64,000 nt of DNA from positions 864,001-928,000 of the forward strand of contig OZ242318.1 in NCBI GenBank assembly GCA_965208105.1. Direction: 5' to 3'. The notes beneath the pieces were generated by a model. That model saw nothing but the letters and a program-made list of their open reading frames with translations, had not been told where the DNA came from and did no database searches. The position numbers were made by a program, and so were the translations under genes. The stretch comes from Candidatus Latescibacterota bacterium (lineage in GTDB: Bacteria > Latescibacterota > UBA2968 > UBA8231). Each line of letters begins with the position of its first letter. Positions within the stretch are counted from its first letter, which is position 1. This document shows positions 1 to 64,000 of the stretch, piece after piece.

Positions 1-177
1 CTCTACCTGCGCGAAATTATTCCGGTACACGATGTCCGCATCCGCTTCAACGGCTTCGAGGTGAAATCGGCGCGCCTTCCCCTCGCCGGGGTGGATCTCG
101 AGGTGGAAGGGGACCCGGCCACCGTGGTGGTGCCCAGGGTGGAGCTCCACGAAGTGGTGCTGGCGCAACTGGCCTGA
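1..177 (+). CDS. 3' end of an unidentified protein (partial)
   Basis: Frame 1 open from the window edge (LYLREIIPVHDVRIRF...VVVPRVELHEVVLAQLA) to TGA 175-177; GC3-rich codons. Confidence 0.7.
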   Translation, partial: LYLREIIPVHDVRIRFNGFEVKSARLPLAGVDLEVEGDPATVVVPRVELHEVVLAQLA

Positions 178-316
178 AACGTCTTCCGCGCCCGGAATCC
201 CGATCCATGGCGGTGCGGGGAGGGGAGCGCGGGCTCGCGGAGACCGGTTTGCCGGCTCCAACCCTGATTCAGCCGCAACCGCCGGGTGCGGGGTTGTCGA
301 GGACAATTTGGAAGCC

Positions 317-1159
317 ATGTTGAATTCGAACCAAGTCAGTTTCTTCAAAGAGTTCGGCTTCCTGGTTCTGCGCCACCTGCTTTCGGCGCAAGAGGTCGCG
401 AGAATCGGGGAGGAAGCCCGAGCGGCTGCGGACAGAATCTACGGCGACAGCCCGGGTGGGCCCCAGGGGAAATGGGTACCGCTCCTCGGCGACTCCACCC
501 CGTTCAATGCATCCCTGCTGGAGGACCGCCGCTTCCATTCCATCGCCACCGCGCTGTTCGACGACTCCATTTTCGGACTCAACACCGACGTGCTCTTCTG
601 GCAGGGTGATACCGGGTGGCACCGGGACCTGGACGTTCCCGGAAACACCGGGCTGAAGATCCTCTACTACCTGGATCCCCTGCGGGCGGACAACGGTGCG
701 CTCCGCGTCGTTCCCGCCAGCCACATCGAACCCCACGAGACCGAAATCCCCCAGGTCGATCCACTGGTGCTTGCCCCGGGAGAAGCCGACTACATGGACA
801 AGGTCCGCGCTCTCGCGGTCCATCCCGGCGGCAAAATGCTGCCCAGCGTCCTTGTCGAATCGGAACCAGGAGACGTCATCCCCTTCGCCATGCCCCTGCT
901 GCACGCCAGCTTCGGCGGCTGCCCAGGCCGCAGACTGGGGGCGACGGTTTACTGGTATCCATCGGCGACGCCGGCGCAGTTGGAGGCGCGGCGGCGGGAG
1001 GTGAAAGCGATCCGCGGCAACCACGTAAGGATGTTCGAGTTCCCCCTGGACGAGCCCTATTGCCACCCGGACTTCATCGCCGGCGCCAGGGGCAACGAGG
1101 TCCGCTCCCGCTGGTTGGGGCAGCTCAGGAACCTGGGATGGATCGAGGCAACACACTGA
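317..1159 (+). CDS. Phytanoyl-CoA dioxygenase (PhyH) family Fe(II)/2OG dioxygenase
   Basis: FFKEFGFLVLR N-terminus, WHRD (HxD), NGALRVVPASH, distal LLHAS; ATG 317 preferred over TTG 308. Confidence 0.85.
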   Translation: MLNSNQVSFFKEFGFLVLRHLLSAQEVARIGEEARAAADRIYGDSPGGPQGKWVPLLGDSTPFNASLLEDRRFHSIATALFDDSIFGLNTDVLFWQGDTGWHRDLDVPGNTGLKILYYLDPLRADNGALRVVPASHIEPHETEIPQVDPLVLAPGEADYMDKVRALAVHPGGKMLPSVLVESEPGDVIPFAMPLLHASFGGCPGRRLGATVYWYPSATPAQLEARRREVKAIRGNHVRMFEFPLDEPYCHPDFIAGARGNEVRSRWLGQLRNLGWIEATH

Positions 1160-1280
1160 GGTTCCGGCTTCTTTGCCGACAGGTTCCGGATGACCCGGAA
1201 ATCGCCCCCCGCGAGTACGACCGGAGGGCGGTCAACCATCAGGATTCCCGAGGGGTAATCCACCTGAACAGGAGAAAGCG

Positions 1281-2132
1281 ATGTTGAGCCCAGGCCAGGT
1301 CGCCGAGTACCACCAGAAGGGATACACCGTCCAACCCGGCTTCCTGAGCCCGGAAGCGGTGGAGGACATATTGGCCGAGGTCGGAAGGATCATCGGCGGC
1401 AGCACCCTCGCCGATCACGATGAATCGCGGATGGAAATGGAGCCGGAGCAGCCGCCGGAGGGCACCATGGTGCGGCGGCTCTACGAGCCCTGCACCCACT
1501 ATCCCCTGTTCAGAGAGCTCTCCGAGTCCGAGAAGCTGGGAAACTCGCTTGAGCAGTTGCTGGGGTCCGACCTGATGTTCCACTACAGCAAAATCAACAT
1601 GAAGCCTTCCGAGATCGGCTCGGTGGTGGAATGGCACCAGGACCTGCCCTACTACCCGCTGACCAACCGTGACTCGCTGGCGGTGCTGTTCTACCTGGAC
1701 GATGCAGACCGGGAGAACGGCTGCCTGCAGGTCCTGCCCGGGCGCCACCAGGGTCCGGTCCTCGGCCACATGAGCAACGGCTATTTCCAGGGCAAGGTGG
1801 TCGATGAGATGGACGCTTCCGAAGCCACCCTGGTGGAGGGCAAGGCCGGCAGCGCGATTTTCATGCACTGCATGACCCCACACGCCTCCATCGCCAACCG
1901 CTCTCAACGCGACCGGCGCACCCTCATCCTCAGCTACCGGGCGGCCGACGCCTATCCCCTCTACCACGGGGAGATGACCCTCCGCATCGAGTCCAACGCG
2001 CGGCTGGTGCGCGGTGAACGGGCCCCGACGGCGCGCTTCACCATGAAGGAGTTTCCCATTCCCCTCCTGAAGGGGAAAAGCTCCTCGCTCTACAAGCTGC
2101 AGGAGCGCTCCAGGGCGGGGGAAATCCGCTAG
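1281..2132 (+). CDS. PhyH family dioxygenase
   Basis: EWHQD, DADRENGCLQVLPGRH, TPHAS, RRTL; AGGAG RBS upstream. Confidence 0.9.
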   Translation: MLSPGQVAEYHQKGYTVQPGFLSPEAVEDILAEVGRIIGGSTLADHDESRMEMEPEQPPEGTMVRRLYEPCTHYPLFRELSESEKLGNSLEQLLGSDLMFHYSKINMKPSEIGSVVEWHQDLPYYPLTNRDSLAVLFYLDDADRENGCLQVLPGRHQGPVLGHMSNGYFQGKVVDEMDASEATLVEGKAGSAIFMHCMTPHASIANRSQRDRRTLILSYRAADAYPLYHGEMTLRIESNARLVRGERAPTARFTMKEFPIPLLKGKSSSLYKLQERSRAGEIR

Positions 2133-2265
2133 ACAAAACCGCGCCGGAGCGCTGCCTGATCCGGCGCGGGATCCGCGCATCACGGCAGGTAACGGGTCGT
2201 CTCCTCCTTCGGTGCAGATCCGCGGCTCTGGCCTTCTACCCGGATTCCGAAGCCTGCATCCCTTC

Positions 2266-2799
2266 CTATTCGCGCTCCTCCTCGTCGTGGTCGTGATCCT
2301 GGTCGGTATCCTCTCCAGGACCGCCTTCCTCGACGTGAATCTCGATCTCCTTGGAGACAAAGTCGGCGTGGCCGGCGTGGTTGATCTTGAGGACGATGGT
2401 TGTGTGCCCCTCTTCCAGGCCCACGATGTGAAAAGACCAGGGTCCATCCAATTCGTGCTGCTCGAACTCGGCGATGCTCTCGTCGTCTATCTCCCAGCCC
2501 AAGGAGAAGCCCTCCTCCGCATCGGGAACGAAGAGGTCGCCGTCCTCGGCGATGAAGCGCACGTTGAGCAGGGCGGTCTCCTTGCCGTGACCCACCTCGA
2601 TTTCTCCTTCGACCTCGCCGTTCTCGTAGCGCACGATCTCCTCGCCGCTGCTGCGGATGATCAGGCCTAAGGCTTCGGCGTGCTCCTCGTCGTGGTCGTC
2701 CGTATCGACGGGATTGTCATCATCGCCGCAGGCGGCGATGAACAGGGCGAGTGCAAATATTCCGAAAGTGGGACTGAACTTTGTGATGTTCCTGAGCAT
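2266..2799 (-). CDS. His/acidic-rich lipoprotein, probable metal-binding protein
   Basis: Signal peptide with lipobox FIAAC, then DTDDHDEEHAEA, internal HAGHADF, C-terminal DHDHDEEERE; GGAG RBS before ATG 2799. Confidence 0.75.
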   Translation of the reverse strand: MLRNITKFSPTFGIFALALFIAACGDDDNPVDTDDHDEEHAEALGLIIRSSGEEIVRYENGEVEGEIEVGHGKETALLNVRFIAEDGDLFVPDAEEGFSLGWEIDDESIAEFEQHELDGPWSFHIVGLEEGHTTIVLKINHAGHADFVSKEIEIHVEEGGPGEDTDQDHDHDEEERE

Positions 2800-2956
2800 G
2801 ATCTGATTCTCCAATTGTTGAATTTTCGCGGACCCTTCCGGGACCCGCCATCGAGTAATGGTACAACGGCCTGGAGGTAGGAGCACGGCAGGATGCATCA
2901 TGCGGCAAGCCTTCACTGCTTCCTCGTCCGGACCGACGAAACGATGAGTGGAGAAC

Positions 2957-2999
2957 GCATCCTGGGCGCCCGGAACGCCGGTTCCGGCGGCGCGGATGC
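2957..2999 (-). promoter_or_regulatory. GC-rich hairpin directly after the RAPP leader stop codon
   Basis: Nested inverted repeats GCATCC/GGATGC, GCGCC/GGCGC, CGGAAC/GTTCCG. Confidence 0.55.
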
Positions 3000-3314
3000 T
3001 CAGGAGCAGGGTGGGGCGCGGTTACTGCAGAAAAAGCCGCAGAAGAACAGCAGCAGGGGGACCGACCAGAGTACCGGGGAGCGGCCCCGGCACCCGGGTC
3101 GGATGAAGTACAGGAACAGGATGAAAAGGGATAGCAGTACCAGACTGCTCTCCAGCATGTGCACCGGGCAGGACTCGGGTTCGCCGGGGCCCTGGTGGAA
3201 CAGCTGGTGGCTCAGCGGCAGGGCCAGAAAGATACCCAGGAGGAGAGCCGCCAGGGCCAGACCGGCCAGGCGGGCCGGGCGGCGCTGAAGGGCTATGGTG
3301 AATCGAGGGTTCAT
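3000..3314 (-). CDS. DUF2946/CruR-like membrane leader peptide with C-terminal RAPP arrest motif
   Basis: Hydrophobic helix, HQLFH...CPVH segment, second hydrophobic stretch, C-terminus ...CSNRAPPCS*. Confidence 0.7.
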   Translation of the reverse strand: MNPRFTIALQRRPARLAGLALAALLLGIFLALPLSHQLFHQGPGEPESCPVHMLESSLVLLSLFILFLYFIRPGCRGRSPVLWSVPLLLFFCGFFCSNRAPPCS

Positions 3315-3324
3315 CGGCTGGGCT

Positions 3325-3357
3325 TAATATAGGGTCTCGCACGAGAAAATGCGAGAC
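3325..3357 (-). promoter_or_regulatory. Palindrome GTCTCGCA-N8-TGCGAGAC next to a TATATT -10-like hexamer
   Basis: Perfect 8-bp arms at 3334-3341 and 3350-3357; TATATT at 3330-3325, 10 nt before the leader ATG. Confidence 0.45.
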
Positions 3358-3523
3358 ATCCCCTGCCTGCCACCAGCGGTCCGAGGGAATGGCTGACATG
3401 CCCACAGCAACCGGGGATGGACGCTGGCCGGGGCGGGACTCGGGATGCAACCCGGTCCACTCCGACGGAATGCCCGGGTTCTCCCGAAGGGGTTGGGCCG
3501 CGGCAGCAGCGCGGCCCCTTTCA

Positions 3524-4954
3524 TCAGGGCGCGACCTGGAAGGAATAGAGCTTTGCCCGCCGCATGCTGAAGCGCAGGCGCAGCGGTTGAGCGATCTCCC
3601 CTAGCTTTCCGCCTCCGCTCCATACCACCTGATGATCTAGCGAGTCCCCTTCAATGACCCTGCATTGCTCGCGGGTAAAGCCGGCCACGGGCTCGCCGTA
3701 GAGGGTGAGGGCCTCGACCTGCAGCGATCCTCCGCGGGCGTCGGCGTTCAACCTCAGGGCGCGGCCGCCGTCGAAATGCAGCGGCTTGGTGGTGAGCGTC
3801 CCTTCCCTGTCCCCGGCGGCCATGGAGGCGAATCCGTCCAGGCGCAACCGGGCCAGGCCCAGCTCGTCTCCCCTCATCTCGCGCCCGTTCCTCCTCGTCC
3901 CCATCAGCTCGGAGATCTGGATGTGGGGAATGTTGGAGCCGCGGTAGTAGAGCCGGATCTCATCATCCCCCACCTGGGCACAATCGAGATAGACCCGTTT
4001 CTCGTCCCATCCCCCGGTATCGCCGGAAAGAAAGGCCTGGCGCTCGCCCACGCGGGTCCAACTCCTGCCGTCGCGGCTGCATGCGAGCTGCACGTTCAGG
4101 GTGAAATTGAGCCCCTCCAGCGGCCGCTCGTCCCCGGTGAAATGGTAGAAAACGATCACGAACCCGATATAACAGCCTTCGTAGCGCAGGACGGGCATGT
4201 AGTAGAACTCAGTCCCTGGTCCGTCGACCTCGTCCGGTACCACGACCTCTTCGAGATCGGTCCAGTGCTCGAAGTCGATGCTCTCGCTGCGCCCGATCCG
4301 CCGCGTCGGGAAGGCGCTCTCGTCCGCCGTCCCGGTCCAGCGTTTCACGTGGTGGCCGTTGGGCCGCATGTAGAGGACGTAGCGGCCGCAGCGCTCGTCC
4401 CAGAAGACCGCCTGGCCGCCGTCGCCGGTGGGCGCGATGACCGGGTTTCCCTCGTAGGCGGACCAGGTCAGGCCGTCCCCGGAAAAGGAGACCCCGGCGC
4501 CGTGGGTTTTCGCCACGAAGTGCACCATCTTGAAGCGCCGCCGGGGATCGGGGTCGCGCAGATCCTGGATCACCGCCTTGTCATGAGCGAAGCCTTGCGG
4601 AGTCGAAACCAGATTGTTGTCCTTGCTGCCCTGGAAGTCCACCAGGCCGAGGCAGGGCCGCTCGAAGTGGATCCCGTCCTCGGACGTCGCGTAGCACAGG
4701 CCGGGACCGGGCACGCTGTACCAGAGCTTGTAGATCCCCTCCTCCTGGTCGAACAGGAGGTCGCAGTAGAGGAAGCGCCCCATTTCCCAGGGCCTGTCCA
4801 TGACCAGGATGGGATTGGCCCCGTCCTTCTCGGGCCGCTCCACGAAGCGGGAAACTCCCTCCCTGAACGCAACCAGGTGATCGTCTATGAATAGCTGCCT
4901 CTCGCGGCCGATCCTTACCACCTCGGGCAGGCGTTCTACTGCCTCCTCTGCCAT
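3524..4954 (-). CDS. Five-bladed beta-propeller glycoside hydrolase-like protein (GH32/43/130-like)
   Basis: RQLFIDD, YATSEDGIHFERP, DPDPRRRFKM, SRDGRSW, LARLRLDGFAS; strong GAGGAGG RBS. Confidence 0.75.
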   Translation of the reverse strand: MAEEAVERLPEVVRIGRERQLFIDDHLVAFREGVSRFVERPEKDGANPILVMDRPWEMGRFLYCDLLFDQEEGIYKLWYSVPGPGLCYATSEDGIHFERPCLGLVDFQGSKDNNLVSTPQGFAHDKAVIQDLRDPDPRRRFKMVHFVAKTHGAGVSFSGDGLTWSAYEGNPVIAPTGDGGQAVFWDERCGRYVLYMRPNGHHVKRWTGTADESAFPTRRIGRSESIDFEHWTDLEEVVVPDEVDGPGTEFYYMPVLRYEGCYIGFVIVFYHFTGDERPLEGLNFTLNVQLACSRDGRSWTRVGERQAFLSGDTGGWDEKRVYLDCAQVGDDEIRLYYRGSNIPHIQISELMGTRRNGREMRGDELGLARLRLDGFASMAAGDREGTLTTKPLHFDGGRALRLNADARGGSLQVEALTLYGEPVAGFTREQCRVIEGDSLDHQVVWSGGGKLGEIAQPLRLRFSMRRAKLYSFQVAP

Positions 4955-5147
4955 TTATCTTCCTCCTCTATTTGGTCACAGATCTTTTTCATGCACCCGA
5001 TCCCCGAAACGGCGGGGATGGAAAAATAATGCCGCCGCAACCATGCCGCAATCTCCCCTCCTCCCAAGTGTCCTGGATGGCATGGCACTCCTTGACAAAG
5101 GCACCGGACAGGAACTTATTCTGGTAACTTTGCAGGAAAATCCACGG

Positions 5148-5538
5148 ATGGCAAATCAGCTTTCGAGACGGATTTTGGGGCGCACCGGCCTGGAGATCAC
5201 CCAGTTGGGATACGGTACCGCCCTGCCGGAGCTGAGCGCGAAGGACCACGGCGACAGGTTCGCCGGCGAGCTCCTCAACGCGGTGCAGGACGAGGGCATC
5301 AACTTCATGGACACGGCCCCTGACTACGGGCTCAGCGAGGGCGGACCGTCACGCATTCATCCTGCGCTTCACCCTCTCCCACCCCGCCTGTCACCCTACC
5401 ATCGTGGGAACAGGCAAGCTCGACCATCTGGCCGCGAACCCGTGTTCGGCTCAGGAGGGGGCGCTGCCAGCCAGGTTGTACGCCAACGCAAGGGAAGCGT
5501 TGTCCAGGTGTGGTGAGGTTCCCGAACAGCCGTCTTGA
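5148..5538 (+). pseudogene. Aldo/keto reductase, internally deleted and frameshifted
   Basis: N-terminus RRILGRTGLEITQLGYG...GINFMDTAPDYGLSE joins at ~5340 to an out-of-frame C-terminus FILRFTLSHPACHPTIVGTGKLDHL; the middle of the barrel is missing. Confidence 0.85.
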
Positions 5539-5762
5539 GAATGGCCGACGGGCCTCGCCGGCCGGGGCTGCCGGCACCAGCGGCGGGTCAGCGTTTCCAG
5601 CTTCAGGGCGGCAGGACTTCCCCACCCTCAGCGGAAACCGCCCTGGTCCACCACAGGTCCCACCGATGTCCCGCCATCTGGGGTGCCAAACCCTGCCAGG
5701 AGGACGCCGCAACCCTGAAATCCCGCATCTCTTCCATCCTACCTCAATAAGGAGTGTTCCAG

Positions 5763-6737
5763 ATGACAGTAGATTCACCGGCAAACCTGCTGACAAATCC
5801 CTTTGGCCTGCGCGACGAGGACGGCTACGAATGGCTCAAGGGAAATCTGCATTCGCACACCACCAATTCCGACGGCAAACCCTCTCCCCAGGAGCGCCTC
5901 GACGGCTACCTCGACCAGGGCTACGACTACCTCTGCCTGTCGGACCACTACAACATCACCAGGGTAGACAGCGTCCGCTGTCCCGCCGACTTCACCCTGG
6001 TTCAGGGAGTGGAGCTGCATCCCGACAACCCCTTCGGCGGCCAGCGCCACCACTTCGTCTGCCTCAACGTTGAGGACGATATGGATTCGGCCAATATGCC
6101 TCCCCAGTACGTGATCGACGCGGTCAACGAGCAGGGCGGCGCCGTGTTTCTCGCCCATCCCCACTGGAGCTCGGTCAGCGTCGGACGCGACGTTCTTCCG
6201 CTCCGGGGCTTTGCCGGCATCGAGGTCTTCAACACCACCTGCCGCTGCGCCGGGCGCGGGGATTCGTCAGTGCACTGGGACGACTGGATGGAGCAGGAGG
6301 ACAAACTCTATCCGGCCCTGGCCAACGACGATTCCCACGCGCTTGATTCCGAGGAGCGCGACACCTACCAGGGTTGGACCTGGGCGCGGGTAAAGGAACG
6401 CAGCCCCGGCGCCGTCCTCGATGCCCTGGTGCGGGGCGCCTCCTACTGCAGCAATGGACCCGAGATCCGCGACATCCGCCTGCGCCGGGTGGACGAGGAG
6501 GGCGACGAGAAACAAGCTGTCGAGGCCACCGTGCAGTGCTCGGAAGCCCTGCGCATCCTGGCGGTGGCCGATCGCGTCGGCGTCCAGTACTGGGAGAAGG
6601 GGGAAACCTTCGAGGAGGCCACCTTCACCCTGCGCCCGGGCTCGCGTTGGACCCGCTTTGAAATCTTCTCACCCGACGGCAGCAAGGCCTGGTCCAACCC
6701 CTTCGATCTCACCCGCCTGAGCCGGAGCTCGGACTAA
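5763..6737 (+). CDS. PHP-domain metallohydrolase (CehA/McbA-like)
   Basis: KGNLHSHTTNSDG, LSDH, GVELH, AHPHWS, IEVFN, NDDSH. Confidence 0.85.
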   Translation: MTVDSPANLLTNPFGLRDEDGYEWLKGNLHSHTTNSDGKPSPQERLDGYLDQGYDYLCLSDHYNITRVDSVRCPADFTLVQGVELHPDNPFGGQRHHFVCLNVEDDMDSANMPPQYVIDAVNEQGGAVFLAHPHWSSVSVGRDVLPLRGFAGIEVFNTTCRCAGRGDSSVHWDDWMEQEDKLYPALANDDSHALDSEERDTYQGWTWARVKERSPGAVLDALVRGASYCSNGPEIRDIRLRRVDEEGDEKQAVEATVQCSEALRILAVADRVGVQYWEKGETFEEATFTLRPGSRWTRFEIFSPDGSKAWSNPFDLTRLSRSSD

Positions 6738-6933
6738 GGAAGCAGATCCCGGCGCAAAGGGGAGGGGCACCCGAACCTCCGGGTCTCTCCATCGGCTCCC
6801 CCGACCGCGGCAACGGCTGCATCCGCTGTGTCGAGGGCCGCCGCCTCAGGGCCAACACCGTCGCCTTCGACGTGTCTGGGAACGGGCGCGGGGAGCCGAC
6901 CCAACGGGTTTTACGCGAAAGTTCAGCGGGAAC

Positions 6934-7956
6934 ATGAAGGCTGCTTACTATCACGGCAACCGGACCATCGGGATCGAATCCTGCGTGCCGCGCCGGCCGG
7001 CGGCGGACGAGGTGCGCATCGAGGTGGCCTACGGCGGGGTGTGCGGCTCGGACCTGTCCATCTTCCAGGGACACCGGGACATGCGCATGCGACTGCCCAT
7101 GATCATCGGCCACGAGATGTCCGGAACGATTGCCGAGGTCGGAGTCCAGGAGCAGAAGTGGCGGGAGGGCGACCGCGTGGTGGTCCGTCCCCTGGACCCC
7201 TGCGGCAACTGTCCGTCCTGTGCCTCGGGCGACTTCCATGTATGCTACCACCTCAACTTCCTGGGGGTCGAATCGGCCGGCGCTTTCCAGTCCTCCTGGA
7301 CCGTTCCGGCCCACACCCTGCACCGCCTGCCCGCCTCCCTGCCCCTGGACCTGGCCGCCCTGGTGGAGCCCACCGCGGTGGCCTATCACGCGGTGGAAGC
7401 CAGCTCCCTGGAGCCCGGTCAGTGGGCGGTGGTCATCGGCGGCGGCCCCATCGGACTGCTCAACGCCCTGGTGGCGCGGCGCCGGGGCGCTCGGGTCCTC
7501 CTCGCGGAAATCAACCCCAGCAGGCTGGAGTTCGCCCGCAGTATGGGACTGGAAACGGTGGACCCCCTGGAGGAAGACCTCGAGGCCGTCGTGCTGGAGC
7601 GCACCGGCGGGTCGGGGGCCGACGTGGTCTTCGAGGTGTCGGGGACCGCCGCCGGGGCGGCGGCGATGACCGGACTGGCGCGGGCCAGGGGCCTGATCGT
7701 GGTGGTGGCCGTCTTCAACGAATCGCCGAGGATCGATCTCTTTCGCTCCTTCATGCGGGAGCTGAGGTTCTGCGCCGTGCGCGCCTACGAGCCGAAGGAT
7801 TTCGAGCGCTCCATCGCCCTGATCGCCGGCGGAGAGCTACCCCTCGAGCGCATGATTTCGAAGAGGCGCTCCCTGGATGAGCTTCCGGAGGTATTTGCGC
7901 AGATGGAGTCCAGTCCGCAGATTATCAAGGTTCTTCTGGACCTCAAGGGAGCATAG
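6934..7956 (+). CDS. Zn-dependent medium-chain dehydrogenase (sugar-acid/polyol type)
   Basis: GVCGSD, GHEMSG, CGNCPSC..C, GGGPIG. Confidence 0.9.
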   Translation: MKAAYYHGNRTIGIESCVPRRPAADEVRIEVAYGGVCGSDLSIFQGHRDMRMRLPMIIGHEMSGTIAEVGVQEQKWREGDRVVVRPLDPCGNCPSCASGDFHVCYHLNFLGVESAGAFQSSWTVPAHTLHRLPASLPLDLAALVEPTAVAYHAVEASSLEPGQWAVVIGGGPIGLLNALVARRRGARVLLAEINPSRLEFARSMGLETVDPLEEDLEAVVLERTGGSGADVVFEVSGTAAGAAAMTGLARARGLIVVVAVFNESPRIDLFRSFMRELRFCAVRAYEPKDFERSIALIAGGELPLERMISKRRSLDELPEVFAQMESSPQIIKVLLDLKGA

Positions 7957-7961
7957 CTGCT

Positions 7962-8732
7962 GTGGGTATCACGGAGAAGTTCCGGCTCGACGGCAAGACC
8001 GCCCTGGTCACCGGGTGCCGCAGAGGCATTGGCAAAGGGTTCGCTCTGGCCCTGGCCGAGGCCGGTGCCGACATCGTCGGGGTGAGCGTGGCGCAGGAGC
8101 GGGAGGGCAGCGCCGTTCAAAGGGGAGTTGAGGCGTGCGGGAAGCGGTTCAGGGGCTATGCCTGCGACTTCGCCGAGCGCCGGGCACTTTACGGCTTCAT
8201 CGAGCAGGTCAAGGAGAACAGTCCTCGCATCGATATCCTGGTCAACAACGCCGGGATCATCCGGCGCAGCGCCGCCCTGGACCATGCCGACGAGGACTGG
8301 GACGCCGTTGTCGAGGTCAATCTCAACGCCCAGTTCATCCTGGCCCGGGAGTTCGGCCGCGACATGGTGGATCGAGGCGAGGGCAAGATAGTCTTCACCG
8401 CCTCGGTGCTGAGCTTCCAGGGCGGAATAACCGTGCCCGGGTACGCCGCGGCAAAGGGCGGCATCGCCCAGTTGACCATGGCGCTGGCCAACGAGTGGGC
8501 GGCGAGGGGAGTCAACGTCAACGCCATCGCACCCGGCTATATCACCACGGACAACACCGCACCGCTGCAGCAGGACCGCGAACGCTACGAGCAGATCCTC
8601 GGGCGGATTCCGGCGGGGCGCTGGGGAGGCCCGGAGGACCTCGGCGGCGCGGTGGTCTTCCTCTGTTCGCCGGCGGCAGACTACGTCCACGGGACCATCC
8701 TCTCCGTCGACGGCGGCTGGATGGGGCGCTGA
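7962..8732 (+). CDS. kduD: SDR, 2-dehydro-3-deoxy-D-gluconate 5-dehydrogenase-like
   Basis: TGCRRGIG, NNAG, ASVLSFQGGITVPGYAAAKGG, NEWA..GVNVNAIAPGY, RIPAGRWG, VDGGWMGR. Confidence 0.8.
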   Translation: MGITEKFRLDGKTALVTGCRRGIGKGFALALAEAGADIVGVSVAQEREGSAVQRGVEACGKRFRGYACDFAERRALYGFIEQVKENSPRIDILVNNAGIIRRSAALDHADEDWDAVVEVNLNAQFILAREFGRDMVDRGEGKIVFTASVLSFQGGITVPGYAAAKGGIAQLTMALANEWAARGVNVNAIAPGYITTDNTAPLQQDRERYEQILGRIPAGRWGGPEDLGGAVVFLCSPAADYVHGTILSVDGGWMGR

Positions 8733-8757
8733 ACCAGATTTTGCGGAGGGATTTCTT

Positions 8758-9765
8758 ATGAAACAACTGAGCGCGGCACAGATCGAGGAATTCAACGAGC
8801 AGGGATTTCTCGTGGTCAAGGACGTTCTCGACCCGGAGGAGGACATTGCGCCGGTCATCGCCGAGTACGGGGAGGTGCTGGAGCGTCTGGCGCAGAAACT
8901 CTACGAGCGCGGCGACATCTCTTCGACCTTCGACCATCTGCCGTTCGGCGAGCGCCTCACCCGCATCTACGTGGAGAGCGGCAAGGTCCATGCCCAGTAC
9001 TTCGATTTCTCCCTTCCCCAGAAGGGGATAAAAGCGGACACCCCGTTCTGGACCGGGCCTGCCGTCTTCAACGCCCTGCGCAACGAGAGATTGCTCGACC
9101 TGGCGGAGTCCCTGGTCGGTCCGGAAATCTACTCGGTGCCGGTGCAGCACGTGCGCATCAAGCCTCCCGAGCATCTCCTGCTCTCATCCGAGGACACCAG
9201 GGTCTCTCCCGATGACCTCCAGGCCGCGATCGAGGGAGGCAACCTGGTGATCTCGACTCCCTGGCACCAGGACCTGGGAGTGGTGCTGCCGGATGCAGAC
9301 CAGACCGACATGCTGACCGTGTGGTTTCCGCTCACCGAGGCCACCGTCGAGAACGGCTGCCTTCTGCTGGTTCCGGGCAGCCACCACGGCGGGCTCCTGC
9401 GCCACTGCCCGAGCAGCTCGGGCATCCACATTCCCCAGCAGCTCTTCCGCGAGGAAGACGCCGTACCCGTGCCCATGGAACCCGGGGACGTGCTGCTCAT
9501 GACCCGCTGGACCTGCCACTCCTCCCTGCCCAACCGCAGCGGCGGTATCCGCTGGAGCTTCGATCTGCGCTATTGCCCCACCGGACAGTCCAGCGGGCGC
9601 GGGATTTTCCCCGGCTTCGTCGCCCGCAGCCGCGCCCATCCGGAAACCGAGCTGCGCGACCCGGGGACATGGGACCGCATGTGGCACGAGGCCCGCGACC
9701 TGCTGGCCATTCAGGAGGACCCCGCCTTCAACCGCTGGAGCGCAGGCCACCCGGTCTGCGCCTGA
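8758..9765 (+). CDS. PhyH family dioxygenase
   Basis: FNEQGFLVV, PWHQD, ENGCLLLVPGSH, TCHSSLPN, RWSFDLRY. Confidence 0.9.
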   Translation: MKQLSAAQIEEFNEQGFLVVKDVLDPEEDIAPVIAEYGEVLERLAQKLYERGDISSTFDHLPFGERLTRIYVESGKVHAQYFDFSLPQKGIKADTPFWTGPAVFNALRNERLLDLAESLVGPEIYSVPVQHVRIKPPEHLLLSSEDTRVSPDDLQAAIEGGNLVISTPWHQDLGVVLPDADQTDMLTVWFPLTEATVENGCLLLVPGSHHGGLLRHCPSSSGIHIPQQLFREEDAVPVPMEPGDVLLMTRWTCHSSLPNRSGGIRWSFDLRYCPTGQSSGRGIFPGFVARSRAHPETELRDPGTWDRMWHEARDLLAIQEDPAFNRWSAGHPVCA

Positions 9766-9867
9766 GTCCCTCAGCCCGCCGCGCACCCCTTCGGAGGGCC
9801 CCGCATCCCGCGATACAACGGGGCCGCAAGGTGGCCCCAGGTCCATTTTTTCATTCAGGAGAGCAGC

Positions 9868-10863
9868 ATGATTCGCATGGCCCAGTTCGGGACCAAACAC
9901 GGGCACGCCGCCGGCAAACTCGCGGCGATGCAGAAGAACCCCGATGTGGAGGTCGCGGGCGTCTTCGAACCCGACGGTAAAAGACGCGCGGAGCTGGAAG
10001 AAGGGAACAGTCCGTTCGGCTCTGCTGCTTGGTTCGACGCTCCGGGCGACATTCTAAGCGATCCCTCCATCGCCGCCGTCGCCTCCGAAGGATCCAACGA
10101 GGAAAGCCTGGACCAGACCGAGGAACTGGTGCGGGCGGGCAAACACGTCTGGTACGACAAGCCCGCCGGGGAAAATTGGGAGCAGTGGCAGCGGGTCGTC
10201 GCCATGGCCGGGGAGCGCAACCTGATCCTGCAGATGGGATACATGCTGCGTTACCACCACGGATTCGAACGCATCGCGGAATGGGTAACGTCGGAAATGC
10301 TGGGGTCCGTATTCTCCGTTCGCGCCCACATGTCCACCCACATCTCCTCAGAGGTACGCCGCGCCCTCAGCCGCCACGGGGGAGGCATCTGCTACGACCT
10401 CTGCGGCCACATGCTCGACCAGATCGTCTGGCTTTTGGGCCGGCCCGCAAAGGTGACCTCGTTCCTGCGCAACGACAGCGACCTCGAGCCGGCGATCCCC
10501 GACAATACTCTGATCGTCCTCGAATACGACAACAGTCTGGCCTTCGTCGACATCGCCGCCATGGAATCACGCCCCATGGCGCGGCGCTTCGAAGTCTACG
10601 GCACCGGCGGCAGCGCCATCATCCCGGAGCCCTTCGAGCCCGGGTCCCAGGTCCGCCTCTGCCTGGAGGAAGCCCGTGGAGGCTACGAGGAGGGGGAGCA
10701 GTTCATCCCCTTGAGAGGAGAATCGCGGCAGCAGCTCTACGAGCTGGAGCTGGAGTCCTTCCTTGCCTCCATCCGGGGACAGAATCCGCCGCTACGGCCC
10801 GCGGAACACGAGCTGCTGGTCCAGGAAACCCTGCTGCGGGCCACCGGAGTAGTGGCCGCCTGA
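9868..10863 (+). CDS. Gfo/Idh/MocA family oxidoreductase
   Basis: AGKHVWYDKP, GYMLRY, GGICYDLCGHMLD. Confidence 0.85.
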   Translation: MIRMAQFGTKHGHAAGKLAAMQKNPDVEVAGVFEPDGKRRAELEEGNSPFGSAAWFDAPGDILSDPSIAAVASEGSNEESLDQTEELVRAGKHVWYDKPAGENWEQWQRVVAMAGERNLILQMGYMLRYHHGFERIAEWVTSEMLGSVFSVRAHMSTHISSEVRRALSRHGGGICYDLCGHMLDQIVWLLGRPAKVTSFLRNDSDLEPAIPDNTLIVLEYDNSLAFVDIAAMESRPMARRFEVYGTGGSAIIPEPFEPGSQVRLCLEEARGGYEEGEQFIPLRGESRQQLYELELESFLASIRGQNPPLRPAEHELLVQETLLRATGVVAA

Positions 10864-10922
10864 CTGCATTTAGCGGGCATCCAGAGGGAAACTGACCGCA
10901 GATAGTCAACAAGGAGAAGGGC

Positions 10923-11654
10923 ATGGATCGATTCGCAGGCAGCACGGTCGTCGTGACCGGGGCCGGTACCGGCATGGGCCGCGCAATTGCCAGGGCTTTC
11001 GTGAAAGAGGGGGCCTGCGCCGCCTTCATCGGCCGCCGCCTGGAGAAACTCCAGGAGGCGACCGCCGCTCTGCCCGAGGAGCGGTTCATGCGCGCCGGCT
11101 GCGACGTCTCCGACCGCGCCGCGGTGAACTCCACGGCAAGGCAGGTGGAGGAGCGCTTCGGCAGGGTCCACATCCTGGTGAACAACGCCGGGGTCAACAC
11201 CAATCCCCGCTCCGTTGCCGAGGTCGATCCGGAGGACTGGGACAGCACCGTGGCGATCAACCTGACCGGTGCCTTCAATATGACCCGCGCCCTCCTGCCC
11301 GGAATGCGGGAGGAGAAGGACGGCGTGATCGTCAACCTTTCCTCGACGGCCGGCCTGCGCGCCTCAGAGCTGGCCGGCGCCGCCTATTCGGCGGCCAAGC
11401 ACGGGATGGTGGCGCTGACCCACAGTATCAACGAGGAGGAGAGGGACTACGGCATCCGCTCCTGTGCAATCTGCCCCGGCGAGGTGGCCACCCCCATCCT
11501 CGAGCTGCGCCCGGAGCCGGTGGAGCCCGAGCGCCTGGAGCGCATGCTGCAGCCGGATGACATCGCCGCTACCGTGCTTTTCGTCGCCGGCCTGCCGCCG
11601 CGGGCCTGCGTGCCCGAGTTGGTGATCAAGCCGGTGTACCAGATCTTCCAGTAG
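10923..11654 (+). CDS. SDR family oxidoreductase
   Basis: TGAGTGMG, NNAG, YSAAK, ICPGEVAT. Confidence 0.9.
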   Translation: MDRFAGSTVVVTGAGTGMGRAIARAFVKEGACAAFIGRRLEKLQEATAALPEERFMRAGCDVSDRAAVNSTARQVEERFGRVHILVNNAGVNTNPRSVAEVDPEDWDSTVAINLTGAFNMTRALLPGMREEKDGVIVNLSSTAGLRASELAGAAYSAAKHGMVALTHSINEEERDYGIRSCAICPGEVATPILELRPEPVEPERLERMLQPDDIAATVLFVAGLPPRACVPELVIKPVYQIFQ

Positions 11655-11722
11655 GGTGTTGTGGATTTAGCCCGTAGCACAAAGATGGGTTTATCTGGAG
11701 GTTTGGTACCGCGGTAAGTCCG

Positions 11723-11890
11723 CTGGTGTCCCGCCGCAGAAATATGCCGCCATTATTCCGCCGATCCATCCCGGCTCAGGGAGTTGCCTTCACTCGCCGT
11801 ACACCACTGGTACGACTCGCTCAGGCGCCTTGTGAGCCGGGCGCCTCGGCAGCCCAATTGCGTCAACCTATCTCTGCGGCGGGACACTAG
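11723..11890. mobile_element. MITE-like element, ~168 bp
   Basis: 22-bp terminal inverted repeats CTGGTGTCCCGCCGCAGAAATA / TATCTCTGCGGCGGGACACTAG (2 mismatches); no coding capacity; the right end overlaps the TAG stop of the next gene. Confidence 0.75.
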
Positions 11891-13014
11891 AAGGAGCATT
11901 GCAGCTGTATGGAGTAGGTATTGTCGGCGTAGCTCTGGGTGGGATCGCTCGAGTCGTTGGTCGCAAACGCGTATTCCAGCCGTGCCGCGAAATTGTCGCG
12001 GAGGTCCTGCTTAATGCCGAAGCTCAACAGGGTGTGGTTGTCGCGCCGTTTGGCGCCGGTCCCCGGCACGATCCAATCCTGGTACAGCTTGAAATGATGG
12101 CGCGCAGCAAGGCTCGCGCTGGAACGCGGCGCGAGTCGCCAGATGAAAAAAGACCCCAGGCGGTGGCTGGCGAAGTTGAAATCGACATCGTCCTCATCGC
12201 CGTCGTGATGGCCGAATTCACCCTTTTGCTCAGGCTCGCGAGAGAGGGGTTCGTGGCGCGGGAGTTCGCGGGAGGCCAGATCGATTTCGAACTGATATTT
12301 CAAATTCAGCAACACCCGCTCCAAGGCCATGCACTCAAACCCGAAGCTGGCTGTCTGGCGGATTCCGTCCACGTTCTCGTTGAGCTCGGATATGATGATT
12401 CTCGGGTCGATAACGCCCTGGTACGCCCGCACCTGATAGCCGGCGGAAACATGTGCAATCGAGCTTAGCCGCCGTCTGAGCCCCCCTTTGACCATGACAC
12501 TGCTATACGTGCTGCCTTCGTTGTTGGGAAAGTACTTGTTCCGCAGCTCGGCCCCGAACCGGGACGACCACGACGGATTCCACCGGACCTGGAGTTGACC
12601 ACTGATATCTTGCTTGAAGTATTCGTTGATGAGGTCGTTGGGTTGGCGCCGCAGGCCGAGGTTGGCGACGGTCAGGAGCGTGGCATCGCGGGAAAGCCTG
12701 CGGTGCCAAAGACCTGACAGCAGGTGATCGTAGCGATTCTTCTCCGTTACGTCGGCAAAGCGACGCGGGGCCATCTCATAGCGCACGGCGATGCGCGTAC
12801 GAGGATCGAGCGCGGCCCTGACATTGACCCCTGTCCATATATACGCGGCAAAATCCCGTTGTTCGCCCAAATCCTTCGGCACCTGCAAGACATTGTCTTC
12901 GTACTGGTAGCGGAGGTCAAGAAATGGCTCGATCCGCAACGATGAATCGGCGAAAACCAGGCACGGAGGGCTCAGCCCGAGCAACCATGCTACAACTGCA
13001 ATTCTCAATGACAC
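11887..13014 (-). CDS. Putative outer-membrane beta-barrel protein
   Basis: Signal peptide, alternating amphipathic strands, C-terminal YSIQLQCSF ending in Phe; loop containing GHHDGDEDD. Confidence 0.7.
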   Translation of the reverse strand: MSLRIAVVAWLLGLSPPCLVFADSSLRIEPFLDLRYQYEDNVLQVPKDLGEQRDFAAYIWTGVNVRAALDPRTRIAVRYEMAPRRFADVTEKNRYDHLLSGLWHRRLSRDATLLTVANLGLRRQPNDLINEYFKQDISGQLQVRWNPSWSSRFGAELRNKYFPNNEGSTYSSVMVKGGLRRRLSSIAHVSAGYQVRAYQGVIDPRIIISELNENVDGIRQTASFGFECMALERVLLNLKYQFEIDLASRELPRHEPLSREPEQKGEFGHHDGDEDDVDFNFASHRLGSFFIWRLAPRSSASLAARHHFKLYQDWIVPGTGAKRRDNHTLLSFGIKQDLRDNFAARLEYAFATNDSSDPTQSYADNTYSIQLQCSF

Positions 13015-13026
13015 GTGGGGATACCG

Positions 13027-13920
13027 TTACTTTCCCTGGAGCATATTCTCGAGTTCTTGGGCAAGATGTACCGCTTTCTCTCCGTGGACTTTTTCTTTGG
13101 CATACCAGTCCTCCCGTTTGATGCGCCAAATTTCCAGAGCCGATTCCGCATCCGCAATCTCGCCTTCCAACTCGGCGATATCGAGGTTGCGATCAAGGTC
13201 AAACTCGTCTTCTTCCCCGCGGCGCATGTCGCGGAGCAACTCCAGCATGTTGCGCCGCAGATCGAGTGCTTTACCGGTTTCGCGGATCTGCCGGTCAAGC
13301 TCTCCGATTTTGCTCCTTATAATATCCTGTTGGTCCTGGAGCACGGCCAATTTCTGCTGGATCTCATCGGGGCCATCTGTTTGCGCCAGGGCGACATCCA
13401 ACGCCATCAGCAACTCGCTGGACCCTCTGGCCATTTGCTCCCGGTAGTTTTCTGCTTCCTCCTGAAATTTCAGCATTGCGGCAAGAATTCGGGTCTTGGC
13501 GTTGGCGTCTTCGGCGACGCGGGCTTCCCCTGAAAGCCGCTCGATTTCGGCGTTCAGCATGCCCACGAGCATCCGTTGCCTGGAGACCGATTCCTCCGTG
13601 AGCGCATAGATCCGGTCGTCGAGCTCCTGGATCCGGTCCGACAACTCCCGGGACGCCTGCAGGTCGTTCTGTAGCTGTCGCTCAAGCAGCCGGTCGCCGC
13701 CCTGTTGCAGGTCCTGTTTGGCCGTGCGGATCCTGTCGGTCAACCTCTTGTTTTCGCGCAGCAGCCTGGCGCTCTCCGCCGAGATGGCTGCGGCCCGTTC
13801 GCCGAGTCGTTCAATCTGTATCCTCAAGTTTTGCAGGGTTGGCTCTTTTGTGAACGCCGCCGGCACCGCCCCGGTTGAGATGGAGAAAAGCAGCAGGAGA
13901 CACGGCCAGCTGAAAAGCAT
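13027..13920 (-). CDS. Secreted coiled-coil protein
   Basis: Signal peptide MLFSWPCLLLLFSISTGAVPA followed by long E/R/L/Q heptad-like helices; start uncertain. Confidence 0.7.
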   Translation of the reverse strand: MLFSWPCLLLLFSISTGAVPAAFTKEPTLQNLRIQIERLGERAAAISAESARLLRENKRLTDRIRTAKQDLQQGGDRLLERQLQNDLQASRELSDRIQELDDRIYALTEESVSRQRMLVGMLNAEIERLSGEARVAEDANAKTRILAAMLKFQEEAENYREQMARGSSELLMALDVALAQTDGPDEIQQKLAVLQDQQDIIRSKIGELDRQIRETGKALDLRRNMLELLRDMRRGEEDEFDLDRNLDIAELEGEIADAESALEIWRIKREDWYAKEKVHGEKAVHLAQELENMLQGK

Positions 13921-14107
13921 GGTTCTGAACGACCGCCGAGAGACTAGTGTCCCTTTGATAAAGTTGCTCTGCAGGCGAGGCCGAGTCACGGCGGTCGAAG
14001 GCAAGGCGTGCGACCGAGGCGAATCGAGGGAATCCGGAGAGGGGGCGCAACGCCGTATTCGAACGCCAGGGCCGGCGGCAGCCCGGATGGACTGTTTCAA
14101 CGGGCTG

Positions 14108-15445
14108 CTAGAGGTCATACTTCTCAAATTTGTAGCGGAAAGTGGTTCGTTCGATACCGAGCAATTTCGCGGCATCGGCTTTGACCTTGTTCGCCTTCAG
14201 ATAGGCATCCCACAAAAGCTGCTTTTCAAAAGCCTCGACGCGCTCCGTCAATGTGCCGCTTTCGACGTCGTGTTCAGGCGATTGAGCGTTCAGCGAGAGG
14301 TCCTCAGGCGTAATCTGGTTGCCCTGCGCCAACACCACGGCGCGTTCGACGACGTTCTCGAGTTCCCTGACATTGCCGGCCCAGGAGTAGGTCGTCAGCA
14401 ATTCCATTGCGCTTGGATGCACTGACGACACCTTCTTGCCGATCTCGGCGTTGTACTTGAGCAGGAAATGGGCCACCAGCAGCGGAATGTCTTCGCGGCG
14501 TTCGCGCAAGGGCGGGATCTCGATGGGAACCACGTTGAGGCGGTAGTACAGATCTTCGCGGAATGCCCCTTCCTTGATGCGGTCGGGCAGGTTTCGATTG
14601 GTCGCGGCGACGAGCCGGACATCGACCGCGATGGAGCGGGTTCCCCCAACCCGCTCGAACTCCCGTTCCTGCAGGACCCGCAGCAGTTTGACCTGCATGG
14701 CCGGCGTACTCTCGCCGATCTCGTCGAGGAACAACGTACCGCCATCGGCGATCTCGAAACGTCCGGGTTTCATCTTCACGGCCTGGGTAAATGCGCCTTT
14801 CTCATGGCCGAAGAGTTCGCTTTCCAGCACGCCTTCTGCCAGCGCCGCGCAATTGACTTTGACGAATGGTTTCTCCCAGCGCGTACTGTGCTGGTGGATC
14901 GCGCGGGCAACGAGCTCTTTCCCGGTGCCGCTTTCCCCGCCGATGAGCACGGTCGAATGGATTGGCGCGACGGTTTGTATCCTGCGAAAGACCGCTTGCA
15001 TCTGAGGGCTTTTTCCCATGATCTCGTCAAAGCTGTAGCGCAGCTCGTCTTCCCGGCGCAGGTAGGCGTTTTCCTGACCGAGACGGCGTCCGGCAAGCGC
15101 CTGTTCAATTTTTACTTCGATCTGTTCGAGGGTGTACGGTTTGGTTAAAAAGTCCACCGCTCCTTTCTGCATGGCCTCGACGGCCAGCTCGATCGTGCCG
15201 AAAGCCGTCATCATTACGACACTCGTTTCGGGCGCGATCTCGGCAATGGCTTCGAGGACTTCAATCCCGGTCTTCTTTGGCATCTGGATATCGACCATGG
15301 CCAAATCGAAAGAGTACTTCTCGACCGCTGCGATCGCGTCCTCTCCGTCAAATGCAACATGGGTCGAATGCCCCAGCCCCTCAAGCGCGAGGGCGAGCCC
15401 TTCCCTGGTGCTCTTATGGTCGTCGGCAATCAGTATCCGGCTCAT
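14108..15445 (-). CDS. Sigma54-dependent response regulator (NtrC/AtoC/ZraR family)
   Basis: REC (ILIADD, DIQMP), AAA+ GESGTGKE, ESELFGHEKGAFTQA, FLDEIGE, C-terminal Fis-type HTH. Confidence 0.95.
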   Translation of the reverse strand: MSRILIADDHKSTREGLALALEGLGHSTHVAFDGEDAIAAVEKYSFDLAMVDIQMPKKTGIEVLEAIAEIAPETSVVMMTAFGTIELAVEAMQKGAVDFLTKPYTLEQIEVKIEQALAGRRLGQENAYLRREDELRYSFDEIMGKSPQMQAVFRRIQTVAPIHSTVLIGGESGTGKELVARAIHQHSTRWEKPFVKVNCAALAEGVLESELFGHEKGAFTQAVKMKPGRFEIADGGTLFLDEIGESTPAMQVKLLRVLQEREFERVGGTRSIAVDVRLVAATNRNLPDRIKEGAFREDLYYRLNVVPIEIPPLRERREDIPLLVAHFLLKYNAEIGKKVSSVHPSAMELLTTYSWAGNVRELENVVERAVVLAQGNQITPEDLSLNAQSPEHDVESGTLTERVEAFEKQLLWDAYLKANKVKADAAKLLGIERTTFRYKFEKYDL

Positions 15446-16902
15446 GCCAGTCTTTCCCGCTTCAGAGTCGCCGGCAGTCTGAGGGCAAACGTCGTTCCGC
15501 CGCCTTGCTTGCTCGTGCATTCGATCGTGCCTTGGTGATGCTCGACCAGCCGTTTGACGATGGCCAACCCGAGACCCGTGCCCTTGTCTTTAGTGGTAAA
15601 AAACGGGCTAAAGGCGCGTTCCGCCGTCTCGGGGGACATACCCACTCCGGTATCCCGAACCTCGACGCGGATGGCGTCGGCGTCCGCATCGACAAAACCT
15701 TCAATGGCGATGGTTCCGCCCCGGTCGATTGCTTGCGCGGCATTCTTGACCAGATTGGTGAACACCCACTTGAGTTGGTCGGCGTCTGCTTCGATGGCGG
15801 GCAAGGTGTCCAGGTTTACCGTTTGAACCTCGACAGCGCCCTCGCGCAACTCCGCATCGAGCAGCGCCAGCACTGATGCGACTACGTTTGCCAAATCCAC
15901 CGCCCCGGTCTGCAGCGGCGTCGGACGCGCGAAGTCGAGAAATTCGCTGACCAGCTGGTTCAATGACCGCACTTCGCCATCCACTTGTTCAATCAGTTGC
16001 TCCGCCTTCGGGTCGGCGGGGATTTGGCGTTTGAGCAGGCCCAGGAAAATCCGCATCCCGTTAAGCGGGTTTCTGACCTCATGGGCAAGCCCGGCCGATA
16101 GCTGTCGAAGCTCCTCGGCCATGCGCGACACCTGCTGGTCCCGCTCTTGAATCGCGACACTCATCTCGTTGAATGTCGTGGCCAGCGCGCCGACCTCGTC
16201 TTCACTGCGCGTTTCAACCTGCGTCCCGAACGCCCCTGCCTTAATTCGTCGGGTCGCTTGCGAGAGTTTCTCAATCGGCACGACGATCGACCGGGCTAAA
16301 AAGATGCTGAGAGCAACGGCAAAAACCATACCAATAACGCCGATGAGTATCATGTCGCGGCTCATCTTGGCGAGGCTTTCGAGGAACAGCACACTCGCAT
16401 CCACAGCGAGAACGGCGACGATACCACCGTGTTCGTTGCGAATGGGCGCATAAGCCGATCGGTAGAAAGCATCGTCTATGCCCTGGAAGGCGACGGAAGC
16501 GGCCCCTATCCCTCGTTTGGCCTGGTCAATATGGATTCTGTCCTCGCCCAGTGAGTGGTATTGACTGCCGATGGGTACATCGAGGCGGGAATCGACGAGG
16601 CTTTTGTATTCAAGGTCAAGCACGTACATCGCCCGCGCTTCGGAAGCGTCGCGCATGGACTGCAGCTTCTTTTGCAGCGTTCGGTACAACCGCGTGTCTT
16701 CGCCGCCCGGCTGGAGTGCGCGCAAGTAGCTTCCATTGAGTTGTGCTGCAGAGGTCTTGGCGACCGCCACTAGCCGTTCGCCCATCTCGGCGTCGAGCGC
16801 ACGCTTTGCCGTGTCGAAAAACAGATAACTACTAGCCGTCAAAACCAGGACGACGAGCAGCGCAATAGTGAGGGTCGTCTTCGTTTGGAGGCGGAATTTC
16901 AT
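15442..16902 (-). CDS. Membrane sensor histidine kinase with HAMP domain
   Basis: Two TM helices, periplasmic domain, HAMP (DEVGALATTFNEM), AHEVRNPL, NLVKNA, DTGVG, GTGLGL; 4-bp overlap with the regulator. Confidence 0.95.
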   Translation of the reverse strand: MKFRLQTKTTLTIALLVVLVLTASSYLFFDTAKRALDAEMGERLVAVAKTSAAQLNGSYLRALQPGGEDTRLYRTLQKKLQSMRDASEARAMYVLDLEYKSLVDSRLDVPIGSQYHSLGEDRIHIDQAKRGIGAASVAFQGIDDAFYRSAYAPIRNEHGGIVAVLAVDASVLFLESLAKMSRDMILIGVIGMVFAVALSIFLARSIVVPIEKLSQATRRIKAGAFGTQVETRSEDEVGALATTFNEMSVAIQERDQQVSRMAEELRQLSAGLAHEVRNPLNGMRIFLGLLKRQIPADPKAEQLIEQVDGEVRSLNQLVSEFLDFARPTPLQTGAVDLANVVASVLALLDAELREGAVEVQTVNLDTLPAIEADADQLKWVFTNLVKNAAQAIDRGGTIAIEGFVDADADAIRVEVRDTGVGMSPETAERAFSPFFTTKDKGTGLGLAIVKRLVEHHQGTIECTSKQGGGTTFALRLPATLKRERLA

Positions 16903-17043
16903 GTGTTTTGTGCGCGAATTAAAACTTAATGAATAGGGGCCTGATAAAGTATATCGTCACAAAATTAGATCAATGATCCGGGCCGTGGCGCAAATCAGCG
17001 CGGCCATCAAGCCTCCGCAGGACCCATCGAAGAATTTCTTCCC

Positions 17044-17079
17044 CGGCAAATTTCCGCCGCCCCCGGTGGAAATTTGCCG
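17044..17079. promoter_or_regulatory. Candidate upstream activator sequence for the sigma54 activator
   Basis: Inverted repeat CGGCAAATTTCCGCC-N6-GGTGGAAATTTGCCG (14/15 match) just upstream of the sigma54 promoter. Confidence 0.6.
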
Positions 17080-17129
17080 TGTCCGTTCCAGATTCTTCCC
17101 CCAAATGCCCTGATCCAGGGGCCTTGTAG

Positions 17130-17146
17130 TTGGCACAGAAATTGCG
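17130..17146 (+). promoter_or_regulatory. Sigma54 (-24/-12) promoter
   Basis: TTGGCACAGAAATTGCG matches TGGCAC-N5-TTGC exactly and faces the 17234 gene. Confidence 0.85.
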
Positions 17147-17233
17147 AAGTAAAAAAAATGTCCAATGCCATGGCAAAAAACGCATAACTCGGTGCTCGCA
17201 GTTTGAACTACTTCTTAACTCGGAGGAGATACC

Positions 17234-18238
17234 ATGAAACTCACCATAGGCAAACCAATCGTCGCGGTGCTTGTTCTCATTTTTGTTGGAATGAGCGGCT
17301 GTGGTGATAATCCAATTTCGCCCGCGGGCGAAAACGCTGAATCGGGCAGGTCTGAGTCGGACGGAGAGCATGGAGGCAACGAAGGCGGTGAAGGTGGTGA
17401 AAGCCACGCTGGCAGGGAAGGCGGCGAAGGCGGCGACATAGCTCTGCAACTGACACTCGACCAGGTCTACGACCATACGCGCAACGGCGCACGGCTGATC
17501 ATGTCGTACAACTCCAGCAGGGATGAATTCAGCGGGACCGTGGAAAATACGACGAATCAGACTCTGCGCCGAGTGCGGGTGGAAATACATCTGTCTAACG
17601 CAGCCAATGCGATCACCGCGGAATTGGGACCCACCACGCCGACGGACCTCGCGGCGGGTGCGAAGCTGAACATCACCCTGTCTGCCCAGGGCCAGACTTT
17701 CGACGGCTGGTCGCCCCATGTGGAGGTCGGCTCCGGAGAGAGCGGCGGCGGAGGCGAGAGTAACGAGACCAGCGGCCATGCCGAGGGCGGCGAAGGCGGC
17801 GGAGGCGATCCGTCGAGCCCGGTCCTCGCGCTCGACGAGTCGTGGGACGGCGTCGTCAACGGTCTGCGCGTGGCCATGTCCTACGACCCGGACAGGCGCT
17901 CGTTCTCGGGCATCGTCGAAAACACCATGGCGCAGACCGCCTGCTTCGTCCAGATCGAACTCAACCTCAAGCAGGGCACGCGCACGGTCGTCGAGCTGGG
18001 GCCTGATCCGGTCGGCGATCTGGCGCCGGGTGCCATGGCGACTACCGAACTGTTAGTCGACAACGAGCCGCAGGCGGCAGGGGTAGCTTTCGACGCCTGG
18101 GAGATCCATCCGGAGCTATTCGACTGCAATGGCCCCGGTCCCGACTCCACAGGTGGCGAAGGCGGTGAAAGTGGTGAAAACCACGCCGGCGGAGAAGGTG
18201 GTGAAAGTCACGACGGCAGAGAAGGCGGAGGCGGGTGA
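17234..18238 (+). CDS. Lipoprotein with two tandem beta-rich domains and Gly/Glu/His linkers
   Basis: Lipobox MSGC; duplicated domain (NGARLIMSY..FSGTVENT..ELGP..DLAAG / NGLRVAMSY..FSGIVENT..ELGP..DLAPG); GEGGEGGESH-type repeats; GGAGG RBS. Confidence 0.8.
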   Translation: MKLTIGKPIVAVLVLIFVGMSGCGDNPISPAGENAESGRSESDGEHGGNEGGEGGESHAGREGGEGGDIALQLTLDQVYDHTRNGARLIMSYNSSRDEFSGTVENTTNQTLRRVRVEIHLSNAANAITAELGPTTPTDLAAGAKLNITLSAQGQTFDGWSPHVEVGSGESGGGGESNETSGHAEGGEGGGGDPSSPVLALDESWDGVVNGLRVAMSYDPDRRSFSGIVENTMAQTACFVQIELNLKQGTRTVVELGPDPVGDLAPGAMATTELLVDNEPQAAGVAFDAWEIHPELFDCNGPGPDSTGGEGGESGENHAGGEGGESHDGREGGGG

Positions 18239-18516
18239 AATTTCATCGCTGCCAACTCCACCCCCCGGTGAGATAGCAAAGCGAGAATAAGGCTGGTCGG
18301 TTGTAGTTTCAATCGGCCAGCTTTTTCTTTGCCGCGATACCCGGGACCTCTCAGACACGCCGATGGAACTCGCCGAGTGTTTGACCTTATCCCCATCGCG
18401 CCAGCCGTTCTTGGCGCAGCTCTTGACAAATTGCCCAAAATGGCGCCTCATATTGCCTGCGCCTGAAGTTTTCGCTTACGACCGAAGAAAACCTGTGATT
18501 TCATCCGTTCTCACTC

Positions 18517-19293
18517 ATGGAGGCAAGTGCCGCAATGAATGACGAGCTCGACCCCAAACGACGTCTGAAAATTCCAGGAAGCTACAACATCCGCGACCTG
18601 GGAGGCTACGAGACCAGGGACGGAAGGCGGACCCGCTGGGGCAGGCTGCTGCGCTCCGACTCCCTGCACCGGCTCGATGCGGACTCGCAGCAGGCCCTTC
18701 TCGACTACGGCCTTCGCACCGTCATCGACCTGCGCAAGAGCGTTGAGCTGCAGACCCTGGGCCATCCCTTCATGAGGTCCGAGCAGGTGACCTGGTACCA
18801 TCAGAACATGGTCGGGGACGACCCCTGGCGGGAAGCGGACGGCATTACCCGGCCGGAAGGGGTAGCCGAGACCAAGCGCCGGACCTACTCCCTCATCCTC
18901 GACCGGCGCCGGGCGCAGGTGCGCGAGATCCTGTCGCTCCTCGCCCTGCCCGACTCGTTGCCGGCCCTCTTCCACTGCTCGGCCGGAACCGACCGGACGG
19001 GAATGATCGCGGCGCTGGCCCTTGGAATCGCCGGAGTGCCTCGCGAGGTCATCGCCCGGGACTACAGCCTGAGCGGCCGGTTCCTGCTGCTTCGCTACCT
19101 GGACGACAACCCGGAAATTTCCCCCGGAGAGATCACCTGGCAGGAATACCAGGCCCGGACCTGCCCCCCCGAGATAATGCTGGGTGTGATGGACGATCTC
19201 GACGAGCGCCACGGCGGCGTCGAAGGGTACGCGCGCGCCATCGGCCTCGACGATTCCAGGATCCAATCCCTCAGGGAGGCGCTGGTCGAATAG
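18517..19293 (+). CDS. Tyrosine/serine phosphatase (Y_phosphatase3 type)
   Basis: NIRDLGGY, LLRSD, VIDLR, FHCSAGTDRTG (CX5R), DYSLS. Confidence 0.9.
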   Translation: MEASAAMNDELDPKRRLKIPGSYNIRDLGGYETRDGRRTRWGRLLRSDSLHRLDADSQQALLDYGLRTVIDLRKSVELQTLGHPFMRSEQVTWYHQNMVGDDPWREADGITRPEGVAETKRRTYSLILDRRRAQVREILSLLALPDSLPALFHCSAGTDRTGMIAALALGIAGVPREVIARDYSLSGRFLLLRYLDDNPEISPGEITWQEYQARTCPPEIMLGVMDDLDERHGGVEGYARAIGLDDSRIQSLREALVE

Positions 19294-19371
19294 TGTTCCA
19301 TTTCGGCACCCCGCTCTCCGGCGAGCCGCTGCAGGAGGCATTCGGTCGAGGGCGACGGTTCGACTCCGGGC

Positions 19372-20598
19372 ATGGCCGTTCGGAGGCTGTCACCGCCGTC
19401 GGGCCCCGCGCAGGGTCCGGACGGCGCCACCCGAAACGCGGCCGCAACAGCGGAAAGGCATACCTTGAATATCGTCGATAGAGGGTTCATTCACGACGGC
19501 GGCAAGGCCGCTGCCCACCAGCGCTCCTCCGCCCGAACCGCCGTCCTCGCGATGCGCGACGAAACCCTGATCGCAAGCTGCCGCCTCGGCAGCGAAAGGG
19601 AGTCCCTCGACGGCCATGAGGCGGTGTTCGCCAGCTCGGATTCAGGCAGGACCTGGGAGCTGCGCCACCACGGCTACGGACAGGGCGCCTGGGAAGACGG
19701 GACCCCCGGCGAGGTGTTCTCCTTCACCATCGCCGAGACCTCGCCTGGCGTCCTGACCGCCACCGGGATCTGGATGGACCGCACCGACCCCGAGCTTCCC
19801 ATGTCCAATCCCGTCACCCAGGGGTTCCTGCCCATGCGCATGTTCCACACCACGTCGACCGACGGGGGGTTCACGTGGGGTCCCCGGCGCCGGATGGACT
19901 CGCGGCCGCACAGGGGGGCATCCTCCGCGACCCAGGCGGTCTGGCCCTTGCCCGGAGGCCTGCTCGCCCAGCCCTACGAGTGGTGGAAGGAATACGACGA
20001 CCCCTCGCCCGGACGGCCCGGATGCTGCTTCCGCATTTCCCGGGACGGAGGTCTGAGTTGGCCGGAGTTCCTTCCCGTCGCCCGGCATCCGCGGAATCTG
20101 CTCTACTACTGGGACCTCCGCCTGGGGGTTCACCCCGATAGCGGCCGGTGGGTGGCCATGTTCTGGACCCACGATCCGGCCGCCGGCGCCGATCTCGACG
20201 TCCACGTCGCCTGGGCGACCCCCGACGCGCGCTCGTGGACGACCCCCGCCGGCAGCGGCCTGCCCGGCCAACACTGCCAGCCGGTGCCTCTCGGCGGCGA
20301 TCGTCTGCTGGCGGTCTACTCCCACCGCCGCGATCCTCCGGGCATCGCCGCCTCGATCAGCGACGACTTCGGACGCACCTGGGACCGCGGCAGAGACCTG
20401 ATGATCTACGAGAGCGGAGCAGGCACGGAGCCTGGCGCCCGGGGGCGGCGCAGTCCAAAGGAGAAGTTCGACGACATGAAGACCTGGCGCTTCGGCCATC
20501 CGCGCGGGGTGCTGCTGAGGGACGGCACCGTCCTCGTCGTGTTCTACGCCGGCAGGGACGACGTCAAGAGCGCCTGCTGGGCCAGGGTGAAGCCCTGA
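19372..20598 (+). CDS. BNR/Asp-box sialidase-fold protein
   Basis: Asp-boxes SSDSGRTW, STDGGFTW, SRDGGLSW, SDDFGRTW; true start may be later (~19466). Confidence 0.8.
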   Translation: MAVRRLSPPSGPAQGPDGATRNAAATAERHTLNIVDRGFIHDGGKAAAHQRSSARTAVLAMRDETLIASCRLGSERESLDGHEAVFASSDSGRTWELRHHGYGQGAWEDGTPGEVFSFTIAETSPGVLTATGIWMDRTDPELPMSNPVTQGFLPMRMFHTTSTDGGFTWGPRRRMDSRPHRGASSATQAVWPLPGGLLAQPYEWWKEYDDPSPGRPGCCFRISRDGGLSWPEFLPVARHPRNLLYYWDLRLGVHPDSGRWVAMFWTHDPAAGADLDVHVAWATPDARSWTTPAGSGLPGQHCQPVPLGGDRLLAVYSHRRDPPGIAASISDDFGRTWDRGRDLMIYESGAGTEPGARGRRSPKEKFDDMKTWRFGHPRGVLLRDGTVLVVFYAGRDDVKSACWARVKP

Positions 20599-21309
20599 GG
20601 GCCGCCCCGCGACCGGGGATGACCGAGCAGGAGAAAAAGACCCTGGTACGAGGCAGCGACTTGCCCGGCGATTGAGTGCGCCCGCGATTCCAGCGCTTCA
20701 CCCCGCCCCCGAGTGTGTCCAGGCTGCTTTACAACCGGGCCGAAAAGGTGCCTCATTTTCTATTTTTAGGGGCTGTCCTTTCGTCTAAACCCAACAGTCC
20801 CCGGACATCGGAATTAGGACCTCGTAGCATGTCGTCAAGGAAATTCACATCACTACGAATCGAAGGATGGCGCCATTTTCAGCGACGCCAACATGCAGTC
20901 GGTGTTCGCTGAAATCGAAGAGTCCGCGCCCGCATACGACGGCACCAACAACACCGGAATGCTGCAGCTCTTCCCACCTTACTGGAGTAGGCAAGCGGAG
21001 CAGGGGATTTCCAGTGCGATTTCTGGAGCCGACGTCAAGGGCCGAAACCGAAATACCCTTTCGGATGCCCTCCCTTTGGTTCCCGAAACTGTTCAGGTCA
21101 CCTGAGGTATGGGTCCGAACCACAACGGAGGCCTTTTTACTGTTGTTTCGCTTCCGTCTGGCCAGCGAGGTACAACTATACAGATGTTTAAACCAAGAAC
21201 GTTCAAACCCTCATACCCCCTCTGCGTGGATGGTCCGCGGAACCCGTTGCCTATCGGTAAACTCGTTGACCCCCACGAATACCTAACCTGAACTCGGGAT
21301 TCCTGTTCC

Positions 21310-24300
21310 ATGAATGGTTTCAGCTTACGTTGCCCTCTTTTCATTTTTCTCGGTCTGATTCTCTCGTCGTCAGCATTCCTCCATGCTTCACCCCCGGCCG
21401 ACAGCCTCCACTTCTGCCTGCCGTTCGAATACGAGCAGTGGGAGCGGAAACGCCCGGCAGGCAAGCGGCTGGCTGATCTAAATACCGGCGAACCCCGCAC
21501 CGTTCGCCTTTTCTACTTCCTGCCCAACGACCGCCCGTTTCGTACGGACGTGGTGCAAAGAATCAAGGACGAAATCCGCAACATTCAGGTCTGGTTCGGC
21601 GAGCAGATTCAGGCGCATGGATACGGGTACAAGACCTTCCGCTTCGAGACCGACGACCAAGGGGAGCCGCTGGTTCACCGCGTGGACGGCCAACATCCCG
21701 ACAGTCATTATCTGGACAACTCGTGGGACCTTGCCCCTGAGGTTGAACAGGTGTTCGATCTGTCGAAGAGTATCGCTGTCTTCGTCATCGACAACAGCAA
21801 CAACCGGATCAACAGGACGGCGGCCGGACAGGCGAGATCGGGCTCGAAACAGAGCGGCGCCCTTCTGGTGCCGGAGGAATTCAGCTGGCAAACCCTCGCC
21901 CATGAACTGGCGCACAGCTTCGGTATGGGACACGATTTTCGCGACGACACGTTCATCCTCTCATACGGATTTGATGAACGAAGGGTTCTGTCTGCATGCG
22001 CCGCCCGGTTTCTGGCTGTTCATCCCTACTTCAATTCCGATGTCGGCGTCGAGTGGGCAGAGGCGCCAGCCATCGAACTCCTTTCCGAACATGGGTATCC
22101 GGAAGGTTCGGAGAACGTCCCCATTCGGCTGAGACTCAGCGACGCGCATGGGCTTTATCTGTTGCGGCTGCGCGTTCCCACGAGGGAGACCCACAACCCC
22201 TCCTACCTTGTAGGAGGCTGGGAACTGAAATTGTGCCGTGAAATGACGGGCGAGGAGAAAGTCGAGATTGAGATCGATTACGACGGCGTGATCCCTTCGG
22301 GCAGCGACTGGGGTTTTTCGGATCTTTCCGACCCGAAGGTGCATCCGATATCCCTCATCGTGATCGACAGGGACGGCAACAGGGCAGGCATCAGTTTCGA
22401 TCTGTGGGAAGTGTCGCGGCAGCATCAGACCACCTTCGAGCTTGCGGAGGAAGTTCACTCCGTGGCCTTTGTTCCCGGTGGCACCACCCTGGCCTCCGGC
22501 TCGGGAGAGGGAGTCGAGCTGTGGGACCTGGAGACGCGGACGGGAACCACTACCTCCCTGTCCGGCGGAGCCGGTGCGATGGCCCTTTCCCCCGACGGAG
22601 CGACCCTGGCCTCGGGGTCCGGCGCCGAGGTCCAGCTTTTGGACATGGCAAGCGGCCAGGTGATCGCCACCTTCTCCGGGCATACCGACCCGATCCGTTC
22701 CCTGGCCTTTTCACCCGACGGCGCGATGCTCGCCTCGGGGGCCGCGGACGCCATCCGGCTGTGGGACCTTGCGGCTCGAACCAGTACCGCGATTCTTCCG
22801 GTCGGCGCCGCCTCGGTGGCCTTCTCCCCCAACGGGGCGACTCTCGCCTCCGGCTCCTTCGATGGTATCCGGCTCTGGGACCTGGAGACCCAGAGGGAGG
22901 TCGCGGCGTACTGGCACGGCGGTGGGCGTGGGGTCAACACCGTCGCGTTCTCACCGGACGGAACCCTGGTCGCCTCCGGGGAGGACGATACCACCGTGCT
23001 CCTGTGGAACGTGGAAACGGGCGAGGACGTCGCCGTCCTCGAGGGGCATGATCGGCCCGTCAGAGCAGTGGCCTTTTCCACCGACGGGACCCTGCTCGCT
23101 TCCGGGGCGGACCTGGAGGTGAGTCTGTGGGATCCGGTAACGAAGGGCAGGATAGCCGCGCTGCAAGGCGAGGGAAGGGGGATCAACACCCTGGCCTTCT
23201 CTTCCGACGGCACAACCCTTGCCGCCGGAACGGGTGACGGCCGGATCGGACTGTGGGACGTGTCCGAGTGGCTACAGCCCCGTCCTCGAACGCTGATGGA
23301 GATTTCAGGGGATGACCAGCGGAGTACGACCGGTTCAGCCTTGGCGAACCCTTATGTCGTGGAAGTGAGAGATCAGTACGACAGTCCCTTGCAAGGCGTT
23401 GAGGTCACGTTTGCGGTCACGGAAGGAGATGGCACGCTCAACGAACGGTTCACGGTCGAGAAGGTGACGACCGGCGCCGACGGCCGGGCAGAGGCTCTTC
23501 TCACTCTTGGACCCGATCCGGGAACCAACACCGTTGAGGTCACGATTCCCGGAGTTGAGCTGGTGACATTCAGTGCGGTGGGGGTCGGCACACCTTCTAT
23601 CCCCCTCATGGAGGATGAATTCCAGAGGTGGCATCTCCCCGATGGGTCCATTGCCCGCCTGGGAAAAGGGCGCATAGGCCGAGGAGACAGGGTGGTTGCC
23701 TTCTCTCCGGATGGTCGGCTCCTCGCTGTTGGAAGTGAGACGGGCACCTGGCTTTACGACGTGACGACTTCCCGCGAAGTCGCCTTGTTCCCCATCGGAA
23801 ATGCGGTCATGCCGGTGGCGTTTTCCCCCGATGGATCCAAGCTCGCCTCTGCCGGGTCGCTCTGGGACGTGGCTACAGGCTCTCATACCCCTCTCGAAAC
23901 CTACTATTCAGCAGCGTTCTCTCCCGACGGGACCCTGCTCGCTCTGGGAGCATATGACGCCAGGATCATTCTGTGGGACCTGGCGGCGGGCACAACTGCC
24001 GCCACCTATGCACATCGAGGCACTGTCTACTCAGTGGCGTTTTCCCCGGACGGCACAAAGCTCGCTACGGGGAACATCGCGGGCAGGGTCTTTTTGTGGG
24101 ACGTGGCGACCGGGGCTCATGAAACCCTGGAGGGGCATACGGACGAGGTTCACTCGGTGGCATTTTCGCCCGACGGGAGGACTCTCGCTTCCGGATCCAA
24201 CGACCACACGGTCGGACTTTGGGATGTCGGGACGGGCACTCATATCACCGCGCTCGAGGGACATACGAGTTGGGTTTTCTCCGTGGCGTTTTCCCCCGAT

Positions 24301-26751
24301 GGAGAAACCCTTGCATCCTCTTCGTGGGATGGCACTGTCAGACTGTGGGACCTGGCGACGAGGACCGGTTTCGCTACCCTCGAGGGACATACAGGCCGGG
24401 TCAGATCAGTGGCCTTTTCACCTGACGGAACAACCCTCGCTTCCGTGGCGGATGGGGGGACAGTCAGACTGTGGGAGGTGGCTACCGGTAATGCCTACAC
24501 CTTTGCGGAGGGGCACAAGGGATGGATGAATTCAGTGGCTTTCTCTCCCGACGGCACAACCATTGCATCCGGATATGACAATAGAACGGTCGAGTTGTGG
24601 GACGTGGAAACGGCTGCCAGTACCGCAATCCTGAAGGGCCACCGCCTGAGGATCAATGATGTAACCTTTTCCCCTGACGGGACCATCCTCGCTTCTGCTT
24701 CGTCGGACCACACGATCAAGCTGTGGGACCCCGCGACGGGAGCCAATACCGCCACCCTGGTATCGGATGAGTTCAGGGGTTGGGTCCGCACTGTCGCCTT
24801 CTCCCCCGACGGGACGAAAATAGCTTCGGGACAGGGCAATGGAACCGCGAAGATTTGGGACACGGCAACGGGAACCAACACCGCAACTCTCCGCGGGCAC
24901 AAGAATCCGGTCAGTGTCCTGGCTTTTTCCCCTGACGGAACAGTTCTGGCCACCGGAGAAGAACCAGACCCTTTTTCCGAATCCTCCCACCCAAGGGTCA
25001 AGCTGTGGGACGCGGCGACGGGGACCAATACTGCCACCTTCGAATTGCCTACCGATTCAATAATCTCATTGTGGATTACACCCGACGGAAAGCCCATCGC
25101 TTCCGGCAAGAGGGGGGAAACGAGAGAATTGCGGAACCTTGCGGATAACACCCTTGTCGCCACCCTCTCCTCCCGGGAGTTGTGGGTTTTTTCGATGATG
25201 GTTTCTACGGGAACTGATGTCGATCAGATTGACTTGGCGGAGGTGCGGAGGCTGGCCGGTGGGACCTACATCCCCTGGCATCTGGTCGGGGCTGCGGAGT
25301 TCTCGCCGGACGGAAGGATCTTCGCTGCCGGTTCTGCGAATGGCACGCTTCTGCTGTGGGATCTGGAGGTTCTTCTACCCCACCCTGAGGCCTTGACCAG
25401 GCTCTCCGGCGATAATCAGAAAGGATTGCCCGACTCAACGTTGGCCCAGCCGTTCATTGTTTCGGTGCTTGACCAGAACGGAGATCCGTTTGCCGGGGCA
25501 ACCGTCACTTTCACGGTCACCGCCGGGGGAGGTTTCCTGTCGGCAACCACCGCCACCACCGATGAGAACGGCCTCGCCGCCGCTACCCTGACCTTGGGAA
25601 GCGATCCCGGGAGAAATACCGTAACGGCAAGGGTCGCCGAACTGAAACCGGTGATCTTCGGTGCCACTGCCCTGTCGGTTCCGACAAGCCTGGCCAAAGT
25701 ATCAGGCGACAAACAGGAGGGACCGGCCGGAGCCGCACTGTCGGAGCCGTTGGTCGTTGTGGTCCGGGATCAGGTCAACGATCCGTTCGAAGGCGCCCTG
25801 GTCATCTTCAGGGTCACCGCCGGCGGCGGGACCCTCACCGCAACCACCGACACCACCGATGCCAACGGCCGCGCCGCAGCTACCCTGACCCTGGGCAGCC
25901 TGCCGGGGGCGAACACCGTCTCGGTACGGGTTGCCAAGCTGAGACCGGTGGCCTTCATCGCCACCGGGCAGGCGAGTCCCCAAAACCTCGCCAAGCTCTC
26001 AGGGGACGAGCAGCAGGCAGCTCCCGGTGCTTCGCTGTCCGAGCCGTTCGTGGTTTCGGTGTTCGATCAGACCGGGGCGGCGTTTGCCGGGGCCACGGTC
26101 GCCTTCACGGTTACCTCCGGCGGGGGGTCCCTCTCCACAACCACAGCCACCACCGATGAGAATGGCCGCGCCGCCGCAACCCTCACCCTGGGCCTGGCCG
26201 GGACCAACACCGTCACTGCATCGGTGCCCGACCTCGACCCTGTGACCTTCACCGCCACCGCCGTAGCCACCCCCGACTTCGACGGCGACGGCGTGGTCGG
26301 CTTTTCTGACTTCTTCCTCTTCGCCGACGCCTTCGGCGGCAGCGACCCCCGCTTCGACCTCGACGGCTCAGGCAGCGTCGACTTCGCCGACTTCTTCCTC
26401 CTGGCCGACCACTTCGCCGGTCCGGCCCGCGGCAAGCTGCTGGCCCTTGCCCGGGAGATGATCGGACTCCCCGACGGACCCAAACTGCAGCAGAACGCGC
26501 CCAACCCGTTCAACAGCCAGACCGTCATCTCCTGGTTTCAGTTGAGACCCGGTCCGGCGCGAGTGGAGATGTTCGCCCTGACCGGGCAACGGGTGGCGGT
26601 CCTTCACCGGGGGGCCAGGAAGGCGGGGTTCCACCGGGTCCACTGGGACGGCAGCGACGACCTGGGCGGCCCCTTGGCGAGCGGCGTCTACCTGTACCGG
26701 CTGGTAACCGATGAAATCGTTGAAACGCGAAAGCTCACCCTGCTTCGCTAA
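21310..26751 (+). CDS. Large secreted modular protein: metzincin-like domain, two WD40 blocks, Ig-like repeats, dockerin-like EF-hands, FlgD-type C-terminal domain
   Basis: Signal peptide; HELAHSFGMGHD; many VAFSPDG..LASG..D..V.LWD repeats; four SGD.Q.G...L..P.VV.V.DQ repeats; PDFDGDGVVGFSDFFLFADAFG; QNAPNPFN...WDG.DD.G...ASGVYLYRL. Confidence 0.9.
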   Translation: MNGFSLRCPLFIFLGLILSSSAFLHASPPADSLHFCLPFEYEQWERKRPAGKRLADLNTGEPRTVRLFYFLPNDRPFRTDVVQRIKDEIRNIQVWFGEQIQAHGYGYKTFRFETDDQGEPLVHRVDGQHPDSHYLDNSWDLAPEVEQVFDLSKSIAVFVIDNSNNRINRTAAGQARSGSKQSGALLVPEEFSWQTLAHELAHSFGMGHDFRDDTFILSYGFDERRVLSACAARFLAVHPYFNSDVGVEWAEAPAIELLSEHGYPEGSENVPIRLRLSDAHGLYLLRLRVPTRETHNPSYLVGGWELKLCREMTGEEKVEIEIDYDGVIPSGSDWGFSDLSDPKVHPISLIVIDRDGNRAGISFDLWEVSRQHQTTFELAEEVHSVAFVPGGTTLASGSGEGVELWDLETRTGTTTSLSGGAGAMALSPDGATLASGSGAEVQLLDMASGQVIATFSGHTDPIRSLAFSPDGAMLASGAADAIRLWDLAARTSTAILPVGAASVAFSPNGATLASGSFDGIRLWDLETQREVAAYWHGGGRGVNTVAFSPDGTLVASGEDDTTVLLWNVETGEDVAVLEGHDRPVRAVAFSTDGTLLASGADLEVSLWDPVTKGRIAALQGEGRGINTLAFSSDGTTLAAGTGDGRIGLWDVSEWLQPRPRTLMEISGDDQRSTTGSALANPYVVEVRDQYDSPLQGVEVTFAVTEGDGTLNERFTVEKVTTGADGRAEALLTLGPDPGTNTVEVTIPGVELVTFSAVGVGTPSIPLMEDEFQRWHLPDGSIARLGKGRIGRGDRVVAFSPDGRLLAVGSETGTWLYDVTTSREVALFPIGNAVMPVAFSPDGSKLASAGSLWDVATGSHTPLETYYSAAFSPDGTLLALGAYDARIILWDLAAGTTAATYAHRGTVYSVAFSPDGTKLATGNIAGRVFLWDVATGAHETLEGHTDEVHSVAFSPDGRTLASGSNDHTVGLWDVGTGTHITALEGHTSWVFSVAFSPDGETLASSSWDGTVRLWDLATRTGFATLEGHTGRVRSVAFSPDGTTLASVADGGTVRLWEVATGNAYTFAEGHKGWMNSVAFSPDGTTIASGYDNRTVELWDVETAASTAILKGHRLRINDVTFSPDGTILASASSDHTIKLWDPATGANTATLVSDEFRGWVRTVAFSPDGTKIASGQGNGTAKIWDTATGTNTATLRGHKNPVSVLAFSPDGTVLATGEEPDPFSESSHPRVKLWDAATGTNTATFELPTDSIISLWITPDGKPIASGKRGETRELRNLADNTLVATLSSRELWVFSMMVSTGTDVDQIDLAEVRRLAGGTYIPWHLVGAAEFSPDGRIFAAGSANGTLLLWDLEVLLPHPEALTRLSGDNQKGLPDSTLAQPFIVSVLDQNGDPFAGATVTFTVTAGGGFLSATTATTDENGLAAATLTLGSDPGRNTVTARVAELKPVIFGATALSVPTSLAKVSGDKQEGPAGAALSEPLVVVVRDQVNDPFEGALVIFRVTAGGGTLTATTDTTDANGRAAATLTLGSLPGANTVSVRVAKLRPVAFIATGQASPQNLAKLSGDEQQAAPGASLSEPFVVSVFDQTGAAFAGATVAFTVTSGGGSLSTTTATTDENGRAAATLTLGLAGTNTVTASVPDLDPVTFTATAVATPDFDGDGVVGFSDFFLFADAFGGSDPRFDLDGSGSVDFADFFLLADHFAGPARGKLLALAREMIGLPDGPKLQQNAPNPFNSQTVISWFQLRPGPARVEMFALTGQRVAVLHRGARKAGFHRVHWDGSDDLGGPLASGVYLYRLVTDEIVETRKLTLLR

Positions 26752-26832
26752 CCATTTGCCCCACTGATTGGCGGTTTCTCGGGAGGGGCCATCGTGGTTC
26801 CGAATCACCACGGGGGCGTTCCTTCAATCAAG

Positions 26833-27478
26833 CTTCATCTTCCGACAGCCTTGATTCCTGCTTCCCCTTCGACCTGGAACAGTGGGAGCGGGAATACCCC
26901 CGTCCTGCTGCCAAGCGGCTTTCCGATCTCGACAGGGGCGAACCCCGCACCGTTCGCCTCTTCTACTTCCTGCCCAACGACCGCCCGTTTCAGATCGGTG
27001 TGGTCGATTCAATGAAGACCGCGATTCGCCAATCCAGGCTTTCTACGGCCACCAAATGCAGGCGCACGGGTTCGGGGATAAAACATTTCGTTTCGAACCA
27101 CGTCATTGGCTTGAAACACAATTTCTACCATGAGTCATTTATCATGTCGTATGGGCACCTGCGAGATGCCCTGTCCGCGTGCAGTGCCGAATTCCTCGCG
27201 GTCAATCCCTACTTCAGTTCCGACGTTTCGTTGACATTGGCCCAGGATCCGGAAATCGAGCGCCCTTCCCCTCCTGCTTACCCGGCCGGCTCCGAGAGCG
27301 TTCCCGTCCGAGTCCGGGTCAACGACCCGGATGGGCTTCACCAGGCACTACTTGTCGTTCGGACACGAGAAACTCATTCCATCTCCGCAGAAGGCCATGA
27401 ACTGAAGTTTTGCCGTCGATTGGAGGGGCCAAGAAGAAGCGATTGTTGAGTTTGACTACGACAGGGTAATTCCTTCAG
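26833..27478 (+). pseudogene. Degraded paralog of the N-terminus of the 21310 protein
   Basis: GAACCCCGCACCGTTCGCCT.TTCTACTTCCTGCCCAACGACCGCCCGTTT is shared with 21490-21540; frameshifts and a deletion near 27098 that removes most of the zinc motif. Confidence 0.85.
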
Positions 27479-27739
27479 GACAAAACCTGAACTTTTCGCA
27501 GCTTTGTCGCGCGCAACCGTAGAGTTAGCAAGGAAGAAGTTGGGTTACGCATAGAACCCCTCGGGGGCAACTCATTGAATTGGGAGAATCAGCTTCCGCT
27601 GCGTCAAGCTACCCCTCTAGTTGCTGAGCTCTCAGCCATAACGCGATTCCACTCGCCGCGTGTTTTCCGCCTATATCAGCCCCTTGGAGTGTCCAGCGAC
27701 TTGACAGAAGACCAGAAAGTGCCTCCTTTTACCCATACT

Positions 27740-28075
27740 TCAGCACATGCCTTGAACTGCTTGCGATTCTCGCCGCGGGCTTGCCGCCACTGTTCCTTGC
27801 GCACCTGGTCGATGCCGGGTGTCTTCAGCCCGAGGATGAGATTGCCTGTCGGTCAGCGCGCGATGAACCGATGCAACTGGTCGGACAGGTTCGACGGGGC
27901 CGCCCAGGGGACCTCCACGATGTGCTGGCCGCGGGTCGGACAGCAGATCTTTCGAGGGCGGTGGGGCTACCAGACGGTACGGCCGGAGACGCGGACCTAG
28001 CGCCAGCGGCGGGGCTCCATGACCCGTACGAACTTGCCCGGCACCCTCACCGAGGACACCGGCACCCATTGTTGT
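27740..28075 (-). mobile_element. ISL3-family transposase remnant
   Basis: Minus strand reads EPRRWR*VRVSGRTVW*..RPRKICCPTRG..VEVPWA..LSDQLHR..GLKTPGIDQVRKEQWR; stops and large internal deletions. Confidence 0.65.
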
Positions 28076-28244
28076 GGTGCTGTACCGAGACCACGACGGC
28101 CGCTTCCTGCCCGCATCCTTCGGAAATCTCGTCGACACCCCAATCCCCCAGGGAGGACTACCTGATCCCCGCCGGCAGCGCGCCGGTCTCAACGGGCTGT
28201 CTGCCCGCGACCCGATCACAACCCAACCGAGGAGAGGAAGACGG

Positions 28245-29732
28245 ATGATCGTATTGAATGGAGGACCCGGAATCGAGATAAGCGAGGCTGTGCTGTTCCC
28301 CTACGACGACCGCACCATACCGTTCCGCTACCGGCTGCAGATCGGGCTCGTCGAGGGCCTGAACCCCTACAAGGGCCACCTCATCGCCATGGAGCGGGGC
28401 GGACCGGGGACCCCCGACAGCAGGATAATCAAGTATTACGGCGCAGTCTGCCAGGTCGAGGACGAGCTCCGCCTCTGGTACCTCGCCCGCGGGGACGTCG
28501 ATGGCGAGCTGACGCCGGAACACGTCTGTTACGCGGTCAGTACCGACGGCCTCAACTGGGAGAAGCCCGAGCTCGGGCTCGTCGAGTTCAACGGATCGAA
28601 GCGCAACAATCTCCTCCCCTTCGAGGCCCGGGGAGAGCCCACCTCCTGCTCGGTGCTACATGACCCGGAGGACCCCGATCCGGCGCGCCGATTCAAGATG
28701 ATTACCGAGGACCACCCCTTCTACATCACCGCCTCGTTCAGCCACGACGGGATCCACTGGAAGGAGGGGCCGAACAACCCGATCCTGAAGCACAACGCCA
28801 TCGAGCCCACCGGGCTGATCAAGTTCAACGGCTGCTATCTCCTCAACGGGCAGGGCGGCAATGTCGGCACCAAGAGGGCCCTGGTCACCTTCGTCTCCTG
28901 GGACTTCGACAACTGGAGCGACGCCGTGGTTCTGGGACTGCGCCGCGACCGGCCTCCCCACCGGCAGATCGACGGCTGCCACGCAGGCGAACAGGTGCAC
29001 CTCGGGGCCGGTCTTTGGGACCGGGGCAACGTCGTCATCGGGGTCTACGGCATGTGGCACGGCGAGTCCAACGACCGCCGCTTCATCAGCATGGACCTCG
29101 GGTTCCTCGTCAGCAACGACGCCCTTCATTTCACCGAGCCGATCCCGGACTTCAAGTTCATCCCCGCCTACGAGATCGAAAGGGAGGGCAGGGACTTCCC
29201 CACCCTGGAGCAGGGCCAGGGATTCGCCAACGTCGGCGACGAGTCCCTCTTCTGGTACTCGAACTGGCGGGGCGGCGACCTCAACGTGGCGCGGTTCCCG
29301 CGCGACCGCCTCGGATATTTCGAGGTGGTGCCGGACCCCAGGCCGAACCTGCTGCCGAGCGAGGACACCCACCAGCTCTACTGGCGCGAGCACATCGGCG
29401 ACAGGGTGCCCGAGTACGCCGAACCCCACTGCATCTCCTGTCCCATCGATCTGAAGGGGGCTCCGGCGTCGGTGTACGTCAACGCCCAGGGGTCGTCGCC
29501 GCAGAACAGTCTCACCGTGGAGATTCTGGACGAGCGCATGCAGCCGATTCCCGGGTTCGGCCGGGCGGACTGCATTCCCGTTGCCGAAGAGGGGCTGCGT
29601 ACGCAGGTCGCCTGGAAAGAAGCGCGGTCCCTTGAGGGGATCGACTCACCGGTTCGGGTGCGGATCAACTGGGAGGGCGAGCGTCCCGGTGACGTGTTCC
29701 TCTACGCGGCGTATGTGGCGAAGGATGGATGA
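28245..29732 (+). CDS. Beta-propeller glycoside hydrolase-like protein, distant paralog of 3524..4954
   Basis: CYAVSTDGLNWEKPELG, DPDPARRFKM, SHDGIHW, RDRLGYF; GAGGA RBS before ATG 28245. Confidence 0.75.
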   Translation: MIVLNGGPGIEISEAVLFPYDDRTIPFRYRLQIGLVEGLNPYKGHLIAMERGGPGTPDSRIIKYYGAVCQVEDELRLWYLARGDVDGELTPEHVCYAVSTDGLNWEKPELGLVEFNGSKRNNLLPFEARGEPTSCSVLHDPEDPDPARRFKMITEDHPFYITASFSHDGIHWKEGPNNPILKHNAIEPTGLIKFNGCYLLNGQGGNVGTKRALVTFVSWDFDNWSDAVVLGLRRDRPPHRQIDGCHAGEQVHLGAGLWDRGNVVIGVYGMWHGESNDRRFISMDLGFLVSNDALHFTEPIPDFKFIPAYEIEREGRDFPTLEQGQGFANVGDESLFWYSNWRGGDLNVARFPRDRLGYFEVVPDPRPNLLPSEDTHQLYWREHIGDRVPEYAEPHCISCPIDLKGAPASVYVNAQGSSPQNSLTVEILDERMQPIPGFGRADCIPVAEEGLRTQVAWKEARSLEGIDSPVRVRINWEGERPGDVFLYAAYVAKDG

Positions 29733-29937
29733 GACCGCGGCGCGGAGGAGGATAAAAACAGACTGACCGCCCGGACTATCGCCACTGGCCGAGGGGCAGA
29801 TCAGTGGACCGGGCAGAGGCGCTCCTGCTGCCCCCAGGCGAGGTTCATGGCCGATTTCGGGATCGTCGAGCATGAAGGGTCCCGACGCCTGCTTGGTGTG
29901 CCCGGCGAATTGGCATAGGGCCCGAAGAGGTAGAGCA

Positions 29938-30459
29938 ATGACCCAAAGCACCGACAATTTCATAGACCGGATGGTCCGGGCCATCGTCGACGAAGTCGAT
30001 CCCGAGCAGGTGATCCTCTTCGGCTCCCGCGGCCGCGGCGATGAGCGGCGAGATTCGGACGAGATCCCCGATGAAGTCTTCGGCTTTCACGTGCAGCAAG
30101 CCGCCGAGAAATCGCCCAAGGCGCACCTCGCGCTGCTTGGTGAAACCTACCCGCTCACACAAAATCTTGAAGCACTCCTGGACATGCTCGCCAAGCGGAG
30201 TATCGCTACTGCGTCGTTTCGACAACTGATCGGCTACACGCCCTTCGCGGTCGAATTTCGTTTTAAGGATGTCGGCTCTGATACTGAAGCGACATTCACG
30301 GCCTATGAAAATATCATCAAGCTGTGCATCGATGAGCATGTGGACGCGCTGCTCATTGCGGGCGACGCGTACGCCTCGGGCGATCGCAGCCTCCTCGGCT
30401 ATTTCGAGGTGGGGCACCCCTCCGCGGACTGCTCCTATTCCGCCCTTCCCAGGCGATAG
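29938..30459 (+). pseudogene. In-frame chimera of MNT nucleotidyltransferase, HEPN and SbcD/Mre11-like fragments
   Basis: PEQVILFGSRGRGD..DSD, then FGFHVQQAAEK..K..YPLTQNL..YTPFAVEFR, then ATFTAYENIIKLCIDEHVDALLIAGDAY. Confidence 0.7.
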
Positions 30460-32875
30460 CCGACACCAGTCTCGTTGAAGAGGTAGTTGGGGGTCTTTGC
30501 GTCGTCGTCCAGCTTGCGGCGGATGCTCTTCACCATCGAGCGCAGCGGTCGCCGGTCGGCCGGCGTCTTCCCACCCCAAACCCGCTCCAGCAGCTCCTCG
30601 TAGGTCACTACCCTTCCCAGATGGATTGATAGCTCAACCAGCAGCCGGTACTCGAGGGCGGTCAACCTCACCCGCCGTTCGCCCACCATCACCCGCCGGT
30701 CCGCGTAGTCGATGGTCAACTCTCCCAGCACACAGGGTTCGGTGGGCTCGGTTCGGACGGGTGCGGCCCCCCGGCGCAGGATGGACCGGATTCGGGCGGT
30801 CAATTCGGTCGCCGAGAAGGGCTTGACCACGTAATCGACCGCGCCGGCGTCGAAGGCCCGGGCAATCACCTCTTCCTGGCCATAGGCGGACAGGAAGAGG
30901 ACCGGCACCGAGGCTATTTCGAAAATCTCCCCCATCAGCTCGATGCCGTCGACCTTAGGCAGCACCAGGTCCAGCAACACGAGGTGGGGACGGTGCTCCT
31001 TCAGAAGGCGGGGCACCTCCGCCGGTTCACCGGTTGCGATGGTCTGGTACTCCTCTTTCGACAAGGTCTCCCGCACGCTCCGCAGAGTCTGCGGGTCGTC
31101 GTCCACCACCAGGATGGGGATCTGCTTCCTACCGCTTGGCCCAGGGCGGGCGAAGCCCGGCTCGGATGCCGCCGAAGGGGCCATTGCGGCCTCCTCGACG
31201 GAGGGGAGGGTAAAGGTGATGCGCGTCCCCCGGCCCTCCCCTTCGCTTTCGGCCCGGATTCGGCCCCCGTGGGACTCCACGATGCCTTTGCAGATGGCCA
31301 GGCCCAGGCCCGCCTCCCACTTCCCCTCTTCGTCTTCCCCGTCAACGCGGGGGAACTTGCGGAACAGGTGCGGCAACTGCTCGGCTGAAACTCCCCGGCC
31401 CCGATCCGTAACGGATATCGCCACATGGAACTCCTCCATCACCGCCGATACCAGGATGGGCGCCCCTCCTTTGGGAGAATGCCGGAACGCGTTGGACAGC
31501 AAGTTGCCCAACACCTGGACGATGCGACTCCTGTCGGCCATCACCCGGGGAAGGCCGACCGCCAACTCGATGCGAACGTCGCCCGATGTGCCCCCGCTCA
31601 GGAAGGTGTTGCGGGCTTGGTCCACCAGGCTGTCCACGGTGGCCGGTTCGGGATCGACCTGCAAGGTGCCGGTCTCGATGCGCGCCACGTCCAAAAGATC
31701 CTTGATCAGGCTGCTCATGTAGTCGGCCTGATGGTTGATGATGCGAAAGAACTGAACCATCTCGGCTGCGCTCAGGGCGGAGGTGTCGCCCAACACCGTG
31801 GTCGTGGACCCCTTGATGGAGGTCAGAGGAGCACGCAGCTCGTGGCTCACCATCGCGAGAAACTCGGCCCGCAGCCGCTCCACCTCCATCAGAGAGGTCA
31901 TGTCCTGCAGGGTCATCACCACCGACTCCACCTCCCCGTTCTCCTCCGAGCGGATCGGCGTCGCATTGAGCAGAACCGTGACCGACCGTCCGTCGGGCAC
32001 CCGCAGGACGATCTCCTCGACCCGCACCGTCTCGCATTCGCTCAGCGCCTGGGCAACGGAGACCTGTTCCAGAGAGACCTCCCGGCCGTCTCCTCGCCGA
32101 AAAGTCAGGACCTGGAGGAGCTCCTCGTGCGATTGCTCCGGATTGCGCAAACCGTCGGCGATCCTTCTGGCTTCCCGGTTGAACGAAACCGGAACTCCCG
32201 TCCTCGCGTCCCAGACGATCACGCCCACCGGAGAGGTGTCGATCAGGGTCTCCAGATCGGTGCGGGCCCGCTGCTCGTCGCGGTATCTGCGCGCGTTGGA
32301 CAAAACCAGCGCCGCCTGCGAAGCGAACAGGACCAGGGTCTCCTCGTCTTCCCGGGTGAATTCTTCGCCCGCCTTCTTCCAGGCCAGAAAGATGTTGCCC
32401 ACCCGCTGGCCCTGGTGGAGGATCGGCGCGGCGAGAAAGGAGACCTTCGGCCCCACCTCTGCGGGCAGTGGAAAGCAGGAAGGCCCCGGGAGGTGATATG
32501 GCCCAAAAGGTCCGGGAGCCGAAGCGGGCTTGGAAGGCTGCCGAGATACTCGAACAGGCGCATCCCGTCGGGCAGGTCCCACAGTCGACTCGCCTCCTCG
32601 GTGGTCATCCCCGAAGAAAGGAAGCTCTCCGGCTGTCCCGCATCGTCGACCACCGCAATCACCCCATACCGGGCCCCCGTCAGCGCGCGGGTGGAGTCCA
32701 GAACAACCTGCACCACCGTTTCGAAATCGAGGCTCTCGTTGATGCGCAGGCTGACCTCGATCAACCGGGAAAAACGCTCCCGCAAGGCCTTGATTTCCCG
32801 TTGAAGTTCCTCCGCCGATCTCAATTTGCTTCCTCCTGGTTGTTGGGAATCAGGCCCTTCAATAATCCCCATCAT
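30435..32875 (-). pseudogene. Soluble GAF-PAS-HisKA-HATPase-REC-winged-helix hybrid regulator, split by a frameshift near 32470
   Basis: ORF 32243..32875 has the GAF N-part; ORF 30435..32582 continues with SFLAAPI, SHELRAPL, GLGLAICK, VVDDD/LLDL and an OmpR-type tail (LTALEYRLL...GVGYRL). Confidence 0.85.
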
Positions 32876-32946
32876 ATGAATCTGATTTTGGGGCCCGACC
32901 TGGCCTTTCCATCGCTTGATTCAGGAAAAATTAACCAGGGACCAAA

Positions 32947-33040
32947 TTCACATTAAATTTTCACAATGTCAAGGCAAAATATCACTTTAATATCACTTCA
33001 AGGTATTATCACTTCAAGATCTTTAAGGTATTATTAATAG
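32947..33040. promoter_or_regulatory. AT-rich divergent promoter region with direct repeats
   Basis: ATCACTT at 32981, 32992, 33008; TTCACA at 32947 and 32960; AAGGTATTAT twice. Confidence 0.5.
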
Positions 33041-33159
33041 GTGGAACACTCACAAGAAGAATGCCGTTCTGGGAGTGAGGGGAAATCATCATTGCGGAGG
33101 GGAACATGCGGGCACGGGTGGCGAAGGCGGCGGCGAACATTCAGGCGGAGGTGGAGAGG

Positions 33160-33615
33160 GTGATCCGGTTAATCTTTTCAGCCCTGGCTGTGGTGGCCCT
33201 CTTGAGCGTTCCGGTTCATGCTGCGACAGAAGAAACCGCTCAGGACACCTCCAGTCCGCCTTCCCACGAGCAGCCGGAAGACGAAGAGAGCGGAGAAGAG
33301 CCTGCCCAGCAGCCGGCTGCATAGGACTCGGTTGCAAAAACCCCTCCACCCGAGCCTGACGACCCTGAAGAAACCGGAGAAGAAGCCGCCCAGGACGATA
33401 CAACCGACACCACTGACACCACCGAACCTCCTGTCCAATCCCGGCAGCAAAAAGCCGATTTCAATGGCGACGGCATGGTCAACTTCGAGGACTTCTTCCT
33501 GTTCGCGGATGCCTTCAACAGCGAGGACCTTCGCTTTGATCTGGACGGCGACGGAAGGGTGGGATTCAGCGATTTCTTCGTCCTTGCCGATTTCTTCGGA
33601 CAATCGACCCGGTGA
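33160..33615 (+). pseudogene. Secreted acidic low-complexity protein with dockerin-like domain, interrupted by an in-frame TAG
   Basis: Signal peptide VIRLIFSALAVVALLSVPVHA; TAG 33322-33324; same frame continues to ADFNGDGMVNFEDFFLFADAF..DLDGDGRVGFSDFFVLADFFG, TGA 33613-33615. Confidence 0.8.
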
Positions 33616-33857
33616 AGAAAAGAGGATTTGAGGTCGGTATGGGGAGCCTCAGGCGAAAAGATTAAACGTCCCGGCAGGGCGCTCTCTTCGGGTAACCCCG
33701 CCTCCACATCTTTCGCTCGGGCGAAGCAGAATGTGGCCGGGACATTTGCCATCTGAACAGGAAAATCAATTAATCCAATCGGTCAGGCGAAATCGGGCCT
33801 GATTTACCGAATTTCCCATAAATCCTCATGGTCCATTTCACCTACAGGAGAAACCAC

Positions 33858-34319
33858 ATGAAACCCTTGCTCTCTCTGCTTGTTCTACTGGTCCTGCCTC
33901 CCTCCCCCGCTCTCTCGCAGGACATAACCGGGACGTGGATGGCCGTTGCCCCGGAAGAAGAAGCCCCAATCGCCGCGGTAAAAATTGAAATTAAGGCGGA
34001 CGGTTCCTTAATCATGGAGCAGGAAATCAGCGACGATCAGACCAGCTTTACCTATGTGATTACGGGAACCTGGGTTACCGCGGGAGATACCATCTCCATT
34101 CATATGTCTGAGGCTGAGGCGCGCATAGGCACGCAGACCCTGAAGGACGAGGACTTCTCTCCGTCCACATTCAATGGGTCCTACCATTTGACCGATTCCA
34201 CCCTGTCCCTTTCCCTGCGAGATGAAAACGGGACGGAGTTCGTCATCGAGTTGCAAAGAAGCCTAACCAGCGTAAGCCCGATCAACTGGGCCCGGGTGAA
34301 GAAGAAGATCATGGAATAG
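33858..34319 (+). CDS. Secreted lipocalin-like beta protein with C-terminal TSVSPINWARVKK tail
   Basis: AGGAG RBS, signal peptide, ITGTW and ITGTWVT strands. Confidence 0.7.
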   Translation: MKPLLSLLVLLVLPPSPALSQDITGTWMAVAPEEEAPIAAVKIEIKADGSLIMEQEISDDQTSFTYVITGTWVTAGDTISIHMSEAEARIGTQTLKDEDFSPSTFNGSYHLTDSTLSLSLRDENGTEFVIELQRSLTSVSPINWARVKKKIME

Positions 34320-34333
34320 TTTCATCGAGGACC

Positions 34334-34356
34334 TGGAGTTCCCCCGGCTTGGTGGA
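34334..34356. repeat. Isolated IS3-family terminal inverted repeat
   Basis: TGGAGTTCCCCCGGCTTGGTGGA, closely matching the ends at 38818, 39243-39265 and 40523. Confidence 0.7.
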
Positions 34357-34859
34357 TTCCTGACAACCTGTCTATTTGAGACCAGGGAGGGCAAAGAAGG
34401 ATTCTCAAGAAAATCAGAAATGTAGTGGAGGCCGTTGAGTGCATGCAGGCCGGCATGACCTGCGGAGAAGCGCTCGTAACCGTAAGGGATCGATACGGCT
34501 ACAGCAGCAATACGCCCCGAATTGCCGAAGGGGACATGTCCGAGTATTCACGTTTGAGTTCAAGCAAATGGTGGCAAGCGGTAAGATCAAATTGAGGAGA
34601 TTTTGCAATAAATTGAGGGAAGCCGCCGGACTATGATCGTTCAAATTGTATATCAGAATCTACTCAGAATCTATTTTCAATAGGAGATTCCATAATGGCA
34701 CTGGTGGAACCATTGGCGGAGGCCCAATTGAAAGAAAATTAGATAAAGTTGCAATGAAGAGAATAAAAGACATGGAGGATCGAATTCCACACGGAAGAAG
34801 GGCCTACTGTCTGGACCCAAATTTCCAATACGGCAGATCGGAGGGTGTTCTGGGGGCAG

Positions 34860-35435
34860 ATTAGGATTACTGAGCAGACCTACTATCGGTGGAGGAAGGA
34901 ATACGGAGGCCTGAAGATGGACCAGGCCAAGCGCCTCAAGGCCCTGGAGAAGGAGAATGTGCGATTTAAGAACTGGTGGCGGATCTGTTTACCCGCGGCA
35001 TTCGCGGCTGGCAGCTGGGCCGCAGCTTGACCGGAGAGCTGGTCTATGCCGCGCTGGAACAGGCCCTGGCGCACCATCCGGCGCCGCAGATCCATCACTC
35101 CGACCAGGGTCTCCAGTATCTGGCCCACGGCTACGTGAAGCGGCTCCAGGCCCAGCAAGTACGGATCAGTCTAGCCGCCAAAGACCGCCCTACGGAGAAT
35201 GCCTTTGCCGAGCGCCTCATTCGTATCCTCAAAGAAGAGGAGGTCTATCTCAACGAGTATCGGTCCTTCCAGGAAGCCGATCAGCACATCGGCTATTTTC
35301 TGGAAGAGGTCTACATGAACAAGCGAATCCATTCTGCTTTGGCGTATCGGACGCCGGCTGAATTCGAGGCCCAGTTCCATGCCCGGCGTTAGTTATTTTT
35401 CTACTAAATGTGTCCAGCTTTATGGGGTCACTTCA
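34860..35435 (+). mobile_element. IS3-family remnant: orfA fragment joined to an integrase-core C-part and a right end
   Basis: ITEQTYYRWRKEYGGLKMDQAKRLKALEKEN; then IHHSDQGLQY, ENAFAERLIRILKEEEV, RIHSALAYRTP; terminal TGTCCAGCTTTATGGGGTCACTTCA at 35411-35435. Confidence 0.85.
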
Positions 35436-35468
35436 AGGTTCAGAACACTCCTCAGGAGGAACTCAGTG

Positions 35469-37289
35469 ATGCAACAGTTTGGAAAGCAGCTCGCATTAAT
35501 CCTCACCGGCGCTGCCCTGGGCATCTTCGTCTCGGCGTGCGGAAGCACCGACAACGGTCTCCCCACGGGCCCCGACTTCGAAGGCCAGCCCGAGACCGGC
35601 GAACAGGACCGGGCGATCGCCCAGGAAAAAGCCGCCGCCGCCCGAGAGGAAATGGAGCAAGTCTTGTCGGACATCTACGACGCAGACGAAATCGACCTCG
35701 ACCACATTGACTTCTCCGAAGCCGACCGGCTCTACCGCGAGGCTATCGCCGCCGATCCGCGCAATACTGAAGCGCAATTCGGTGCCGCCCTCACTCACCT
35801 GCTGGTCCTTGCCATCAATGAGGATGTGCGCGCTGCTCAGGATTCGCTCAACGCTTACACGAGCGACAGAGAGGGCAGGGGCAAACTGGCCATCGTCGCA
35901 ACGGATCTGAGTGCCACAGCCGAAATCGCGGCAAAATCGCCGCTGATTGTGGCCAAAATGACCCAGGATGCCATCGAGGATCCACTAAAGGTAAGCGATA
36001 TCCAGGAAACGATTGAAGAAGAGATCATTCCCGCCATCGACTACGCCTTGGAGCGCCTCAAGATCGTCGAGGACGATCCCGATTTCACCTTCGAACTCAC
36101 GCCGAAAATGCAGGGCGACGAAGGGGAAGAGCCGCGCGAACTCGATCTAGGCGAAGCGTATCTGATCGACGCCAATTTGCGCCTGCTCAAAGCCGTCTTT
36201 CTGGTGGCCACGGCCTACAATTTTGACTTTGACGACAACGGCAGCTATGCGTTTCTCGACGACGGCAGCAACGAGAACGTTCTGCGGCATATGGAACGAT
36301 TGGATAAGACGGGCACCTTCATGACCCAGAGATCGGCTGGTGCCCTGCCAAGGGCAAAAGCCTCGATATTGACAGCCATCGACAAAATCGAACTGGGCAT
36401 GGCGGCCGTGCGCGCCGAGACCGACGACCAGAACGATGACCTGATCCTGGCCGAGGATCTGGACGATTTGGACGAGGAGATCGACATGTCGGATAGGGAC
36501 GACGACTGGCCGGTCTTCTTCCGCGACATCCGCACGGCCGGCGACGCCCTGCGCAAGGCCCGCGAGATACTCGAAGGCACGGTCGAGATCGAGGCCGACT
36601 TCGACGGCGACGAGGAGACACCCAAACAGACGATGGTCTTCGACCTCGGCCAGTTCTTCGACAATCCGATCCGTGACCTGCGTACTCTGCTTCCTTACCA
36701 CACCTGGCACCTCAACCGGCTGCAGAACCGCAATTTCGCCGACGAACTGGTGCTGACCGACGCCAACGGTACGGCCTTGGAAGCATCGCCTCCGCTGATC
36801 TTTCCCGATCCCTCCTTTGGCGGAGTGTTTAAAAGCATCGGCACCAACGAGGAATTGCTCGACCTCTTCGGCATTGATGACGAGAACCATAACCAGAAGG
36901 ACCTGCTCTATGAAATTGGCTTGATCTCCGCTCGCGACGGCGGCATCGTCACCACCAACGAGGATACCGTGTCCATCGAGGTGATCTATTCCGGCTACGT
37001 AGGGAACGAATGGATTGAAAACCACAGCGTGACCGTACCTTCCGGCACCCGGGGACTGGACGTGGTGCGCAGTGAATTTAGCCAGCCCATGGCGGGCGAT
37101 TACAGCTACAAGTTACGCATTTTGAGAGAGGGTGTTGCCATCTTCGACAATAGCGACTACTGGAATTGGATTTTCGGCAACATCTACTGCACCGTCAGTT
37201 CGGGTCAGCTAACCATAGAGGAGGCGGATTACGATCGGCACTACGAAACGCCTTGGGACGTGTACGAATCCCACACGTTCTCGTTCTAA
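35469..37289 (+). CDS. Large acidic lipoprotein of unknown function with a TPR-like N-terminal segment
   Basis: GGAGG RBS, lipobox VSAC, LYREAIAADPRNTEAQFGAAL, Asp-rich segments such as ADFDGDEE. Confidence 0.75.
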   Translation: MQQFGKQLALILTGAALGIFVSACGSTDNGLPTGPDFEGQPETGEQDRAIAQEKAAAAREEMEQVLSDIYDADEIDLDHIDFSEADRLYREAIAADPRNTEAQFGAALTHLLVLAINEDVRAAQDSLNAYTSDREGRGKLAIVATDLSATAEIAAKSPLIVAKMTQDAIEDPLKVSDIQETIEEEIIPAIDYALERLKIVEDDPDFTFELTPKMQGDEGEEPRELDLGEAYLIDANLRLLKAVFLVATAYNFDFDDNGSYAFLDDGSNENVLRHMERLDKTGTFMTQRSAGALPRAKASILTAIDKIELGMAAVRAETDDQNDDLILAEDLDDLDEEIDMSDRDDDWPVFFRDIRTAGDALRKAREILEGTVEIEADFDGDEETPKQTMVFDLGQFFDNPIRDLRTLLPYHTWHLNRLQNRNFADELVLTDANGTALEASPPLIFPDPSFGGVFKSIGTNEELLDLFGIDDENHNQKDLLYEIGLISARDGGIVTTNEDTVSIEVIYSGYVGNEWIENHSVTVPSGTRGLDVVRSEFSQPMAGDYSYKLRILREGVAIFDNSDYWNWIFGNIYCTVSSGQLTIEEADYDRHYETPWDVYESHTFSF

Positions 37290-37392
37290 TCGCCGTACTC
37301 TATCATTTATTCAGGCTCTGAGTGTCTATCTTCGTCCAACCGTACACGGGCCGCATTCCTCCGTCGGGGTGCGGCCTGTCCCTTTTTCGCTC

Positions 37393-38805
37393 ATGACCGA
37401 TTCCAGTTTCACTTGCCCTTGTTCCCGCCGTCTGTGGCCGCTGTTGGTCCTGGCCATACTGTGTCACAGCGCACCCGTCACCGCCGCGCCCCTGGATGCT
37501 CTGCGCACCCTGTGGACCATCCGTTCCGATTCCCGGTCCGATCCCACTGGCCTCGCCAAGGCGGGCGCCGCGCACACGGAACTCTCTCTCGACCATCACC
37601 TGCTGATCCGCTCCCGCAGCCGCGAAAGTGCCACTTGGGGCCTGTCCGGGCGCCAGGAACTACCCCTGTTCCGAGGCACCCTACGCATGGAACTGGGCCG
37701 CGCAGGCACGGAGGCCCGCTTTTCGTCCGACACCGCTTGGCTCTCATCCAGACCGAACCAGCGCGAGTACGTCGACCTCGGCTATGGCCTGTCCGGAATT
37801 AATCGCATGGATTTAGGTTTGAAAATGCGCCTCCGGCCCGCCGCCGGCGTCGAGGGTGCCGCCAGTCTCCGCTTGCAACTTCCGGCTGGCTGGAGCGCAG
37901 ACGCCTATCTCAGTCGCTATGCCGTGGACCATCAGGTGAGCTTCGACTTCAAATCCAACCGTTTCGACGCCGATGTCCCCGGTCACCGCAACGCCGGCGG
38001 ACTCGAGTTAAAGGGCGATCTTTTTGACAAGGTTGTGGTGCATTTACGCGGACACCGGGGACACCTTCCGGCGGAACTTGAGTCGGAAGGTTATACCCTG
38101 GCCCCTTGCGCCGACTGGGGGAAGTACGCTAGCTCGATCACCATCTTCTTCACCTCCCCCTTCTCCCTGCAAAGCCACCTGCGCTACCGACATCTTTCCA
38201 GTCACCCCGAAGGCCATTTGCAGGGCCGGCGCTTCATGCGCAGCCGCGCCACCGCGCACGATCTCGCCGGCTTTCTCTCGCTGCGCTACGCCCCGCGACG
38301 GGATCGGGAAATGGCATGGAGCATCTTCGCCAATCGCGGCACGCTGGAGGCAAGTCGGGGCCGCCTGGAAAGTTGGCCCTTCCTCAACAGCTTCGCCTCC
38401 GTGGTGGGCGGCAAGGACTGGTCGTTTTGGGGCGATGCGAACCTGCGTCTCTACGGTGGTGGCTTCCGCCTCCGCCGCCACCATGCCCGCTGGCACTTGG
38501 AAACGGCCACCCGCCTCTTCCGCCTGGGCGGCGGTCTATCCACCACTTCGCGCGAGCGCAGCAAATTCAATATTGGGAGCCTGCTCTTTCCCCAAGAACA
38601 TCGATCCAGAAATACTTTCCGAGCTCAGGTAATGGATCTCGGTGTCCTGATCGAATACCGTTTCCCCGCCTGGGGCTTGCGCTATGCAATTTCCCAGCTC
38701 ATCCCGCTGCGCGTGCATACCACTTTCGCCACCGAATCGGCCGAGGACAAGCGAGGCGGCAGACAACAACATCTCAGCTTAATCTACACCCCTGACTTGA
38801 AGTAG
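37393..38805 (+). CDS. Putative outer-membrane beta-barrel protein
   Basis: Signal peptide, basic amphipathic strands, C-terminal HLSLIY strand. Confidence 0.6.
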   Translation: MTDSSFTCPCSRRLWPLLVLAILCHSAPVTAAPLDALRTLWTIRSDSRSDPTGLAKAGAAHTELSLDHHLLIRSRSRESATWGLSGRQELPLFRGTLRMELGRAGTEARFSSDTAWLSSRPNQREYVDLGYGLSGINRMDLGLKMRLRPAAGVEGAASLRLQLPAGWSADAYLSRYAVDHQVSFDFKSNRFDADVPGHRNAGGLELKGDLFDKVVVHLRGHRGHLPAELESEGYTLAPCADWGKYASSITIFFTSPFSLQSHLRYRHLSSHPEGHLQGRRFMRSRATAHDLAGFLSLRYAPRRDREMAWSIFANRGTLEASRGRLESWPFLNSFASVVGGKDWSFWGDANLRLYGGGFRLRRHHARWHLETATRLFRLGGGLSTTSRERSKFNIGSLLFPQEHRSRNTFRAQVMDLGVLIEYRFPAWGLRYAISQLIPLRVHTTFATESAEDKRGGRQQHLSLIYTPDLK

Positions 38806-38817
38806 ATGAAAGAGGTC

Positions 38818-39265
38818 TGGAGTTACCCCGGTTTGGTGGACAGTTTTGGACTTGAGATTTCCGGACGTTCCTTCCATCTCTTTTCATAGCTGATGGGCGA
38901 CATATACTCCAAAGTTGAGAGGGGGCGATGGGGGTTGAACCAACTTCAATTTCTCGAATGATCGGTGCCGTCAGCGCTGAAATTCCGGTCCACCAGATCA
39001 GGGGCTGGACGCCGATCTTTGGACCGGCGGGTGGTGGTCAAGCCATCGTGGCGCCGGCCGCTATCGAGATCGGCCTGTTTTACGCAGGTTTGAATCGTCT
39101 GAGCGGAGGGCTCGAACTCTTTAGCCAAGGAGCCAGGCGAGCGTCCGGAGCGGACCAGCTCGATCATCTGCTGGCCAAATTCGGAGGGATAGGGGATACG
39201 TGATTTAGGCATGGGGGCTCCTTTTCATCAAGTGATAAGGTATCCACCAAACCGGGTCAACTCCA
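38818..39265 (-). mobile_element. Mini-IS3 (448 bp, both ends present, internally deleted)
   Basis: TIRs TGGAGTTACCCCGGTTTGGTGGA / TCCACCAAACCGGGTCAACTCCA; orfA MPKSRIPYPSEF..LAKEFEPSAQTI fused to orfB pieces PAPDLVDRNFSA and STLEYMSPISYE. Confidence 0.85.
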
Positions 39266-40471
39266 GGAGTGATATCGACAATTTGATTATTGGAAAGATC
39301 CAGCTTTTTCACTTTAGAGCCGGCAAGATTTGCCAATAGGCCTATATCACTGATTTGATTGTTACTGATATCAAACTCGGTAAACTGGCTCCATTGGGTC
39401 CATTGATTCATTGGGGCCAGACTGCTGACCTCGTTGTCCTTGATAGAAAACTTGCTCAAGGTGAGCCGCTCAATGCCCGCCAGTTGGAAAATCTGATTCC
39501 CCTCCAAATAAAGCCATTCCAGGTGAGTAAGCTGAAAAAGAGGAATCAGATCCTCAATCTGATTGCCATCTAGAAACAATCGGGTAAGTTGAGTGAGATT
39601 GGAAAGTGGGTAGAGATCCTGGATTTGATTGCTTCCGAGACCCAGGAATGTCAACTCAGAAAGCTGGGAAAGCGGAGAAATATCTTGAATCTGGTTCCCT
39701 TCAAAGTTTAGATGAGTCAATCGCGTAAGGTCAGCAAGAGGGGACAAATCGATGATAGCCTGACTCCCCAGATCAAAAGTAGTTAAATTGACGGCAGCTT
39801 CCATGCCGGTGAGATCCGATATCCTGTGGCTGGTTTGGAAAAGGTAGTTATAGTCGTCTATGGTGACGGATAACTCGTTAAGGTTGGGCATTTCCTCCTC
39901 GGGAACCATCTTTCGCTCAATATGCTTACCGGATGCATCGATCTCTAACGCTGACCTCACCAACCATGCCAGGTACTCATCGGCAAATTCCACACGCGGG
40001 AGAGATCTCAATCGGGTCCTCGCTTCGACGAACGGGCTCTGGTCCACATTCGATTAGATTGGTATCCCGATAACGCACTTCATAGGTAGCTCCCGGCTCA
40101 AGGAGATGGAAAATGACGGTGACGTTTCCATCTCCATCTCGGGTTCCTGGAGCGAAGAAAATTCCAACCAAGGGGGCGTCTGAGAAATTTCCACCACCCC
40201 TGCTTCCAACATCGACCACATGGCAATCTACTTGCCACGCGCCCGGGGGCGATTTACGACGCCACTGAATCTCATAAGCATTCACATCGTAAGCATCAAA
40301 AAAATCCAGAAAAGTCATTTTCAGAGAGGCATTCGTTTCACCAGGGATAAGGGTAGGAAGGGTCTGAGTCGTGTCTACAACTCCTCCCTGACCATATGCC
40401 AAATTTACCTGCAAGCTCGATAACAGCACTACCATTGCCCAAACGGACCAAATCCAGCGCCTAGTCATCAA
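39266..40471 (-). pseudogene. Secreted FN3-like plus internalin-type LRR protein, frameshifted near 40050 and truncated by the mini-IS3
   Basis: Signal peptide, LEPGATYEVRYR; repeats LTHLNFEGNQIQDISPL / LTRLFLDGNQIEDLIPL; the LRR frame runs into the IS end at 39265; visibly AT-richer. Confidence 0.85.
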
Positions 40472-40522
40472 TCAACTTCCCCTCTAATCCAAAAAACATA
40501 CTCAGTGCCATTATGATTGAAG

Positions 40523-40568
40523 TGGAGTCCCTCGGTTTGGTGGACCAATTCAGACTTGAGATTCCGGA
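40523..40568. repeat. Isolated IS3-family end
   Basis: TGGAGTCCCTCGGTTTGGTGGAC...GACTTGAGATTCCGGA matches 38818-38865. Confidence 0.75.
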
Positions 40569-40976
40569 GGTACAAATCAATTCCTTATATTTTTAATTTA
40601 CATTCTCGATAGATTCTCGAAGTGAATCCGAGGTGAGAATCCGTCAAGTTTTAGTGGAATTTTGGTGGAAATTGCCCCGACCTCTAATTTAGCCGGCTGC
40701 CTGGATGCAATGAGGCCCTCGGGCCTGCTTTACTTTGCATTGTTTATCGAAGGTGGGAACCACCGAAATTACTGGACTCTGACCGTTGAGGTGAATGAAA
40801 TCTTCTGAGGGAAGAGAAAAAACGGACCTGAACAACTACCCCGAGCAGGGGGCGAAATCCGATTCCTGCGGCCGCCTACCTACGCCGACAGCCTGACCAA
40901 CGGCCTTATTGGTACGTTGGCCGCTACCGGCTCATTTCATCGTCATTCCACCCAACCGAAGACCCCTGAAAAAAAC

Positions 40977-41524
40977 TCAATTCAGGTTGCCTGAGGTGGC
41001 TGCGTCGGCACTGGGCAGGTCGAAGGCTGCGGCTACGCCGGGGTGGACAACCTGGCCGCTCATCGTGTTCAGACCGCGTTGCAGGGCGGGGTTTTCGCGC
41101 AAGGCAGCGGTCACGCCCTTGTTTGCCAGTTCCAGGGCATAGGACAGGGTTACATTGGTCAGGGCATAGGTGGAGGTGTGGGGCACGATGGCCGGCATGT
41201 TGGTGACGCAGTAATGCACCACCTCTTCCTCCCGGTAGATCGGATCGTCGTGGGTGGTTGGACGCGAGGTCTCGGCGCTACCTCCCTGGTCGATGGAGAT
41301 ATCGACAAAAGCCGCGCCTGCGCGCATCTGGCCGAACAGGCTCCGGGTGAGCAGCATGGGCGCCCGGCCGCCCTGAACTGCTCATCGGGAATACTGCTTC
41401 CGGCACCGGCCCGGGTTTCGATCAATACCTGGTGACCGTGCGCAACGAGGGCGGCGACGCCGATGGGTGTGATGGCGACGCGGGTCTCCTCGGCCTTGAT
41501 TTCCCTGGGAATTCCAATCACCAT
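40977..41524 (-). pseudogene. ald: Alanine dehydrogenase, central part deleted
   Basis: MVIGIPREIKAEETRVAITP...FRAAG joined out of frame near 41362 to APMLL...VDISIDQGG.AETSRPTTHDDP..HYCVTNMPA.VP.TSTYALTNVT. Confidence 0.9.
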
Positions 41525-41557
41525 ACGGGCGCTCCTTTTTCCTCTCTTCAGCGAAAT

Positions 41558-41986
41558 TCAGACCCGCCCCGCGGCTTCCCCCACCAGCACCCTTTCCCCC
41601 TTCTGGTTCTCGCACCAGACCTCGAAGCTGAACTCGACTTCCGACCCCTCCGCTCTCCTGTGGCTCACCTTAGCCCTGCTGCGCAGGGTATCGCCCGCGG
41701 CCACCGGGGCGATGAACTTCAGGCCGGTGGTCCTGCCTGCGCTCAGCCAGTTTTCTCCGAACAGGTCGATCATCAGCTCGGCCAGGTGCCCCAGGTACTG
41801 GGTCGCCGAAACATAGACGGTATCCAACCCGGCGTCTCTGGCCGCATCCAGGTCGGTGTGAATGTTCTTCCGCGGCCACCCTGGAGTGTTCAGGGGACCG
41901 CCTGAGAACGCCGCGATCCTCTCCCACGACATCTTCTTGGGCCCGCCTGAGAATTCCGTCCCCACCTCCGTATCTTTGGCGATCAT
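41558..41986 (-). CDS. MaoC/hot-dog dehydratase-like protein
   Basis: NIHTDLDAARDAG, LKFIAPVAAGDTL, VWCENQKGE. Confidence 0.8.
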   Translation of the reverse strand: MIAKDTEVGTEFSGGPKKMSWERIAAFSGGPLNTPGWPRKNIHTDLDAARDAGLDTVYVSATQYLGHLAELMIDLFGENWLSAGRTTGLKFIAPVAAGDTLRSRAKVSHRRAEGSEVEFSFEVWCENQKGERVLVGEAAGRV

Positions 41987-42447
41987 CCTTCCCTGCTTTC
42001 ACCCGGTTCCCCCGCGGCCAGGTCCGGCGCAGCGAAGGTGTTGGTCATCTTGCGGCGCAGAATCTCCCCGCCGTCCTCGTCGACGATGCGGACGTCGAGC
42101 ACGTGCCAGGGCCGGCCGCGTTTCTCGTAGGCCTCCACCACCCGCCAGGTCACCCGCAGTCTCCCGCCCAGCCGGGCGGGACGGAGGTAGAAGGTCTCTT
42201 CCGCCGCGTGGATCTCCGCCCATCCTCCGGGAAGGAAGAAGGAAGGGCTGCGCGTATTGTTGCTCATGTTCAGCAACAGCCCCGGGTGGACCAGGGCGGG
42301 AGCGGACTCGTCTCCCTCGATGTACCTGGGGTGGAAATCCTCCTCGGCGTAGAGGTACTGCTGGTTCAACTCCGGAGTCACCACGAACTCGAATGCCTCG
42401 AATTCTTCGCCCACCTGCAGCTGATGCGCGCTCTTCGGATCAGCCAT
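41983..42447 (-). CDS. MaoC/hot-dog fold protein
   Basis: DFHPRY, IHAAEE...RP.RLG, YEKRGR, VDEDG; 4-bp overlap with the downstream gene. Confidence 0.7.
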   Translation of the reverse strand: MADPKSAHQLQVGEEFEAFEFVVTPELNQQYLYAEEDFHPRYIEGDESAPALVHPGLLLNMSNNTRSPSFFLPGGWAEIHAAEETFYLRPARLGGRLRVTWRVVEAYEKRGRPWHVLDVRIVDEDGGEILRRKMTNTFAAPDLAAGEPGESREG

Positions 42448-42468
42448 TCTCCATCCTCCTTTCACAAT

Positions 42469-43332
42469 TCAACGGTCGAGACAGCCCGCCATCTCGTCCA
42501 TGGTTTCCACGATCTCGACCCCCGCCCCGCGCAGCGCTTCGATTTTGTCCGCGGCCGCGCCCGAGCCTTCGCGGATGATCGCGCCCGCATGTCCCATCCT
42601 GCAGCCGGAAGGGGCCGTCCTGCCCGCGATGAAGGCAATGACCGGCTTGGGATAGCCCTGCTCCTTGAGGTAGCGGGCGGCCCTCTCCTCGCTGTTTCCG
42701 CCGATTTCCCCCACCATGAGCACCGCCTCGGTTTCGAGGTCGTCGCGGAACAGCTTCAGCACGTCGACGAAGTCCAGCCCGCCCACCGGGTCGCCGCCGA
42801 TGCCGATGCAGGTCGACTCTCCAATGCCGCTCGCGGCCAGGGTGACCGCCACCTCGTGGGCAAGGGTGCCGGAACGGGAGATGACACCGGTGCTTCCCTC
42901 CCGGTAGAGTATTCCCGGCATGATTCCCACTTTGCTCCTTCCCGGGCTGATCACCCCGATGGTATTGGGGCCCACCAGGGCTACCCCGCGCTCGCGGGCA
43001 CTGGCGCGAATGCGGACGGCGTCGAGGACGGGGACGTGCTCGGTGACGATCACCACCAGGGGGATGCCGGCATGGACCGCCTCGAGGCCTGCCTCGAGGG
43101 TCCCCGCCGGCGGCACCAGCAGCAGGGACGCGTTGGGCTGCTGTTCCTCGCAGGCAAGGGCGACGGTGTCGTAGACCGGAACCCCGGACACCCTGTCTCC
43201 CCCTTTCCCGGGAGTGACCCCCGCGACCACCCGGGCCCCGTACTCGCGCATCAAGCGCGCGTGCAGCGACCCGTGACGCCCGGTTATTCCCTGCACCAGG
43301 ATTCGCGTGTCGCGGTCCACGAGGATGGCCAT
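42469..43332 (-). CDS. sucD: Succinate--CoA ligase alpha subunit-like
   Basis: QGITG, GVTPGKGG, GPNTIG, SRSGTL, GIGGDP, GEIGG, phospho-His RMGHAGA. Confidence 0.9.
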   Translation of the reverse strand: MAILVDRDTRILVQGITGRHGSLHARLMREYGARVVAGVTPGKGGDRVSGVPVYDTVALACEEQQPNASLLLVPPAGTLEAGLEAVHAGIPLVVIVTEHVPVLDAVRIRASARERGVALVGPNTIGVISPGRSKVGIMPGILYREGSTGVISRSGTLAHEVAVTLAASGIGESTCIGIGGDPVGGLDFVDVLKLFRDDLETEAVLMVGEIGGNSEERAARYLKEQGYPKPVIAFIAGRTAPSGCRMGHAGAIIREGSGAAADKIEALRGAGVEIVETMDEMAGCLDR

Positions 43333-43344
43333 GGGCCCTGCCTT

Positions 43345-44487
43345 CTACTGCCGCCTGGAGATGAGCCGGAGCAGAAGTCTGACCGCGTCGTCGGTCGTGC
43401 CCCGGCGCACGAAGGGGATTTTTCGGTGGGCCAGCATGGACCAGCCCTCCTCCTCGAAATGGCCCCGCATCTTGACCACGATGGGGACGGAGGGCTCCTC
43501 CTCTTCGAAGACGCGGCACACCCCCTCGGCCATCATCTCGCAGTTGTTGATGCCGCCGTAGACATTGACGATGCCGCCACGGACGGGCTGCGCCAAAACC
43601 AGGCGGATGGCCTGCGCCATCTTCTGCGCCGAAACTCCCCCGCCCACGTCCAGGAAGTTTGCCGGGCGCCCGCCGTACTTCTCGATGATGTCCATGGTGG
43701 CCATGCACAGCCCCGCACCGCCGCCGATGATGCCGATGTCTCCGACCAGGGGAACGAAGGCGAGCCCGTCGGCCTCCGCCCGGGACTGCAGATCGGACCC
43801 CGTCTCCCGCTCCAGCTCTCCGACGATCGCGGGATGGCGGAAGAGGGCCCCGTCGCAGAGCTCGACCTTGGCGTCGCCGGCGACGGCCCTGGAATCGGGC
43901 AGCAGGAACAGGGGATTGATCTCGGCCAGCAGCAGATCGGTTTCCTGCGCCCCGCGCACCAGCTTTTCGAGGACCTCCGCCACCCTCAGGAGATGCGCCC
44001 CGCTGAGCCCCGCCTCGCTCGCCATCTGGCGGGCGGTGAAGGAGAAGAAGGGTTGCAGCGGATCGATGGGACGGCTTGCTGTGCGGTGGTCCGCTTTCTC
44101 CTGCTCCTGCTCGACCTCCACGCCGCCGCGGGAGGAGACAATGGCGCGCAGCTGGCCCAGGGATGGGTCCAGGACGACGCCGAGGTACAGCTCTCGCCGG
44201 GGATAAACCCGCTCCTCGACCAGGACAGCGGATGGGGTCCCCATGCCCGGGTAGCCGTCCAGCAAGCGGCGCGCGCTGGCCTCGGCTTCCGCCGGGGTGT
44301 CCACCAGGGCGATCCCCCCTGCCTTGCCGCGCCCGCCGGCCCGCACCTGGACCTTGACGGCCACCGGACAGCCGAGTTTCTGCGCCACCGCGCGCGCCGC
44401 CTCCGGGGTCCGGGCGATCTCTCCCCGCGGCACCGCAACGTCGAATCGCCGCAGCAGCTCTTTTCCTTCGTATTCGTAGATTCTCAT
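43345..44487 (-). CDS. sucC: Succinate--CoA ligase beta subunit-like (divergent)
   Basis: MRIYEYEGK, KVQVRAGGRGKAGG, AEINPL, GDAKV, PANFLDVGGG. Confidence 0.8.
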   Translation of the reverse strand: MRIYEYEGKELLRRFDVAVPRGEIARTPEAARAVAQKLGCPVAVKVQVRAGGRGKAGGIALVDTPAEAEASARRLLDGYPGMGTPSAVLVEERVYPRRELYLGVVLDPSLGQLRAIVSSRGGVEVEQEQEKADHRTASRPIDPLQPFFSFTARQMASEAGLSGAHLLRVAEVLEKLVRGAQETDLLLAEINPLFLLPDSRAVAGDAKVELCDGALFRHPAIVGELERETGSDLQSRAEADGLAFVPLVGDIGIIGGGAGLCMATMDIIEKYGGRPANFLDVGGGVSAQKMAQAIRLVLAQPVRGGIVNVYGGINNCEMMAEGVCRVFEEEEPSVPIVVKMRGHFEEEGWSMLAHRKIPFVRRGTTDDAVRLLLRLISRRQ

Positions 44488-44603
44488 GGCGGGATCGACG
44501 GGTTGCAGCGAGGCTGCCAGATCAGGGCAGGCGAAGGCAGGCAATCAGGTCCAGAGGACGAAAAGCATCGCCCCTGCGGACCCTGCCCGGAGCTGTGCGG
44601 CGA

Positions 44604-45773
44604 TCAATTCTTCTCAAAGCAGTAGAGGTGGTCGAAGGCGCGCAAATACATGCGGCTGCCGGCAAAAACGGGTGAGGAGCGGAATCCTTCCACCACGTTG
44701 CGGGAGACCTCCTCGTAGCCCTCGCCCGGCTCGAGGACCACCGTCGTCCCGTTCTCGGCCCCGATGAACAGCTTGCCGCCCGCAAGGGTCACCGATGCAT
44801 AGGCACTGTTCGATTTGGTGCCGAGGTCCAGATCCCTGCTGAATACCAGGGCGCCGGTCTCGACGTCGAGAATGGAGAACTTCTCCTCGCGCGAAACGGC
44901 GTAGATCAGGCCGCGGTGAATCAGCGGCGATGCATAGTGCCGCGATCCATCCACCCTGGCCACCCATGCGGTTTCGAAAGGTCCGCCGGCCTCGGCGGGA
45001 AGCTTGACAGCAACCGCCTTCTTCTCGATGAAGTAGACCATGCCCCCATGAACCACAGGGGTGGCGTACTCGAGATTCCCGATCTGCCGCGCCAGCGGCT
45101 CGCCGTCCCGGGCGCGGAACACGTCGCCCGATGAGGTGATGACCACGTCGTCGGTTCCGATCCGGGTCACCACCGGGGAGCCGAACTTTACCTGAGATTC
45201 CTGCCTCCACGCCTCCTCTCCGGTCGCCGGGTCCAGGGCAACGAGGTCGGCGATGTGGACGATCAGCCTTTCTCCCCCCAGCACCGGGGATGCGCTGTGC
45301 CCCCACTGGTGGGGCGGCCTGTCCACCAGCCGCGCCCACAGGCGGTTGCCGTCCAGGTCATGTGCGGCCGCGACACCGGACCCGAAGAGGGTGTAGACCG
45401 CGCGGCCGTCCGACACCGGGGTCGGAGAGGTATAGCCGTTGGCCTGGTGGGTCTGCACCTGTGGATCCGGAGCCACGTCTCCGAGCGACCGCTGCCAGAC
45501 GATATCCCCATGGCGGCGGTCGACCCCGAGAACCCGGTCAGGTTCGCTGCAGACCACCACCAGCGAGTCGCTCGCCAGCACCGGGGAGCCGTTCGACCAC
45601 GACGGCATCGCGGTCTTCCAGGCGACGTTCCTGCTCGGCGACCACTCGACGGGAGGGTCGGCCGCTCCGTAGTATCCCTTGCCGTCGCCGCGCCAGCCGC
45701 GGTGATCCCCCTGTGCCCAGAGCTGGTTTCCGACTGCGGTCAGAACGCTCAAATAAAGAATCAGCAAACGCAT
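44604..45773 (-). CDS. Secreted PQQ-like beta-propeller repeat protein
   Basis: Signal peptide, WRGDG.G, W...NVAWK, TPVSDG, SASPV, SSPVF...MYLR. Confidence 0.85.
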   Translation of the reverse strand: MRLLILYLSVLTAVGNQLWAQGDHRGWRGDGKGYYGAADPPVEWSPSRNVAWKTAMPSWSNGSPVLASDSLVVVCSEPDRVLGVDRRHGDIVWQRSLGDVAPDPQVQTHQANGYTSPTPVSDGRAVYTLFGSGVAAAHDLDGNRLWARLVDRPPHQWGHSASPVLGGERLIVHIADLVALDPATGEEAWRQESQVKFGSPVVTRIGTDDVVITSSGDVFRARDGEPLARQIGNLEYATPVVHGGMVYFIEKKAVAVKLPAEAGGPFETAWVARVDGSRHYASPLIHRGLIYAVSREEKFSILDVETGALVFSRDLDLGTKSNSAYASVTLAGGKLFIGAENGTTVVLEPGEGYEEVSRNVVEGFRSSPVFAGSRMYLRAFDHLYCFEKN

Positions 45774-45840
45774 AATCCGCCTCCATGCGCAAAGGTCAAA
45801 AATCCCCCGTCACCCCGCCCCGCAACAAACTACAACAGTT

Positions 45841-47775
45841 CTACCAGCCGTGCACGTAGTGCCCCACCGGGAACCAGATCAGGTCCACCGTCAGCGACAG
45901 CATCACCCCGGTGACATAGCCGATCCCCAGCCCGTAGAAGAAGGGTTTCCCCGCCGCGTAGGCGCGCGCCCCGCCGTAGCGCAGCAGCACCACCTTGACC
46001 AGGAAGACCAGCAGCAGGCTGAACCAGTAGAGGCGGCTGCCCAGGCTGTTCTGCACCGCCAGGCCAATGGGATGGAGAGGAAACCAGTGGAAGTGGCTGC
46101 GCATCAGGGCCAGGGCGCCGGCCTCGGCGAAACCCCAGAGCCAGACCCCCCACTTGCCCGCGTCTCCCAGTCTGGGGTTGTTGAGCAGAAACACCGCCCT
46201 GTCGAAGGCGTCGTGGCCGGCGCGGCCCAGGTAGAGGGACCCTCCCTCCTCGTAGGCCAGCTCGATGGTCGCCGCCGCGGCCGCCAGGAAAGCCACCGGG
46301 AAGGCGGCGACAACCGCGGCGATCACCCAGCGCGGCTGCCTCTCCAGGGAGAAAATCCGCAGGTGGTGGGTGATCGCGGTCCACGCCTGGATGCGGCCCG
46401 AACCGAAGAACGCGGCGCTGCTGAAGACCTTGTAGCCCACCAGGCTGCGCGGCGCCAGGCGAGCCGAGCCCAGCAGGTCTTCGATTATCAGCTCACCCTT
46501 CATGGGCCGCGGAAAGAGGGGAGCGAATCCGGTGGCGGCGATGAGCTTGACGGTAACGAAGTAGGCCAGGCCGATGGCGGCGAAGGCCCCCACGGCAAGG
46601 GGCAGACTCATGCCCAGTCCCATGCCCCAGCCGACCACGTAGACCGCCGATGCCGCCATGCCAGCCGCTGCCAGCCGGTAGCGCCATGCCATACGCCGGT
46701 CCCCGCTGCCGTCGCGCACCTGTCTCCACACCTGCAACAGGTGCCGGCGCGCAATCCAGATCGACCACAGCGCCACCAGGGTGAGCGCCCCGTTGGCCTC
46801 CATGGACACGATCTCCCATGCCTTCAACTCCTGGCCCGCCTCCCCTATCGACACCCCCACGCGCCTCATCATCCCGTATTTGAACATGTGAATCAGGTAG
46901 AACACGATGAGACTGCCCAGGATATCCACCGGACACAGGTAGGTCACCGCCATCACCAGCGGCATCACCCGGATGGTGACGCTGTGGTACTTTCCCAGCT
47001 CCAGGTTGTACCGTTCCCAGTAGATGGAGGTGGTGGTCAAGCCCGGAGTGAAGTAGGTGACGACGTTGTAGAGGAAGACCAGGAAGACCACCGCGAAGCC
47101 AATCCAGAACAGGTGGGAGCGGAAGAGCTGAGGCATTCGTCCGGGGCCGTCGAAACCCCGCGTGAGGTCCCGGGGCATCTGCGCAAGGGGAAAGACCAGT
47201 TTTTCCCCTTCTTCCCAATGGCGCTGAAAGATTACGATCAGGCAAAAACCGAAGACCAGCATGGCCATGGATACACCCAGCCACTGCCCTATGGCCCCTA
47301 TCCACCCGTCCCAGGGGATCTCCATTCCCTCCGAGAGTCCCAGCCAGAAAAACTCGGTCACCCTGGAGGAGGTATCGGTGAAAACGTGCCAGGGAAGGTA
47401 GTGGAATAGGTCCTCGGCCCACTGGTTCTCGGGGGTTGCGTGGTAGCCCGGCCCCGCAACGATGGCGGCCCAGTAGGTCATCCAGCCCCACTGCGGCATC
47501 GTTCCCGCCACCCAGAGCATGGAGAAGAGAACCAGCATCTCCCCCTGTCGCAGCGCGGCGGCCGGCCACAGCCGCTTGAGGACCACGTTCACGAAGATCC
47601 ACAGCACGAAGGGCATGAGCGCCACAATGGGATACTGGGACTTGACGAAGCTACCGGCCTTCAGCCCCTGGCCCACCTGGATGATGAAGTAGAGCACCCC
47701 GACGCAGCTCAGGAGCCCGAGCACGAAGGCGCGCCAGGTGATTATCGGCTGCGGACGATTCATCGAGTCAATCAA
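45841..47775 (-). CDS. Polytopic membrane protein, DUF6785/DUF6784-like putative transporter
   Basis: Many TM helices; W..GEKLVFPLAQ, WFPLHPIG, LRYGG...Y...KPFF.GL. Confidence 0.65.
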   Translation of the reverse strand: MIDSMNRPQPIITWRAFVLGLLSCVGVLYFIIQVGQGLKAGSFVKSQYPIVALMPFVLWIFVNVVLKRLWPAAALRQGEMLVLFSMLWVAGTMPQWGWMTYWAAIVAGPGYHATPENQWAEDLFHYLPWHVFTDTSSRVTEFFWLGLSEGMEIPWDGWIGAIGQWLGVSMAMLVFGFCLIVIFQRHWEEGEKLVFPLAQMPRDLTRGFDGPGRMPQLFRSHLFWIGFAVVFLVFLYNVVTYFTPGLTTTSIYWERYNLELGKYHSVTIRVMPLVMAVTYLCPVDILGSLIVFYLIHMFKYGMMRRVGVSIGEAGQELKAWEIVSMEANGALTLVALWSIWIARRHLLQVWRQVRDGSGDRRMAWRYRLAAAGMAASAVYVVGWGMGLGMSLPLAVGAFAAIGLAYFVTVKLIAATGFAPLFPRPMKGELIIEDLLGSARLAPRSLVGYKVFSSAAFFGSGRIQAWTAITHHLRIFSLERQPRWVIAAVVAAFPVAFLAAAAATIELAYEEGGSLYLGRAGHDAFDRAVFLLNNPRLGDAGKWGVWLWGFAEAGALALMRSHFHWFPLHPIGLAVQNSLGSRLYWFSLLLVFLVKVVLLRYGGARAYAAGKPFFYGLGIGYVTGVMLSLTVDLIWFPVGHYVHGW

Positions 47776-48568
47776 CCGAGCTCAATCGCAGCATGTGCCT
47801 GGCGCGCTCCGGCAGTTGGTCCCAGACCTCCCGGCGAATCCCCATGGCGCGCGCACTGGCGAGGAATCCCCTCCGGTAGACCAGCGTCAGCATGGTGCGC
47901 ACCTTTCCGGTCCGGTTGGGCATGCCCCGGTGCCACATGCGCGGGTCCCGCAGCACCACGCCGCCGAGGGGGGAAAGCATGCGCCGCGATGGCCGGTCCG
48001 ATGCCACCGCATCGAAGTTGCGGTCCGGGCCGGGGTAGGGCCCCGGAAAAAGGTGCGTACCCGGCCAGATCTCGGTGGCCCCGCTCCTCGCGGTAAAGGC
48101 AACCAGGGGAACGCTGAGCACCATCGCCGCCGCCGGCAGGGGATGGGGAAGATTGTCGAAGAGGGGATCCAGGTCCCGGTGGACGTGCTGGACTCTCGAA
48201 CCGGGCCAGGAGTTGTTGGTGTTGTAGAAGTCCCAGATGAAATCCGGGCCCAGAACCTGCTCGATGATCTGGAGGACCAAGGGGTTGGCCACGATCTGCG
48301 GATCCATGAAGGGCATCTCCCGCGGCGGCCGCACCCCGATGATCCCATGCCCTTTGCCGAAGGCATGGGGTCTTTCCAAGGGGCCGGGCCGCTCCTTGAA
48401 AAATTGCCGGTGCACGGGAATCATGGCCTGGCGGATCTCCTTCAAGAGCGGTTTCGGCACCAACCCCTGCAGCACCAGGTATCCCTCCGCGCCGAGCACC
48501 GCCACCGCCTGGTCGAGGTTCTTCTTCGTCAATTTGCCCCGCTTCAGTTCCTGCGGCGTCGGAGTCAT
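47768..48568 (-). CDS. PhyH family dioxygenase
   Basis: EGYLVL, HVHRD, GATEIWPGTH, MWHRGMPN; overlaps the membrane-protein start. Confidence 0.85.
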   Translation of the reverse strand: MTPTPQELKRGKLTKKNLDQAVAVLGAEGYLVLQGLVPKPLLKEIRQAMIPVHRQFFKERPGPLERPHAFGKGHGIIGVRPPREMPFMDPQIVANPLVLQIIEQVLGPDFIWDFYNTNNSWPGSRVQHVHRDLDPLFDNLPHPLPAAAMVLSVPLVAFTARSGATEIWPGTHLFPGPYPGPDRNFDAVASDRPSRRMLSPLGGVVLRDPRMWHRGMPNRTGKVRTMLTLVYRRGFLASARAMGIRREVWDQLPERARHMLRLSSVD

Positions 48569-48676
48569 GGCTTGCCCGCCCTCCTGCAGACGGTCGAAAG
48601 ATGCATTGAGTAGATCAGGTGTCTCTCCCTGCATTTATAAATACGGATTAATCCGCGTGCAGTCCATTGACTCCCC

Positions 48677-48705
48677 TTGACAGTGGCCCACCCGGGCCTT
48701 ATGCT
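48677..48705 (+). promoter_or_regulatory. Sigma70-type promoter
   Basis: TTGACA-17 bp-TATGCT upstream of the aminotransferase. Confidence 0.55.
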
Positions 48706-48842
48706 TGGCGCCGTATTTGCCCGGTTTCGGCGCTGGTCTCCAGCTTTTCCCCTCTGGATTTGATCTGTCTTGCACCTTCTGGCGCGGCCGGGTAAATCGT
48801 TTGCAGTCCGATCCGGTTGATAACCAAAATCCAGGAAACATC

Positions 48843-50174
48843 ATGACTACCCTCGAAGAAAGATATCGCCAGCGCAACCCGCGTTCACTGGAGCTCTACG
48901 AGCGCCATCGCTCCACAACTCCCGGAGGTGTCGCGAAGGGAGCGTACTACTACAATCCCTTCCCTCTCACCATGGAACGGGGCGAAGGCTGCTACCTGTG
49001 GGATGTGGATGGGCACCGCTACGTGGACTTCGCCAACCACCACACCGGGCAGGTTTTGGGCAACAACCACCCGGCGGTGGTCGAAGCGGTCAAGCAGCAG
49101 ATGGAACGGGGAATCGCGGTGGGGGCCCCCATGGGGGTCGAGAAGGAACTGTGCGCGGAGATGTGCAGGAGGGTGAAGACCATAGAGCGGGTCCGCTTTT
49201 GCAACTCCGGCACCGAAGCTACCTTGCACGCTGTGCGCCTGGCACGCGGGTTCAGCGGCCGCCCCAAGATCGCCAAATTCGAGGGGTGCTATCACGGCAG
49301 CCACGATGCCGTGGAAATCAGCGTTGCCCCTCCCCTGGACCAGGCTGGTCCCGCGGAGGAGCCCGTGGCCGTGGTTCAGACGGGTGGGATATCTCCGCAC
49401 GCGGTGGAGGAGATTGTCATCCTTCCCCTCAACGACATCGACAACACCGAAAGGCTCGTTGCCAGGCACCGGGACGAGCTTGCCTGCGTCCTCCTCGAGC
49501 CCAAGGCCGGCATCCTGGACATCCCCGGGGAATTCATCCAGGCCGTGCGCGAAATCACCCGCAAGAACGATGTGCTCCTGATCTTCGACGAAATCGTCGC
49601 CTTCCGGGTGGGAATGGGGGGAGCCCAGGAGTACTACGGCATCGACCCCGACCTGACCGCCTTCGGCAAAATCGTAGGCGGAGGGTTTTCGGTGGGGGCC
49701 TTCGGTGGACGCGCGGATCTGATGGACTTGTTCGACCCCACCGCGGGCAAGGGCATGGGCCAGAGCGGCACCTTCAGCGCCCATCCCCTGACCATGGCTG
49801 CGGGACTGGCCATGCTCAGGGAACTTACCCCCGAGGCCTACGATCATCTCAATGGATTGGGTGACCGGCTGAGCGGCGGGCTGAACGAGATGTTCAAGCG
49901 CAACGGCATTGACGCCGTAGCGCACAATAACGGATCGGTATTCAGCGTCTATTTTACCAGTAATGGCAAGCCCAGGAGCTTTCGGGACTTGGCCGGGGTC
50001 GACAAGTCAATGGCTCTTCCGGTCTTCCACGCCCTCCTGGAGCAGGGATATTTCCTGGGATTCGGACTGGGGATGTGCGCCGTTTCTCTGCCGACCGAGG
50101 CCAGACATGTCGACGGCCTCGTAAATGCCTTTGAAACCGCCGTCGAAGTGGTCAGATCTGAGCAGGGCAACTGA
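48843..50174 (+). CDS. Class III aminotransferase (glutamate-1-semialdehyde aminomutase-like)
   Basis: WDVDGHRYVD, NSGTEA, FEGCYHG, LIFDEI, FGKIVGGG, GTFSAHP. Confidence 0.9.
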   Translation: MTTLEERYRQRNPRSLELYERHRSTTPGGVAKGAYYYNPFPLTMERGEGCYLWDVDGHRYVDFANHHTGQVLGNNHPAVVEAVKQQMERGIAVGAPMGVEKELCAEMCRRVKTIERVRFCNSGTEATLHAVRLARGFSGRPKIAKFEGCYHGSHDAVEISVAPPLDQAGPAEEPVAVVQTGGISPHAVEEIVILPLNDIDNTERLVARHRDELACVLLEPKAGILDIPGEFIQAVREITRKNDVLLIFDEIVAFRVGMGGAQEYYGIDPDLTAFGKIVGGGFSVGAFGGRADLMDLFDPTAGKGMGQSGTFSAHPLTMAAGLAMLRELTPEAYDHLNGLGDRLSGGLNEMFKRNGIDAVAHNNGSVFSVYFTSNGKPRSFRDLAGVDKSMALPVFHALLEQGYFLGFGLGMCAVSLPTEARHVDGLVNAFETAVEVVRSEQGN

Positions 50175-50287
50175 TTCGGCCTGAAAACCCAGGGCCCGAC
50201 CTCCCTGGGCGGAGAATCGGGCTCGAGCGCGGAGCTGTACCGGGGATGGGCACAGCTCCGCCGTGGGGAAAAAAGAACAACTCTTCT

Positions 50288-51388
50288 CTACCTCTCGACC
50301 AGATCGGCTCCTTCCTCTTTGGCAGCGGCAGCGGCAACGCCATTGCCATCGATCGCCATATTGAACATCTCGCGCAATTCGCCTTCGATCCTGCCCGCCA
50401 ATTCAGTGTTTGCGCGCAAAAATCCCCTTGCGTTCTCACGTCCCTGACCCAAACGTTCGCCGCCGTAGGAGAACCAGGTCCCGCTCTTCTTTATGATCTG
50501 GTTCCCGACGCCGAGATCCAACAGATCGCCCTCCCTGGAGATACCCACATCGTCTCCGTGGAACATTATGTCGAACTCGGCCTGCTTGAAGGGTGGCGCC
50601 ACCTTGTTCTTGACCACCTTGATGCGGGTGCGGCGGCCGATGATCTCGTCGCCGTCCTTGATGGCGCCGATACTGCGGATATCCAGGCGGACTGAAGAGT
50701 AGAAGCACAGGGCCCGCCCGCCCGTGGTGGTCTCGGGGTTGCCGAACATCACACCGATTTTCATGCGCAGCTGGTTTATGAAGAGCACGGTGGTTCCCGA
50801 TTTCTGCGCCGAGCCGGTGAGCTTGCGCAGGGCCTGGGACATGAGGCGGGCTTGAAGACCCATGTGCGAGTCCCCCATGTCTCCCTCGAGTTCCGCCCGG
50901 GGGACGAGGGCGGCTACCGAATCCACCACGATGACGTCAATCGCACCGCTGCGCACCAGGGTGTCTGCGATCTCGAGCGCCTCCTCTCCCGAGTTGGGCT
51001 GGGCTACGAGAAGATTGTCTACATCCACTCCCAGTTTTTGCGCGAATCCCACGTCCAGGGCATGCTCGGCGTCGATGAAGGCGGCAACCCCTCCCCGCTT
51101 TTGGGCCTCGGCCACTATGTGCAAGGCGCACATGGTCTTGCCGGCGGCCTCCGGACCGAACAGCTCGATGATCCGGCCGCGGGGAATGCCGCCGATTCCC
51201 AGGGCCGTATCCAGGGACAATGAGCCGGTGGGAATGACCTCGATATCGACCGCCGGGGATTCGCCCAGGCGCATGATCGCACCTTTGCCGAACTGACGTT
51301 CGATCTGGCTCAAGGCCATCTTCATGGCATCGTCTTTATTGCCTTTTCTGGATTTGTCGGGGGTCTCGCGAATTCCACTGCTTACCAT
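50288..51388 (-). CDS. recA: Recombinase RecA
   Basis: [53 protein letters not shown]. Confidence 0.98.
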
Positions 51389-51432
51389 GATTTCCTCCTG
51401 TGCTATGACTGAACAAACATGAACTAAACAAA

Positions 51433-51461
51433 AAAATAGTGCCTTTTTGAGTATATGTCAA
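51433..51461 (-). promoter_or_regulatory. recA proximal sigma70 promoter
   Basis: TTGACA (51461-51456), 17 bp, TATTTT (51438-51433). Confidence 0.6.
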
Positions 51462-51591
51462 GCGATTTTTCGACTCCGCCGGTTCCATGGCGTCACACTG
51501 CCTTGCAAGGACCCATCAAATCTGGTGCCAGGGCTCCAAACCCGAGGCCCATCGCCTGGGTCTATTCCATTATTTACAGATAGTTAGTAAA

Positions 51592-51600
51592 ATTATACCA
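51592..51600 (-). promoter_or_regulatory. Extended -10 element, possible distal recA promoter
   Basis: TGGTATAAT (TGnTATAAT) in an AT-rich patch. Confidence 0.45.
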
Positions 51601-51827
51601 CACTGCGCCGAGACCACCTTTAGGAATCCTCGAAAGCTCAGATGTGGCTCAGAGGTTACACGAGTGCTCAGCGTGGGGGCGATGGGAAGGTCTGAACGAC
51701 GCAGTGAATACCTGCAACAGGCGGTCGGGGAGGCTCGGCCGCCGCGCCCGGAGGAACCGGTCCATGGCGGCGGATGGGAAGGAGAAATGCGGAATGGGAT
51801 GAGCGCCGCGGCATGCCCGGGGGCGGA

Positions 51828-53198
51828 TCAAGCGTCACCAAAGGCCAGGTCGCGCGCCGCCTCCAACCCGTCGATACCGACCACTTCCACACCTTCGGGC
51901 CACCTGCCGCCCTTGAGGTTGCCGTGCGCAACGAGGCAGCGCTCGAATCCCAGGTTGGCAGCCTCGGCCACCCTGCGCTCAATCTGGTTGACCGGCCTGA
52001 TCTCCCCTCCCAGGCCCATTTCGCCGATGGCGACGGTCCTGGCATCCAGGGAACGATTGAGGAAGCTGGAGATGATGGCCAGGGCCAACCCCAGATCCGC
52101 CGCCGGCTCCTCCAGGCGGATGCCGCCGACGACATTGACGAAAATATCCTCGGAGGAAAGGTCGTAACCTCCCCGTTTTTCCAGCACCGCGATGATAATG
52201 GCCAGGCGCCTGGAATCCAGGCCCGTGGCCACCCGCTGGGGATACCCGAAGCTCGAACGACTCACCAGGGCCTGGAGTTCGACCATAAGGGGACGAGTGC
52301 CTTCCATGGTGCATACTATGGCCGACCCGGAGACGTTTTCCGCCCGCTCCGAGAGCAGAATCTCGGAGGGATTGCCCACCTCGGTCAGGCCGTGGTCGCA
52401 CATCTCGAAGATGCCGATCTCGTTGGTGGAGCCGAAGCGGTTCTTGGCGGCGCGCAGAATGCGGAAGTGATGGTGGCGCTCGCCCTCGAGATAGAGGACG
52501 GTATCCACCAGGTGTTCGAGGACGCGGGGTCCGGCCACGGTCCCCTCCTTGGTGACGTGTCCCACAAGGAAGGTGGGCATACCGATATCCTTGGCCAAGT
52601 GGACGAGGCGGGCGGCGCAGTCGCGCACCTGGGTCACACTGCCGGGCGCGCTTTCCAGCTCCGGGTGGAAGATGGTCTGGACCGAATCCACGACAGCGGC
52701 CATGGGCTCAGCCCGGCGCAACTGTTCGAGAATGGAGGCGAGATTGGTTTCGGTGAGCACCAGCAGCTCGTCCACAAGCCCGTTGATGCGCGCCGCCCGC
52801 AGGTGGATCTGGGCGCCGGACTCCTCGGCCGAAACGTATGCGACCTTCAAGCCCGACCGGGCCAGTTGACTTGCCATCTGCAGCAGCAGGGTGGACTTGC
52901 CTATTCCGGGATCGCCTCCTACCAGTACCGCCGATCCTGCCATGATTCCCCCACCCAGAACCCGGTCGAATTCCGCCATCCCGATCAGCATCCGCTCCCT
53001 GTCACGGCCCTGCACCTGGGTGACCGGCTTGAGCACCCCCGGCCGCCCCGGCTGCCGCCCTCGCCCCTGGTCCACCAGCTCCAACCGCTCCTCGACGCAG
53101 GAATTCCACTCGCCGCATCCGGGACAGCGCCCGAACCAGCGCGGCGCGGCATGGCCACATGCCTGGCAGGCGTATCGAGTCCGCGCCTTTCTAGCCAT
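51828..53198 (-). CDS. radA: DNA repair protein RadA/Sms
   Basis: CQACG..W.GRCPGC zinc finger, GDPGIGKST, KNRFG. Confidence 0.97.
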   Translation of the reverse strand: MARKARTRYACQACGHAAPRWFGRCPGCGEWNSCVEERLELVDQGRGRQPGRPGVLKPVTQVQGRDRERMLIGMAEFDRVLGGGIMAGSAVLVGGDPGIGKSTLLLQMASQLARSGLKVAYVSAEESGAQIHLRAARINGLVDELLVLTETNLASILEQLRRAEPMAAVVDSVQTIFHPELESAPGSVTQVRDCAARLVHLAKDIGMPTFLVGHVTKEGTVAGPRVLEHLVDTVLYLEGERHHHFRILRAAKNRFGSTNEIGIFEMCDHGLTEVGNPSEILLSERAENVSGSAIVCTMEGTRPLMVELQALVSRSSFGYPQRVATGLDSRRLAIIIAVLEKRGGYDLSSEDIFVNVVGGIRLEEPAADLGLALAIISSFLNRSLDARTVAIGEMGLGGEIRPVNQIERRVAEAANLGFERCLVAHGNLKGGRWPEGVEVVGIDGLEAARDLAFGDA

Positions 53199-54096
53199 TG
53201 CCGCCGGCCCTGGAGATGGCCCCCGCGGCTCGTCCGACAAGGACCCGGGGAGTATGGCTCAAATCCGCGCGGGTTTCAACGGTCTCGAACAGAGATGAAG
53301 ACTCCAGAAGTCCTCCAACGGCCTCGGCCTGGCCGTCCCCGACCTCGAGGACCATGAACCCGCCCGGTCGCAGAAAATCAGCGGCTTGCTCCACTATGCG
53401 GCGGAAATATTGCAACCCATCGCTTCCGCCGTCGAGGGCCAGCCGCGGCTCGTGGTCGCGTACCTCGGGAAGAAGACCGGCGATATCCCCGCTGCACACA
53501 TAGGGAGGATTGCTGGCGATTACATCGAAAATCTGCGACCCCGGCATTCCATTCAGCGCCTCGAAAAGATCGCCGCAAAGGATATCCAGGCGGCCGCTCA
53601 CCCCGTTGCGCTCGGCGTTCCGCCGCGTTGTTTCAACCGCCTCCGGCGAGATATCCACGGCCACCAGATGCGCCTCGGGGCATTCGTGGGCCAGGGCAAC
53701 GGCAATGGCCCCGCAGCCACAACCCAGGTCCAGGATGCGGGGCTCGTCAAGCCGGACCACCAGCTCGAGGACTGCCTCGACCACGATCTCCGTCTCGGGC
53801 CTCGGGATGAATACCGACCTGGACAGAGCGAAAATCAGATGGCGGAACCCGGCCTCGCCGGTAATGTACTGAACGGGAACTCCCTGAAGGCGCTGCCTTA
53901 CGGAGTCGCGGTAGGAATCCACCTCGGCCTTGTCCAACGCCCTCTCGAACTGCAGGTAGAGGTCGAGCCGGCGCAAGCCGAGGACCGCCGCCAACAGGAG
54001 CTCGGCCTGCAGGCGCGCATTTTCCATTCCTCTGGACATAAAAAAGCTGCTCGTCCGGTTGAGGAGGTCGAGCAGCTTCCAGCCCCCACTCTTCAT
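53191..54096 (-). CDS. prmC: Release factor glutamine methyltransferase
   Basis: FIPRPETE, LDLGCGCG, SNPPY, HEPRLALDGG. Confidence 0.95.
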   Translation of the reverse strand: MKSGGWKLLDLLNRTSSFFMSRGMENARLQAELLLAAVLGLRRLDLYLQFERALDKAEVDSYRDSVRQRLQGVPVQYITGEAGFRHLIFALSRSVFIPRPETEIVVEAVLELVVRLDEPRILDLGCGCGAIAVALAHECPEAHLVAVDISPEAVETTRRNAERNGVSGRLDILCGDLFEALNGMPGSQIFDVIASNPPYVCSGDIAGLLPEVRDHEPRLALDGGSDGLQYFRRIVEQAADFLRPGGFMVLEVGDGQAEAVGGLLESSSLFETVETRADLSHTPRVLVGRAAGAISRAGGNG

Positions 54097-55205
54097 TTGT
54101 TGCTCTGTCCGGCTACCCCCTTCAGCGCGTCCTCCTGTGCCGCCTGGACCAACCGCCGGACGAACTCCTCGATGTCCCCGTCCAGGACCTCGTCGAGACG
54201 ATACAGGGTGAGGTTGATGCGGTGGTCGGTAACGCGTCCATCGGGAAAGTTGTATGTCCGGATCTTGGCGCTGCGGTCCCCCGTGCCGATCTGCTGCCGC
54301 CGGTCCTGTGAAATCTTCTCCTGCTGTTCGGCGCGATACAGGTCCAGCAGGCGCGCCCGCAGTACCTTGAGCGCCTTGTTCTTGTTCTTCAACTGCGACT
54401 TCTCGTCCTGGCAGGAAACCACCAGTCCCGTCGGCAGATGGGTTACGCGCACGGCCGAATCGGTAGTGTTGACGCTTTGGCCTCCCGGCCCGCTGGAACG
54501 GTAGACATCGATCTGCAGATCTCCCGGCTCAATCTCCACGTCGACTTCCTCGGCCTCCGGCAGCACGGCCACCGAAGCCGCAGAGGTATGGATGCGCCCG
54601 CTCGACTCCGTCTTGGGCACCCGCTGCACTCGATGAACCCCGCTTTCGAACTTGAACTTGGCGAATACCTCCTTCCCCGCCACCATGAACACTATTTCCT
54701 TGAATCCCCCGGAGGGATTCAGGCTGGAGGCCAGGGGTTCGATCTTCCAGTTGTTGCGTTCGGCAAAACGGGAGTAGAGGCGGAAGAGATCGCTGGCGAA
54801 CAATCCCGCTTCATCGCCGCCGGCCCCCGCCCTGATCTCGACCATGGCATTGCGGCTGTCATTGGGGTCCTTGGGAATCAGCTCGAGCTTGATCCGGTCT
54901 TCCAGCCTGCGGATCTCCTCCCCGGCCTCCTCGGCTTCTGCCAGGGCCAGCTCCACGAGGTCGGCATCCTGCCCTTCCTCGATGATCTCCTCGGCTTCCT
55001 GCAGGCGATTTCTCACCCGGCGGTAGCGGCCCGACAGCTCCACGATATCGCGCAGGTCTCCCAGTTCCCTGGCCAGCTTCTGGAATTGCCGGGGATTGCG
55101 GCTGAACCCCGGGTCTGCCAATTGCGCGCTCAGGGCATCGAAGCGTTCCTCGAATTCTCGCAGTTGATCGAGCACGACGAGCTGTCTTCCATTCGGTCCG
55201 TACAT
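54093..55205 (-). CDS. prfA: Peptide chain release factor 1 (true start may be GTG ~55175)
   Basis: ESGVHRVQRVPKTE (PxT), GPGGQSVN, IRTYNFP; adjacent to prmC. Confidence 0.97.
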   Translation of the reverse strand: MYGPNGRQLVVLDQLREFEERFDALSAQLADPGFSRNPRQFQKLARELGDLRDIVELSGRYRRVRNRLQEAEEIIEEGQDADLVELALAEAEEAGEEIRRLEDRIKLELIPKDPNDSRNAMVEIRAGAGGDEAGLFASDLFRLYSRFAERNNWKIEPLASSLNPSGGFKEIVFMVAGKEVFAKFKFESGVHRVQRVPKTESSGRIHTSAASVAVLPEAEEVDVEIEPGDLQIDVYRSSGPGGQSVNTTDSAVRVTHLPTGLVVSCQDEKSQLKNKNKALKVLRARLLDLYRAEQQEKISQDRRQQIGTGDRSAKIRTYNFPDGRVTDHRINLTLYRLDEVLDGDIEEFVRRLVQAAQEDALKGVAGQSNK

Positions 55206-55274
55206 GAAAAAAGGCGATAAAACCGTTCCTGCAGGAAAGTGGTCCCATCGCCTTGAAGAGCGGAGTATCCGCGC

Positions 55275-55523
55275 CTAAGCCTCGGCGGTCTCCTGGCCTG
55301 CGGAGGGGGTGGCAGTGGCCGTCCCGCGCTGGTAACGGCGGTTGAACTGCTCGATCCTGCCTCCCCTGTCGGCTAGCATCTGCCGTTTTCCGGTGTAAAA
55401 TGGATGGCATACCGAACACACGTCCACGTGCATTTTGGCGACCGTGGAACGGAGCTCTACCACATTGCCGCACACGCAGGAGATAGTGGCTTCGACATAT
55501 TTGGGATGGATGCCGTCTTGCAA
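55275..55523 (-). CDS. rpmE: 50S ribosomal protein L31, Zn-binding form
   Basis: TTG start, [30 protein letters not shown]. Confidence 0.92.
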
Positions 55524-55601
55524 GATCAAAACCTCTCTTGTCTCGGGGTCAATGCTGATGAATAAAATAGTCTCATCCGATGGGGATGGCAAGGATGGGA
55601 C

Positions 55602-56882
55602 TCATTCGTTCATGGCCTTGAGGAATTCCTCGTTGGTTTTGGTGCCGCGCATGCGCTCGAGCAGGAATTCCATGCCTTCGATAACGCCCATCTGGTTGAG
55701 GATCCGCCTCAGCACGTAGGATCGATTCAGCTCGAACTCCGAGAGCAGCAGCTCCTCCTTGCGGGTGCTGGTGGCAGTAACGTCGATGGAAGGAAAGACG
55801 CGGCGGTTGCTCAACCTGCGGTCGAGCTTGACCTCCATATTGCCCGTTCCCTTGAACTCCTCGAAGATGACCTCGTCCATGCGGCTTCCGGTTTCAACCA
55901 ATGCCGTTGCAATGATGGTCATGCTGCCGCCGTCCTCCACGTTGCGCGCCGCGGCGAAGAATTTGCGCGGCCACTGCAGGGCGGTGGAATCCACGCCGCC
56001 GGTGAGAATGCGGCCACTGTGCGGGGTCACGGTGTTGTAGGCCCGCGCCAGACGCGTGATGCTGTCCAGCAAGATAACGACATCGCGGCGGTGTTCTACC
56101 AGGCGGCGCGCTTTCTCGATGACCATTTCCGCCACCTGGACGTGGCGGGTAGCCGGCTCGTCAAAGGTGGAGCTGACCACTTCTCCGTCCACCGAGCGCA
56201 GCATGTCGGTGACCTCCTCCGGACGCTCGTCAATGAGCAGGACGATAAGGATGACCTCCGAATGGTTCTTGGTGATGCTGTTGGCGATCTTCTGGAGGAG
56301 CACCGTCTTTCCGGTGAAGGGAGGAGCCACGATGAGGCCCCGCTGCCCCTTGCCGATGGGAGAAAGCAAATCCAGGGTCCGCGTGGTCATGTCGCTGGGA
56401 TCGAATTCCAGCCGAAAGCGCTCGTCGGGGTGGAGGGCGGTCAAATTCTCGAAGATCGTCTTGTTCTTGGTTACCTCCGGGTCTTCGAAATTAATGGCTT
56501 CGACCCGCAGCAGGGCAAAGTACTTTTCGTCGTTCTTCGGCGGGCGGATCTGTCCCGAAATCGTATCGCCCGTTCTCAGGCTGAAACGCTTGATCTGGGA
56601 GTGGGAAACGTAGATGTCGTCGGGGCCCGGGAGATAGTTGTAGCTGGGAGAACGCAAAAATCCGAAGCCCTCTTCGAGAACCTCGAGCACCCCCTGGGCA
56701 AAGATCAAGCCACTCCGTTCAGTCTGGTGCTTCAGGATCGCAAAGATGAGCTCCTGCTTGCGCAGTGCAGTGTAGTTGAGGACCTCTTGCCTGCGGGCCA
56801 ACTCCTGCAGATCCATGATATTCATGCGCTGGAGTTCGACAATATTCATCTTCTGATTCTGACTCTTGCTTGCTACGGACAT
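55602..56882 (-). CDS. rho: Transcription termination factor Rho
   Basis: [52 protein letters not shown]. Confidence 0.98.
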
Positions 56883-57388
56883 CGCTCTCCTCGCGTCCAA
56901 TTTTAGGAGTGTTGGGACCCCGGACTCTGCCGGCGCCGGGTCAGCGCCAATGACGAGATAGCTCGGGGAAGGATTTATCGTTCCTTGTTTTCTCTATCTT
57001 TCGGGCGGCAATGCGAGACAATCCCCGGCCGCCCCGAGCCTGCGGACATTCTTCCTGGACAAGGCACTGCCAAGATTCAAGTGATTGAGGTCAGGGGGCT
57101 GCGAGTCCAGGGTAATCCCGAATACCAACTCGGCCACTTAATAGAATGTCAAAAGATTGTCAAAGGTAATGAAGCGATATGTTGCAGGAGGCTTTCTTTT
57201 TCGACGCAGGATCTGTAGGGACGTGGTGATGACGAGGTGAAGAATACGTTGAAGAGTCTTGAGGCCTTATTCTGAATTCAAAGCCGGCGGCATACCCGGC
57301 GCATGAATGTATCCCTGAACTTTAACCCGAAGTACTTTCCACTGTCTGATTATTGGGAAATGGGGCGCGGAAGTTTGAAGTGGGTCGA

Positions 57389-57417
57389 AAATTATAAAGA
57401 AAGTTCGGGTTTGTCAA
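57389..57417 (-). promoter_or_regulatory. Probable rho promoter about 500 nt upstream of the start codon
   Basis: TTGACA (57417-57412) with TAATTT at 17 bp or TATAAT at 15 bp. Confidence 0.5.
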
Positions 57418-57546
57418 GCTCTTTCCTCCAAGCACCAACCCGATCATCCAGCGACCGGCGAAATTCGCAGGCAATCCGGGATTGGTCGCTGGATAGTTGA
57501 GGGGTGAGGACCGACAGGCATTGACAACCCGGACCGCTCACAAAGA

Positions 57547-57580
57547 GAAACCCCCGCAGCCATAGCCGGCGAGGGTTTCC
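57547..57580 (-). terminator. Probable intrinsic terminator of the 57601..58332 gene
   Basis: GAAACCC..GC/GC..GGGTTTC stem followed by TCTTTGT on the minus strand. Confidence 0.5.
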
Positions 57581-57600
57581 ACTGAAAGATGTGCCGAGCC

Positions 57601-58332
57601 TTACAAGCCTTCGTATGCCCGCACCTCATCGGCGTTGACAATTGTTTTGTTGAAATCCTCTGCAAAAAGAAAGAAATCTTCGAAGTCAATCCTGCCATTC
57701 CGGTCAATGTCGAAAAGCAGGCTGTAGTCCGATTCACCATCTTCCGTGCCGAATCGCTCGGCAAAGAGGAAAAAGTCTTCGAAAGTGACTTGATTTCCAG
57801 CACGGCTGAACCATCCCAGTACGGGATTGCCCTCGGAGTCGAGGGGCACCACCCCGGAACCGAAGCCCGCGACGATAGCCCGCGCCTGGTCTTCGGGGGA
57901 TCCCTGCTCCACATCGAGGTCGGTCTCGTTGTCCTGGTCAAAGGGACGCACGGAATAGATATAAACGGTTCCCTCGGTTACATCGTCGTCCATATAGGTG
58001 GACACCCCCGCCCCAACCGTCGCTATCAATTCTTCAGAGCTTTCTCCCGCCTGACGATAGATGCGGTACCCCAGAACACCGCCGCGGGGGACCACCCTGC
58101 CGCCGAACGCGGAAAATGAGCGCGCATCGTCCGTGGACAGGGACCAGGTCAATGTGACACTCTCCCCCACCAATCCGGGAGTATCGGCGGCCTGCAGGTC
58201 TCCTATGGCCGCCGGGGGGATGTTGTCGCGTGCGGCCACCGCCTCCGAACCGGTCAACTGGGCATTGACTCCTCCGGCCAGAGTCATGGTGGCCAACAGG
58301 GCAAAAATCGGAATCCTACTCAACTTTTCCAT
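57601..58332 (-). CDS. Secreted FN3-like protein with dockerin-like EF-hand pair
   Basis: Signal peptide, VTLTWS, GYRIYR, YIYSVRPFD, VTFEDFFLFAERFG, DIDRNGRIDFEDFFLFAEDF; AGGAGG RBS. Confidence 0.8.
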   Translation of the reverse strand: MEKLSRIPIFALLATMTLAGGVNAQLTGSEAVAARDNIPPAAIGDLQAADTPGLVGESVTLTWSLSTDDARSFSAFGGRVVPRGGVLGYRIYRQAGESSEELIATVGAGVSTYMDDDVTEGTVYIYSVRPFDQDNETDLDVEQGSPEDQARAIVAGFGSGVVPLDSEGNPVLGWFSRAGNQVTFEDFFLFAERFGTEDGESDYSLLFDIDRNGRIDFEDFFLFAEDFNKTIVNADEVRAYEGL

Positions 58333-58566
58333 ACGAGTTTACCTCCTCCTGCACGCAAGGACGATATTTGGACGATTTTTCAAATTCCCTGATTCCAAAT
58401 CCGGTCGATGGATAATTTACGTCGCGCCCCATTCGAGGTCAAGGGAATTCTGGCCGGATTTCCCCGCGCTCCGGTCCTTGACCGGCCCGGCGCGGAAGAA
58501 TATCTTTGGAGCCCTTTCAAACAGGCCTCTTTCCAGGCTGGATGGAGGCGAAATTCCCCCCGCCCA

Positions 58567-60354
58567 ATGGCCCGCATTCCCGACGAAACCATCGAGCGCA
58601 TCCAGGCCGCCACGGATATCGTCGACCTCGTCTCCGAGTATGTCGAACTCAGGAAGCGAGGGCGCAATTTTTTCGGTCCCTGCCCGTTCCACACCGAGAG
58701 AACCCCTTCCTTCAGCGTCAATCCCCAACTTCAAATCTACCGCTGCTTTGGCTGCGGCGCCGGCGGCAATGCCTTCAAATTCATTCAGGAGATTGACAAC
58801 GTCAGCTTCGTCGAGGCGGTCTCCTTCCTCGCCCGGCGCAGCGGCATAGCCCTGCCCCAGTCCGGGGCAACGGCTGATCTGGGAGAGTTCAGCGATCCGG
58901 TATACCGGGCAAACGAGTTGGCGCAGAAATACTTCCACCACATGTTACTCGTTGACGAGGGAGGCCGGGATGCGCTCGGATACCTCTTGGGCCGGGGCAT
59001 CCAGGACGAGACCATTGCGCGCTTCGGCCTTGGCTATGCCCCGCCCCGCTGGGATGCCTTGCTCAAGGTTCTGAACCGGCGCGATTTCGATTCCGCCCTC
59101 GCCGAGAAGGCCGGCCTGGCGCTGCCCCGCCAGAGCGGCCAGGGCCACTACGACCGCTTCAGAGACCGGATCACCTTTCCCATTGCCAATCTGTCTGGCC
59201 GCACCATTGCCTTCGGGGCCCGCTCCCTGAGGTCGGACCAGGAGCCCAAGTACTTGAACTCTCCGGAGAGTCCGATCTACCGCAAGAGCCGGGTGCTGTA
59301 TGGCTTGAATCAGACCCGCGGTGAAATTCGCCGGGCAGGACTCGTTCTGGTCGTGGAAGGCTACATGGACCTGCTCAGTCTGGTGCAGCGGGGCATTCCC
59401 AACGTGGTGGCTTCGGCCGGGACGGCACTTACCCCCGAGCAGAGCCAGGTCCTGGGGCGCTACGCCCCGGAGGTGGTCCTCGTCTTCGATGGCGATCTGG
59501 CCGGTTCTTCCGCGGCTCAGCGCGCAGTCGAGGTGCTCCTGGGCACGGGCATGGACGCTAGGGTGGTATCTCTCCCCCCTGAACACGACCCGGACTCCTT
59601 TGTCCGGGAGGAAGGTCCCGACGCGCTGCTGGCTGCCGTGGAGAAGGCACAGTCCGTGCTCGACTTCTACCTGGATCAAACCGCCCGCCGGAGCGATCTG
59701 ACCACCGTTCAGGGCAAGACCAGGGCCATCGAAGCGTTCAAGCCCCTGCTCGCCCGCTGCCGGGACGCGGTGCGGCGGGACCTGATGCTGCGCGAGGCGG
59801 CCCAGCGCCTCGGCGTCGACGAACCCGCCCTGCGCCAGGAAGTTCAGCGCCTCTTCCGCAGCAGGCGGCCGGCGGACAGGCTCTCCGCAGCGCCTTCTGC
59901 CGGTCGGGAGGACCCTCCCCTGTGGGAGAAGGAATTTCTGGGTCTGCTGCTTGCCCATCCCTCCTACATTTCCCGCACGGCGGAAATCCTCGAGCCCGAG
60001 GCCTTCGTCGACGTCCGCTCTCAGCGCATCGTTCGGGTTCTATTCCAGGAATATCAGGGCGCCGAAGCCCTCGATCTCTCCCTCCTCATGAGCAGAATCG
60101 AGGACGAGGCCACCGTCAAATTGCTTTCGGCATGTGCGATGCTGGAACTTTCGGAGGCGCAAGTCGAAGAATACTGGCGGGACACCATGCTGCGTTTCCA
60201 GTCCGGATCTCTGACGCGCCGGATCGATCAGTTGAAGCAAAGCCTGACCGCCGCCGCCCGGAGCGGGGACGACGCAGCCACCGAGCAACTGACCTCCGAG
60301 TTGGATGACCTGGTGAAAAGGCGCATGGATCTGGAAGCCCCACAAGGGTCTTGA
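58567..60354 (+). CDS. dnaG: DNA primase
   Basis: CPFHTERTPSF, CFGCG, DRFRDRITFPI, KYLNSPE, VEGYMD, FDGDLAG, DPD. Confidence 0.97.
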   Translation: MARIPDETIERIQAATDIVDLVSEYVELRKRGRNFFGPCPFHTERTPSFSVNPQLQIYRCFGCGAGGNAFKFIQEIDNVSFVEAVSFLARRSGIALPQSGATADLGEFSDPVYRANELAQKYFHHMLLVDEGGRDALGYLLGRGIQDETIARFGLGYAPPRWDALLKVLNRRDFDSALAEKAGLALPRQSGQGHYDRFRDRITFPIANLSGRTIAFGARSLRSDQEPKYLNSPESPIYRKSRVLYGLNQTRGEIRRAGLVLVVEGYMDLLSLVQRGIPNVVASAGTALTPEQSQVLGRYAPEVVLVFDGDLAGSSAAQRAVEVLLGTGMDARVVSLPPEHDPDSFVREEGPDALLAAVEKAQSVLDFYLDQTARRSDLTTVQGKTRAIEAFKPLLARCRDAVRRDLMLREAAQRLGVDEPALRQEVQRLFRSRRPADRLSAAPSAGREDPPLWEKEFLGLLLAHPSYISRTAEILEPEAFVDVRSQRIVRVLFQEYQGAEALDLSLLMSRIEDEATVKLLSACAMLELSEAQVEEYWRDTMLRFQSGSLTRRIDQLKQSLTAAARSGDDAATEQLTSELDDLVKRRMDLEAPQGS

Positions 60355-60406
60355 CCACACCTGAAAATCCCTTAGTTTAACCCACGCTGTCCGGCAGCAG
60401 CCAGGA

Positions 60407-60483
60407 GGGCCCATAGCTCAGTTGGTTAGAGCGACGGACTCATAATCCGTTGGTCGTAGGTTCGAGTCCTACTGGGCCCACCA
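60407..60483 (+). tRNA. tRNA with CAT anticodon, most likely tRNA-Ile2 (lysidine)
   Basis: GGGCCCA/TGGGCCC acceptor stem, CTCATAA loop, GGTTCGAGTCC, encoded CCA; lacks initiator features. Confidence 0.9.
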
Positions 60484-60666
60484 TCAAACAACACGCTCTG
60501 GATCATGTGCCTGTATTCTCCAGCCCGGATACTCTCGCGGACCCTCTTCGATAAAGGGGGCCCGTCAGTGCCGGGAATGTCATCATCGATCTGACCCCTC
60601 CTCTCAATCAACCCTGTATCCAGGAATGACAGGCGAAGAGCTGGCTTCGCGCGGCACGAAAATTCG

Positions 60667-60743
60667 GGGCGATTAGCTCAGCTGGTTAGAGCGCTGGTTT
60701 CACATACCAGAGGTCACTGGTTCAAGTCCAGTATCGCCCACCA
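60667..60743 (+). tRNA. tRNA-Val(CAC)
   Basis: GGGCGAT/ATCGCCC stem, CTGGT-TTCACAT-ACCAG anticodon arm, GGTTCAAGTCC, encoded CCA. Confidence 0.93.
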
Positions 60744-60755
60744 TGCTACATCGAC

Positions 60756-60803
60756 GGACAGAGAGTTCGAGAACTGAAACCCTCGTGCTCTCTGTCCTGT
60801 TTT
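60756..60803 (+). terminator. Probable terminator after the tRNAs
   Basis: GGACAGAGAG..CGAG / CTCG..CTCTCTGTCC stem followed by TGTTTT. Confidence 0.6.
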
Positions 60804-60901
60804 CGCACCTGACCATGCTCAATTCAGGGAGCCGGCCGGAATGACCTCGCATCGGCGCGGCAACAGCATCCTTGCACATAGGGGGAAACGGGAATAGCAA
60901 C

Positions 60902-61963
60902 ATGCCCCATTTTACCGCAAAAGAACTTGAAAAGGCGGCCGCGGACATCGTCACGGCCGCCGGCGCGTCACCTGAAAACGCACAAATCGTCGCCGAGCTT
61001 CTGGCCGAGGCCAACAGCACCGGTCACGATTCCCACGGCCTCATCCGCATCCCCCAGTACCTGGCCGCAGTCGACAAGGGCGAGGTGATCTGCGATGCCG
61101 AGGTCGAGGTCCTGAAGGAAAGCAAGCTCATGGCGATCGTCGACGGGCACTGGGGATTCGGGCAGGTGACCATGAGCCGGGCCGTGGAGGTCGGACTCCG
61201 CAAGGCGGGGGAAAACGGCATGGCCGCCATCGCGGTGCGCGGGGCCAACCACATCGGGCGTCTCGGAAGCTATGTCGAACGGATCGCGCGGCGGGAAATG
61301 ATCGGGTTGCTCTTCGTAAATGCCGTGGGCACTCCCGCGTACAGAATGGCGCCCTGGGGCGGGACCGAACCCCGCCTCGTCACCGATCCCCTGGCCGTGG
61401 GAATCCCCTCTGCAACCCTCGAACCCGTCGTCGTCGACATGACCACCACGGTGGTCGCCGAGGGAAAGGTACGGGTGAGGCGCAACCGCGGGGAAGAGAC
61501 TCCCGACGGTTGGCTTCTCGATCCGGATGGGAAACCCACCAACGATCCCAACATGCTCTACGGAGACCCGCCGGGCAGCATTCTGCCATTGGGGGGAACC
61601 GCCGCGGGCCACAAGGGCTACGGTCTCAACGTGGCCATCGAACTGCTGGCCGGCGTGCTGAGCGGCACGGGGTGCATCGGCAAGGACCAGCAGCTCAGCA
61701 ACGGAGTGCTGTTGATCCTCCTGGATATTTCCCAGTTTCTTCCCCTGGAGGAATTCTACCGCGAAGCCGGGACCTTCATCAGCCACGTCAAGTCCTCACC
61801 GCCGGCTGCGGGCTTCGAAGAGATCCTGCTTCCCGGGGAGATCGAACAGAAGGTCAAGCGCCAGCGGGCGGCCGAAGGCATCTTCATAGAGGACGAGACC
61901 TGGTCGCAGGTCGTGGACTGGGGCCGCAAGCTGGGGGTGGACCTGCAGCGCGGTCCTGGATGA
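60902..61963 (+). CDS. Ldh_2 family (malate/L-lactate/sulfolactate-type) dehydrogenase
   Basis: GHDSHG, DGHWGFGQ, NHIGRLG, DMTTT, GHKGYGL. Confidence 0.9.
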   Translation: MPHFTAKELEKAAADIVTAAGASPENAQIVAELLAEANSTGHDSHGLIRIPQYLAAVDKGEVICDAEVEVLKESKLMAIVDGHWGFGQVTMSRAVEVGLRKAGENGMAAIAVRGANHIGRLGSYVERIARREMIGLLFVNAVGTPAYRMAPWGGTEPRLVTDPLAVGIPSATLEPVVVDMTTTVVAEGKVRVRRNRGEETPDGWLLDPDGKPTNDPNMLYGDPPGSILPLGGTAAGHKGYGLNVAIELLAGVLSGTGCIGKDQQLSNGVLLILLDISQFLPLEEFYREAGTFISHVKSSPPAAGFEEILLPGEIEQKVKRQRAAEGIFIEDETWSQVVDWGRKLGVDLQRGPG

Positions 61964-62025
61964 AAACCGCCCCTACCCTGTTTTCAGCCGATCCCTCCAG
62001 GCAAACTTCGAAGAGGCGATGATCC

Positions 62026-62955
62026 ATGGGTTCACAGGCGATGAAAACGATCACTCCCTACGCGGAGTGCACCGGTCTTCTGAACGACCCGGAGCAACTC
62101 AGGACGGCGGCGGCGGAAAGGGGATATCTCTTCTTCCGGGGCCTTTTTCCTCCTGAAGACCTGCTGGCCGTGCGCCGCGACGTGCTCCGGGTAGCGAAGC
62201 GCCACGGGTTTCTCAGGCACGGGAGCAACCCTGAGGACGGCATAGCGCGGGATGGGGTATTCGTGAGCGAAAACGCCCCTACTCCGGAATACAGGAGCTA
62301 CTACAACGACGTGCTCAGGCTGCGCAGTTTCCATGCCCTCGCCCATCACCCGGCATTGCTGCAGGTGCTGCGAAAATTGTTCGGGGAGCTTGTCCTCGTC
62401 CATCCCCGGCACATCTGCCATACCGTTTTCCCGGGGAGGAAGCAGTTTACGACCCCTCCCCATCAGGACTTCCATCCCGTGCGAGGCACTCCCGACACCT
62501 GGACAGTATGGACTCCGCTGGGAGATTGCGGCCCTGAACTGGGGGGCGGCCTCGGAATTGTCCCGGGTTCACACCTGAGAGGAATGATAGCCGGCGATGA
62601 TGATTCGATTGAGCTGGAGGTGGACCCGGATGCCGGGTGGGTCTGGAGCCCGACGAAATGCGGCGACGTCGTCATGTTCTACAGCCTGTCGATCCACCAG
62701 GCCCGGGACAACGTCAGCGGCGACCGCATCCGCCTTGCCACCAGCTTTCGCAACCAGCCTGCCAGTCACCCGGTGGACGAACACTCCCTGATTCCGCACA
62801 TGCGCTGGCTGGACTGGGACGACATCTACGCGGACTGGCCCGCGGACGATCCGCTCAGGTATTACTGGCGCTCCCTCGACCTCCACGTACAGCCTCACTG
62901 GAAATCCGACAGGGCAGATTCCGCACCGCTGGTGGAATCGATTCAAGAGCGCTAG
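62026..62955 (+). CDS. PhyH family dioxygenase
   Basis: RGYLFFRG, TPPHQD, WTPLGD, VPGSH, SIHQA. Confidence 0.88.
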   Translation: MGSQAMKTITPYAECTGLLNDPEQLRTAAAERGYLFFRGLFPPEDLLAVRRDVLRVAKRHGFLRHGSNPEDGIARDGVFVSENAPTPEYRSYYNDVLRLRSFHALAHHPALLQVLRKLFGELVLVHPRHICHTVFPGRKQFTTPPHQDFHPVRGTPDTWTVWTPLGDCGPELGGGLGIVPGSHLRGMIAGDDDSIELEVDPDAGWVWSPTKCGDVVMFYSLSIHQARDNVSGDRIRLATSFRNQPASHPVDEHSLIPHMRWLDWDDIYADWPADDPLRYYWRSLDLHVQPHWKSDRADSAPLVESIQER

Positions 62956-62994
62956 CGTCCCGGCAATTGCCCGAAAAACGAAGGAAGTGTTTGT

Positions 62995-63891
62995 ATGGCG
63001 CAGGACTGGGTCAACGCCGGCGAAAAGGACGAGTATCTCGTCGACTACCTGTTCGATCTCAATGGATACATCATCCTGAAGGAGGCCGTCGGCAGAGGAG
63101 ACCTGGAGGAGATGAACCAGTGGGTCGACGACCACTGGAGCTACGCAGCCAGCCCGCGGCGCAGCCGCGGCCGCGATTCCGGCACCTGGATCGGCAATGT
63201 GGAGACCCACACCTACAGCGAAGCAGACGGATGCAATTTTCAGAACATCATCGAGGGGGGACCGGTGTTCCGCCGCTTGATAAACCATCCCGCCTGGATC
63301 GGCCATTGCCGCCGCTGGATCAACCCGACCAACGGAATCTCCATTCACGAGAATTTGCTCAACGTCAGGGGGCGGAGCGGCTATATCGGCATCCATTGCG
63401 GAGGCGCCGCCCCCATCAGCTACCTCACCTTCCGTCAGGAAAACACCGGAGAATGGATGGTGGGACAGGTAAACGTCATATGCGCCTTGCGCGACATAGG
63501 CCCCGGAGACGGGGCCACCACGGTCGTGCCAGGGAGCCATAAATCGGCAATGAGGCACCCCATGCTGGTCGGCGAACAGCACGTCTACCGCAGCGACGCG
63601 GCCGCCGGTGACCAGATCGGCATGGAGGAACTCCACCTCGGCGCCGGCGACGTTCTCATGCTCACCGATGCGATTACCCACGGGTCTGCCGGCAGGACAA
63701 ACGAAGGCTTCAGGCGCATCACCCTTTACCGCTATTCACCGAGACTGTTGCGGAGCCGGTTTCACTACGTCCCCAGCCCGGAGCTGCTGGAGCAACTCGA
63801 CGACGAGCAGCGCGAGATCGTGCAACCGATCCCACCCCGGCTCGCCCCCCACCGCAGCATGAGTTACGAGGAACTGCACAGGGCAGGTTGA
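62995..63891 (+). CDS. PhyH family Fe(II)/2OG enzyme with HxG metal motif
   Basis: YLFDLNGY, GIHCGG, DGATTVVPGSHK, GDVL, ITHGS, RRITLYRY. Confidence 0.85.
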   Translation: MAQDWVNAGEKDEYLVDYLFDLNGYIILKEAVGRGDLEEMNQWVDDHWSYAASPRRSRGRDSGTWIGNVETHTYSEADGCNFQNIIEGGPVFRRLINHPAWIGHCRRWINPTNGISIHENLLNVRGRSGYIGIHCGGAAPISYLTFRQENTGEWMVGQVNVICALRDIGPGDGATTVVPGSHKSAMRHPMLVGEQHVYRSDAAAGDQIGMEELHLGAGDVLMLTDAITHGSAGRTNEGFRRITLYRYSPRLLRSRFHYVPSPELLEQLDDEQREIVQPIPPRLAPHRSMSYEELHRAG

Positions 63892-63924
63892 AGACCGGTA
63901 GCCCCGGGGCGGGGGCGGGACGGG

Positions 63925-64000
63925 TCAGCCACGGCTGCCGAAAACCAGTGGCAGGTCATCGCCCTCGTCGGGATGCGGAGGCGCGGCAGCATCCACGTAA
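63925..64000 (-). CDS. 3' end of an unidentified gene (partial)
   Basis: Minus frame YVDAAAPPHPDEGDDLPLVFGSRG* runs in from the window edge. Confidence 0.4.
   Translation of the reverse strand, partial: YVDAAAPPHPDEGDDLPLVFGSRG

Follow-up and report, generated by a model that had tools for sequence, protein, structure and literature searches.

Introduction

To our knowledge, metal control through nascent-chain arrest has been experimentally shown only for copper, in the systems CruR and CutF. The arrest peptides ApcA, ApdA, and ApdP monitor Sec/YidC activity and not metals, and in SecM-secA and MifM-yidC2, arrest near the end of the upstream open reading frame (ORF) breaks up an RNA structure in which the downstream Shine-Dalgarno (SD) sequence is hidden; force that acts on the nascent chain as it is targeted to the membrane releases this arrest.

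CruR (Bp2923) of Bordetella pertussis is described as the prototype of DUF2946 (PF11162), with a spacing of 45 residues, within one or two, between its CXXC motif and RAPP (PMC9426467); the background on CruR and DUF2946 given in the initial annotation of the present locus agrees with that source. For CutF of Rhodobacter capsulatus, stalling is described to melt a stem-loop that otherwise blocks access to the ribosome-binding site downstream (PMC9973294; bioRxiv 10.1101/2025.02.05.636593), and CutF-like clusters with His or mixed Cys/His motifs are already described in PMC9973294. According to PMC12992588 (2025), RAPP and RGPP are the most robust, EF-P-refractory arrest cores, which bacterial proteomes strongly avoid outside arrest peptides and which are enriched toward the C-terminal ends of small secreted or membrane proteins encoded ahead of metal genes, and ORFs with these cores are reported there upstream of genes for TonB receptors, YcnI, PCuAC, and PepSY. 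RAPP is also reported to stall the ribosomes of both E. coli and B. subtilis (PMC10951233).

The locus analyzed here belongs to a Candidatus Latescibacterota bacterium (GCA_965208105.1, contig OZ242318.1, positions 864,001-928,000); this whole stretch of 64,000 nt is called the window, and all coordinates refer to it.

Organization of the Locus

The sequence reading places the leader gene, the hairpin, and the lipoprotein gene on the minus strand. The leader gene (3000..3314) encodes 104 aa plus stop, with the ORF at 3314..3003 and the stop TGA at 3002..3000, and the lipoprotein gene (2266..2799) encodes a His-rich product of 177 aa plus stop, its ATG (2799) lying exactly 200 nt from the leader stop. 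The initial annotation had described a 104-aa ORF with two hydrophobic stretches, HQLFH...CPVH and NRAPPCS-stop, and a lipoprotein with HDEEH, HAGH, and DHDHD patches 200 nt downstream, and both were found as described (ORF 3314..3000, minus strand). The gene after the lipoprotein gene is convergent, and there is no receptor or zinc gene at this place in the window.

A -10-like hexamer, TATATT (3326..3331, minus strand), is located 11 nt upstream of the leader ATG. Because no SD lies between the hexamer and the ATG, it may be the promoter of an almost leaderless transcript; several relatives (e.g., L016 and L018) have TATAAT-like hexamers at about 11-13 nt upstream of the ATG. Just upstream of the hexamer is a perfect palindrome, GTCTCGCA-N8-TGCGAGAC (3334..3357, minus strand), which may be an operator. 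When the upstream regions were compared, the relatives had other inverted repeats at its place, without a common sequence, and the comparison by eye found no Zur-like operator common to the leader promoters. Scans of 2100-3700 gave 0 promoter-like sites with the consensus and 3 terminator-like sites, all within coding sequence and 0 in the spacer. The Rfam search of 2200-3600 gave no match at E <= 1.

Leader Protein and Arrest Motif

The database search found homologues of the leader in 16 clusters, most of them unnamed and the few named ones called 'hypothetical protein', with source names that include Latescibacterota and Gemmatimonadota. The DNA of the locus occurs in sponge and marine metagenomes, and the sequencing runs listed for it include none of RNA. 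The leader is present in 49 of 168 genomes of the phylum and in 46 of 75 of the same family, and a metagenome scan using the leader alignment returned only 7 loci. Among the 67 distinct sequences, 52 of the 66 with a measurable length have 103-104 aa. Sequence conservation thus confirms the leader as a real, conserved gene. The leader diverges much faster than the lipoprotein, as in L040-L046, where the lipoprotein is 73-77% identical and tblastn gives no match for the leader. In L017, the match spans residues 19-96 only, and no ORF ending in R[AG]PP was found; a degraded leader remnant survives beside an intact paralogous lipoprotein.

The first hydrophobic segment, L16-L34 (3213..3269, minus strand), is a 19-residue stretch that follows four arginines (R4, R11, R12, R15) and passes a crude hydrophobic-window filter; by the positive-inside rule, it is probably an N-in/C-out anchor. 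Residues 35-53 (3156..3212, minus strand) form a putative periplasmic sensor loop, H36-Q-L-F-H40 ... E45 ... C49-P-V-H52, with P50 among its conserved residues. The second hydrophobic segment, L54-I71 (3102..3155, minus strand), is followed by R72, R76, and R78, is retained in every alignment, and is probably a second transmembrane helix that returns the chain to the cytoplasm. The predicted topology is then an N-in anchor, a periplasmic loop, a second helix, and a cytoplasmic tail. The possibility of a third transmembrane helix (residues 84-96) was dismissed, because these residues lack hydrophobicity in divergent members (L040-L051) and because they would sit inside the exit tunnel during arrest.

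The invariant or near-invariant residues of the leader are P33, H36, L38, H40, E45, C49, P50, R99, P101, and P102. C49 is invariant both in 25 diverse members, in which H36, L38, H40, E45, and P50 are at least 90% conserved, and in the extended family of 77 members, in which this level holds for H36 and H40. The initial annotation had proposed that HxxxH...CxxH replaces CXXC; this stood for H36, H40, and C49, but E45 belongs to the set as well, position 52 varies among H, C, Y, S, and R, and 17 of the 64 scored relatives do have CxxC at the C49 site (CPAC in 12, CPVC in 4, CLSC in 1).

The C-terminus of the leader reads NRAPPCS-stop. In the arrest motif N98-R99-A100-P101-P102 (NRAPP, 3009..3023, minus strand), R99, P101, and P102 are invariant; conservation was found both for this motif and for the candidate metal ligands, where its loss would have counted against the initial proposal. 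RAPP occurs in 29 of 66 copies and RGPP in 37 of 66, followed by two residues after PP in 59 of 66 copies (three in 4, four in 1, seven in 2), and the conserved Cys and the Arg of R(A/G)PP are 50 residues apart in 58 of 64 scored copies (range 48-52). A chance test covered the last 14 residues of 41,671 stop-to-stop frames of at least 60 aa in the whole genome, where R[AG]PP was found in 109 frames and A[AG]PP in 95. Among the 109 frames, the leader alone has 50-220 aa with a strongly hydrophobic 18-residue segment, and its combination of features is more than chance. According to PMC12992588, arrest peptides are marked by an RAPP/RGPP core close to the C-terminal end of a membrane or secreted protein of <300 aa encoded upstream of a regulated gene, and the leader has this arrangement as well. 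The motif suggests ribosome arrest at the leader R(A/G)PP; in the predicted stall, the P site would hold the Pro101 codon (3014..3012) and the A site the codon for Pro102.

Relationship to DUF2946

Searches of Pfam and NCBIfam returned no family for the leader. The DUF2946 profile search that the initial annotation had suggested was run, and PF11162 (gathering score of 23.7 bits) gave no match to the window leader at E <= 1 and none to the six-frame translation of the whole genome at E <= 10. The link is found only through distant relatives: in the extended family, collected by a leader-profile search, 13 of 77 members match PF11162 at E <= 1 and 10 of 75 at E <= 0.05, P0200 being the sole member above the gathering score (26.1 bits). 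These matches all cover profile positions of about 46-117, which is the sensor-to-RAPP half.

As for the features of DUF2946, the leader has RAPP a few residues before the C-terminus and a fixed spacing from metal motif to RAPP, and it has C49-P-V-H52 in the place of CXXC. Its position at the head of a metal-homeostasis operon is seen in relatives, the window itself having only the His-rich lipoprotein downstream. Judged by profile matches, the leader family stands at the fringe of DUF2946 (CruR/CutF) or is remotely related to it, and the window protein is no detectable member.

RNA Helices Between the Leader and the Lipoprotein Gene

The window contains a 13-nt inverted repeat (2787-2799 / 2996-3008), 92% complementary, within which helix P1 pairs the end of the leader gene with the start of the lipoprotein gene (UCCUGAGCAU:AUGCUCAGGA). 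The 5' strand of P1 (2996..3005, minus strand) comprises UCC (Ser104), UGA (stop), and GCAU, and the 3' strand (2790..2799, minus strand), AUG CUC AGG A, is the lipoprotein start codon plus the next 7 nt. This long-range helix is an RNA feature that the initial annotation had missed and that is here judged key. The local hairpin P2 (2957..2999, minus strand), already seen at the leader stop in that annotation, begins at the base after the stop, and its base, GCAUCC:GGAUGC, shares GCAU with P1, so that P1 and P2 are mutually exclusive over 4 nt. Folding of 3008..2949, with short flanks, gives -28.3 kcal/mol (z = -2.0), which 7 of 200 shuffles equal. Immediately 3' of the hairpin is an anti-SD, GUUCUCCA (2949..2956, minus strand), the 5' strand of P3, whose 3' strand is the lipoprotein gene's SD, GGAGAA (2807..2812, minus strand); in the P3 core, UUCUCC (2955..2950) pairs with GGAGAA (2812..2807), and the pair count excludes the flanking G and A of the anti-SD.

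P1 recurs in relatives with different sequences: UUCUGAGCAU:AUGCUCAGAA in L002, CUUCUAAGCAUCUG:CAGAUGCUUAGAAG with 14 bp in L037/38, GGUGCUAGU:ACUAGCACC in genus g12, GGCGCUA:UAGCGCC in L015, and CGUUUCAU:AUGAAACG in L014. The stop codon itself covaries with its P1 partner (UGA:UCA, UAA:UUA, UAG:CUA). In class I (23 sequences), 89% of the cells are paired in P1, 93.1% in P3, and 96.9% in P2, compared with 12-56% when the partners are slid by 1-3 columns, and changes on both sides are found in 3 pairs of P1 and 4 pairs of P2. None of 500 shuffles reached the observed paired percentage or covariation score in this class; shuffle counts overstate the significance because the sequences are related. 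In class II (20 sequences, mostly from one genus, 24 pairs), 99% are paired vs. 31-43% when slid, with P3 at 100%. P1, P2, and P3 are thus covarying or conserved in relatives.

With dinucleotide shuffling, P1 is beaten by at most 3 of 300 shuffles in 30 of 51 distinct units, the window being at 4 of 300; in 21 of 51 units, among them L005, L007, L012, L034, L044, L047, L051-L053, and L055, P1 is not predicted or is no better than shuffles. Cognate duplexes between the leader tail and the start region have -16 to -24 kcal/mol, whereas those across classes have about -4 to -12. Counted from the first base of the P-site codon, the 5' strand of P1 begins 3-9 nt downstream in classes I-III. In classes I and II, the stop codon is part of P1 and lies no more than 10 nt from the partner of the start codon; in class III, the 5' strand directly follows the Pro codons and excludes the stop. 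By P1 and its class-specific duplexes, an mRNA structure joins the arrest site and the downstream translation start.

Lipoprotein and Metal Context

The lipoprotein has the lipobox LFIAA|C, and its mature N-terminus reads CGDDDNPVD...EEHAEA; a predicted Ig-like beta-sandwich comes next, and then a tail that is acidic and His-rich. Its homologues form at least 128 clusters. H115, H124, H141, H144, and D146 are invariant. With Pfam at E <= 1, only a chance-level match to UFD1_N1 (0.083) was obtained, and NCBIfam returned no family for it. The AlphaFold2 model (pLDDT 83) resembles Ig-like folds only, with SbsC at Z = 10.5 (rmsd 2.6 over 94 residues), LigA at Z = 9.3, and Foldseek matches at E = 2e-4 to 3e-4; YcnI, CopC, and PCuAC-type chains were not among the matches listed in the structure searches. 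The Ig-like fold shared by the model gives no function.

The synteny comparison that the initial annotation had called for supports the pairing of the two genes: a lipoprotein homologue follows the leader in all 30 of the first loci and in 55 of 67 leader copies (115-286 nt away), and in 5 copies a TonB-dependent receptor follows. The contrast between a lipoprotein and a TonB receptor in the initial annotation was drawn too sharply, as in relatives a receptor stands after the lipoprotein and directly after paralogous leaders. The order leader, lipoprotein, TonB receptor is found in L063, and the order leader, TonB receptor in L048-L051, L053, and L062. In G128, and in the same order as listed for L061, a leader, a lipoprotein, a second leader, a lipoprotein remnant, and a receptor precede further genes, which are a Cu/Zn efflux-family permease, COG0523, WD40, and ZIP, with CDF and ZIP genes adjoining. 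Tandem leader-lipoprotein copies differ in their ligands (HQLFHESL...CPAY vs. HQLCHE(G/S)H...CPAC).

A lipoprotein paralogue in the same genome sits between a Fur-family gene, which matches PF01475 and no Zur-specific model, and a TonB receptor, next to which is a GTPase. The best NCBIfam model for this receptor is ZnuD (NF038289), at 165 bits and below the cut-off of 950, and the GTPase (L060:10624-12006) matches ZigA (NF038288) at 629.6 bits, above the cut-off of 600. Given the ZnuD-like receptors, ZigA, ZIP, and Fur-family genes beside the relatives' modules, the sensed metal is likely zinc; as no receptor or zinc gene is beside the window copy, this link comes only from paralogues and relatives.

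Proposed Mechanism and Alternative Explanations

Here it is proposed, with a probability of about 0.6, that the module is a CutF/CruR-like arrest switch, in which a metal controls translation of the lipoprotein through arrest plus masking by P1, P2, and P3. The leader would be a small inner-membrane protein with a periplasmic H36/H40/E45/C49 loop and a cytoplasmic tail ending in R(A/G)PP, and the three helices would together shield the site where lipoprotein translation begins. During arrest at RAPP, with the P site occupied by Pro101, the ribosome would extend about 15 nt downstream and would therefore sit on the 5' strand of P1; the initial annotation had it covering the 5' arm of the hairpin, of which it would reach only about the first base. 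With P1 blocked, the lipoprotein start would stay open, and when the arrest is released, termination would occur three codons on, P1 would re-form, and lipoprotein translation would stop. Release would be set by the nascent chain outside the ribosome, where metal on the H/H/E/C loop would alter the insertion or folding force at the second helix. As the genes controlled in relatives look like zinc-uptake genes, the favored sign is arrest and expression at scarce metal and release with metal, as in CruR. The lipoprotein could also sequester or detoxify the metal instead of acquiring it, in which case the expected sign of the response would be inverted. We infer the identity of the metal, the sign of the response, and the sufficiency of P1 opening for opening the SD.

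Folding simulations bear on this switch and on a coupling of opposite sign, in which only ribosomes that reach the leader stop would open the SD, melting P1 plus the 5' arm of P2 for initiation or re-initiation, so that RAPP would throttle the lipoprotein and the end of arrest would turn it on. Folding of the window leaves the SD 98% paired, and its simulated unpaired probability (0.02 when free and 0.01 with a ribosome stalled at RAPP) rises to 0.31 only with a ribosome at the stop codon, which favors termination coupling, as does the location of the stop codon in P1 in classes I and II. The start region of the window has an unpaired probability of 0.48 when free and 0.44 with the ribosome at RAPP, so the unmasking step is not supported by simulation for the window. 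Furthermore, the whole 261-nt fold of the spacer region is not unusual (z = -0.82), and P1 is absent from the minimum-energy fold of the window once more leader sequence is included. These equilibrium simulations are not taken as disproof because long-range helices are poorly predicted, and across the 51 units the ribosome at RAPP raises the mean openness of the start region from 0.32 to 0.40, which argues against termination coupling; the rise is at least 0.15 in 13 of 51 units, and the same rise is seen in 1 of 51 with a control mask 15 codons upstream. Plain coupling would also not need the fixed short distance from RAPP to stop (2 residues in 59 of 66), class III leaves the stop outside P1, termination is brief compared with arrest, and the published RAPP and CutF systems are reported to induce through stalling. 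Termination coupling is considered improbable, although it is the strongest of the alternatives to the arrest switch.

Somewhat less probable still is Rho-dependent attenuation as in Bordetella CruR, in which a stalled ribosome would block Rho loading on the 200-nt spacer and release would let Rho terminate before the lipoprotein gene, the helices serving RNA stability or Rho access. Among the relatives studied, CruR is the closest one in control of an uptake gene, and it is described to use Rho with a 162-bp spacer (PMC9426467); the spacers of the present family are also long (115-286 nt), and the scan of 2100-3700 found no intrinsic terminator between leader and lipoprotein. Against it, the spacer is highly structured and G+C-rich, and therefore a poor Rho loading site, and the covarying helices engage the SD and start codon, which indicates initiation control; Rho attenuation and masking of translation could nevertheless coexist. 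An equally low probability is given to the leader being mainly a stable membrane protein, e.g., a metal-handling partner of the lipoprotein and receptor, with RAPP tolerated or slowing and P1 as ordinary translational coupling that would keep both products in ratio. Conservation of the whole leader protein and not of the tail alone is consistent with such a role, two hydrophobic helices plus a ligand loop suit a small metal-binding membrane protein, and the leader always adjoins the partner gene. However, the avoidance of RAPP/RGPP in bacterial proteomes outside arrest peptides (PMC12992588) speaks against it, and the stretch from helix 2 to RAPP is variable in sequence and constant in length, which fits a tunnel-spanning spacer. 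The same applies to the use of one leader type before two unrelated kinds of genes, lipoprotein and receptor, to the much faster divergence of the leader (L040-L046), and to its degraded remnant beside an intact paralogous lipoprotein.

Implications

If the module works as the proposed arrest switch, it would extend arrest-based metal control to a metal that is likely zinc, with a different ligand set, and to a poorly studied lineage. A further reading, tentative and rather doubtful as a whole, is that the leader is the first zinc-responsive arrest peptide, with a two-helix membrane hairpin whose periplasmic H/H/E/C loop would bind Zn(II) and, through the insertion force on the second helix, set the duration of arrest at R(A/G)PP, a three-helix junction that would carry the signal over 115-286 nt of mRNA, and a previously unrecognized family of lipoproteins that would act with ZnuD-type receptors in zinc capture; the tandem copies with different ligand sets could then give graded or metal-specific responses. 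The pairing between the stop region and the start region, repeatedly compensated in evolution with the stop codon included, would be a naturally validated long-range switch, and its compensated P1 pairs offer clear test mutations plus a design template for translational switches. The His-rich Ig-like lipoprotein family, with at least 128 clusters without annotation, is a candidate for metal acquisition.

Comparison with Known Systems

The leader has the same arrest core as ApcA, ApdA, ApdP, and the Streptomyces lividans set, RAPP and RGPP both occurring in its family. As in this class, the core lies close to the end of a small membrane protein that is encoded by an upstream ORF; there is no sequence similarity outside the core. 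The main text of PMC12992588 does not contain zinc, lipoprotein, or stem-loop, and its supplementary tables may already list the leader family. SecM and MifM differ from the leader in having other arrest sequences and short spacers and in sensing secretion or insertion capacity instead of metal.

Similarly to CutF as described, the leader would combine a nascent exported sensor, a C-terminal Pro-rich stall motif, and an mRNA structure shielding the next gene. CutF controls a copper-detoxifying oxidase and copper raises its stalling, and CutF-like spacers are mostly below 100 nt (PMC9973294), whereas those of the leader have 115-286 nt and the module would mask through a three-helix junction with a long-range helix between stop region and start region. 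'Zinc' and 'Latescibacter' are absent from the main text of PMC9973294, whose supplementary lists may already include the leader family.

With CruR, as described, the leader shares a place at the head of a putative metal-uptake operon, a small product that is probably exported, a Cys-containing putative metal motif separated by a constant number of residues from RAPP near the C-terminus (2-3 residues from the stop), and a long spacer ahead of the regulated gene; the leader's relatives too precede TonB-dependent receptors. CruR is described with CXXC and a 45-residue spacing, whereas the leader has H-x3-H...E...C, 50 residues, and no PF11162 match, with a second hydrophobic helix between sensor and RAPP. 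Finally, CruR is described in a copper context with Rho-dependent termination, whereas the context of the leader's relatives is zinc-type, and here covarying helices would mask the downstream SD and start codon.

The leader gene and its conservation

The leader ORF (104 codons, 3314..3003, minus strand, stop TGA 3002..3000) encodes an Arg-rich N-terminus, a hydrophobic segment (L16-L34), H36-QLF-H40, E45 and C49-PV-H52, and then a second hydrophobic segment (L54-I71), R72, R76, R78 and the tail N98-R-A-P-P-C-S. The 177-aa lipoprotein gene starts at 2799, exactly 200 nt past the leader stop, and the gene downstream of it, for a PhyH-family dioxygenase, is convergent, so that the module in the window comprises leader and lipoprotein only. 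The ORF, the motif, the hairpin and the lipoprotein patches described in the initial annotation were confirmed in every detail from the minus-strand sequence.

No Shine-Dalgarno sequence (SD) precedes the leader ATG; a -10-like TATATT (3331..3326, minus strand) lies 11 nt before it, with a perfect palindrome, GTCTCGCA-N8-TGCGAGAC (3357..3334, minus strand), just upstream. Several relatives have -10-like hexamers about 11-13 nt before the leader ATG, and this spacing in the window and its relatives suggests that the leader transcript is nearly leaderless. The 476-aa gene upstream of the leader (3524-4954, minus strand) matched nothing in Pfam or NCBIfam at E <= 1. Public runs containing positions 2200-3600 or parts of them were sponge, marine and coral-reef metagenomes, with no RNA run among those listed.

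A word-index search returned 16 clusters of leader homologues, and a profile of 25 leaders, searched against 1.84 billion proteins, found only 82 clusters (50% identity) at E <= 0.001, almost all of 90-110 aa and matched through to the RAPP end. Of the phylum's 168 genomes, 49 have the family by six-frame search, including 46 of the 75 genomes of the window's own family, with 14 of 49 genera represented; paired copies in one genome are often about 1.1-1.4 kb apart, and the window's genome has a single copy. In that genome, R[AG]PP occurs near the end of 109 of 41,671 stop-to-stop frames of at least 60 aa, among which only the leader is also small with a strongly hydrophobic segment.

The fetched loci gave 67 distinct leader sequences, 66 of them measurable for length, and 52 of these are 103 or 104 aa long. 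Across an alignment of 25 diverse leaders, P33, C49, R99, P101 and P102 are invariant, and conservation is 90% or higher at H36, L38, H40, E45 and P50. The arrest motif expected to persist in homologues does so, as RAPP (29 copies) or RGPP (37 copies; n = 66), followed by exactly two residues in 59 of 66 copies, and in 58 of 64 copies its Arg lies 50 residues from the conserved Cys. The proposed HxxxH...CxxH site stands for both His of the first half and for the Cys; its last His does not, position 52 being H, C, Y, S or R, with CxxC at the CPVH position in 17 of 64 copies.

Synteny and variants in relatives

In all 30 loci first fetched, the leader match was followed by a same-strand lipoprotein homologue, in agreement with the synteny anticipated from the window; in one of these loci, L017, no intact R[AG]PP-ended ORF was found. 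Among the 67 leader copies (loci L001-L059), a lipoprotein homologue starts 115-286 nt downstream in 55, a TonB-dependent receptor with CarboxypepD_reg and Plug domains lies directly behind five (L048-L051, L053), a gene of no assigned kind follows two (L042, L047) and a degraded lipoprotein one (L019), and four run off the edge of the fetched DNA.

Tandem leader-lipoprotein pairs occur in L016, L018-L030, L039 and L056 (genus g12; e.g., L025 1489-3295). Copy A leaders carry HQLFHESL..E..CPAY and copy B leaders HQLCHE(G/S)H..E..CPAC, with an extra Cys and His and a CxxC; the copy B leader of L023 has an HGSHGSHGSH repeat inserted in the sensor loop. Metal specificity or affinity may not be the same in copies A and B. 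The leader of L055 (1037-1501, minus strand) lacks the usual stop after RGPP and has seven extra residues (..NRGPPALVHPRW); no helix between stop and start regions is predicted there (-6.4 kcal/mol, 223 of 300 shuffles equally good), and decay of this copy or an error in the assembly may be the cause. In another family of the phylum, L057 (398-1422, minus strand) has a very divergent 95-aa leader (..HNHEDAHVHHDCPVH.., ending RRAPPPAYS), a Fur-box-like AT-rich palindrome upstream of it and a distant lipoprotein relative behind it (CIFDDEKDDP...DHFEAEGIVLVD), so the pairing of leader and lipoprotein is older than the window's family.

The lipoprotein and its metal context

Behind its lipobox, LFIAA|C, the mature lipoprotein begins CGDDDNPVD..HDEEHAEA; more His patches follow, and the tail is acidic and rich in His. 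It matched no Pfam or NCBIfam family; its homologues form at least 128 clusters, most of them unnamed and the named ones hypothetical proteins. H115, H124, H141, H144 and D146 are invariant and H40 nearly so. The predicted fold (AlphaFold2, pLDDT 83, pTM 0.69, first ~40 residues and tail disordered) is an Ig-like beta-sandwich, with structural likeness to generic Ig-like domains only (SbsC, Z = 10.5; LigA, Z = 9.3).

The window's genome encodes a second lipoprotein copy outside the window, 71% identical, in a cluster (L060 6519-14865 = G000:C1:2836518-2844864) that comprises a Fur-family regulator, a decayed leader remnant, the lipoprotein, a TonB receptor, a ZigA-type GTPase, an ORF of 128 aa that belongs to no family, another COG0523 GTPase and a WD40 protein. 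The remnant still reads ...VPLPLYSPRFTHLNRGPPRC (...RFTHLNRGPPRC) and then runs on, its stop and the H-x-L-x-H part being lost. Among NCBIfam models the receptor matches ZnuD best (165 bits, well short of the cut-off), and the GTPase is above the ZigA cut-off (629.6 vs 600 bits). The relative G128 has two leaders in tandem, the first before a lipoprotein and the second before a lipoprotein remnant, and then, in this order, receptor, SO_0444-family Cu/Zn efflux permease, COG0523, WD40 and ZIP, with a CDF gene and another ZIP gene beside the cluster; G105 has leader, lipoprotein and receptor. None of the zinc-type neighbours of the paralogue and G128 adjoins the window's own lipoprotein copy. 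Together with the H/H/E/C ligand set, this neighbourhood in the paralogue and relatives points indirectly to zinc as the metal.

RNA helices between leader and lipoprotein

The hairpin (P2, 2999..2957, minus strand) begins at the base right after the leader stop (-28.3 kcal/mol with short flanks, z = -2.0). Folding of the spacer gave a second, long-range helix (P1), in which leader UCC-UGA-GCAU (3005..2996, minus strand) is the exact complement of lipoprotein AUG-CUC-AGG-A (2799..2790). A third helix (P3) pairs an anti-SD, UUCUCC, directly 3' of P2, with the SD GGAGAA. P2 has the consensus strands GCAUCCGCAC : GUGCGGAUGC.

P1 is kept in relatives with different letters. In L002 the leader strand UUCUGAGCAU faces AUGCUCAGAA of the start region; L037 and L038 have 14 perfect pairs (CUUCUAAGCAUCUG : CAGAUGCUUAGAAG), the stop UAA facing UUA; and in g12 (GGUGCUAGU : ACUAGCACC) the stop is UAG and the partner strand falls between SD and AUG, within the spacer. 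L015 has GGCGCUA : UAGCGCC, and in L012-L014 (CGUUUCAU : AUGAAACG), with three residues after PP, the strand begins right behind the Pro codons. The receptor genes behind L048-L051 start AUG CUC (A/G)G., complementary to the ends of their leaders. Cognate tail:start pairs reach about -16 to -24 kcal/mol and cross-class pairs about -4 to -12.

Against 300 dinucleotide shuffles, P1 was beaten by at most three in 30 of 51 distinct units and by four in the window; 21 of the 51 fell short of this, including L005, L007, L012, L034, L044, L047, L051-L053 and L055. The 23 class-I sequences had 89% of cells paired in P1 (three pairs changed on both sides), 97% in P2 (four) and 93% in P3 (none); with partners slid by 1-3 columns, pairing was 35-50% for P1 and P3 together and 12-56% for P2. 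The 24 pairs of the three helices were 99% paired in 20 class-II sequences (three both-side changes; slid, 31-43%). No shuffle of 500 matched the observed paired percentage or covariation score in either alignment, figures that are not probabilities because the rows are mutually related, most class-II rows coming from one genus; the compensation between classes is the stronger argument. Comparison of relatives gives good support for selection on P1-P3. In class I, GCAU is contested between P1 and P2; the class-II helices adjoin one another, making possible a single junction of all three that would bury the SD together with the entire spacer as far as the AUG.

Predicted stalling and the sign of the proposed switch

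RAPP peptides reportedly arrest with the first Pro codon in the P site and the second in the A site. In a like arrest, the first Pro codon (3014..3012, minus strand) would occupy the P site, and the ribosome would reach about 15 nt past the first base of that codon, down to ~2999, covering 7 of 10 bases of the P1 5' strand and at most the first hairpin base. The structure broken by the stall would thus be P1, and not the hairpin's 5' arm as had been proposed. In all three classes the P1 5' strand begins 3-9 nt after the first P-site base.

The favoured reading, with a probability of about 0.6, is a metal-sensing arrest leader like CutF and CruR, in which the stalled ribosome would prevent the long-range helix from covering the lipoprotein start; scarcity of the metal, probably zinc, would then favour expression. 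In simulations with the ribosome footprint forced unpaired, the start region (-15..+5) had an unpaired probability that averaged 0.32 free and 0.40 with a ribosome at RAPP over 51 units, the rise being at least 0.15 in 13 of them; a control ribosome 15 codons upstream gave 0.30, with such a rise in one unit. The window's start region did not open with the RAPP ribosome (0.48 to 0.44), and P1 is absent from its minimum-energy fold once more coding sequence is included.

The sign of the proposed switch would follow from which ribosome position opens the SD. The SD of the window stays paired with the anti-SD (unpaired probability 0.02 free, 0.01 stalled at RAPP) and opens (0.31) only when the ribosome is placed on the stop codon, as in a termination-coupled opening of the lipoprotein start; this reading, of opposite sign, is unlikely. 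Rho-dependent attenuation, as described for control of a TonB receptor by CruR (PMC9426467), is quite improbable here. It is likewise very doubtful that the leader is mainly a stable membrane protein with a function of its own and that the coupling is of the ordinary kind: it evolves much faster than the lipoprotein, the leaders of L040-L046 giving no tblastn match where the lipoprotein is 73-77% identical to the window's, and its segment between helix 2 and RAPP varies freely in sequence at constant length.

Comparison with known arrest leaders

The arrest-leader reading draws on CruR/DUF2946 proteins, which according to PMC9426467 combine a CXXC and RAPP, three residues from the end, at fixed spacing with an export signal; the initial annotation's account of them as controlling metal uptake agrees with that source. 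In the DUF2946 HMM search that it proposed, neither the leader nor any frame of its genome matched PF11162. In the extended family, 13 of 77 members matched at E <= 1, one above cut-off, always aligned to the sensor-to-RAPP half of the model; the family would thus be a remote or fringe relative of DUF2946, and the window's protein not a member. The family is treated here as working like CutF and CruR.

CutF, also placed in DUF2946, is described in PMC9973294 and bioRxiv 10.1101/2025.02.05.636593 as stalling at a C-terminal Pro-rich motif upon copper binding and thereby melting a stem-loop that blocks access to the ribosome-binding site of the following gene; PMC9973294 also describes CutF-like clusters with His or mixed motifs adjoining other metal genes. 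RAPP and RGPP are the most robust arrest cores reported in PMC12992588, which finds them enriched at the C-terminal ends of small proteins, membrane or secreted, encoded upstream of TonB, YcnI, PCuAC and PepSY genes. No paper describing a zinc arrest peptide was found in literature searches on arrest peptides and zinc, in which the surveys PMC9973294 and PMC12992588 were covered by their main texts. The principle of a metal-sensing arrest leader is already known; new here are the ligand set and two-helix build of the leader, the covarying pairing of stop region with start region across 115-286 nt, and the zinc-type context, together with the lineage and a lipoprotein family that lacks annotation.
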